Assembly: GCA_964016885.1 (NCBI GenBank)
Contig: OZ024746.1
Location: 31,186,001 to 31,250,000, forward strand
DNA: 64,000 nucleotides
Source of the DNA: Eledone cirrhosa
Lineage: Eukaryota
Direction: 5' to 3'
This document shows, piece after piece, positions 1-64,000 of this stretch (position 1 is the first letter of the stretch; the number at the start of each line of letters is the position of its first letter). Made by a program: the position numbers and the translations under genes. The notes under the pieces were generated by a model. It was not told the origin of the DNA, searched no databases, and saw nothing but the letters and a program-made list of their open reading frames with translations.

Positions 1-125
1 TGGTTGGGAGTGGAGCTGGAGTGGAGGGGTTCTGTTCCCCACTGACATTTTTTAAAAATAACATTAAAAGAACAAAACTGAGTTTTTGAAGTAAACAAGT
101 CATACTACAATGTTTTTGTTGTAGT

Positions 126-732
126 TTAAACCTTTAGTTACCATATTACTAATGTAAGACACTACCTATGTCATTAAACCTTTAGTTACCATATTTCTAA
201 TGAAAGTTGCTACCTATGTCATTAACCCTTTCATTAACATATTTCTAATGAATGACACTGCCTGTCATTAACCCTTTCATTACCATATTTCTAATGAAAG
301 ACACTACCTATGTCATTAACCCTTTAGTTACCATATTTGTAATGAAAGACACTACCTATGTCTCTCACCATTTTATTACTATATTTCTAATGAAAGTCAT
401 TGCCTATGACATTAACCCTTTCATTAACATATTTCTAATGAAAAACACTACCTATGTCATCAACCCTTTCATTAACATATTTCTAATGAAAAACACTTCT
501 TATGCCATTAATCCTTTCATTAACATATTTCTAATGAAAAACACTGACTACTTCATAAACATATTTCTAATGAGAGACACTACCTATGTCATCAACCCTT
601 TCATTACCATATTTCCGATGTAAGACACTACCAATGTCATTAACCTTTTCATTACCATATTTATAATGAAAGACACTGTCTAACTGATTAACAACTTTCA
701 TACCATATATCTAATGGGAGACACTGCCTATG
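126..732. repeat. 48-bp minisatellite (~12 copies) whose monomer is the terminus of a piggyBac-type MITE
   Basis: Monomer ATTAACCCTTTCATTACCATATTTCTAATGAAAGACACTACCTATGTC, giving 16-aa periodicity in ORF 252..623. It is the reverse complement of MITE ends at ~33025-33067, ~15205-15245 and ~14895-14934. Confidence 0.9.
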
Positions 733-989
733 GTTACAAATAATCAAGAATTTGGAGGAATTTAGTAATATAATTAACTTTCTCATAATTAAGTTGGACA
801 TTGTGAGGCTACTGACCTCCCAGGTAGGCCGAGGGTCTGCATATTACTTACATACAGTGCTATGCTCTACCAAGTGCATCGTTTTTACAGCAGGGTAGTA
901 TGCAGAAGTATGTATGTATAACTCTCAGAGTTTAAGATGCCAAATTTAGTGGAGAAAATTGTATCATATACTACTAAATATAGATTATA

Positions 990-1283
990 TGTATGTGTAA
1001 TAGTGTTAAGGCAGAGTTACTTTTACATCATTGACAGTCTCTATGTGACAACATCAGATGCTCATACAATTATGTGATGTAGTTATGCTGGTATGGAGAT
1101 ATGCTGTTAGTAAAGTATATCTACATACCAGCATAACTACATCACATAATTCTATGAGTATCTGATGATGTTACATTGGGATTGTCAATGACGTAACCAT
1201 TGCATAATTACTCACCAGAAATTATATATTATGTCATAAAATAATTATGTAAATGTAACTGTCTTAACACTATTTCGTAAATA
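990..1283. repeat. Imperfect fold-back palindrome
   Basis: TCATTGACAG...TTATGTGATGTAGTTATGCTGGTATG (left arm) vs CATACCAGCATAACTACATCACATAA...TGTCAATGA (right arm). ~8-nt centre at 1106-1113; outer arms AATAGTGTTAAG / CTTAACACTATT. Confidence 0.85.
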
Positions 1284-1484
1284 GAAACTCCACTACGCTT
1301 AATCGTCACCATTTCACTGGGGATATACTACTGATGTGGAGTGCTTTTGGACTGCTGAAATTATCTTTGTGGCATTACAATGCAACCTTCATGAATAAAC
1401 ACCATAATTATCCACACACACACACACACACACACACCCACCACCACCACCACCACCACCACCACCACCACCACCACCACCACC

Positions 1485-3141
1485 ATCACCATCATCATCA
1501 TCATCATCATCATTTAACATCCATCTTCCACGCTTGCATGGGTTTGGACGGGAATTTTCCCATTTGAGGCAAGATTGGTTGTCTTGCTCGTATAGGACTG
1601 TCTGGCAGGTTTTCTACGGCTGAATGCCCTTCCTAACACCAACCACGTTTACAGTGTGGACTGGGAGGTTTTTACCGTGTTACCTACATGACCACATTAC
1701 AGCGTGGACTGTGTTTTTTTTGTCGTGGCACCTACACAACCTCATTTATTTCGGACTGGATGTTGTGGTACCAACATAACTTTACATCGAAAGGGGTGGT
1801 GTGGATGAAGTGGGGGTAGTGGGACGGGGGTGTATTTTTGTTAAGAGGTGCCTACTGACTGTAGGTTTCGCTTTGTACTTAGGCAAGGCGGGCCTTCTGT
1901 ATTACTGTGTAGCACGAATGACGGTCCAGTGACATTGTCTTGGAGAGGTGTAAGTGTGTGAGGTCGGAATTTATCAAGTCATCCCAGGTTTTTCTGGGTC
2001 TGCCTACTCCGTGGCTACCGTCTATTTTTATCGCCCTGCACTTTTTTATACAGCTGTCGTCTTTCATGCGCATCACGTTACCATACCAACGTAGTCTTTT
2101 CTCGAGTAAACAACATCTGGTCCCTCTTATTCCTAATTTCTCCCTTAGTTCATTTATGTTTGCTGTTCACGTATATTACTATTACACATCCAATGGAGCA
2201 TGCAAGCTTCGTTCCTCTCCAGTCTGTGTATATCCTCTGCACACAATGCCCAAGTCTCACTGCCATGTAACATTGCTGTTCGTAAGCAGGCATCATACAG
2301 CCTGCTTTTCATTTTTAGAGAGAAACCTTTAGCTGCCAATAGTGGTATAAGCTCTCTGAACTTTTTCCATCCCATTCTGACTCTAGCTACTGTACTTTTA
2401 GAGCACCCTCCACCACTGCTGATTTTGTCACCCAGGTAACGGAAGCTGTCCACTATTTCTATAGAACCATCTGTGCAATGGAATGAGCTAGTATTCTGTG
2501 GGCACTTACTGCTACTTATTGCACCTGAGCACCCACCACATATAAAATCTATATTCTTAGTTAGCTTACCTGTGATCCCACTACATCTTTTATGCACCCA
2601 TACTTTGCATTTGGGACATAAAATGGAGTTTCTGCCTACTCCTTTCCTACACACTGAGCATAACCATTTCCCAGATGGGACCAGTGCCCTATTTTCCTTC
2701 CTACAAACTAGAACTTTAGTCTTAGACAGGTTAATTTTAAGGCCTTTTGATTCTAGGCCATGCTTCCATGTTTGGAATTTCTTCTCTAGTTCAGCCATTG
2801 ATTCAGCTATGAGCGTTAGATCATCTGCGTATAGGAGTTCCCATGGGCAACCGGTCTTGAACTCCTCTGTTATAGCCTGAAGGGCAATAATAAATAGGAG
2901 GGGGCTAAGGACTGAGCCCTGATGAACACCAACTTTTACGCTAAACTCTTCACTATATTCGTTGTTAATTCTAACCTTGCTGACTGTTTCTTTATACATG
3001 GCTTGTATAGATCTCACAAGCCATTCATCAACACCTAGTTTTCTGAGAGCCCACCAGATAATGGAGCGTGGGACTCTGTCAAAGGCTTTCTCCAAATCAA
3101 CAAAAGCTAAGTATAGGGGTCTACTTTTAGCTAGGTACTTC
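1485..3141 (-). mobile_element. 5'-truncated RTE-clade LINE (RT domain, C-terminus, 3'UTR, (ATG)n tail)
   Basis: Minus-strand translation gives AFVDLEKAFDRVPR...GVHQGSVLSPLLF...LLYADD...GLKINLSKTKV...FRYLG, then RLRWYGNVMRM...GRPRKTW. The tail is (CAT)n on the plus strand, and the 5' end abuts (TA)n at 3142. Confidence 0.93.
1879..3141 (-). pseudogene. RTE reverse transcriptase ORF remnant with an in-RT PHD-type zinc finger; one frameshift near 2155
   Basis: ORFs 2154..3095 and 1879..2076 join by a 1-nt frame change (REQQT|NELREKLGIRG). YADD catalytic motif is intact. The C4HC3 motif lies at 2529-2660. Confidence 0.88.
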
Positions 3142-3192
<51 letters not shown>

Positions 3193-3616
3193 CATACATA
3201 CACACACACACACACATACACCTTAAACCTCCATAATGTAGTTATTTTTAGTGAACGCTATTGCTATACAATGAATAGAGATATTTTAATGTCAAAATCA
3301 CACATACACACTACCACATATATATATATATATATAAGTGTGTGTACGCATGTTAGTGTATGTTAAAGTTCCATAAAGCAACTATTTCTGTCTCCTGTCT
3401 AAATGCTGTTGTTATACAACAGACATATTTTCTTCTCACTTGAATAAACTAGAAAATGATGAGATATTCATTTGATAAGAAATTAAACACAAGTAAAACT
3501 ACTAACAATGCATGTGTATGTGTGTGTATATATATATATATATATATACACTTACATCTACACACATGTTATATAATCTGATATTGGTACCAAACATTCA
3601 GTGTTTCATTGTATTT

Positions 3617-3694
<78 letters not shown>

Positions 3695-3777
3695 GAGGGT
3701 GTTAAAGTTTGCTTGAAGAAAATATATATATATATATATATATAAAACTCTTTTAACCATCTTTTGATCTTATGTAT

Positions 3778-4013
<236 letters not shown>

Positions 4014-4164
4014 TTCTCTCTCTCTCCACGTCTATATATACCTACCTCTATTTCATCTAACCATCCAGATCTTACTAGCCATCACTACCACCATTGCCAT
4101 CTCCTCCCCTAACCTTTGTTTTCACTGAAATCTCTCTCATTACACATTCCAGTCTTATATAAAC

Positions 4165-4512
4165 GGTGTTGTTGTTGTTGTTGTTATTGTTACTGTTGTT
4201 GTTACTTCATAGTTATTGCTTTGATATTGTTACTGTTGTTATTGATAGACAGTGTTGTTATTGTTACTGCTGTAGTTGTTGTTATTGTTGTTGTTGCTAT
4301 TTCACTTCAGTCATAGTTATTGCTTTATTGTTACTGTTGTTGTTGTTATTGATGTAGTTGTTATTGTTATTGATGTAATTGTTGTTGTTATTGATGTAAT
4401 TGTTGTTGTTATTGATGTAATTGTTGTTGTTATTGATGTAGTTGTTATTTCACTTCACAGTCATAGCTATTGCTTTATTGTTACTGTTGTTGTTGTTACT
4501 TTATTGTTGTTC
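4165..4512. repeat. (TTG/TTA)-rich low-complexity repeat
   Basis: Degenerate trinucleotide array with a 21-bp sub-period GTTGTTATTGATGTAATTGTT. Confidence 0.85.
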
Positions 4513-4564
4513 TTTTATCTAGTTACCTCTTTTATTCAGGCATCCCATTGTTACCTGATGATTT

Positions 4565-4614
<50 letters not shown>

Positions 4615-5071
4615 ATATATATATATATACATACATGTATATATATACACACATACATGTATATATATATACACACAAATGTATATGTATAAACAGAAAT
4701 GTAGATTATATACACACGCACAAACAGCTATCTGCTTTAACATTTACCTATATAACATATATATATGCATTTTATACATTTAATTATATATACATGTGTG
4801 TATGTGTGTTTATGTTAGGGGCTGTGTATGTATGTATATTTATATTAGGGGCTGTGTGTGTGTGTATTGTTACCTGTTCAATATACTCGTATACCTTACT
4901 AATTTATTGCTATGAGAGAGAGAAGAGAGATAGAGAGAATAAGAGGGAGAAATAGTGACAGGGAGGGAGAGAGAAAATGGGAGGAAGGAATAGAGACAGT
5001 GAGGGAGAGAGGGACACAGAGAGAGATGGGGGGGGGGGGGAGAAGGGAGAGAAAGAATGAGGAGATAGGGA

Positions 5072-5110
<39 letters not shown>

Positions 5111-5202
5111 GGGTAGAAGAGAAAAACAAAGGATGAAAGATAGACATAAATAAATAGAGAGATCATTGGAGAGATAGTGACTGTGTATCTGTGTATATAT
5201 AA

Positions 5203-5253
<51 letters not shown>

Positions 5254-5459
5254 GATATCAATGCGTGTGCATGCATGTGTATCCCTGTTTATCTATGTGT
5301 GTGATCAGTAGATATTGATTGTAATGAACCACTTAAAGAAGAGAATGTTGGCATTTAGTCAGAAATATTCTCAATAGAAGCTAGAGACAACAACAGCTAC
5401 ATTAGTGTGGGGGGGTGTACGTGTGTGTATATATGTGTGTGTGTGTGTGTGTGTATGTA

Positions 5460-5590
5460 AAAGGTAAACAGAAATAACAACACAATCGGTACAGTATATG
5501 GACGGTATATATTAGGTTAACGCTTGGTATAGCAGGAAGAGGGTCTTAACGTTTTGGACGCTAGTCCTTCATTAGAAGAAAGAATGAGAA
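5460..5590 (-). mobile_element. Penelope-like pseudo-LTR fragment with degenerate hammerhead (family also at 17870-17980 and 28770-28870)
   Basis: Minus strand reads TCTT-CTAATGA-AGGACTAGCGTCC-AAAACGTT-AAGA. Downstream sequence matches 17900-17980 (+) and 28790-28870. Confidence 0.6.
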
Positions 5591-5675
5591 ATAAAATAGA
5601 TTGAGGGGACAGGCAGGTTGGAATTGGGAAAAATGTCTTTAGATAAAAATAACAGGTCCATTCATGGTGACATCT

Positions 5676-5828
<153 letters not shown>

Positions 5829-5893
5829 CACATGTAGAAATCAACTATACAGATATAAATACATACATATAAATATATATATATATTTATAAT

Positions 5894-6233
5894 GGAGGCA
5901 CATGGCTTAGTGGTTAGAGCATTGGCCTTGCAATCGAAAGGTTGTGAGTTCAATTCTCAGGCCGGGTGATGTGTTGTTTCCTTGAGCAAGATACTTTATT
6001 TCACATTGCTCCAGTTTACTCAGCTGTAGAAATGAGATGATAGGGACTGAGGTCCCTATCATTCCACTGCAAAGTGGTTGTGGAGGTGCCACGGAAAAAA
6101 AGCACCCAGCACTCACTGTAAATGAGGTTGGTGTTAGGAAGGGCAACCAGCTGTAGAAATCAAGCCAGAATCAGTTCCCGTCCCACCCTTGCAAGCAGGG
6201 AAAAAGCGGACGTAAAATAAAATGAAATGATGA
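5894..6233 (+). mobile_element. tRNA-derived SINE with RTE-derived 3' tail
   Basis: A box TGGCTTAGTGG, B box GAGTTCAATTC, central CCTTGAGCAAG...ATTGCTCC segment. The 3' part GGTTGGTGTTAGGAAGGGCAACCAGC...ATGATGAT is shared with RTE 3'UTRs. A near-identical inverted copy lies at 39714-40049. Confidence 0.9.
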
Positions 6234-6514
6234 TATACATAGATACATATATATACATACTGTATATAATATATATACATATATACATATATTTACATAT
6301 ATATACATACATATATATACATACTGTATATAATATATATACATATATTTACATATATACATACATATATATACATACTGTATATATACATATATTTACA
6401 TATATATACATATATTTACATATATATATACATATATACACATATATATACATATATACACATATATATACATATATACACATATACATACATATATACA
6501 CATATACATATATA

Positions 6515-6880
6515 TGTAGCGGTTGTCTCCCTTGTTTTGGTTGGGATCTGGACGGGAGGTGGAGCCCTTTCTGCGACTTCCGGTCAGAGCCCTATAAAAC
6601 TGGCGGCTTTGAGCTTCCTCTCTCTCTTTGCCTTTTCGGCACCAGGTCAAGAGTCTTCTCATTTGGCTCTGCCATTAATTTGGCCAACAGGCGCCTGGCC
6701 TTAGCCAGGCGCCCTCTGCCAGCCGCGTTTGCCTGGCAATCAAAACGGTAACTACTAACTTTGTTTCATTCTAACATTTATCTTTGACATGTCAAGTATT
6801 CTATCTACCGTTAATTAAATATTATATACACAAACATTGTCTCGTTTTGTTACATTCATGCAACCAGTAATCCCGCTATA
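6515..6880 (+). repeat. 5' LTR
   Basis: TGTAGCGG...CCGCTATA; identical by eye to 8295-8660; TATAAAA at 6593. Confidence 0.95.
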
Positions 6881-6881
6881 T

Positions 6882-6913
6882 TGGTGACCCCGACGTGATA
6901 CGAACACGCAGCC
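6882..6913 (+). promoter_or_regulatory. Primer-binding site complementary to the tRNA-Trp 3' end, extended to 32 nt
   Basis: TGGTGACCCCGACGTGAT-A-CGAACACGCAGCC is the reverse complement of GGCUGCGUGUUCG(A58)AUCACGUCGGGGUCACCA from metazoan tRNA-Trp(CCA), recalled from memory. Confidence 0.9.
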
Positions 6914-7099
6914 GTTCATCGCTATAAGTGGTCACCCCCAAAAAAAGAAAAAAATAGCACATCTGGTTTTGTGAGTAACATTACGAATACACAGCAAATT
7001 TAGCGACAAACTATGAAAATACTCAAGGACACGCACACACGCACATGTGGAATTCGCACAGACATACTTTTTCTCTCACGCATCAATTAACTGTCGCAT

Positions 7100-7290
7100 T
7101 TCACCAATATATATATTTATGTTTCTCGTTTCTTACAACGAACACTTTCAAAACAAAAAAAAAACATTTCACGATATATATATATGTTTCTCGTTTCTTA
7201 CAACGAACACTTTCAAAACAAAAAAAACATTTCACGATATATATATATGTTTCTCGTTTCTTACAACGAACTCTTTCAAAACACAAAAAA
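7100..7290. repeat. ~60-bp tandem repeat (3 copies) inside the LTR element
   Basis: ATATATATATGTTTCTCGTTTCTTACAACGAACACTTTCAAAACAAAAAAAACATTTCACG repeated. Confidence 0.9.
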
Positions 7291-7789
7291 AAAAAAAAAA
7301 AAAAAAGTTCTAGTTTTTTGTTTTTTTCCAAAGTTCACACCTATAATTATGCTGATGGAAGCCTTTCTTTTTCATCATGGTCACTTTCAAAATCGCACTA
7401 TCATTTTATCGCGCGTTAGAAATATTTTTTTTCAACCTTGTATTGGCACGTGTAGGCAGCATAAATTCTCGATTCACTGAGATGTCTCTTACTCACAGAC
7501 AGCCGCACGCCAGAGATAGCATTTCTCCCCCAAGGATTCTTCAGCCTTAAGCTACATTCTTCTCTTTGCCGGTTTATAAGTTTGCAATGTAAATTTACCG
7601 TTGATAACCGCGCATTTAGTAAGAATGCTTATTTCTCTGGTCGCTGGCCTCTGGACCCTTCCAGATCAACGCATTCTCAACATCGACCATCAACTTCGGC
7701 TGCTATTTCTAGCACTTTGCGCAACTCATTTTTTCTGAAAAATTTTTTGTCTACTGTGAGTTGAAACACCGAATACGCTCACTCAGCGA

Positions 7790-7929
7790 GACAACAGCAG
7801 CAGCAACAACAGCAGCAGCAACAGCAATACAGCAGCAACTTCAATACAGCAGCAACAGCAATACAGCAATACAGCAGCAGCAACAGCAACTACAGCAGCA
7901 ACAACAGCAACAGCAGCAGCAACAGCAAT

Positions 7930-7964
<35 letters not shown>

Positions 7965-7965
7965 C
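7790..7965. repeat. (CAG/CAA)n degenerate trinucleotide repeat inside the LTR element
   Basis: Direct reading. Confidence 0.9.
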
Positions 7966-8294
7966 AAAGCCAGAGAATTTATTTTTGCAGCACTCTTCCT
8001 GTGAGAAAATCCATTCGGAGGTTGGAAATTCACGATATACCACAGAACAGAGACCACCTGCATTCATTCTCTGGAACACACTTTCTTTCCTGCGGTCATG
8101 TGATTGCACACCAGTGAACTATATTTTGTACATTTGAACTTTGAGCCCTTCCCTTACTTTACTACCTTGATATCTAGCATTGATTTTTCCAAACATTCTT
8201 TTGTCGTAATTTTCATGCCTGTTACAACATTCTCGCCAACTTGCTACATATTTTCATTTCGATTTTTATACACTAAAATTCTGGCGGGAGGTTA

Positions 8295-8660
8295 TGTAGC
8301 GGTTGTCTCCCTTGTTTTGGTTGGGATCTGGACGGGAGGTGGAGCCCTTTCTGCGACTTCCGGTCAGAGCCCTATAAAACTGGCGGCTTTGAGCTTCCTC
8401 TCTCTCTTTGCCTTTTCGGCACCAGGTCAAGAGTCTTCTCATTTGGCTCTGCCATTAATTTGGCCAACAGGCGCCTGGCCTTAGCCAGGCGCCCTCTGCC
8501 AGCCGCGTTTGCCTGGCAATCAAAACGGTAACTACTAACTTTGTTTCATTCTAACATTTATCTTTGACATGTCAAGTATTCTATCTACCGTTAATTAAAT
8601 ATTATATACACAAACATTGTCTCGTTTTGTTACATTCATGCAACCAGTAATCCCGCTATA
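8295..8660 (+). repeat. 3' LTR
   Basis: Exact 1780-bp offset copy of 6515-6880. Confidence 0.95.
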
Positions 8661-8949
8661 TATATATACACATATACATATATACACATATACATATATA
8701 CACACACACACACACAACAGCATAGTATTGTGTGTATCTTGTGATGTATGTGCATATATATATATATTTATAGACATATATACATATATACATATACATA
8801 TATTGTACATGTGTGTATGTGTCTACACTTCACAGTCATGTGTAAACTCACTGCACTATTTTGGTTTTAGTGAGGGGGGGGTATGATACCCACAGAAATA
8901 ATAACACCCAGAACCTTTTCCATCCTGATTTTATTCTAGCAATGATGGT

Positions 8950-9215
8950 CAGGCTTCAATCCGCTTTGTGGTCAAGTCCTTGGTGACTAAAGCTTCTTTC
9001 CCACCAGACCCTGGTCTGGTTGGGTGAGGAGTTTATATGGAACCCCAGCAACACAAAAGAAAATGAACTGTTAAAAGGGTGGAAGGCTATCCAGTGCAAC
9101 TATGGGTTGAATAGCCTTATGATACTGCAAATGGTCAAGTGTGGTGAGTACGGCTACACTCCACCCCTGAAGACATGACCAAAACCAAACAGTCGCTGAT
9201 GGATTGGATTGGAAT
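8950..9215 (+). mobile_element. Dispersed repeat related to 42610-43325, resembling an RTE 5'UTR
   Basis: Shared AAAGGGTGGA...AATAGCCT...CTGCAA.TGG.CAAGTGTGGTG.GTA.GGCT. The RTE-5'UTR assignment is recollection only. Confidence 0.4.
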
Positions 9216-9721
9216 ATGCTCTCACAGCAAAGAAATATATGCATAAATCGGAAAGAGGGGACAGTACTAATAAATACTACAAAATATATAGTTTATATGA
9301 AGCCATGTCAAAAATGTGGTTAGGATTGTATTTGGAGAGGTGGTACAATGTAAGTTAGAAATACAGGAGTGAAGACTAGAATTGAGTCAGACATAAAACA
9401 ACAAGTTTTACTTATATTTCATCATATTTCAAGGTTAGAACTGAAAAATCATTAAAAAAAAATATGTACCAAAACAAAATACAATCTTCTTACTATATTT
9501 CTAATGAAAGACATGACATATATATGTTCTTTGTCCACTTTTTTCCATCCCCAGGGGTACTTTACCTGGTTTTTTCAGCAATAACAGTCAGAGGGGGAGG
9601 GACGGAGGGTGCTAAACGCCTGCATAAATTTGTCATAAAAGCAGGTATTAAATTCACCTTGTCCTCATTCTCTGTGCAAGCCTTCAAAAGTGCAGTTTAT
9701 CTTAATTCTTAAAAATAAAAG

Positions 9722-9925
9722 ATGGGTGGTGGGTTGGCAGAATCGGAAGAGTGTCGTATAACATGCTTAGCAGCATAGAGTTACGGCCCTTTACATTCTG
9801 AGTTCAAATCCCACTGAGGTTAACTTTACTTTATGTAAGGATGAAAGGCAAAGTGTACTGGAGTCTATTGAATTGACTTTCCCCTCCCCGAAAGTGCTGG
9901 CCTTGTGCCTAAATCAGATACCATT
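9722..9925 (+). mobile_element. tRNA-derived SINE, second family (Meta/MESC-like central domain)
   Basis: TTGGCAGAATCGG A box, GAGTTCAAATCCC B box, ...CTGGCCTTGTGCCTAAA tail; homologous to 13225-13408 and 56277-56485. Confidence 0.8.
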
Positions 9926-9939
9926 ATTTATGGGATGTC

Positions 9940-10024
<85 letters not shown>

Positions 10025-10648
10025 ATATATGCCTGTATCGCTGTTAACATTATAATGGTCTTTATATTCATTTTTATGTTTTTTATTATTATATATTTTT
10101 TCTTATATTTATTTGTGTGTGTGAGTATGTAGAGGTGTATGTATATATTTCTATTTTTGTGCATGCGTATGTATGCGTGTATGTATGTACATGTGTATAT
10201 ACGTATGATTGTGTGTATGTATGTGTATGTATATGTGTATGTTTATGTATGTGTATGTGTATATATATATGTGTGTGGTTGTATATATGTATGTCTATGT
10301 ATGGATATGTTGATATTTATGTGTGTATGTATATATATACACATATATATGTGTGTGTGTGTGTGTATATATGTGTGTGTATGTATGTGTGTATGTATAT
10401 GTATATATATATATATGTGTATGTATATAATTGTGTGTGTGTGTGTGTTTGCATGTGTGTTTTTATTTTATTTTTCCTTTCCTTCTTCCTTTTCTAGCCT
10501 CACTTTCATATAGATTGCATTTTTGTTTTTAAAATCCAATGTCAATAAATACACCAGGATTTTTTCATTCTGATGATTGAAAGCAAAATTTTTTTGCTTT
10601 TAAGAAACCACTGGTAAATGAATTAATTGCCTTATGTTGTTTATTACA

Positions 10649-10692
<44 letters not shown>

Positions 10693-12561
10693 CCTTGCTA
10701 TCAAGGAAAACAGCCAATAAATAGTGGCGGTGGTAGTGGTGGTGATGGTGATGATGATGGCGGTGAGGATGATATTGTAAACAGCAGAGTCTGATACTGG
10801 TGTCAATGTTTACACATACACATATGTACATACACATATACACATATGTACACACACACACAGACAGACAGACACACACATCACAGTGATTTATGATCCC
10901 TATGTTTACTTACAGAAATGTGACCTGCTGAAGAATGAATATATTTATTCATGAAACTTTGGGTAGAAATCCTCACAAGTCAGAAAATGTAAACACACAC
11001 ACACACACACACCTATATATATATATATATATATATATTATTATTATATATATATATATTATTATATATATATATACATAGAGAGAGAGAGAGTGGGAGA
11101 GAGAGAGGGAGGGAGAGAGAGGGAGAGAGAGGGAGAGAGAGAGAGAGAAGGGACAGTTCAAGGAGTAAAAAGAGAGTGAACTCTCAGCCAATCTCTCTCT
11201 TATACATGGCAATTGGTAAACTATAGCTGAGGCCTGTATAAACAACATTGTATTTCAGTTATTTTTTATAGAGCTGGGTAGACAGCAGTCAAATGATGAC
11301 CGGGGGGGGGGGGTGAAGAAGAGGGTGAGGATGATGAGGAGAAGGAAGTTGAGGAGGAGGACGATGACAATAGTCACTATATGTATTATTGTTCAAGTCT
11401 TTCCTTATTTTATAAAAACTCAAGGGAGATGCTGTGCTGAGAAGGACCTGGTTAACCCTTTTGGCATCAAACCTCCCGAAACTAGCTCTGGTTCTGTGAT
11501 TAAAAAAACAAACTATTTTTAAATGTTTATGTATATATACATATATTAATTTAATTAAAAGAACAGGAGGCCAGAATGGTCATATCCCTTCAAAGTTTTA
11601 TTGTTGAAAAAAAATACTATATATATATCTCAATAGCCTGGTTACGTAAGACTCTGGTGACATCATCAGGTGTGGATTGCATAATTAGTTAATCAATAAA
11701 AGGAATTATGGCAAACACAAACAATTAATAGAGAAAATATTTGATTCGGAGATGGCCTGTGAAATCAGTGTTATTGTTGCAGCAGACCATCTCTGCTATA
11801 TATATCTATATATATATATATATAGCACAATACACTGTGTAGGATGCTCTCTCAACTTTCTCTAGCAAGGGAGGGGGAAAGAAAGAGACAGAGTGTGAGA
11901 GGGAGAGTAAAAAAGATAGGGTGAAAAGAGAGAGAGAGTTGGTAATAACAATGGTTCTTCTGTTATAGAATCTGATTTATCTTGGAGGTTAATAATAAGA
12001 TACATTTAACAGGTGGTGCGGGGTAGTGGTGGGAGAGGGGGCATTGAAAGTGGTTGGAGCACGGTATTTTTGGAGGCGGTGGTGTTGGTGATAGTAGGGA
12101 CAGTGATGGTGGTGGCAAAGACAGTGATGATGATGGTAACTGTTGTTGAAGGTAGTGGTTGTGGAGGTGGTATTCGGGGTGGTGGTGGTGTGGGTAACAA
12201 TGTTGTTGATGGAGGAGGTGAGGGGGTAACAATGTTGGAGGTGGCGAAATATAGTTTATTTAGTGATTAGTTATCTGATACAATGAGGTAAAGAGGGGGA
12301 GAGGGGAAGGATAGAGCGAATGAAAGTAGAAGATATGGTAAGGTAGAGGGAGGAGTAAGAAGGGAAGAAGATATGGCAAGGTAGAGGTAAGAAGGTAGGT
12401 AAGAAGAAGTAGTAATAGCTATGTCAAAAGAGTAGTAGCTATCAACCACATCTTTAGTATGCAAACAATTTGAATACTTTCCTCCTCCTCCTTACAACAT
12501 TTAACAGCAATTACTCAAGTGTACTCTTGACCACACTATATATATATATATACACACACAT

Positions 12562-12807
12562 CATCATCATCACCGTTTTACATCCATTCTTCCATGCTAG
12601 CATGGGTTAGACGGGTTGTCCTGTTATGGGCAGTGCCCAGTCGGCTGACCATGCCTTGCTCATACGGGAACTGGTTCTGGCTTGATTTCTACAGCTGGAT
12701 GCCCTTCCTAACACCAACCTCATTTACAGTGAGTGCTGGGTGCTTTTTTGCCGTGGCACCTCCACGACCACTTTGCATATATATATTACACACCAACACA
12801 CACTATA

Positions 12808-12845
<38 letters not shown>

Positions 12846-13021
12846 CATTCATCATTTCATTTTACATCCACTTTTTCCCTGCTTGCAAGGGTGGGACGGG
12901 AACTGATTCTGGCTTGATTTACAGTGAATGCTGGGTGCTCTTTTGCCGTGGCACCTGCACGACCACTTTGCAGTGGAATGATATGGACCCCAGTCCCTAT
13001 CATCTCATCAATGTGCCTCCA
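12562..13021 (-). mobile_element. Two adjacent SINE/RTE-tail fragments; the second is an internally deleted copy of the 5894-6233 SINE
   Basis: CAGCTGGATGCCCTTCCTAACACCAACCTCATTTACAGTGAGTGCTGGG. The second copy ends in ATGTGCCTCC, the SINE 5' end. Confidence 0.8.
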
Positions 13022-13224
13022 TATATATATATATTTGCAACGGGCAGCCTATTATTATCATATATATATATATATATAGTGTATTGGTGTGTAACATCCA
13101 GTTACTATTGGTTCACTAGTTTCAGCACGCAATGCTAATTGGATCCAGTTGCCAATGTGGTATTCTACGATTGGTATCCTTAAGAAACAGAGTGTTAATA
13201 ATAATAATAATAATAATAATAATT

Positions 13225-13408
13225 GTTTCTACTTTAGGCACAAGGCCAGCAATTACCCAGTGCGTTACTGGTACTTTATTTTATCGACCCCGTAAGGATG
13301 AAAGGCAAAGTCAACCTCGGCGGGATTTGAACTCAGATCGTAAAGGGACGTAACTATGCTGGAAAGCATGGCGTCCGACCCTCTACCGATACTGCCAATC
13401 CACCGCCC
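13225..13408 (-). mobile_element. tRNA-derived SINE (second family), flanked by (ATA)n
   Basis: CTGGTACTTTATTTTATCGACCCCGTAAGGATGAAAGGCAAAGTCAACCTCGGCGGGATTTGAACTCAG...CCACCGCCC. Confidence 0.85.
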
Positions 13409-13457
13409 TATAATAATAATAATAATACTGAGCAGGAGTAAAGTATCAATATAACAT

Positions 13458-13532
13458 CTTGAGACGCACGTTTCGGGATTGATCAGCTCAAGGCTACGAT
13501 TGATAGCTGGAATCAATAGCTCATCAGACATG
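13458..13532 (-). ncRNA. Hammerhead ribozyme-like motif (Penelope type)
   Basis: Minus strand CTGATGA-G...stem II (ATTGAT/ATCAAT, CAGCT/AGCTG)...C-GAAAC-GTGC-GTC; stem I poorly paired. Confidence 0.6.
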
Positions 13533-13544
13533 TAGGAATCTACA

Positions 13545-14075
13545 AGTCTTTTGTGTGATGGTATTGGTAAAGGTGGTGATGTCAGTGACGATGACGGTGG
13601 TGACGGAGATGGCAGTGACGGTAGTAATGGTGGTGATGCTAGTGATGATAATGGTAGTGATGGTGGTGGTGATGGTGGTGGTTATGGTGTTGGTGGTGGT
13701 GGTGGTGGTGGTGATGGTGGAGGTGATGGCAGTGATGGTAGTAATGGTGGTGATGCTAGTGATGATAATGGTAGTGATGGTGGTGGAAGTGATGGCGGTG
13801 GTGGCAGTGATGGTAGTAATGGTAGTAATGGTAGTAATGGTGGTGATGGTAGTGATCATAATGGTAGTGATGGTGGTGGTGATGATGGTGGAAGTGATGG
13901 CGGTGATGGCAGTGATGGTAGTAATGGTGGTGATGGTGGTGGTGATGATGGTGGTGGTGGCGGCGGTGATGGCAGTGATGGTAGTAATGGTAGTAATGGT
14001 GGTGATGCTAGTGATGGTGGTAATGGTAGTGATGATGGCACTAATGCTAACGATAGTAATGATGATGGTGGTGGC
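13545..14075. repeat. (GGT/GAT/AGT)n degenerate trinucleotide array
   Basis: Direct reading; recurrent GGCAGTGATGGTAGTAATGGTGGTGATG blocks. Confidence 0.9.
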
Positions 14076-14751
14076 AGTTCCAAACATCAGGAATTCTTCA
14101 AGAGGACTCTTGAAAAACTCACAGATTTCATGTTATATTATTTATATCTCAGAACTAAAAATCAACAAAAAAATAAAACGCAGAAACCTTTTGTATTTAT
14201 TGTTGGCTGGCAAGTTGAAAAATAGAACAAAATCTAAACAACTTCCATTAATGAGTACTTCAGTAATTACTACCTTGTTTAATCAAGTTATTTCTTTTAT
14301 AACGAACTATGAAATTTCTCATAATTATTTTGCACAAGACCAATTTTACACAACATGAAAAAATAATTGTTTTGTGTAAAATATTATTATATTTAGCTAT
14401 TTATTTATTGGATTGAATTTTTATGTTAATTTCTTTAAATACTTTCATAGAGAGGGTTGTTTGGGCCTGTAAAGTGGTAGTACTGGTGCCACAATAAAAT
14501 ATACCCAGTACACACTGTAATGTGGTTGTGCTGGTTCCATGATAAAATGCCTCCAATATTCACAGTAAAGTGGTTGGCATTATGAAGGGTATCCATCCAT
14601 AGAAACTCAGCCAAATATGGAAGATATGAATACAGTTGTCTGCCCTGCCTAGTCTCAGACAATGATGACCTGTCCAAGCCATATCAGACATAAACAGGCA
14701 TAAAATTATGATTTTGAATAGGTTAGACAATTCAACAAATTTTTATACAAA

Positions 14752-15480
14752 TCTTTTGATCTGAAATCACCTGAAACCAGCCCTGGTACAGTGTTATTTA
14801 TTTCAAAGTGTTTATATTAAATTTAAAACTTTCATCATAATTTTATGTTAGACCCTTTGTTAGGTTATGTTCCAAATTTTTGATTATTTGAAAAATCATG
14901 CTTTTCATTAGAAATATAGCATTGAAAAGGTTATAGTGTCTGTATTTATCTAAAAAAGAAAACTTCATTATTTCATGTAAGGATGAAAGGCAAAGTTAAC
15001 GCCGAGATTAACTTTGCCTTTTATCCTTATGAGGCCGACAAAATAAAGCATACACTGGGGTAATTGCTGGCCTTATGCCAAAAGTAGTAGAAACAATTAT
15101 TTTATGCAAGAACCTTTACATTTAAAACACCAGCTTAATGAGAAAGTCATATTACCAAATCTCTTAAAATTCTTGAATATTTTGAAAATGATTTGAAAGT
15201 TATAGGCAATGTCTTTCATCAGAAATATAGTAATGGATGGGTTAAAGTGTTTATATTTATCTAAAAACTTTCCATCATAATATTATGTAAAAACCTTTAA
15301 GTTATGTTCCAAACAGTAGCTTAATTATGAGAAATCTCTCCAGATTCCTGATTATTTTCAAAATCCAAAGGCAGTGTTTTTCATTAGGAATATGGTATTG
15401 AAAGGGCATGAAGTGTTTAGAAAGTTAGTTATATTACTAAATTTCTCAAAATTCTTAATTATTTTCAAAATTATTTTAGC
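14752..15480 (+). mobile_element. Cluster of piggyBac-type MITE (family B) copies and partial tandem copies, with a SINE fragment at ~14975-15090
   Basis: Repeated TTATGTTCCAAA...TTTCATTAGAAATATAG...AAAAGGTTA segments; homologous to 56758-57437, 32870-33067, 25480-25590 and 11452-11520. Confidence 0.65.
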
Positions 15481-15514
15481 TCTTTACATCTTGCACTGCA
15501 CAAAACCACTGTAG

Positions 15515-15810
15515 TAAGACATTCTTGTAAAGTACAAAACAACACTATGACTACATTACATTAACTCGGAACGTCCTGTACATCATACCACACTAGCAAA
15601 ACATTCTTGTAACGTACAAAACAGCACTATGACTGCATTACATTCATTTGTAACGTCCAGTACCACATCAAACTACACTACCAAAACATTCTTGTAAAAA
15701 CTCAAAACAACACTATGACTGCAATACATTCATTTGTAACGTCCTGTACCACATCAAACCACATTAACAAGGCATTCTTGAAAACTACAACACATTACTA
15801 TGACCACACA
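15515..15810. repeat. ~85-bp minisatellite (~3.5 copies)
   Basis: ACATTCTTGTAA...AAAACAACACTATGACTGCATTACATTCATTTGTAACGTCC repeated. Confidence 0.85.
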
Positions 15811-16642
15811 TTAAGAGTTTTAAAATCTTTACTCCTAAAAGTCCAAAATTTCACAATAATCTGTCCATTAGTAAAGATACTATCATCATTTGAATTAACA
15901 AACCCATTTTTAGATATTTTCAGCTAAACCATTAGAGGATATAAAGAGTTAAAATCATAGACAGTGCATTATTCCATTAGAAATATGGTCACAAAAGAAT
16001 ATTTAAACATTTTTTCATTAGTGAGTTGTTGAGTAATTAGTATTTTGTTTAATCAACTTGTTAGTTTTATAATGAACTCTGAAATTTCTAATAATTACTT
16101 TGAACAAGACCAATTTTACAGAGAGTGCAAAAAATAACTATAAACTGTTTGAAATAAAAAAAATGATATTATTCAGATGTGATAATAACTCTTGATTTAT
16201 CATTTACTATTTGATTGATTTATTATAGTTATTTATTTATTTCTATTTATTTTCAAACAAACAAAACAAAAAAAAAAATGTTCTATCAATCTTAAATAGG
16301 TTAGATAATTATACAAATTTTTACATAATTTAAATAAAAAAATTATTGTCTGCCAGTTATAATGATAATTATATCGTAATGAAGATGAAATATCTGATGC
16401 TGGTAATTTAAATAATGTTGTTGTTGTTGTTTAATTTACCTCTTCCTCCTCTTCATCTTCATCACATAATTTTAACTTTGATTGCACAAACCTAGGCCAA
16501 AAGGTTTCCCAGCCATGACCTTCCTGTCTTTTTAGGGCTATCTAACTAAAACTATATTATCTAATGCGTCTTCCATCCTCCACCCTTGATTTAAGATGGT
16601 AGAGTATGATTTAGGCTAGACATAGCTGTTAGTTTTAGCTTG

Positions 16643-16869
16643 TTAACCCTTTAGCATTTACATTACTATATATTTATTATTGTATTTCCATGGTAAAGGC
16701 TTTAACTCATAATTATCTCACGATATATCGAATCGACAAGATCTTGATATTATTTATTTTGAAAACAGTATCTTAACATAAGTATGGGCAGCTGGTTATG
16801 GCCAGTTTGAACAGAAACAGGTGAGAGAATTCTGGGTGGATAAGGCTGGTTTAAATGGTAAAGGGTTAA
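16643..16869. mobile_element. piggyBac-type MITE (family A), ~220 bp
   Basis: TTAA-CCCTTTAGCATTTA ... TAAATGGTAAAGGG-TTAA (TTAA TSD, 13/14 TIR); inverted copy at 33329-33556. Confidence 0.88.
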
Positions 16870-17544
16870 GCAGCCATGTAGCTCTTAAAGTCTTGTACAG
16901 GTCACATGCATGCACACACACACAAACATACATACATAGCAGTAGCACTAACATAACATAGTGGCAAGTGCAGTGCATAATAAGTGGTATACGAAAGCAT
17001 ATATGATATGCTTATGTATAATAAACATACAAGAATCTTGTTATGAATGTTTTCATCTGTGATCATGTCACAGCTATCTCAGTAGCAGTGAGAATGGCAG
17101 ATAGCTGTTTCTAGATTTTTCTCCTTCATCAGAAACATTTATTCACTCTGTACTGAGATGACAATAGGCTACAGCATCTATGGGTTTTGCATATGAAACA
17201 TTGCCTGGTGATGCTCATTTGCATAGTGTGGATAAAATATCGACTGGAGGTGTTTATTTGCACATGTTATTTTTATGTGCTATATGCAAATGTACATCTC
17301 TAGCACATGTTTCATTTGCACTATATGCAAATTAGTATCAGCAGCTGATGTTTCATACATCAATATATATGTGGGATGAGATGACAAGACACAATCTCTC
17401 TAGAGCTGGTGCCACAGTAAAGTATACCCAGTACACTATAAAGCTGCTGGTGTCAGGCAGGGCATCCAGATGTAGATATCATGCTGACCCATCAAGGAAG
17501 AAAGAAAATATCAACAGTGGGTCATTAAAAAAAAAAATGAACTG

Positions 17545-17810
17545 TTGAGGTGTTTTCTGTGGGCCTTGAACATTTTCAAATGCTCATGTGTAAGATATGG
17601 TATAATATATATGTGGGCCATTGAGATATGCTCTGTGGGCCTCAGGCATTTTCAAATGCTTATGTGTAAGATATGATATAATATACATGTGGAGCATTGA
17701 GGTTTTTTGTGGGCCTCAGACATTTTCAAATGTTTATATGTAAGATATGAAATAATAAATATAAGGGCCATTGAGGTGTTTTCTGTGGGCCTTGGGCATA
17801 TTCAAATGTC
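17545..17810. repeat. ~76-bp minisatellite (~3.5 copies)
   Basis: TTGAGGTGTTTTCTGTGGGCCT...CATTTTCAAATGC...TGTAAGATATG repeated. Confidence 0.85.
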
Positions 17811-17869
17811 TACATTATTCAGATGTAATAATAACTATCTTTCTATTTCATCTTTTATTTCTCATTCTA

Positions 17870-17980
17870 TCTTCTGATGAAGGACTAGAGTCCGAAATGC
17901 TAAGACTCTTTTCTTACTATATCAAGCATTAAACTAATATATTTCTGTACTGTTTGCTTTGTTGTTTCTGTTTACTTTTT
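17870..17980 (+). mobile_element. Penelope-like pseudo-LTR fragment with minimal hammerhead motif
   Basis: TCTT-CTGATGA-A-GGAC-TAGA-GTCC-GAAA-TGCT-AAGA; cleavage-site U is mutated. Confidence 0.65.
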
Positions 17981-18030
17981 GTATATATATATATGGAAGT
18001 AGGTTTGGAACACAGTGAGCGAAGTTTAGA

Positions 18031-18185
18031 ATTGAAATAGAAATAGAAGCTTCACCATAATATTTTGACTATATAATATAGTCTAATAATGGGGCTTATA
18101 AACCCACTGAACATAATATGCCCTATTATTAGACTATATTACATAATCTAAAATATTACAGTGACGCTTCTATATCTATTTCAAT
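18031..18185. repeat. Imperfect fold-back palindrome
   Basis: ATTGAAATAGAAATAGAAGC...TAATATAGTCTAATAAT vs ATTATTAGACTATATTA...GCTTCTATATCTATTTCAAT. Confidence 0.85.
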
Positions 18186-18689
18186 GTATGTGTATGTGTG
18201 TGTGTGTGTTTGTATGTGTACCAGGTGAGCAATTTTGCAGTTATTAGATCGTTGTATATTTCTGTGGACCATTGGGTAAAGCTAAAAAAAAAAGAATCAA
18301 TCAAATGCTGTCCATTATAAAACAGAAACTACTCTAATCTAGAGAATTAGAGAAATTCTCAAGAATTATTTTGACATAAAACAAGGAAATAGGTTTGATG
18401 GAAATCTGCAACAATTCCTACAGAATGCCGCCAACAGCCTTTATCATAGAATGGTCTTCTGAAATGATGGAATATTTTCAAATCAATATCCCCCTCCATA
18501 CCCACTCTCTCCCATTCTTTGATAAATGTCACAGCAGCAGCAGCAGATTCTAACCTTTCAGAATGTAAGACTTCCTAACAGCATCTTACAGCATTTCTAC
18601 TTCATATTTACTCTATATCTGTGTGTTTATATATATATACACCCACACACATTCTGTGATATATATATGTATATACACACACAATGTTG

Positions 18690-18746
<57 letters not shown>

Positions 18747-18785
18747 GCACATGTAGAAATCAACTATACAGATATAAATACATAC

Positions 18786-18828
<43 letters not shown>

Positions 18829-18859
18829 TATCAATAGAGTTAACTAAAGGGAATGAAAA

Positions 18860-19290
18860 TTCTTCTTCTTCGTCCACCTATTCCTGGAGGATCATGCGAG
18901 TAGAGTCCCCAAACCCTCCTTACAGCGAGTCATGTCAAAAGCAACCGTCTCCAATTGATCCGGCTAGATCCCCAAGTGAGACCAGCCGAGCTCTATCAAT
19001 GTTATCCAACCACCTTGCTTGGGGTCCACCCCTGGGTCTCCTGCTAGTTGGTTTTGTCCATAAAATCTGACCAGCAAATTATTCCTGAGACATGTTTACC
19101 ACATGCCTGTAATATTGGAACTGTGATCTCTCAATTCAGAGAAGTAACAGCTCTACCTGGAGCCACACTCAGATCTCCAAACTACTCCCTGTACTCCTAA
19201 GACCCTTCGGATATTATTCTTTCATTCATTACCCAAGATTTATGACCATAGGAAAAAGTTTGCACGAACACCGAGTTGAAGATAGCGAAT
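18860..19290 (-). mobile_element. Decayed RTE-clade (Expander/Rex3-like) LINE 3' fragment
   Basis: Minus translation pieces IFNSVFVQTFSYGHKSWVMNER and IERSQFQYYRHVVNMSQE...PTSRRPRGGPQARWLDNI, with stops and frameshifts. Confidence 0.75.
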
Positions 19291-19484
19291 CAAAATTGCC
19301 AATCAATAATATATTTAAGCTGAATGTGTTTATGTCATTATAGATAGAAATATGATTTCAAGGTAGAAGAAAAAGGTGACATATATAACACAGAGCATAT
19401 AATGTTTTAAGAAATCTATTCTTAAAAAATATATTTATAGATGAGAATATGATGGAAAAAAAGTAATAGAATCACATATAGAAA

Positions 19485-19780
19485 TATATTTATACACACA
19501 CACACATACACATACATACATACATACATGCAGATGCATTTGCATATACTCGATATATATACACACACACATACACATACATACATACATACATGCAGAT
19601 GCATTTGCATATACTCGATATATATACACACACACACATACACATACATACATACATACATACATGCAGATGCATTTGCATATACTCGATATATATACAC
19701 ACACACATACACATACATACATACATACATGCAGATGCATTTGCATATACTCAATATATATACACACACACACACACACA
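19485..19780. repeat. ~65-70-bp compound minisatellite (4 copies)
   Basis: (CA)n(CATA)n-TGCAGATGCATTTGCATATACTCGATATATA unit. Confidence 0.9.
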
Positions 19781-19986
19781 TGGAGTTCAACCCATGCCAG
19801 CATAGAAAACAGACATAAAATGATGATAATGGCAACAACATATATATAAACATGTAACTACATGCATACACACACACATATTTACATCCTGTCTTAGATT
19901 CTAAGATTCTACTATATCAAACTAATGATCTTAGTGCATGTGGGGGGGGGGGGGGGGGCGTGTGCATGTGCGTGCGAGAGAGAAAG

Positions 19987-21261
19987 TATATCCTAGATTT
20001 GTCAAAAAGGAATCCAATTTTTTTCCCTGCGGGAAGTAATGACATTAGGGAGAGAAAAGTATGCAGTTGGAGTCACATACATTCATGTGGTTGCCTGGTT
20101 TTTGGCAAGCTTGCTGGATATGTCAGTCACTGTCAGGCAGTCAGTGTGTGAAATGATGCATTACTTATCACATTTTCTTTTTACTTGTGATGAATAAATT
20201 TGTGGAGCAAGGATCTTGCACCAAGGTTTGGCAAAACTTGGTGTAAGATACTTAAACAGTTTGTAAAATGAAACATGCTTTTGGTGACACGGCCATGGGT
20301 GTTACCCAAATAGTACAACTGGTTCGAAAATGGTTGCACATCAGTGGAGAGTGCCTAGGGTTCTGGGAAGCTATCAGCAAACCCTGATGTAATGGTTATC
20401 GAGAAAGTGTGGCTGTTGGTGGAGGGTGTGGGAAATCATTAAAGATTCTACATGAGCAATTTTATAGGGGTATTTTGGCATATGTAGAGTGGTTCTGAAA
20501 TTTGTGCCAAAGTTGCTTTTTCAGAAACAGCTTCTAGACTTTACATAGGACTTGCTTCATATTGCCAAAAAGAATCCTGAGTTCCTGAATACCATTATAA
20601 CTAAAGATGTAGGTGTATCCATACAACCCAGAAACCAAAGCACAGTCATCACAAAGGAAGCACCGTCCAATATCATCAAGGCTCTAAAAAGCATGTCAGG
20701 TGTGTAGCAAAATCAAGATAATGCTGACTGTTTTCTTTGACTACTGAGGGACTGCATATCACAAATACACACCAGAAGAACAAACGGTTACAAAGGAGTA
20801 CTATCAGGAAGTCCTCTGACATCTTCATGATGTAGTTTGGCACAAGAGAACAGATCTGTGGGCCTCACAAAATTGACAGCTGCATCATGACAACACCCTG
20901 GCTTATTTGACACAACTGGTCCATGATTTCTTGACAAAGAAAGGTTTTTCAATCATTTTCCAGGCTCCCTACTCTCTAGGCATGGCTCTTTTTGACTTCT
21001 GGTTGTTCCCCAAAATGAAGATACCACTGAAAGGCCCGAACACTGAAAGCCAAGAAGACATTATGTGGACTGCAACAGTGGAGCTAAGAGTAATTCCAGA
21101 AGAAGCCTTCCAGAAGTTCTTCAAACTGGGAAAGAATTTCGGGACTTCATGTGAAGAAACCCAAGGGGGCTACTTCAAAGGGAATTAGTAATTGAACCCC
21201 ACCAAATATGTAATTTCTTTTCCAGTCTAAGGTTGGATACTTTTTTGCCAGACCTTGTATA
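19987..21261 (+). mobile_element. Decayed full-length mariner transposon (transposase pseudogene)
   Basis: Motif remnants FLNTIIT, YNPETKAQSSQ, KIMLTVFFD, TVTKEYYQEVL, LHHDN and APYSLGMALFDFWLFPKMKIPLKG with several stops. Degenerate TIRs with TA ends; ~1.27 kb. Confidence 0.88.
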
Positions 21262-21694
21262 TAATACAAACAAAAGTCATGGAAATGTTATAAGAAAGAA
21301 CCAGAGAAAGAATCAAGTTATCATTCAATAGAAGACTGCTAAATTATAAAGACATCTTCACACAATACATGATTCCTTTACCATTTGTTTTTGTTTTTCT
21401 TGAAAGATGGCTGAAATCTTAGAAAGTATGAAAATGTTGTTTTTTTTAAACACAGACTTGTTGAAGAACTAGTTTAAGAGCATCATAGGAATAAGTGAGA
21501 TAATTAGATCATTTTAGAAACCATAAATGTTTGGTGTAGAACTTATGTTGCTAGTGGCAGGTGGATTCATAGAAACACTTATACAACATAAGAAATATTC
21601 CACAACCAAATAATACAACGTGTAAAAGAATTTCAGGAATTAACAATAACTAAATTACATATGTAAGTTATTGAAAGAATTAGAGAAAGAATTA

Positions 21695-22325
21695 TAGGAT
21701 GCTCATGTATAAACTGCTATGTTACATGGCAGCAGCAGAACATGGGTCCCGAGTGTAGAAGATTTGTGGTAACTAAAAAGGAAATAAGGCAGGGATGTGT
21801 AATGTTAATGTACATCAACAACCAGAACATAAGTCAACAACCAGAACATAAGGAGAAACTAAGGAAGATATGGAAGTTGTGAAGAATGGCCACAAGGAAA
21901 TAACACAAGACTGAGCCAACTGGTGATATACCATAATACAAAAGATTTGTCTACCAGTACAAACACTGCAACATTGAGTAATGAAGTCGACCATTGTCAC
22001 AACAGAATATATCAAAACAATGTTGGTGTCATGATAAAAGCACCCACTACACTCTGTAAATTGGTTGGCAATAAGACAGTAACTATTTAGAGTAGAGAGG
22101 ACTCTTCAATCTAGCCAAGCATATGACAACCTTTCTAGTGCTGGTGCTAGGATAAAATACTCCCTGTAAAGTTTTAGTATTAGGAAGGGCATCCACATTT
22201 AGAAACCATACCAAATATGGGCTGTATAAACAAGATGAGATCTCTCTGACTTGTCTAGTCTTGAACTGTAACAACCTATCCAACCTATACCAACATGGAA
22301 GGTGGGTGTATGATGATGATGATTG
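21695..22325 (+). mobile_element. Decayed RTE fragments (ORF piece and 3'UTR/tail)
   Basis: TAMLHGS..TW...EDL at ~21715; TTAGGAAGGGCATCCA...ATGATGATGAT tail. Confidence 0.6.
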
Positions 22326-22454
22326 AATTTATGATTCAGTTGGACAACTGGACCAATATTATGTGGCTCAACTATAAGTATTGGTCAAAGATTTGTATAA
22401 AACCAGTGAGTACAAAGCCACTTAACGTTGGTTGACAATAGATGAACATATAAC

Positions 22455-22620
22455 AGCTGGTAATAGACCTAGGTCAGATGTAAAATATAGGCCCTTAAAG
22501 CTGGTTATAGACCCAGGCCAGATGTAAAATATAGACATCCCCCCTTTCCCCAAGCTAGTAATAAACTCAGGCCAGATGTAAAATATAAGCCCTTAAAGCT
22601 GGTAATAGGTTTCAGGCCTA
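22455..22620. repeat. ~45-bp minisatellite (~3.5 copies)
   Basis: AGCTGGTAATAGACCTAGGTCAGATGTAAAATATAGGCCCTTAA unit. Confidence 0.8.
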
Positions 22621-22944
22621 ATATATTTACATGTAACACTATTTATATATACCTACCAACCTACAACTTACTTGCCCTCTCCCTATCTGTCTACCAACTT
22701 ACCCATCCATCCACATACACCTCTATTTTAGTCTACCCCACCCACCCCAATAAAGACATGGACATTACACATTTATATTCCTCACTCACCATTAATGTAA
22801 ATATTTTTGCCAGTACAAGAAATCAATACGGTCTATTACAAATCAATTATTGGTATTTTGTTCAACCAACGACCCCTTTAAGAAACCAAAGAAAACACTA
22901 ACAGCCAATGATATTTATAATTTTACTATCTTTTTTAATGGTTC

Positions 22945-23335
22945 CAGTCATTAGACTGTGGCCATGCTAGGGCACCACCTTCAGAAGTACAGGCAACAAT
23001 TACATTAGATTGTGGCCATGCTACGGCACCATCTTCAAAAGTACAGACAACAATTACATTAGACTGGCCATGCTGGGGCCACTACCTTCTGAAGTACAGA
23101 CAATTACATTAGACTGTGACCATCCTAGAGCACTACCTTCAAACGTACAGACAACAATTACATTAGACTGTGGCCATCCTGGAGCACTCACTACCTTCAA
23201 ACGTACAGACAACAATTACATTAGACTGTGGCCATGCTGGGGCACTACCTTCTGAAGTACAGACAATTACATTAGATTGTGGCCATGCTGGGGCGCCACC
23301 TTCAGAAGTACAGATAATTACATTAGAATTTGGCC
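22945..23335. repeat. 51-58-bp minisatellite (~7.5 copies), derived from a dispersed-repeat segment
   Basis: CATTAGACTGTGGCCATGCTGGGGCACTACCTTCTGAAGTACAGACAATTA unit. The core is the reverse complement of GGTGCCCCAGCATGGCC seen singly at 53286. Confidence 0.88.
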
Positions 23336-23414
23336 ATTAGGACAGAAGCTGTGTCGGTCCTATTTAATGGCTTTGCTTCATTATTATATATATATATATG
23401 TATAACTATACCGA

Positions 23415-23565
23415 GCGTGTTCAGTGCAGGAGAGAAGACTGTGTTGGTATGGATATGTGATGCGCATGAACGATGATCGCTGGGTGAAGAAGTGCCAGAA
23501 AATCCCAGTGGAAGGAAGCCGCAGTAGAGGTAGACCAAGAAAGACGTGGGCAGAGGTGGTATATA
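23415..23565 (+). mobile_element. RTE ORF C-terminal fragment
   Basis: SVQERRLCWYGYVMRMNDDRWVKKCQKIPVEGSRSRGRPRKTWAEVV. Confidence 0.85.
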
Positions 23566-23844
23566 TAAACCTGGTGGAGTCATAGGGGTGCCACTGTGAC
23601 ATACAAGTATTTTAAACCTGGCAGAGCCCATCCCTTTCCATGGCTAATCACAGCCAATTCTTCTCAGAGAAAGAGAATGGATGTTGGAAAGAGAGACAGA
23701 GGAAGAATTGACCCCAGTATTAGACTGGTACTTTATTTATTAACCTCAGTAGGATTTGAACTAAGAGTGTAGTGAGTCAGAACAAATGTAATAGAACATT
23801 CTATCTAATGTTCTAATGACTTTAAAACAAACAACTTTTTTATT

Positions 23845-24217
23845 ATAGAACGAGCAGTGGTTTTAGATGGTTTAATAGAACCAGTGATGGTTTCAGATGG
23901 TTTGATCTCAAAACAGTTTAATAGAACCAGTGATGGTTTCAGATGGTTTGATCTCAAAACAGTTTAATAGAACCAGTGATGGTTTCAGATGGTTTGATCT
24001 CAAATCAGTTTAATAGAACCATTGATGGTTTCAGATGGTTTGATCTCAAAACAGTTTAATAGAACCATTGATGGTTTCAGAGGGTTTGATCTCAAAACAG
24101 TTTATAGAACCAGTAGTTTCAGATGAGTTTGATCTCAAAACAGTTTAATAGAGCCAGTGGTGGTTTGATTTCAAAACCAGTGGTGGTTTCAGGTGGTTTG
24201 ATCTTCAAACAGTTTAA
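23845..24217. repeat. 46-bp minisatellite (~7 copies) made from the other terminus of MITE family B
   Basis: TAGAACCAGTGATGGTTTCAGATGGTTTGATCTCAAAACAGTTTAA aligns to the reverse complement of 11452-11500. Confidence 0.85.
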
Positions 24218-25734
24218 AATACAGAAAAGTTGTTATATTGAGTTCTTCATAAAATATGAGAGGTGAGTATCCCATATTCTATGTTCTTCCATCAGTAAAT
24301 TGGTTTCTTCCACAATGGAATTGCTAAATTATTCAATATGTTACCAATTTAACACTTTTCACACCAACACAACTCTGATTCTATGAAACAACCGTTTTAA
24401 ACTATAATTTTCCAATATAATTTTATAGAAGTGTCATGTGTTAAGTTATCTTAGTAATGAAATAATTTATAATTTTAGTAAATCCTTCAAAATTCTTCCT
24501 TAATTGAAATATAGTTATGTAAGGATTAAAATTGTATGGTGTGTGTGTCTACGTGTTTGTGTGTGTATCTATGTTTGTGTCTGTAAGTGTGTGTATATGT
24601 GTGTCAGTAAGAGTATGTGTCTATGTGTGTCTGTATGTTTGTATCTCAATGTGTCAGTATATATATATATGTGTCTGTAAGTATGTGTCTATGTTTGTGT
24701 GTGTGTATGCATGCATGTGCATCTATGTGTGTACATATGTGTGTGTGTGTGTCTGTGTGTCAATGTGTCTGTATGTGTGTGTCTATGTGTGTGTGTGTGT
24801 GTCTATGTGTCCGTGTCTATGTGTCCGTGTCTGTATGTGTGTCTGTATGTGTGTCTGTATGTGTGTCTGTGTATGTATGTATGTGTGTATGTGTGTCTGT
24901 GTATGCCTGTCTGTATGTCTGTATGTATGTGTGTGTGTGTGTCTATGTATGTATGTGTGTGTGTTATGAAGGAGATTTAACTGTTATCTGTAGCAAGTTG
25001 GGAGAAAAACAGAAATCTTTGAGTCAAAGAGGTGAAAAGAAAACAGATTTTTCTCTGTTTTCCTTTCTCTCTATTTCACTCTCTCTATCCCCCTCACCAT
25101 CAGGCTCTCCCCCTCTCTTTCATTCTATCCTATCTACCATCTGTCTCTCTCTGTTTCTCTCTCTCTCTTCATAGATCACATGATGAAAGGTCAGAATATA
25201 AATCCCTTCACCCACCCCCACACATTTCCATCTCATACACACAGACATACATTCTCTCTCACACATACACGCACACTCCTCCACACACACACAGAGTTAT
25301 CAAACAATATGGATGTTTCTCTAAGACATGGAGAAGTGGGAAGGGGGGAAGGGGGGGGGGGGGGGGTAACAGACAATACACAAACATAACAGAGTGGCTA
25401 GGTGGGTGGTTAGACTGGGAGGATGGGTGGTTAGACTGGGAGGGTAGGTGGTTAAACAGGGTGGGTGATGATTAGGTAACTACCTGAAACCACTACTGGT
25501 CCTATGATACAGAAATGTTTATTTTAAACTGTTTTATATTTATCCATCATAACTTTATGTAAGAACCTTCATTAAGTTATGTCCCAAAAACCAACTGAGA
25601 GTGAGGGGGTTGGAGGAGAAGGAGAGGGTGAGAGAGGGAGGAAAATGAAGCAAAAATAAGAAAAAAATGAAAAACTAAGACAGATAAAGCAGTTAAAAGT
25701 TTCTGTTAAATCTTTTAAAGCCTCCATGACTTGG

Positions 25735-25860
25735 AAGATTGGTCTTGTTTGTGGTTGGGAGATCTTTGTACCTCCATGTATTGAAAGATCTTGTTTATGG
25801 TTGGGAGATCTTTGTACCTCCATGTATTGAAAGATCTTGTTTATGGTTGGGAGATCTTCG
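25735..25860. repeat. 46-bp tandem repeat (~2.5 copies; another copy at ~26325-26390)
   Basis: GAAAGATCTTGTTTATGGTTGGGAGATCTTTGTACCTCCATGTATT. Confidence 0.85.
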
Positions 25861-26159
25861 ACAATATATTTATTCTCAATACATGTGTTTCACTCACAAA
25901 GTTGGCTTAAAAACCATTGTTCATTACATAAATATGAAAAAGAGAGATAAAAACAAAATTAAGCAATGAGAAAAAGAGGAAGGGGTAAAGAAGGGCAGAT
26001 CTGGCTGTATGGGAAAGTAGAGGAAAGTACTCTAAATGCCATAAACAAGAGGAACAGGAGGGAAAAAACAAGGACAATTGGGCAACAGAAGAAAGGGAGG
26101 GGGATAGAGAGAGGGTGATGGGATCTGGGCCTAGGGTGGGGCAGTGTTTGGGCTGCGCT

Positions 26160-26315
26160 CCACTGACAAAACAGCAATGGTATTTCTGTGGACAATGGCC
26201 AATGACATCTACTGCAGGACTCCTTCCTCAGATGGGCTGCTGGCATTCCAATTTTGTGGAGGAGCTTGGCAATACTGGGTCCAAGGAATGCCTGATGTCT
26301 CAACAGCAACTGGTA
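26160..26315 (-). mobile_element. Decayed C-terminal RLE-domain fragment of a CRE-like non-LTR retrotransposon
   Basis: Frameshifted minus translation PVAVETSGI / LGPSIAKLLHKIG / LQ*MSLAIVHRNTIAVL resembles the CRE-clade P.AVET.G..G...QR.S.A..RGNA..VL motif. Confidence 0.55.
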
Positions 26316-27660
26316 TTTATTTTCCATCTCCATGTACTGAAAGATCTTGTTTATGGTTGGGAAATCTTTAACGATATATTGTACCTCCAATCTTGGTAGA
26401 TTTTAAAATGATCAGTTTCAAAATGTCCTCTGTCTTAGAGTGGTAGATGTTATAGTATATCACAACAAACATTTATTGGTTTGCTGTGCTATTGTTGTTT
26501 AATCCTTATATTACCACATCACTCCACCCTTGTCCACCCCATTGGTTAGTCAGCAATAGTTATGTTACAATAGACGTAGTACTACTGTTTACTTTAGTGA
26601 CTGACATACAAGTGACCTTGTCTTTTATACCTCCTCCTCACCCTACCACCCCAGGGTCAATAAGTCTGGGGGAGAAGGGGGAAAGTTCTTTACAGTTGTG
26701 AGACTATATCATCATAACCACCACAGATGGCCAATTCTACAGCTATCTCTCTTCCCCCCCCCCCCCCACACACACACACAATCTCTCTTTCACTGTCTCT
26801 CACACTTTCTTTCATTCCCTCACCATCTCCCTCCCTTCTCCTCTCTTCCTCTCTCCCAGACTATATTCCCCCTCTACCCCCCTCTCTCTCCTGTACTCCA
26901 CTCCACACTAATTACTGACTTTCAACTCTAATTAACTAAATACTGTATAGTTAATTAACACATCGTTATTTATATATTTATTAACCTTTCTCTCAAATGT
27001 TGATTTAATCAACTGAACTTCTCTCCCCCACCCTCCCACTCCCTCAACATGTCATCTTATTCTGTCTATTCAGTAATTTAAAAGACAACAAGGTACCAGC
27101 TGGCAAACTACCAGCTGCTCTCTCTCTCTTGATAGGGTTGTTTTATTGTCAAACTGTTACTGATGTCAAATGAAAAGAGAACTCACACAGATACACACAC
27201 ACCACACCAAACACACATACCACACACACATACATACAAACACATACACAAAACACACCATGCCACACACACACACACACAAGGGACTTTATTAAAGTTT
27301 CTGTCGACCAAAGGCATTGGTGACAGTTGGATAGAACCCAAAACCAAGTGGTTGTGAAGCAAACTTCTTAACCACAGAGCCATGCCTGTATCCATATATA
27401 TAGGTTAAGGGCATCCAGCCACAGAAAACTTGTCAAAGAAGGGGTTAGGAGGACTCTTCTACATTTGATATGACCATACATAAGTGGGATACGGACCTGT
27501 CGGCTTGTCTGGGAAGTCAGAGGCCCCTGCTTCAGTATTGACTTCGTCGATGTAGACCCATCCAACCCTTGCTAACAGGCTTGCTAAAGTGGATGTTAAA
27601 TGATGAATGATGCTGATGGTGATATACTATACAAGTAATCACACAGCTATGTCTGGTCCA

Positions 27661-27703
<43 letters not shown>

Positions 27704-28769
27704 ATACTTGGGGAGGGTCATATTTGTGTAATATTGCCAGAATTAATAACAGAACACACTCACTGTTTGGTTGGTTTTCGCTTCTCGCTTCTGTGTCTTT
27801 TATAGCGGTAATCTAATTTATTTGGTCCTCAATGTTGCCATTCACTGACCAACGGTCAAAAATAATACAGATACAATATAGACACAAACACATATATATA
27901 GTTTATCAAAGTTCTTTCGTTGCACATCTGCAACATCGCCAGTGGTGCTATAGATTCCTCCCGTTGCATTGTATTTCTACGCCATCTTTATTTAGTCTGT
28001 TTATATATTTATTTATTTATTTGTTTGCGCAAAGAAGACAAAATAAAATAAACAAACAAACAAATAATAATATCCATACATATATACATCACAACTCTCT
28101 ACTTCCTCCACACCACACCAAGGATTCTACACAACTGGTCACACCGCACCAGGCATCCACCCTACTATACTCGGAATTTTCAACATCTATTCCTATACTC
28201 TGTGGGAAAACATTGAGGAACACACACACACACACACATGCACACACAAACACACACTATTTTTGCACACATGCAACCATACATCCACACCACACAAAAA
28301 CCCACACACACACACACACGTGTGTATCCTCACATACACACACTCGGCCTCCGGACAACGCACGCCCCCTCTCCCCCAAACCTCTGACTCCTCTCCATCC
28401 ACACACACACACACATACATACACACACACTGACTTACACCCCACCCCATGTATACACTGGTTTCCCTATTATCCGAACATGAAACCTCGTTCTTCCCCA
28501 AACTCTCACACTCACATCCACACATACAGACACACACGTACACCTGCACACATACACACACACCACCTTCCGCCCTCCCCACTTGGACCCCTGTCTCCCT
28601 CTCCCCTCCCCATCTACAACCCCCACCCACCCCCCACACACACCTCACACCCTTTCACCAATTGTTTCATTTTAATTTTTTTACCCTCTTTTTAATCCCC
28701 CTCTCCTTTTAACGTCTTTCCACCACTCCCCCTCACACCTTCAGAACTCTTTTCCTGCCCACTTTTCTC

Positions 28770-28870
28770 CTGATGAAGGGCTTATGCCCTAAACAGAAAT
28801 AAGAACACAATCGGTACAGTATATGGAAGGTATATATTAGGTTAACGCTTGATATAGCAGGAAGAGGGTC
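28770..28870. mobile_element. Rearranged Penelope-like pseudo-LTR (hammerhead 5' half followed by an inverted downstream segment)
   Basis: CTGATGA-AGGGC-TTAT-GCCC is followed directly by sequence nearly identical to 5466-5546. Confidence 0.55.
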
Positions 28871-29117
28871 ATGAATGAAAAATGGCGAGCTGTGTTGTTG
28901 CAATGATTTTCTCATTTTTTCCTCTTTTTACGTTGCCTCACCATTCATGTTTGTTTACCTGTCTCTCTTTCTCCACCCAACTCTTTTTATCCCAATAACT
29001 TGATTTAGTTATTGCATTGCCCTAGCCGAAGGTATATGGTCTGTAATGCGAAGAAATACCTATGATGGCTAGTAGATCACTGATGATGGATAGTCCTGGC
29101 TTCTATTTCTAATTCTT

Positions 29118-29156
<39 letters not shown>

Positions 29157-29232
29157 CATATATATATATATACATACATATATAAATATATATATACACA
29201 TATATATATATTCATATATATACATATATATA

Positions 29233-29266
<34 letters not shown>

Positions 29267-29689
29267 CATAAATATATATATACACATATATATATATATT
29301 CATACATACATACATACATAAATAAATATATATATACACATATATATATATATTCATATATATACATATATATATATTTACATACATATATACATATATA
29401 TATATTTACATACATATATACATACATACATACATACATACATACATACATACATACATAAATATATATATACACATATATATATATATATTCATATATA
29501 TACATATATATATATTTACATACATATATACATACATACATACATACATATATAAATATATATATACATATATATATATATTCATATATATACATATATA
29601 TATATTTACATACATATATACATACATACATACATACATACATACATACATAAATATATATATACACATATATATATATATATATTCAT

Positions 29690-29930
29690 ATCATCATCAA
29701 CGTTTAACGTCCGTGTTCCACGCTTGCATGGGTTTGGACGGGGGTATTCCCACTTGAGGCAAGAGTGATTGTCTTGCTCGCATAGGACAGTCTGGCAGGT
29801 TTTCTACAGTTGGATGCCCTTCCTAACACCAACCACATTTACAGTGTGGGTCTGGGAGGTTTTTACCGTGTTGCCTACACGGCCACATTACAGCGTGGAC
29901 TGTGTTTTTTTGTCGTGACACCTACACGAT
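29690..29930 (-). mobile_element. RTE 3' end fragment in (TA/CATA)n
   Basis: Highly similar to 1505-1740. Confidence 0.85.
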
Positions 29931-30388
29931 CTATATACATATATATATATTTACATACATATATACATACATATATATATATACACATATCATACATACA
30001 AATACATATATATACACTCTACATTCTCTTGTAGTAACTACCAATTTTTTTATCACTGTCTAAAAATTCCTGCCAAAGAATTACAGAAGACAAAGGATGG
30101 TTATATTCCAGTCCCATATCAAAATACTTCCACCATATCTTTAACTACAGTTAAATGTCTTGGATTCTTGATAAACTTTCATCAAACTTTTCAGTATTTT
30201 ATAAATAATTCTCTATATTTTTAGATGACTTAATTAGGTGAAGAGTGCTCTCTCTCTTCTTTTTCTCCCCCTTTTCTCTCCCTCTCTGGCACACATACAT
30301 TCTCTGTCTTTCTCTGTCTATCCTTTTCTCTTTCACTCTTTCTCATTTTCTCTTTTTCTCCATCTCATTCTCTTCTCTCTCTCCCACA

Positions 30389-30546
<158 letters not shown>

Positions 30547-30597
30547 CAATTGTTCAAACACTGGAACAGTTACTGAGAAGTTTTACTGTATATTTCA

Positions 30598-30935
30598 GGG
30601 AGATTCAGTGTGACACTGTATGACATGGTTGACCTTTCAGTGTGACACTGTGTGACATGGCTGGCTTTTCAGTATAACATGGCTGGCTTTTCAATATGAC
30701 ATAGCTGGCCTTTCAGTGTGACACTGTGTGTGACATAGCTGGCCTTTCAGTGTGACACTGTGTGTGACATGGCTGGCCTTTCAGTATGACATAGCTGGCC
30801 TTTCAGTGTGACATTGTGTGTGACATGGCTGGCCTTTCAGTGTGACACTGTGTGTGGTATGGCTGGCTTTTCAGTGTGAAACTGAGTGTGTGACATGGCT
30901 GACCTTTCAGTGTCACACTGACATGGCTGGCCCTT
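30598..30935. repeat. ~34-bp minisatellite expanded inside a SINE copy
   Basis: CCTTTCAGTGTGACACTGTGTGTGACATGGCTGG units between CAGGGAGATTC and GAATTACAGGTACAACTCATTT; unexpanded homolog at ~33170-33260. Confidence 0.85.
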
Positions 30936-32314
30936 TGAATTACAGGTACAACTCATTTCTACCTACTGAATGAACTGGAGAAAGCCACACACCCTACACC
31001 ACCTACCATCCACCCCACCACAACAACCACTATCACAACCACCACCATCACCATCACCACCACCTCACACACCACCACAACTGGCCACCACCACCACTAA
31101 CACAACCACCACCACCAACACAACCACCATTATCACCACCACCGCCACCATCACAATTGCCATCGCCATCACAACCACCACCACCCCACTCCCACCCACA
31201 CCATTCCAGACTGACTACATTCGCAAGAAATTGATCCAAGTTAATTACACACTTTCATTAAAAAAATATCTTCGTTTATTGACTCATTAGCGCACACGTC
31301 TTTTATCTGGTGTCGAGAACCAATAAAGAAAGGGGGTGAGGGTGAGGGGTGGGGACGGGAGGGTTTATTCTTCAGAAGTTACACACTATACTACCCCCCC
31401 TCCTCCTCATATCCTGGCTTATCACCAACCAAACCCTGTCTGTCTATACTCATAACCCTCTCTCTCTTCCTCTCTCTCTCTGTATAAATATATCTATTTA
31501 TCTCTCTATATCTATCTCTCCCTCTTCTCACATAACCTTATCTCTCTCTCTCTGTATAAATATATCTATCTCTCTATATCTATCTCTCCCTCTTCTCACA
31601 TAACCTTATGTCTCTCTCTCTCTCTCTCTGTATAAATATATCTATTTATCTCTCTATATCTATCTCTCCCTCTTCTCACATAACCTTATGTCTCTCTCTC
31701 CCTCCCTCCCTCCCTCTCTCTTCACATAACAGCATTCTCTATCTCTCCTCTTCCAACAACCCTCCAATAAACATTAATGACAGCATTTTAGAAATGATTA
31801 TCGTTATGATTATTGTGGGGAGGAAGAGGGGAAAGGAGGACAGCTGTTGTAAAGAACTTCCCCCCTTTCACCCAACCACCACCACTACTACCACCACTAC
31901 CACCACCACCATCATACAACACCACGACAATACCACTACCAGAACACCACCACCATACCACCACAACACCATCACTACCACCACCACCACAACAACACAA
32001 CCACCACCACACCACCACCACAACACCACCACTACCACCACCATCATACAACACCACCACACTACCACAACCATACCACCACCACAACATCACTACCACC
32101 ACTACCACTACCAGAACACCACTACCATACCACCACCACAACATCACTACCACCACCACCACACCACCACCACAACACCACACCACCACCACACCACCAC
32201 CATAGAATGATCCATATAATGTGCTACATATTCTCACATTACGTTACATTCAACTTCCAATTATTCATTCAAACTTCTTCAGATCAGCGATTCTCAACCA
32301 TTTTAGATCCACAA

Positions 32315-32866
32315 AATATTGTTGACTAAGCTGTAACAAGACTCACACCATACCATCATCAGATATTGTTGACTAAGCTGTAACAAGACTCACACCATAC
32401 CATCATCAGATATTGTTGACTAAGCTGTAACAAGACTCACACCACACTATCATTAGATATTGTTGACTAAGCTGGTACAAGACTCACACCATACCATCAT
32501 CAGATATTGTTGACTAAGCTGGTACAAGACTCACACCATACCATCATCAGATATTGTTGACTAAGCTGGTACAAGACTCACACCATACCATCATCAGATA
32601 TTGTTGACTAAGCTGTAACAAGACTCACACTACACTATCATTAGATATTGTTGACTAAGCTGGTACAAGACTCACACCATACCATCATCAGATATTGTTG
32701 GCTAAACTGGTACAAGACTCACACCATACCATCATCAGATATTGTTGGCTAAACTGGTACAAGGACTCACATGATACCATCATCAGATATTGTTGACTAA
32801 GCTGGTACAAGACTTGCACTACACCATCATCAGATATTGTTTACTACATGATCATCAGATATTATT
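32315..32866. repeat. 47-bp minisatellite (~11-12 copies)
   Basis: GATATTGTTGACTAAGCTGGTACAAGACTCACACCATACCATCATCA unit. Confidence 0.93.
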
Positions 32867-33328
32867 TTAAAGTGTTTATATTTATCTGAAAGCCTTCTGT
32901 CAGAATTTTATGTAAGAGCCTTTGTTAAATCATATTCTAAACACCAATTTAGTAAGGAGAAAATGAATCATATTATTCAATCCCTCTCTATTCTTGATTA
33001 TTTTAAAAATTACTTGAAAATTATAGACAGGGTGTTTTATTAAAGAATATGGTAACAAAAAGGTTAAACTGACGGGTTACAGTTGGTTTATGGTTTATGT
33101 CAGTTTTATAGCATTGATGTGAAGATAAACAATAACTTGTTGTTACAGTTGTTGGATCTTAATGCAATTCTCAGGGAGATTCGGCATGACATGGTGTGGA
33201 CAAAACTGAGCATTTCAATTACAGATACAAGTCATTTTCTCCAGCTGAGTGAAGTGGAGCAATATGAAATAAAGTGTCTTACTTAAGGATACAGTGAAAT
33301 GGAGCAATGTGAAATAAAAGTGTCTTGC

Positions 33329-33556
33329 TTAATCCTTTACCATTTAAACCAACCGTATCCGGCTGGAATTCTCTCACCTCTTTCTGTTCAAACCAGCTGT
33401 AACCAGCCACTCATACTGGTGTTAAGGTATTGTTCTCAACATAAATAATATCAAAATACATAGATTCGATATTATGTGAGATAATTATGTGAGGTAAAGC
33501 TTTTACCATGAAAATATAATAGTATATATAGAGTAATGTAAATAGTAACGGGTTAA
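33329..33556. mobile_element. piggyBac-type MITE (family A) nested in a minus-strand SINE (~33170-33632)
   Basis: TTAA-TCCTTTACCATTTA...TAACGGG-TTAA; SINE sequence (GAAATAAAGTGTCTTGC | GGAATTGAACTC...TAACCACTAAACCAC) continues on both sides. Confidence 0.85.
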
Positions 33557-34065
33557 TGGTACAAATTACTGCTGGGAATTGAACTCAAGATGTATGTTTG
33601 TGAGCTGAACACTAACCACTAAACCACGCACTTGTCGACGACAACAATAGCAACAACGACAATGACAACAGCGATACTACCACCACCACCAACACCACCA
33701 GCGGTAGGACTTGAACTCACAACTCTAAGTTATCGTCATATAAAACAAGTTATTGATTTCTCAATATCAATGTTTAATCTATCGATCAATTGAATTATTA
33801 TTATTATTGATCAGTTCTGCCTACAGTTGAAATTTGTAGAAATTTAATTATTGATGGTGAAAGCTACATTTTTTTAGTAATTAGTCTTTTAATTATTTAG
33901 TTACAACATAGATTAATTTTGCATATTTAATTAACAAAGCATTTTATTTAGTAAATAAGATTGTTATTGTTGTTGTTTAACCAAAGGTCAGTTGTAGATC
34001 TGATAGATCTATGATAAATCACCTTCCAGCTGTTGATGTTTAGGCAACAGTCAGTCCTAGACCCT

Positions 34066-34390
34066 CCACAATAAGCCCCACAATAAACCCCACAGTAAAC
34101 CCCACAGTAAACCCCACAGTAAACCCCACAATAAACTCCACAGTAAACCCCACAATTAGCCCCACAATAAACCCCACAGTAAACCCCACAATAAACCCCA
34201 CAGTAAACACCACAGTAAACCCCACAATAAACCCCACAGTAAACCCCAAGTAAACCCCACAGTAAACCCCACAATAAACCCCACAGGAATCCACACAACA
34301 AACCCCACAGTAAACCCCACAGTAATCCACACAGGAATCCACACAGTAAACCCCAAGTAAACCTCAAAGGAAACCCACAGTAACCCCACC
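34066..34390. repeat. 12-bp G-rich minisatellite (TGGGGTTTACTG)n on the minus strand
   Basis: (CAGTAAACCCCA)n, ~25 copies with variants. Confidence 0.93.
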
Positions 34391-35149
34391 AAAGAAAACT
34401 TTACCATAAAGCCACAAAACCTACAAGTGTGATGTAAAAGCAGAATGGACCCTTTGAGGGAAGACTGAAGCAAATTGATTAATGTTATCTTTTACGTAAA
34501 ATACATAATAAAAACCTAGAGCTAAGATTGTTACAAATTAACTCGTAATTAACAATTCAACAATTAAGAAATTAAATCAATATATGAATAGATAATAAAA
34601 TAGAATATAGTTTGAAATATTATATTAGACATCATGAGCCCTAATTAAGAAAACAATTATAAACCTGTCTTTAATTGCTGCTTAGAATATTTAATATTAG
34701 TTTATGTTAAAAATCTTGCTTGTTAATTAATAAAATACATGTTAATTGTAGTTTTTATTAAACTGTTTTAATAGAAACTTCTTCGAAAAGTAATTAAAAT
34801 TATGGGACAATTCCAAAAACACACTAATTTAAAAATTGTGAAATTATCAAATTGGCAGCTTCATTAGTGTCAGAGTAAATACCTTGCAGTATTTATTTTG
34901 GTTTTCTACCTTCTGAGTTCAAATCTTGGTTAGATAAACTTCGTTTTTCACCCTTTCAAGGTTGATAAATAAAGTATCAGTCCATTGGTGGAAAACATGG
35001 AACATTAGAAGAGAACAGCTGCTGCAACACTGACTTCGACTCTTAAATCTCTCTCTCTCTCTCTCTCTCTCCCTCTCTTGGTTTCTAGGACTGGATGCCT
35101 TTCCTTTTATATATATATATACATAAGGGATATAGATAGATAGACATAT

Positions 35150-35320
35150 AGTAGATGGTGAGTGTCTACACAGTTCTGCCCACTAAATTTCACTTACAAG
35201 GAATTGGTCCACCTGTGACTATCCTAGAAGACATTTGCCCAAAATGCTATGCAATGGAATTAAATGTATAACCATGTGGTTGAGAAGCAAACACCTTAAC
35301 CACACGGCCATGCCTTCTTA
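35150..35320 (-). mobile_element. tRNA-derived SINE fragment, third family (also ~27300-27390, ~36305-36512, ~38790-38930)
   Basis: CACAGTT...TAGAAGACATTTGCCCAA...AACCATGTGGTTG..AAGCAA..CTTAACCACAC shared among the copies. Confidence 0.6.
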
Positions 35321-36519
35321 ATGTCCGGTAGAATTAAATTCCGTAAATAGATTCCCTGAAAAGTAACATATCTCTCAAGAATTGGTAAAGTTGGGTATTC
35401 TTTTCTTAAAATAAAGCAATGTTATACTGTGATACTAGAGATTGGAATACTCAGCTTCCCATCCCATCTCTTCACTTCCCAGAAACCACTCAAGGAAATT
35501 AACTTTAGATTTTACATGAGAAGAACAATTCAAGCTTTGAAGTGATTTCTCTGTAAAAAGATTGGCAGCCATTTCCTGCAGAGTTTCTACTAAACAATGA
35601 AGAATGTCAGATGGGATTAAGATGTCAGAGTCTATGAACAACCAACTGAGAATGGTTTCTGTTTATCAGGAATCAACTCTTTCCAGGAGGAAACATTGAT
35701 GGAACTCTAAATATTATATTCTACAATATCAACTGACGCCTTTCTGCTTCATTTGAAGTAATTCTTCATAGTTTGGCACCAAAGAAGAAGAGCACCAGAG
35801 TCTATTATATGAGATCATACATACATACATGCATGCATATATGCATGTTATGCAAACAAAGATACATACATTACATACATTACATACATATACACACGCA
35901 CACAAACCTTCACATACAAATATACATACTCACATGCACATACAAACTTTCACATACAGATATACATACTCACACACACATGCAAAACCTTCACATACAC
36001 ACATACAAGTATATATAGTCACACACACATGCAAAACCTTCACATACACACATACAAGCATATATAGTCAGACACACACACAACCTGTACTAGCATATAT
36101 AATAAAACCTGAGTAAGAAAAAAGAAATGTTTCATTGTATTGAAATAAATTCAGTTGTTTTACTTCCTGTCTGAAAAAGTTGTGAACAGGCTTTACAAGA
36201 TGTACATATTTAATTAAGAAATATAATTTTATGTGAATTGTCTATTTAATTAAATATCCTGTATAAATATAGGTTTGAATTACATGTGTAGACATGGTTG
36301 TTGTTATGGGCACAGCATGGTTAAATAGGTAAGATGTTTGCCTCACATAAATAGTTAAGATGTTTGCCTCACATAAATAGTTAAGATGTTTGCCTCACAA
36401 TCATTAGGTCGAGGGTTCGAGCCCACTGAGGAGAATCTCATTTACCACAGTTATGGCAGAGCCCACCCCTTGTAAGTGAAACTGGGTAGACAGAGACTGT
36501 TTGGAAGCCCATCAAATAG

Positions 36520-37407
36520 ACTGCACCCACCCTATAGATCTTGCTTGCAGTCTGACCTGGACACAATGCAACAGTGGATCTCAAACTGGCAACTCAAGCT
36601 AGCTGTGGACAAGTGCACCACCATGCATTTTGGGAGTAAAAACCCAGCGTCCACATACTCCCTCCACAGCACTAATATCAAGAAGTCTTCCTGTGAACGT
36701 GACCTGGGCATTACGGTCAGCAGCGATTTGCGTTGGACGAGGCACGTCTCTAAAATTGTCAAGAGAGCCGAGGGTGTCTTAGCATCACTCAGCAAGACCT
36801 TTGTCAGCCGCTCTCCAGATATCTATTTAAGGCTGTATACAGCTATGGTGCGACCACACTTAGAATTTGCATCACCAGTCTGGAACCCCTATCTTGCTCA
36901 GGACATTGACCGCCTGGAAACTGTTCAGAGACGTGCAACCAAGCGAATACCCTCCATCAGGCATCTACCATACTCTGAGCGCCTTGCTTCCCTGGGCATG
37001 GATTCATTGAAGCTCCGACGCCTGGCAACTGACTTGGTAAACACCCACAAAATTGTTAACCATGTTGCCAACAACAACCCTGAGTGCCTTTTCGATTTCC
37101 ATGTGTCTAACACACGTGGACATGCCCACAAAGTAAGAAAACAGCACAGTTCCCATGACTTTCGGAAACATTTTTTCACGCTCAGAGTTGCTGAAGCATG
37201 GAACAAACTACCTGCATCAGTTGTTAGCTGTCGAGACACTGCATCCTTTAAGGCCTCCATGCTTCCCGAGATCCGCCAACACTACAGCTAACACATACAA
37301 ACATGTACTTCCCTGGCATTTGTGTATTATTCTATGTACTATATTGACGAGTTGTAGTGCACCTGAGCACTTTACACAATAATTTCATTATTATTATTAT
37401 TATTATT
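36520..37407 (+). mobile_element. 5'-truncated CR1-group LINE (RT C-terminal region, 3'UTR, (ATT)n tail)
   Basis: ORF 36476..37291: LQSDLD..W..NWQL.L...KC..MHFG, ERDLGI, VRPHLEFASPVWNPY, LETVQRRATK, TRGH, FFTLRV..WNKLP; uninterrupted frame; TCAAAT on both flanks (possible TSD). Confidence 0.92.
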
Positions 37408-38192
37408 CAAATGTCTAACCTTGTCACACACTTATCACACTGATCATCATCATCATCACTGTTTAACAGCAATTTTTCCATGCTAGCATGGGTTAGACAA
37501 GTTATCCTCGGGTGACCATGTCATGCTCATACAGAACCGATTTGGGCTTGGTTTCTACAGCTGGATACCCTTCCTAGTGCCAACCTCATTTACAGTGAGT
37601 ATTGGGTGATTTTTGCCATGGCACGTATACAACCAACCACTGTGCAGTATAGGCTGGAGGCTTCACTGGAAGTAACTTCAGCTTGTCGTCATGGGAGATG
37701 TATGGGAGTGGGTGGCATGGTGAATACTATGTTAAGGGTACACATATCTGTGGAATGCTCAGCCACTTACATGTTAATTTCATTAATATGTTGTCCTGTT
37801 GATCAAACAACTGAAATATTTATCATAGATTTATATTGTTGTTTAGCCATAGGTTAGTCTTGAATAAGCAGATCCATGTGTCACAAGACATGCCATCTCC
37901 AGAGCAGGACAGCTGAAACTAAACTCCCAGTACCTTAAAACTAACTCAATATGGTGTATAAAACATGATCACCTCTGCTGAACTGACTCCTCACCTATGT
38001 GGTTCTAGGTTAAATATTGCTAGAACAGAGACCCCAGTACTTTAAAACTGACTTGATATAAACTGTGCCACGCAATCACTTTTGCTGAACTATCTCCCCT
38101 CCTATGCTTCCTCATGTTTTTTGTAGTGTGTGATCGTCATCATCTTTGTTTTTACATCCATTTTTCCAAGCTTGCATAATATATATATATAT

Positions 38193-38430
38193 AAGAAAAA
38201 AAGATGAAATCGAAAATGCACTGGAGTCTTAATTTAAAAAAAATATATATATTTATTTGGTTCCTTTACCAGTTTCGCAGTTGTTGTGCTTTTCAAAAGT
38301 AGAGTTGAGATGGAGGGTCTGTAGTTTTTCTCTCTGAGATGTGAGAAAAACCACAGACTTTCCATCTCAACTCTACTTTTGAAAAGTAGAAGAACAGTTG
38401 CATTTTCGATTTCATCTTTTTTTTGTTTCC
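38193..38430. repeat. Nested inverted repeats
   Basis: Inner CTTTTCAAAAGTAGAGTTGAGATGGA / TCCATCTCAACTCTACTTTTGAAAAG; outer AAAAAAAGATGAAATCGAAAATGCA / TGCATTTTCGATTTCATCTTTTTTT. Confidence 0.9.
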
Positions 38431-38698
38431 TTATACTTTCACTCATGTAGGACACCTCGGTTATTTTTCATTTTGTAAAAAAAACCTCACTTTCTAATAA
38501 TATATATATATATATATAGAAGTGGTAACACAACAGTTAGTTCACCATATATATATATATATATATATAGATATATATATATATATACATAGTCTGGAGC
38601 TAGCTGTTGAAATGGCAAGATAGTCACACTCTACTATCCCAAGTATTGAGTACTCTGTTGAATAATCGTCTAACTAGTTTAAAACTGGTTTAATCCTG

Positions 38699-38741
<43 letters not shown>

Positions 38742-39713
38742 CCCATGCTAGCATGGAAAAATGGACATTACATGGTGATGATTATATAATGGGCTTCCAC
38801 ACAGTTTCTGTCTACCATATCAAATTTCCCCTCACATAGCATTGGTGAGTCCAAGGTTATATTAGAAGACATCCACGGTACTGTGTAGTGAGTCGGAACT
38901 TGAAACCACCCAGTTGCAAAGCCAACACCTCCATCAGTAATTACACAAAAAAAAATGTTCTTAATATTCCTTGTTGAAATGGCAGGAGGGGTGGCCTAAT
39001 ATGCCATCAAATACAATACTAATGGTATTAATGGTATTAACAGTACTAGCAGTGCTAACCATGACTAAACTTCCTGCTGTAATATCCTGCTGTAATATCC
39101 TGCTTACCACTTCAAAAATTGCAGCAGCTGTTAACTGCCAGGAAAGGAGTTTCCTGCTGGTTGCTATTAGAAACAGTTCTTATAATCTCTTCAATAATAT
39201 TATGAAGAGTGATTTCACAAGAATTACATCTCCAGGAAACCATTTATGGCAGTGTAATGCTGACCTAAGCTCACTAGTTCTTCAACTTAATCCCATCCTA
39301 GATTTTGTCAAGTTTCTAAGAATATAAAATTACACCTTAGATATTTTAGTTGGTGGAAAACAATTTTAAACCCAGAACAAAATTTCTCCTTGGAAACCTC
39401 TACAGACAAATTGGTTGTATCAGTCACAAGTGAGACTGCAATAGATGGTGGGGGACAGGCCTGCTTCATAAATCTTTGGAAGCAAAGTGAAGCAAGGAAG
39501 TAATATTGTGTGTATCCAGTTTAGAATAGATGCACTGTATTTTTGCATGGTCTAAGAAATGACTAAAAGAGTTGGTATGTGTATATTATCATCTTCGTTT
39601 AATGTCCATTTTCCACACTAGCATGGGTTAGACATGTCGTCCTATTTGAGATAAGTTGGGTCAGGTGCCTGTGTCTTACTCGTATGGGACAATATATATA
39701 TATATATATATAT

Positions 39714-40049
39714 ATCATCATTTCATTTTACGTCCGCTTTTTCCCTGCATGCAAGGGTGGGACGGGAACTGATTCTGGCTTGATTTCTACAGCTGGTTGC
39801 CCTTCCTAACACCAACCTCATTTACAGTGAGTGCTGGGTGCTTTTTTGCCGTGGCACCTCCACGACCACTTTGCAGTAGATTGATAGGGACCCCAGTCCC
39901 TATCATCTCATTTCTACAGCTGAGTAAACTGGAGCAATGTGAAATAAAGTGTCTTGCTCAAGGAAACAACACATCACCCGGTCTGAGAATTGAACTCACA
40001 ACCTTTCGATTGCAAGGCCAATGCTCTAACCACTAAGCCATGTGCCTCC
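39714..40049 (-). mobile_element. tRNA-derived SINE with RTE tail (copy of 5894-6233)
   Basis: Near-identical reverse complement; ORF track 39797..40036 is nearly the same as 5907..6146. Confidence 0.92.
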
Positions 40050-40341
40050 ACATATATATACACATACACACACACACATACACACATTACATATTAAACT
40101 GTGCACTAAGCAGTTAAAATTCATATCTGAACAAACACTACAGGTTTTTAACAGTAGCTGCGAGAAATAACTATGTAAACACACACGCTGCTACATTTAA
40201 GCATGTGAAGATGCCTTGTTTATGTGTTTCTCTATAGATTGGAAAAAAACAAACATCTTGGCTTGAGTTTCATCACAAACTATGTACATTCTTCACACTC
40301 CACAAAGAAATACACAACAAAAGACTTTATATACTATGCTG

Positions 40342-40992
40342 CATCATCATGATCATCATCCTCGTTTAACGTCCAGTTTCCAGGCTAGCATGGGTTAGAC
40401 GGGAGTTGTCCCACTTGAGGCAAGGCTGGTCGGGTGACCGTGTCTCGCTCATATAGGACTATCTGGCAGGTTTTCTACAGCTGGATGCCCTTCCTAACAC
40501 CAACCACATTTACAGTGTGGAACTGGGAACTTTTTACCGTGTTACCTACACAACCACATTACAGCGTGGACTGTGTGTTTTTTTCTCATGACACCTACAC
40601 GATCTCGATCTCATTTATTTGGACTGGATGTTGTGGTACCAACTTTATAGAGAGGGGGTGGTGTTGGTGGGAGTGGGAGGATAGAGTAGGGGTAGTGGAT
40701 TGGGGTGTATATTTGGTTAAGAGGTGCCTACTGATTGTAGGTTTCGCTTTGTACATAGGCAAGGCGGGTCTTCTGTATTACTGCGTAGCGCCAAAGATCT
40801 CAGTCCAGTGACATTGTCTTAGAGAGGTGCAAGTGTGTAAGGTCGGAATTTATCAGATCGTCCCAGGTTTTTCTGGGTCTACCTACTCCGTAACTACCAT
40901 CAATTTTGATTGCCCTGCACTTTTTTATAGAGCTGTCGTCTTTCATGCGCATCACGTGGTCATACCAACGTAGTCTTCTCTCGAGTAAACAT
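40342..40992 (-). mobile_element. RTE LINE 3' end, same family as 1485-3141
   Basis: LLERRLRWYDHVMRMKDDSSIKKCRAIKIDGSYGVGRPRKTW; colinear 3'UTR. Confidence 0.92.
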
Positions 40993-41423
40993 GTGTGTAT
41001 ATACACTGTACTATACTGTACTTTGTGTGTGTGTGTGTGTGTGTATGTGTGTGTGTGTATGTGTATGTGTGTGTGTGTGTATAAAATAAAGTACCTCCGA
41101 AATATATCTAATAAAACATATATTTTGATTATGTGAACGTCTTCATTTATTAATATTTTGAATAATATATATATATATATATATATATCATATTATATTT
41201 AAAGTTTAAACTCAAACAGTCATTTACAATATATGTTTTATTAATATATATTAACTTGTATATATATATATATATGTTTATCCCAAGTTCAATCGGGGGT
41301 AATCACAGTAAGTAAGGTATTCAATACATAGCAGAGTATAAATATTAAATATAGAAATGGCTTCTACAGGACTGTTTCATTCTAGTCCTGTAGAAGCCAT
41401 TTTTGTATTAAATATATATATAT

Positions 41424-42592
41424 TCTAGCAGTGTTTCCCGGCGTTGCACAGCTAAGAACATTGGTAATAACACCTCCAATGAGAAACGTTTATTTGTGAG
41501 TTCCTGTTAAAAACTCGCGAAAATATACCGACAGGAAACTTGTTTTATTTGGAGAAAATTAAGAAGTTGAAAGTACAGTTTAGCTGTCTATGTGCATTGT
41601 TCATAGAAATATTGTTGAGCCCCTTCTTTTCATACTCCTCTGTTTTGGCCTTTTGGAGTAAATGTGAAAGAGAAAGTCACAGGTTAAGTTGGCAGAAGGT
41701 TCCAGTGTCATAGCATTAAGGCATAGACTACTTACCTCAAAAGTTCATTTGCACTCTTTCCACTAAGTTTTCTCTCTATCTCTCTCTATTCCTCTCAGTG
41801 CAGTCCCTTGCGAATTTCTCGCGTAGGCCTGGTGTAGATTTGCACCCGATCCATCTGCCCGATGCACATGTCCGCTTTGTACGGCTTTTGGAGGAAGGAG
41901 TGACTAGCAGTACGTTGTTCGGTATTATTACAAAAAGGTGTAGCAGAGAATCCCACGTGAACTAACAGCTCGGGGGGAAACTGCTTACCTCGAAGATTCA
42001 TTTGCCATCGTTCTTGTCAATGCTCCGTTTAGTTGGTATTTGTTGGTCTACAGTTAGATGAATGGCGTACAAAGGGTTAATGTTTATTGGCAAGAAGTGC
42101 AACTGGGTTGGCTTGCCTTGCTTATATTATATATTAAAATAACAGATTAAAGTTTAAGCAAAGAATCGCTGGTTTCACCCTTAATGGGATCTTCTGAAAC
42201 TAAAAACATCAATCTGTGAACACAAGTAAATATTTCAAAAAACGTTGCAACCGAAGGAAAACAGGAAGACGATACTTTGGTTCGTGAAGACGTTCCCTGG
42301 CAATGAATGGAAAATAGCGAACATAATACATCATCAATATTTGTCAGAATGTCGTAATGCAGACAGCCAGGCATACAGATATTATAAGGGTGCGACGGAG
42401 ATGGATAACCGGCGTCTAGCACCCCTTTAACAATAGAAAATTGAAAAATAAAAGTTGCAGTTAATATCTTTAGACTGCAAGGAATATATAAATGCAAGTT
42501 TGAAAGTCAATCGGAGTAGAAATGTAGATTTGTATAGACTTTGCAAAAATGACGACACACACGCACAGACAACTACAGTTTTATATATATGT
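41424..42592 (+). mobile_element. Possible non-autonomous Helitron-like element in (TA)n
   Basis: 5' CTAGCAGTGTTTCCCGGCGTTGC and 3' ...AATCGG...ACAGACAACTACAGTTTTATATATAT resemble the ends of invertebrate non-autonomous Helitron-like repeats; CpG-rich interior. Confidence 0.5.
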
Positions 42593-42609
42593 ATATATAT
42601 ATATATATA

Positions 42610-43325
42610 TGGTCAGGTCTCTGCTTGCTACTGGTACAATGTAGCCCAGTACAAACTATTTCATGGTCATGTGGTCAGCAACTAAACCAGCTTCCTCACA
42701 AGGCACAGATCCGTGAGGAAGTTAGTGGAAAAACAAACAAGGGCTGTCAAAGGGTGGATGAATGCCACAGAGTCAAATAGCCTCACCAACCTGCAATTGG
42801 CCAAGTGTGGTGGGTATGGCTGCCCTGACTGGAGAGGTTAAACTCCATGACAATAACACATGCAATCCTCGTAACTGTCCTGTTATCCTCCCTTGGCTTG
42901 TCATTGGACACATAGCTGTGGGGTTGGAGTGGGTGCTATGTGTGTAGCACAAGCATGTAGCATTGCCATCTTTATGTGCAGATATTTCTTCACAAGTCTT
43001 ACAACAGTAGAGGAGAGGCAATGTGTGCAGACTCGACTGGTTAAAAAAACATAGTCACAAATCTAGATGTGGGCAGCTCGAGTCTTATCCTAACATCGCT
43101 GCACTGTTAATCAGAACAGCAACATGCTTCAGTGAAGTCTTGAGCATCTGAGCAGTGTTTTTTGGGGATGCATGCTCACTCATACCACATGGGAAGGATC
43201 TAGAAAAGGTGACCTAAACAAAGCCTGTTGAGTCATCAAACTGGCCAACAGCCTGTAGTTGGCAGTAGTTCATAATGGCAGGGAATTGGTTGAAGGCATG
43301 GATGTCTTCTGTAAAGAAGTGACCA
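42610..43325 (+). mobile_element. Dispersed repeat resembling an RTE/BovB-type 5'UTR
   Basis: Homology with 9070-9160; GGGAAGGATCTAGAAAAGGTG motif; flanked by (TA)n. Confidence 0.4.
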
Positions 43326-43580
43326 TCATATATATATATATATACAGTATATATATATATATCATACTGTGTATATCCAGTTTAGAATAGGTAGGTACAC
43401 TGTATTTATGTGTATATTATTAGAGATGACTGCAATGGTAGTGCAAGGAAGGGTGAGCATATGGCTGTAAAACATTGCCTTAAAAAGACTCCTAGGTCAG
43501 TCTGAATTCTGTCATTGTGTCACACAAGGCTAACTCCTGCTTTAAAAGGGACAATGACCTTATAAGGCTTCTGTTAAAAG

Positions 43581-43797
43581 ACAGCTTGTCTTGTGTTATT
43601 TGCCATACTGCCATGGGTTATACAGCTTGTCTTGTGTTATTTGCCATACTACCATGGGTTATATAGCTTGTCTTGTGTTATTTGCCATACTACCATGGGT
43701 TATATAGCTTGTCTTGTGTTATTTGGCATACTGCCATGGGTTATACAGCTTGTCTTGTGTTATTTGGCATACTGCCATGGGTTATACAGCTTGTCAT
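43581..43797. repeat. 41-bp minisatellite (~5 copies)
   Basis: CAGCTTGTCTTGTGTTATTTGCCATACTGCCATGGGTTATA unit. Confidence 0.92.
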
Positions 43798-43930
43798 GGT
43801 CTGACACAACATAGATTAGATTAACACATCTTTCTGTTTTCAGTCAGACTAGAAACCAGCATGACATGTTAACGATGGTAACTGTATGTCTCTCACCACA
43901 ACAACACCAGCAACACAGCCACAGTGTATG

Positions 43931-43971
<41 letters not shown>

Positions 43972-43973
<2 letters not shown>

Positions 43974-44220
43974 GATATTAACAAATGGAAACTATATTTA
44001 TAAAACCATATTTATTTCATTATACATATTTCAAGGACACCAAGTTAAATTATGGTGTGCTTTCATCAGATAAAATATAATATAGAGCAGTTTTATAAAT
44101 AAATATTGACATACCCTTAAAGAATGCAACCATTACTGTTGGAAGCTCCCGGATAGTGGAGTTGTAGCTTTAATTATACTATTAGGTAAGTTAGTATTGG
44201 ATATTTTTAAATAAGCCATT

Positions 44221-44284
<64 letters not shown>

Positions 44285-44683
44285 GAGCAGAACAACAGAG
44301 AGAAAAAAAAGAGAGAGAGGAGAAAGAGAAAGGAGAGAGAGCGAAAACTCTAAGTCAAATCTTGTTGAATTATCTTAACATTTGAGATGAAATGAATAAA
44401 TAAAATTTGAAATGTTAATAATCATGAATGGAAGATACATGTATAATATGAGAAATTTAACCATTGTTTAAATATGATTACATGTTTAGTTAATCAGTTA
44501 AAATATTGAGATCCAACGGCTTATTTTACGTTAATGCTTATTACGTCAATGCTTATTTATAAAACTGATATATATTGTATTTTGTCTGATGAAGGCATAC
44601 CATAATTTAACTTGGTGTCCTTGAAATATGTATAATGAAATAAATATGGTTTTATAAATATAGTTTCCATTTGTTAATATCGT
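43972..44683. repeat. ~140-bp inverted repeat pair (43972-44110 / 44545-44683), each arm with a hammerhead-like motif
   Basis: Arms are reverse complements; TTTTGT-CTGATGA-AGGCATACCA...TGGTGTCCTT-GAAA-TATGTA-TA-ATGAAA. Confidence 0.85.
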
Positions 44684-44929
44684 ATTTTTACTCCAATTAT
44701 TTGTTGAGTGCTTTATATCAGTTATAAACATATTTGCTTGTTGTATCCCAACAATTTAAATAGAACTTTTACATATATATATATATATATATATTTTTAA
44801 AAAAAGGTGTTTTACTGTCAACGTTGCTAAAATATTGATTATTTCTGAGAAACAATGTTGTGTGATTGTTTTTAACAGAGATAGGGAGAGGGTAATAGGA
44901 TTAGTTTAAAAGATACAACATAACATACA

Positions 44930-45235
44930 CAAGAAGGAGAAGAAAAAGAACAAGGAGAACAAGAAAAAGAAGGAAAAGAAGAAGGAAAGGAAGAAGAAAA
45001 GAAGGAAAAGAAGAAGAAAAGAAGAAAAAGAGGAAAAAGAAGAAAAGAAGAATAAAAAGAAGAATAAAAAGAAAAAGAAAGAGAAGAAAAAGAAAAAGAA
45101 GAAGAAGAAGAAGAAGAAGAAGAAGAAGAAGAAGAAGAAGAAGAAGAAGAAGAAGAAGAAGAAGAAAGAGCAGAAGAAGAAAGAGCAGAAGAAGACGACG
45201 ACCAAGTGGAAGAAGAAGAAGAAAAGAAGAAAAAA
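44930..45235. repeat. (GAA)n polypurine tract
   Basis: Direct reading. Confidence 0.95.
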
Positions 45236-46219
45236 GAGAGTTGCTTGAATGAGGAAGGAAATGACTCAAACATTTATCTATACAGGTGGTGTATGTGGTT
45301 GAGACTAGATGCAGCAGATTTTGCATGCATAAACAGATGTTTGGCTGCAGTTATTGCTGCTAAACACCAGCATGCACATTGTTGCATCACAAGCAGGTGT
45401 ATGCATTATGGGATAAAATTAAATTTGGAAGTGGTGGTCGTCTGTAAAAAGGTTTTCTGTAGCAATCTAGGGGGCAGGTTGGTGGTGGGGTGTATTTCTA
45501 TAAAACAAAAATATAAAAAATTAATACGATGAATACCAACAAATGTGTGTGTATGTATATGTATGGTCATGTGTGTCAATATTAGTGTGCATGTGTTGTA
45601 TATGTATATATGTGTGGATGTGTATGCGTAAGTGTGCATGTGTATGTTTGTGTGTGCATGTATATTTGTGTGTTTGCATGTACGTTTGCGCGTATGCATG
45701 TATGTTTGTGTCACACAAACATACATGCATACACACAAATTGTGTGTATGCATGTACGTTTGTGTGTGTATGGTGTATATATATGTGTGCATGTATATGT
45801 GTGTGTGTGTGTATAGATATATATATATATATGTAGGAGGCGAGTTTTATTGTAGTACAATAAAGCAATGCAGATATCGGATAAGAAGCACTCTACAGTG
45901 CTAAATAAAATATTTTTTCCTCGCACATATCCTCCCTTCGTTAATTTTCAAAATTTTTAATTTATACAGTATCTTCCAACGGTTTTCAACCCCTCTATGT
46001 AAAAAATATATCTCCTCTCAGTTATAAAAACTATCTCTTTCTCTCTATCACCCATCTCTCCCTCTCATCTCCTTCCCTTTTCATCCTCCCCCCCCCCCCC
46101 CTCTCTAAATAAAATATTTTTCCCAATATCACACATCAATCTAAAACCACTTTTCATATGTTGATTTAAAACTGCACTATCAACAAGTGTTTTTTTAGCC
46201 TTCATATCATGTTCTCCTG

Positions 46220-46286
46220 TTTTATCTGATGAAAACACAAATATTATTGCTTGATGATGTTTGTTTTTGAAATGCGCATAATAAAA
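46220..46286 (+). ncRNA. Minimal type I hammerhead ribozyme motif, copy 1
   Basis: Stem I TTTTAT/ATAAAA, CTGATGA, long stem II, GAAA, palindromic ATGCGCAT, cleavage triplet AUA. Confidence 0.7.
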
Positions 46287-46416
46287 TATATGGAACTCCT
46301 TTAACCATCTTTTGATCTTATATTATATATATATATATATATAGAAGTGGTTACACAACAGTTAGTTCACCATACCGAGAACAATTGTTTCGCCTTAGCG
46401 GATCCTCATCTCGTAA

Positions 46417-46447
<31 letters not shown>

Positions 46448-46627
46448 GTCTCAGGAAGACAGTGCGACAGATCAGGGATTTCAAGACGAGAAATAGGTAG
46501 TGACATAACTACTACTTGCTAGTCGATATATCGATTTACCATGACCAATCAACCCTCTGAAATGATCGTAAAACAATGAACTAATTAAGAACCTATCTTC
46601 GACTTCTGCTTTATTTTCATTGTTCAA

Positions 46628-46675
<48 letters not shown>

Positions 46676-46685
46676 CTTATATATG

Positions 46686-46718
<33 letters not shown>

Positions 46719-46873
46719 TCTTTACTCTCATCTCCTCCTCTTCCTTACCTTTTCCAACCCCCCCCCCACTCACTTTTTCCCAATCTCATACATCAATCTT
46801 AAATTATTTTTCATATGTTAATTTAAAACTTCACTATTCACAAGTGTTTCTTTAGCTTCATATCATGTAGCCC

Positions 46874-46944
46874 TATTTTATCTGATGAAAACGCAAATAT
46901 CATCCCATGATGATATTTGTTTTTGAAATGCGCATAATAAAATA
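46874..46944 (+). ncRNA. Minimal type I hammerhead ribozyme motif, copy 2
   Basis: Stem I TATTTTAT/ATAAAATA, CTGATGA, stem II AAACGCAAATATCATC-CCAT-GATGATATTTGTTTTT, GAAA, ATGCGCAT, AUA. Confidence 0.75.
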
Positions 46945-46974
46945 CTTGGAACTCTTTTAACCATCTTTTGATTT

Positions 46975-47036
<62 letters not shown>

Positions 47037-47285
47037 GACTCTGCAGCTCGAGTAGAATCTTTGAAGGAACCTTACGCAATGAGAGCCTGCTACAAAAACT
47101 ATAGCTCTCACCGCTTAATCTCGTTGAGACCATCTCTTCAAGGTTGCATTGAGTTCTAACAACGTTATAGGCCCCACCATATATATATCTTTCGTTAACT
47201 ACTTTTCCCATCTTGACGTTATAGTCGCATATATGTTATAGAATGCCGTTAGCTTCTTGCTAAAACAATCTCTATACGTCTCATT

Positions 47286-47326
<41 letters not shown>

Positions 47327-48610
47327 CGGTGTGTGTGTGTCCAACCCATGCCAACTTGAAAACCAGGTTGTATTGTTTATCAGATGAATTAATTAGAGAG
47401 GGGAGAGGGAGAATGAGAGAGGAACGAGAGAGGAACGAGAGGTGAGGGTGAGAAAAGAGAGAGAGAGGGGGAAACGGAACGAGAGGGAGGGAGCAAGGTG
47501 GGCGACAGGGGAGAGAGGGTGGAGAGAGATTGGGAGTGAAGGTGTGTGAAAGGGGTGAGTAAAAAGAGGGGAGGGGGGAGAGAGTGTGGCGTCTAACACA
47601 CGGGAAGCAGCAGAACTCAAGAAAAAGAACTACAACACCAACAACAGCAATAACAACAACCACAATAACAACAACCACAACAACTACAACGACAATTACA
47701 ACTATAACCACAACGACAATCACAACTACAACAGCCATAATAACAACAACGCCAATCACAACAATGATGACAACCACAACCACAAAAACGACAACAACAA
47801 CGAGAAGAAAGTGTTGAATGCTGACCAAATGTAAAAGGTTCTGTCTGTGAGATGATGTAGAAATATGATATTTTATAGCAAATAATAATTCTATTACTCT
47901 AGTCTATTACGTGTTCAACCATTGATCAACAACAACAACAACAATGGCTTGTAATTTGAACACAAGGCCAGTAATTTGGGAGAAAGGTGAACAGTTGATT
48001 ACATCGACCACATTATATCACTGGTACTTCTTCCCCCTCGGAAAGGATGCGAGGCAAAAATTGATGGTGACAACATTAATATAGCATCATTAAATTGGAT
48101 TGTTCTCCTGTGTTGTTGTTCCTCGTTGACACCTCTTACAGAGGGAGAAGAAAGAGGGAGTGGAGGGACAGACAGACAGCGAGAGAGAGATGGGGGGAGG
48201 GGTGAGATGGAGAGAGTGAGATAGGAAAGTGAGAGTGAGATAGGGAAAGAGAGAGCTAGTAAGGGACGGAGGGAGAGGTAGAGAGAGAGCTAGTAAGGGA
48301 CGGAGGGAGAGAGAGTGAGGGAGACAGTAAGAGAGAGAAAGTGAGGGAGACAGAAAGAGAGAGAGTTAGGGAAAGAGAGACATTGAGAAAGAGCTTGTTT
48401 GGAAAAGAGAGATATTGAAAGAGAGAGAGAGAGAGTTAGGGAAAGAAAGAGAAAGCGAGAGAGAGGTTTATTTAATGTTTCAACAAAGCAGGTATATTTA
48501 CACAACACTTGTATTTAACAACCTCACTGTTTAATTTAAAGGACAAATATTTTAGGACACAGTGTACAGGTTTCAATGTGTACAGGTGTGTGTGTACAGT
48601 TATCACTGTG

Positions 48611-48644
<34 letters not shown>

Positions 48645-48814
48645 CAGGTCTCACTGTATGTGTGTGTGTGTACAGAGCTCACTGTGTGTGGGTGAGTGTG
48701 TACAGAGCTCACTGTGTGTGGGTGAGTGTGTACAGGTCTCAGTGTGTACAAGTCCCACTATCCGTGTGTGTGTGTACATTTGTGTAATGTGCATGAATAT
48801 AAGTGTACCTGTGA

Positions 48815-48849
<35 letters not shown>

Positions 48850-48860
48850 GATATATATAT

Positions 48861-48906
<46 letters not shown>

Positions 48907-49059
48907 GTGTGTGTACATTTATGCATAATTATCATCTCATCGTTTTACGTCCGTTTTTCCACACCTGCATGGGTTGGACGGAGGGGTAGTATATATGCAT
49001 ACATGTGTATATATATATAGATATGAGTGCATAATTGTGTTTATATATGAGTGTGTGTG

Positions 49060-49108
<49 letters not shown>

Positions 49109-49298
49109 TTATATATGTGTGTGTATATATATATATATAAATATGAGTGTATAATTGTGTGTATATATGAGAGTGTGCGTATGTGTATATATATATATAT
49201 ATATACACACACTTATATGTGTGTGTGTGTGTGTGTATATGTATATATATATATATATATTTCGTTTCTGAATTTGCAACATGACCCTCCCAAAGTAT

Positions 49299-49340
<42 letters not shown>

Positions 49341-49412
49341 TTATATATGTGTGTGTATATATATATATATATAAATATGAGTGTATAATTGTGTGTATAT
49401 ATGAGAGTGTGT

Positions 49413-49465
<53 letters not shown>

Positions 49466-49739
49466 CACACACACACTCATATATAAACACAATTATGCAC
49501 TCATATCTATATATATATACACATGTATGCATATATACATATGTGTGTGTATGTATGAGATCGCACCTGATCAGGTATGTAATGTTGAAAACATGACTAT
49601 AGCACAAATTTCTTAGATTACCTTCAAACATACACACATCTAACTACTACTAACAATAGTACTACTACTACTACTAACACTGATACCGCTACAACTACTA
49701 CAAATACAAATATTCACACACACACACACACACATATAT

Positions 49740-49778
<39 letters not shown>

Positions 49779-49849
49779 GGTGTCCCCCAAAAATGTATAC
49801 ATACTGATTACCTGTTCAGGCAATATTTATTAGAATGCACATGAGTGTG

Positions 49850-49896
<47 letters not shown>

Positions 49897-50159
49897 CGGC
49901 TCTGCACTCTGTGTTCAAATCCCACCAAGGTAAACATTGTCTTTCAGTCTTTTCAGGTCAATAAATAAAGTACCAGTCATGTAGTGGAGTCAATTCTTGC
50001 TCTGTATCTCCTTTTTACTTCCTCTCTTTTGCTTTCTCTCATTCTCTCCTTCTCTGGAAGACATTGACTGTGTTCAGACCTGGAGAGGAAATGGGTTCCA
50101 CCAGCTTTAAAATCTCCAAGAAATGGCATATGTCACTACGGTACCCTAACAACTCCACG

Positions 50160-50357
50160 TGTAGGTGTCATGACAAAAAGCACCCAGTACTCGCGCTATA
50201 TGTGGTTAGCATTAGGAAGGGCATCCAGCCATAGAAACCAAGTCAAAATTGGTTCTGTATGAGCAAGACATGGTCATCTGGCCTCGACTTGCCTCAAATA
50301 GGACAACCCATTTAACCCATGCTAGCGTGGAAAATGGATGTTAAACAGTGATGATGA

Positions 50358-50362
<5 letters not shown>
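50160..50362 (+). mobile_element. RTE 3'UTR/tail fragment (similar fragments at ~14560-14710, 37440-37620, 53770-53945)
   Basis: TTAGGAAGGGCATCCAGCC...AACCCATGCTAGC.TGGAAAA..GGA.GTTAAA..(ATG)n. Confidence 0.75.

Positions 50363-50392
<30 letters not shown>

Positions 50393-64000: not shown

Follow-up and report, generated by a model that had tools for sequence, protein, structure and literature searches.

Two hammerhead motifs stand in direct orientation on the forward strand of the window (the whole stretch of 64,000 nucleotides of Eledone cirrhosa DNA analysed here), and the locus raises the question of whether they delimit a mobile unit or met by chance. The first-pass annotation had proposed a retrozyme-like unit that could release a circularisable RNA of 656 nt, and had named two independent insertions as the alternative. 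Our analysis points to the latter: judged from the sequence, the hammerheads are very probably the 3' pseudo-LTR (pLTR) ends of two 5'-truncated copies of a Hydra-clade Penelope-like element (PLE), likely inserted separately into neighbouring (TA)n tracts. Within this explanation, the 656-nt spacing is an accident of common target preference.

A minimal type I hammerhead combines CUGANGA and GAAA cores with an NUH site and three helices, of which stem I is open, and all of these are present in both copies. The CTGATGA cores are located at positions 46226 and 46882 and the sequence GAAATGCGCATA at 46269 and 46925, whereas the H17 positions, 46280 and 46936, place the predicted cut sites 656 nt apart.

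46218..46288, + strand: hammerhead 1, with stem I at 46218-46225/46281-46288, CUGAUGA at 46226-46232, stem II at 46233-46268, GAAA at 46269-46272, the palindrome at 46272-46279 and the predicted cut after 46280
46874..46944, + strand: hammerhead 2, with CUGAUGA at 46882-46888, stem II at 46889-46924, GAAA at 46925-46928 and the predicted cut after 46936

Both hammerheads have an 8-bp stem I, an AUA site, the palindrome AUGCGCAU and a stem III of 2 bp closed by GCGC. The two complete type I folds that had been placed here, together with their cut sites, were borne out by the located cores and by folding. Stem II had been described as a helix of about 16 bp; it is indeed long, but consists of 15 pairs with a single C.U mismatch at position 4 rather than a clean 16 bp, and its first pair is A-U in both window copies. 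Four paired positions of stem II differ between the copies, and pairing is kept in all of them, as claimed earlier, by changes on one side only (wobble swaps). The direct repeats around the hammerheads are present and extend slightly further than the ~190 bp first assigned to them, positions 46117-46330 and 46774-46986 forming a 214-nt alignment with 87.9% identity. A scan of the window with Rfam at the gathering score gave no matches. Elsewhere in the window, a loose match to the hammerhead descriptor was observed at 10564-10622, where CTGATGA lies at 10570 and stem III is poor; this match is probably a chance or decayed one. On sequence grounds, both type I folds at the locus are real and cleavage is predicted.

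A single hammerhead with a 2-bp stem III is predicted to be weak by itself and would require a second copy or a protein. The palindrome of stem III and loop 3 permits dimers, and the computed energy of the AUGCGCAU duplex is -10.5 kcal/mol. Two intact same-strand cores with a self-complementary stem III are consistent with a retrozyme-like unit, in which dimeric cutting would free the 656-nt piece to be circularised and copied to new sites, as is the proposal that retrozymes derive from PLE pLTRs (bioRxiv 10.64898/2026.07.22.740005). The 656-nt piece also folds better than its shuffles (z -5.1); the source of this score is (AU)n hairpins together with stem II, and it was discarded as evidence because it is driven by the microsatellite hairpins. 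Against such a unit, the computed probability of a cross-paired double hammerhead within 46150-47000 is only about 0.01.

Examination of the surrounding DNA resolved the locus into three insertions, namely copy 1, an antisense end of a different family in the spacer, and copy 2.

45834..45899, - strand: inverted arm of insertion 1, consisting of the tail only (the ~66 nt found after the hammerhead in the element), with (TA)n in front and up to 98.5% identity to other tails
45901..46326, + strand: forward arm of insertion 1, assigned to the 5'-truncated 3' end (3' UTR and hammerhead) of a Hydra-clade Penelope-like element, younger subfamily
46322..46343, no strand: (TA)n run ending insertion 1, recognised by sequence
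46344..46408, - strand: spacer family end, in antisense: the 3' end of another high-copy family, which also inserts into (TA)n and carries a short-stem hammerhead of its own
46448..46628, no strand: single-copy DNA between microsatellites (one 23-mer probe, 1 genome match at up to one mismatch)
46627..46718, no strand: (TACA)n/(TA)n run preceding insertion 2, recognised by sequence
46722..46982, + strand: insertion 2, assigned to the 5'-truncated 3' end of another subfamily of the hammerhead element, followed by (TA)n to 47033

The forward arm of insertion 1 is 95-98% identical to six other loci over ~440 nt (best 99.5% over 206 nt) and aligns to positions 4830-5259 of the locus L031, 3' of the ORF. 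With its inverted arm, insertion 1 has the inverted-plus-tail form reported in PMC8557442. Insertion 2, for which no inverted arm was seen, is 92-94% identical to other loci over ~280 nt (best 95.6% over 205 nt). The two copies share 87.6%, whereas the arms within one insertion share 91.0-100% in all 11 of 11 loci, and we assign the copies to different subfamilies. Copy 1 extends leftward to 45834, and each copy is bounded by its own (TA)n; no empty site or target duplication was recognised. The subfamily split, the separate (TA)n bounds and the mosaic spacer thus support the alternative of two independent insertions. Local duplication of a single insertion followed by divergence would explain the direct orientation and the short distance. 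However, each copy is nearer to distant copies than to its neighbour (unless gene conversion has acted), the differences between the copies are the diagnostic positions of genome-wide subfamilies, and the flanks are not duplicated, which makes this origin extremely improbable.

The composition of the spacer bears directly on the retrozyme-like unit. Its first piece comes from a family whose probe has 11,421 genome matches at up to one mismatch (none for the control); the hammerhead core of this family is altered in the window, AUGAGGA for CUGAGGA. Hydra-like ORF pieces lie between the inverted ends of the spacer family in one of the four loci fetched, and its junction to the hammerhead family as seen in the window recurs in none of 12 loci. 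Another stub of the spacer family, 31 nt long, is found at 38519-38549 of the window. The piece at 46448-46628 resembles nothing among the fetched loci except itself, and the single genome match of its probe gives no spacer-containing unit at many loci. The first-pass annotation had itself regarded a spacer unique to this locus as fatal to its proposal, and for 46448-46628 this is what the one probe indicates. The single-copy piece alone largely refutes the retrozyme reading; in addition, the piece at 46344-46408 is another element in antisense, the copies are of different subfamilies, and the locus lacks a tandem array, in particular any head-to-tail hammerhead array of 150-450 nt, the size of the repeats that form the published animal monomers (PMC7229834). 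Since the 656-nt stretch is not a repeated unit, it lacks the defining feature of animal retrozymes as given in PMC7229834. With the single-copy and foreign pieces of the spacer, the differing subfamilies and the rare cross-paired fold taken together, a retrozyme-like unit releasing a circularisable 656-nt RNA is highly improbable, and this claim is not supported. Plant LTR retrozymes carry type III hammerheads in near-identical LTRs, along with a PBS and a PPT. A retrozyme of that kind does not fit the locus either, the hammerheads here being of type I and the repeats 87.6% alike and of different subfamilies.

Separate insertion is in agreement with the distribution of the motif in the genome, where copies were found by exact and one-mismatch pattern searches. 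A 24-mer across the 3' core has 22,841 exact matches (11,453 + 11,388) in the 3.0-Gb genome against 0 for the reversed control, and the motif is therefore not a chance one. Spacing was analysed for the first 100 listed of these 22,841 places, at the start of contig C1. Among these first 100 listed copies, minus-then-plus neighbours lie less than 6 kb apart in 32 of 34 cases, 18 of them below 1 kb; adjacent direct pairs lie 3.3-4.4 kb apart in 4 of 32, enclosing the ORF, and no same-strand neighbours are closer than 1 kb. A uniform model predicts ~87 same-strand pairs below 1 kb genome-wide by chance, and shared targets would raise this number. The motif forms the pseudo-LTR end of a high-copy Penelope-like retrotransposon inserting into (TA)n; the ORF-bearing parent, the pLTR pairs and the (TA)n targets uphold the link to Penelope-type elements suggested earlier. 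The locus is thus ordinary transposon debris, in which two out of tens of thousands of transposon ends met by chance, and it illustrates how (TA)n hot spots can create false 'retrozyme' pairs.

Other repeats were observed in the window. A 28-nt stub of the 3' end of the hammerhead family lies between microsatellites at 3746-3773. A 333-nt inverted repeat (5893-6225 and 39718-40050, 97% complementary, 33 kb apart) probably represents two copies of another young repeat, and a 271-codon open frame at 36476-37291 looks, from its sequence, like the C-terminal portion of a LINE reverse transcriptase. No host exon could be named in the ORF list for 36000-58000, which holds simple-repeat frames and LINE-like pieces.

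The parent element was identified in 20 stretches fetched around hammerhead pairs, several of which carry one long ORF 5' of the hammerhead. The longest open frames in the six loci measured have 821, 808, 775, 738, 590 and 535 codons, and in four of these six ORF-bearing loci inverted and direct pairs enclose an ORF of 738-821 codons. The encoded protein contains the motifs RW[T/I], HSDKT(NN) and YRDDG, including the change of DKG to DKT, and the linker CxCx5C is present as CNCRIKNKC. In the 821-codon ORF, a C-terminal YFG...R...E...N region follows the reverse transcriptase, and there is no N-terminal EN; the nuclease region has CxxC before E (CNLC..E) and CxH after N (N...CLH), and CCHH is absent. 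The RWK position is filled by RWT or RWI in the window family and by RWK in several homologs. Of 7,990 candidates that were scored, 25 are homologs, with a best E of 6e-135; just one of these is named, from Argonauta hians. Pfam assigned no family to the ORF protein of the family (P0001), and its RVT_1 and GIY-YIG matches were weak, each in only one of 16 aligned members; a PDB sequence search with the protein alignment yielded nothing usable, the best hit being a retron RT at E 0.012. The published Hydra-1_Obim protein resembles that of the window family by eye, but belongs to another family. By its motifs and by this likeness, rather than by a tree, we assign the parent ORF to a Hydra-clade Penelope-like element. 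An identity with the 'half-core' of Naiad was rejected, the nuclease being C-terminal. Two loci (L202:1309-3323 and L046:1715-2191) carry a different Penelope-like ORF, with YVDD and YIGET, unlike the Hydra type.

Insertion into (TA)n, the pLTR, the inverted arm, the tail and the hammerhead are all present in the family. Partial tandems have the order hammerhead, tail, 5' UTR, ATG ~210 nt past the cut, ORF, 3' UTR and hammerhead, and thus tandem hammerheads would release 3.3-3.9 kb (loci L034, L040 and L039), not 656 nt. A literature search, conducted outside Repbase, Dfam and most subscription journals, found nothing on the window family or on a natural hammerhead with a long stem II. The family is an abundant new one of a known clade, and its hammerhead is slightly unusual in shape.

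A sister Hydra-type family is represented in the window at 43975-44685 by inverted type I hammerheads (CTGATGA at 44069 on the - strand and 44586 on the + strand), with the near-palindrome AUAUGUAU. A 24-mer of this sister family has 8,199 exact genome matches, and its ORF is ~50% identical to P0001 in all 5 loci compared. At L009 and L078 (G000:C1) we observed a third family of long-stem hammerheads; its stem II starts with GGAC and has 3 pairs, a mismatch and 6 pairs. The sister families share the 8-bp stem I and the AUA site, and in their stem II a pyrimidine mismatch at position 4 separates a first block of three pairs from a second one of six. This mismatch is present in all 19 of 19 distinct sister-family motifs, and the stem letters differ between families and are still paired. 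The palindrome duplex is weaker in the sister families (-2.2).

Conservation of the fold within the family was analysed on 58 distinct extracted hammerheads. Three of them lack 3 nt in stem II and one duplicates window copy 2; after removal of these four and addition of both window copies, the alignment has 56 rows, 55 of them distinct. The search patterns by which the rows were picked prescribe the core and some stem positions, so that invariance there is no evidence; G-bearing rows were enriched deliberately. Pairing in the 56 rows amounts to 98.4% of the cells of stem I and 97.6% of those of stem II. The first pair of stem II is A-U in 27, G-U in 25, G-C in 2 and unpaired in 1 of 55 rows, the G-bearing ones being enriched, and it is A-U, G-U or G-C according to subfamily. 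The A-U pair at 10.1-11.1, considered unusual at first, is therefore present but not special: it varies by subfamily and occurs also in Hydra-1_oBim.

One might regard the fold as a relic, or a chance hairpin, on which selection has been lost in the source elements. The covariation score within the family is no higher than that of shuffles (0.153 against a mean of 0.153), with both sides changing in only 2 of 30 pairs, and of the 11 shared stem variants, 7 have A or G facing U; A-to-I editing could also produce these seven, although it could not explain the C/U variants. However, variants shared by at least three rows keep the pairing in 9 of 11 cases and rare ones in 6 of 24 (Fisher p 0.003, not a strict probability because the copies are related). 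In a set of 60 copies picked only for their 5' UTR, variation amounts to 21.7% in loop 2 and 1.6-1.7% in the stems, and the core and palindrome are intact in 55. Furthermore, two sister families retain the geometry with other stem II letters, and a relic is unlikely.

A possible copying mechanism is suggested by PAc, for which nicking of AT-rich DNA and an internal start of reverse transcription have been described, hammerhead cleavage being unneeded for copying and itself needing a protein (PMC11167929). By analogy, the GIY-YIG domain may nick AT-rich DNA, and the reverse transcriptase may start inside the RNA, 3' of the hammerhead, which would account for the tail as well as for inverted arms and truncations. 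In the complete element the hammerhead closes the 3' UTR, and partial tandems carry a further one ~210 nt ahead of the ORF. The other pLTR, at a distance of 3.3-3.9 kb, or else another RNA, would serve as the natural partner of the hammerhead. Dimers of minimal PLE hammerheads cleave weakly (PMC4209133). Compatible with separate insertions, and not exclusive of them, is a read-through of the host on the + strand that is cut twice and leaves an immobile 656-nt by-product, linear or circular. Both cores are intact, and cleavage of dimeric minimal PLE hammerheads in vitro is low but real (PMC4209133). Yet the double-hammerhead pairing is a minor computed state (~0.01), and the PAc hammerhead required a protein, with no reads starting or stopping at its cut site (PMC11167929), so that such a by-product is distinctly unlikely.

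The 5' ends of the elements were mapped in 100 of the 254 matches to the ORF start. In 68 of the 100 the copy continues across the cut site, and their templates were therefore uncut there, which fits the account of PAc in PMC11167929. At +1..+10 of the cut, 5' ends were found at 4 independent loci of 66 mapped ends (1.4 expected, P 0.054), one of them exactly at +1; the reference copy differs just past the cut, and the ends mapped there are thus blurred by a few bases. A TA-like site (+37..+43) accounts for seven of the 66 ends and the tail end (+117..+141) for 11, the latter against 3.5 expected (P 0.001 under a flat model, the intervals having been picked after viewing the data). The element at L031 spans almost exactly a single unit, bounded by tail ends on both sides. 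These peaks could reflect unit-length copying of a circle, a transcription start, or re-insertion into the element's own pLTR. It is a rather doubtful suggestion that the hammerheads represent an undescribed type I subtype, in which a long stem II, made up of three pairs, a fixed pyrimidine-pyrimidine mismatch and further helix in three families with different letters, replaces the usual loop 2 contact and the cut is at AUA, and that the 5' ends at the tail end record unit-length copying from re-ligated circular RNA. At a single locus (L164:830-1730, G000:C2:216010800-216013400), we observed an inverted insertion of 204-nt tandem units without a hammerhead, each beginning ~4-5 nt past the hammerhead cut and ending just short of the ATG; a small template, circular or concatenated, could be their source.

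With 22,841, 11,421 and 8,199 probe matches, at least three very abundant hammerhead families of Hydra type are present in the genome, and ORFs are open in some of them. Few families of the Hydra clade have been published: File S1 of PMC8557442 has 27, one of them from an octopus. The window family may be useful for the question of the role of hammerheads in PLEs, and of whether a stem II mismatch can replace the contact of loops 1 and 2.

Animal non-LTR retrozymes (Cervera and de la Pena 2020, PMC7229834; Li et al. 2026, bioRxiv 10.64898/2026.07.22.740005) likewise have direct type I hammerheads separated by non-coding DNA, and a low GC. However, they are tandem repeats of one 150-450-nt unit (PMC7229834), whereas only the hammerhead ends repeat here and the spacer does not recur. 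PAc, a Poseidon element of the green anole (Frangieh et al. 2024, PMC11167929), resembles the window family in its pLTR hammerhead and AT-rich targets, and in a genomic tail that marks the internal start of reverse transcription on templates uncut at the hammerhead; it belongs to another clade, and its ORF begins inside the hammerhead rather than ~210 nt past the cut.

Published PLE-type hammerheads share with ours the type I fold, the short palindromic stem III and the enlarged stem II. They too occur mostly as single motifs from truncated elements; some pairs flank an ORF at a distance of ~3 kb, and others lie on opposite strands, separated by 100-700 bp. Their stem II has 6-8 bp with a bulged base, in contrast to 15 pairs here, where the bulge is not needed, and they have a conserved G10.1-C11.1 pair, where ours is A-U, G-U or G-C by subfamily (27, 25 and 2 of 55 in the alignment) and A-U in both window copies. 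An architecture like that of the window family has been described for PLEs in PMC4209133 and PMC8557442.

The closest likeness is with the Hydra-clade PLEs (Craig et al. 2021; PMC8557442). Two DNA probes for the window motif had no matches in its supplement, which points to another family. Common to both are a single ORF with a reverse transcriptase and a C-terminal nuclease, DKT, the CxCx5C linker, CxxC before E and CxH after N in the absence of CCHH, (TA)n targets, a hammerhead near the 3' end, and inverted 5'-truncated arms with a tail; Hydra-1_Obim of Octopus bimaculoides also has A-U as the first pair of stem II. The window family differs from the clade as described there in its unit of 3.3-3.9 kb (generally <3 kb), in RWT/RWI for RWK, in a tail of ~90 nt past the (TA)n-bounded end (30-40 bp), in the AUA site (GUH in all listed Hydra hammerheads) and in a stem II of 15 pairs, which lies outside the 3-7 bp of the Hydra set in File S2. 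The last distinguishing feature is the number of copies, which exceeds 22,000.
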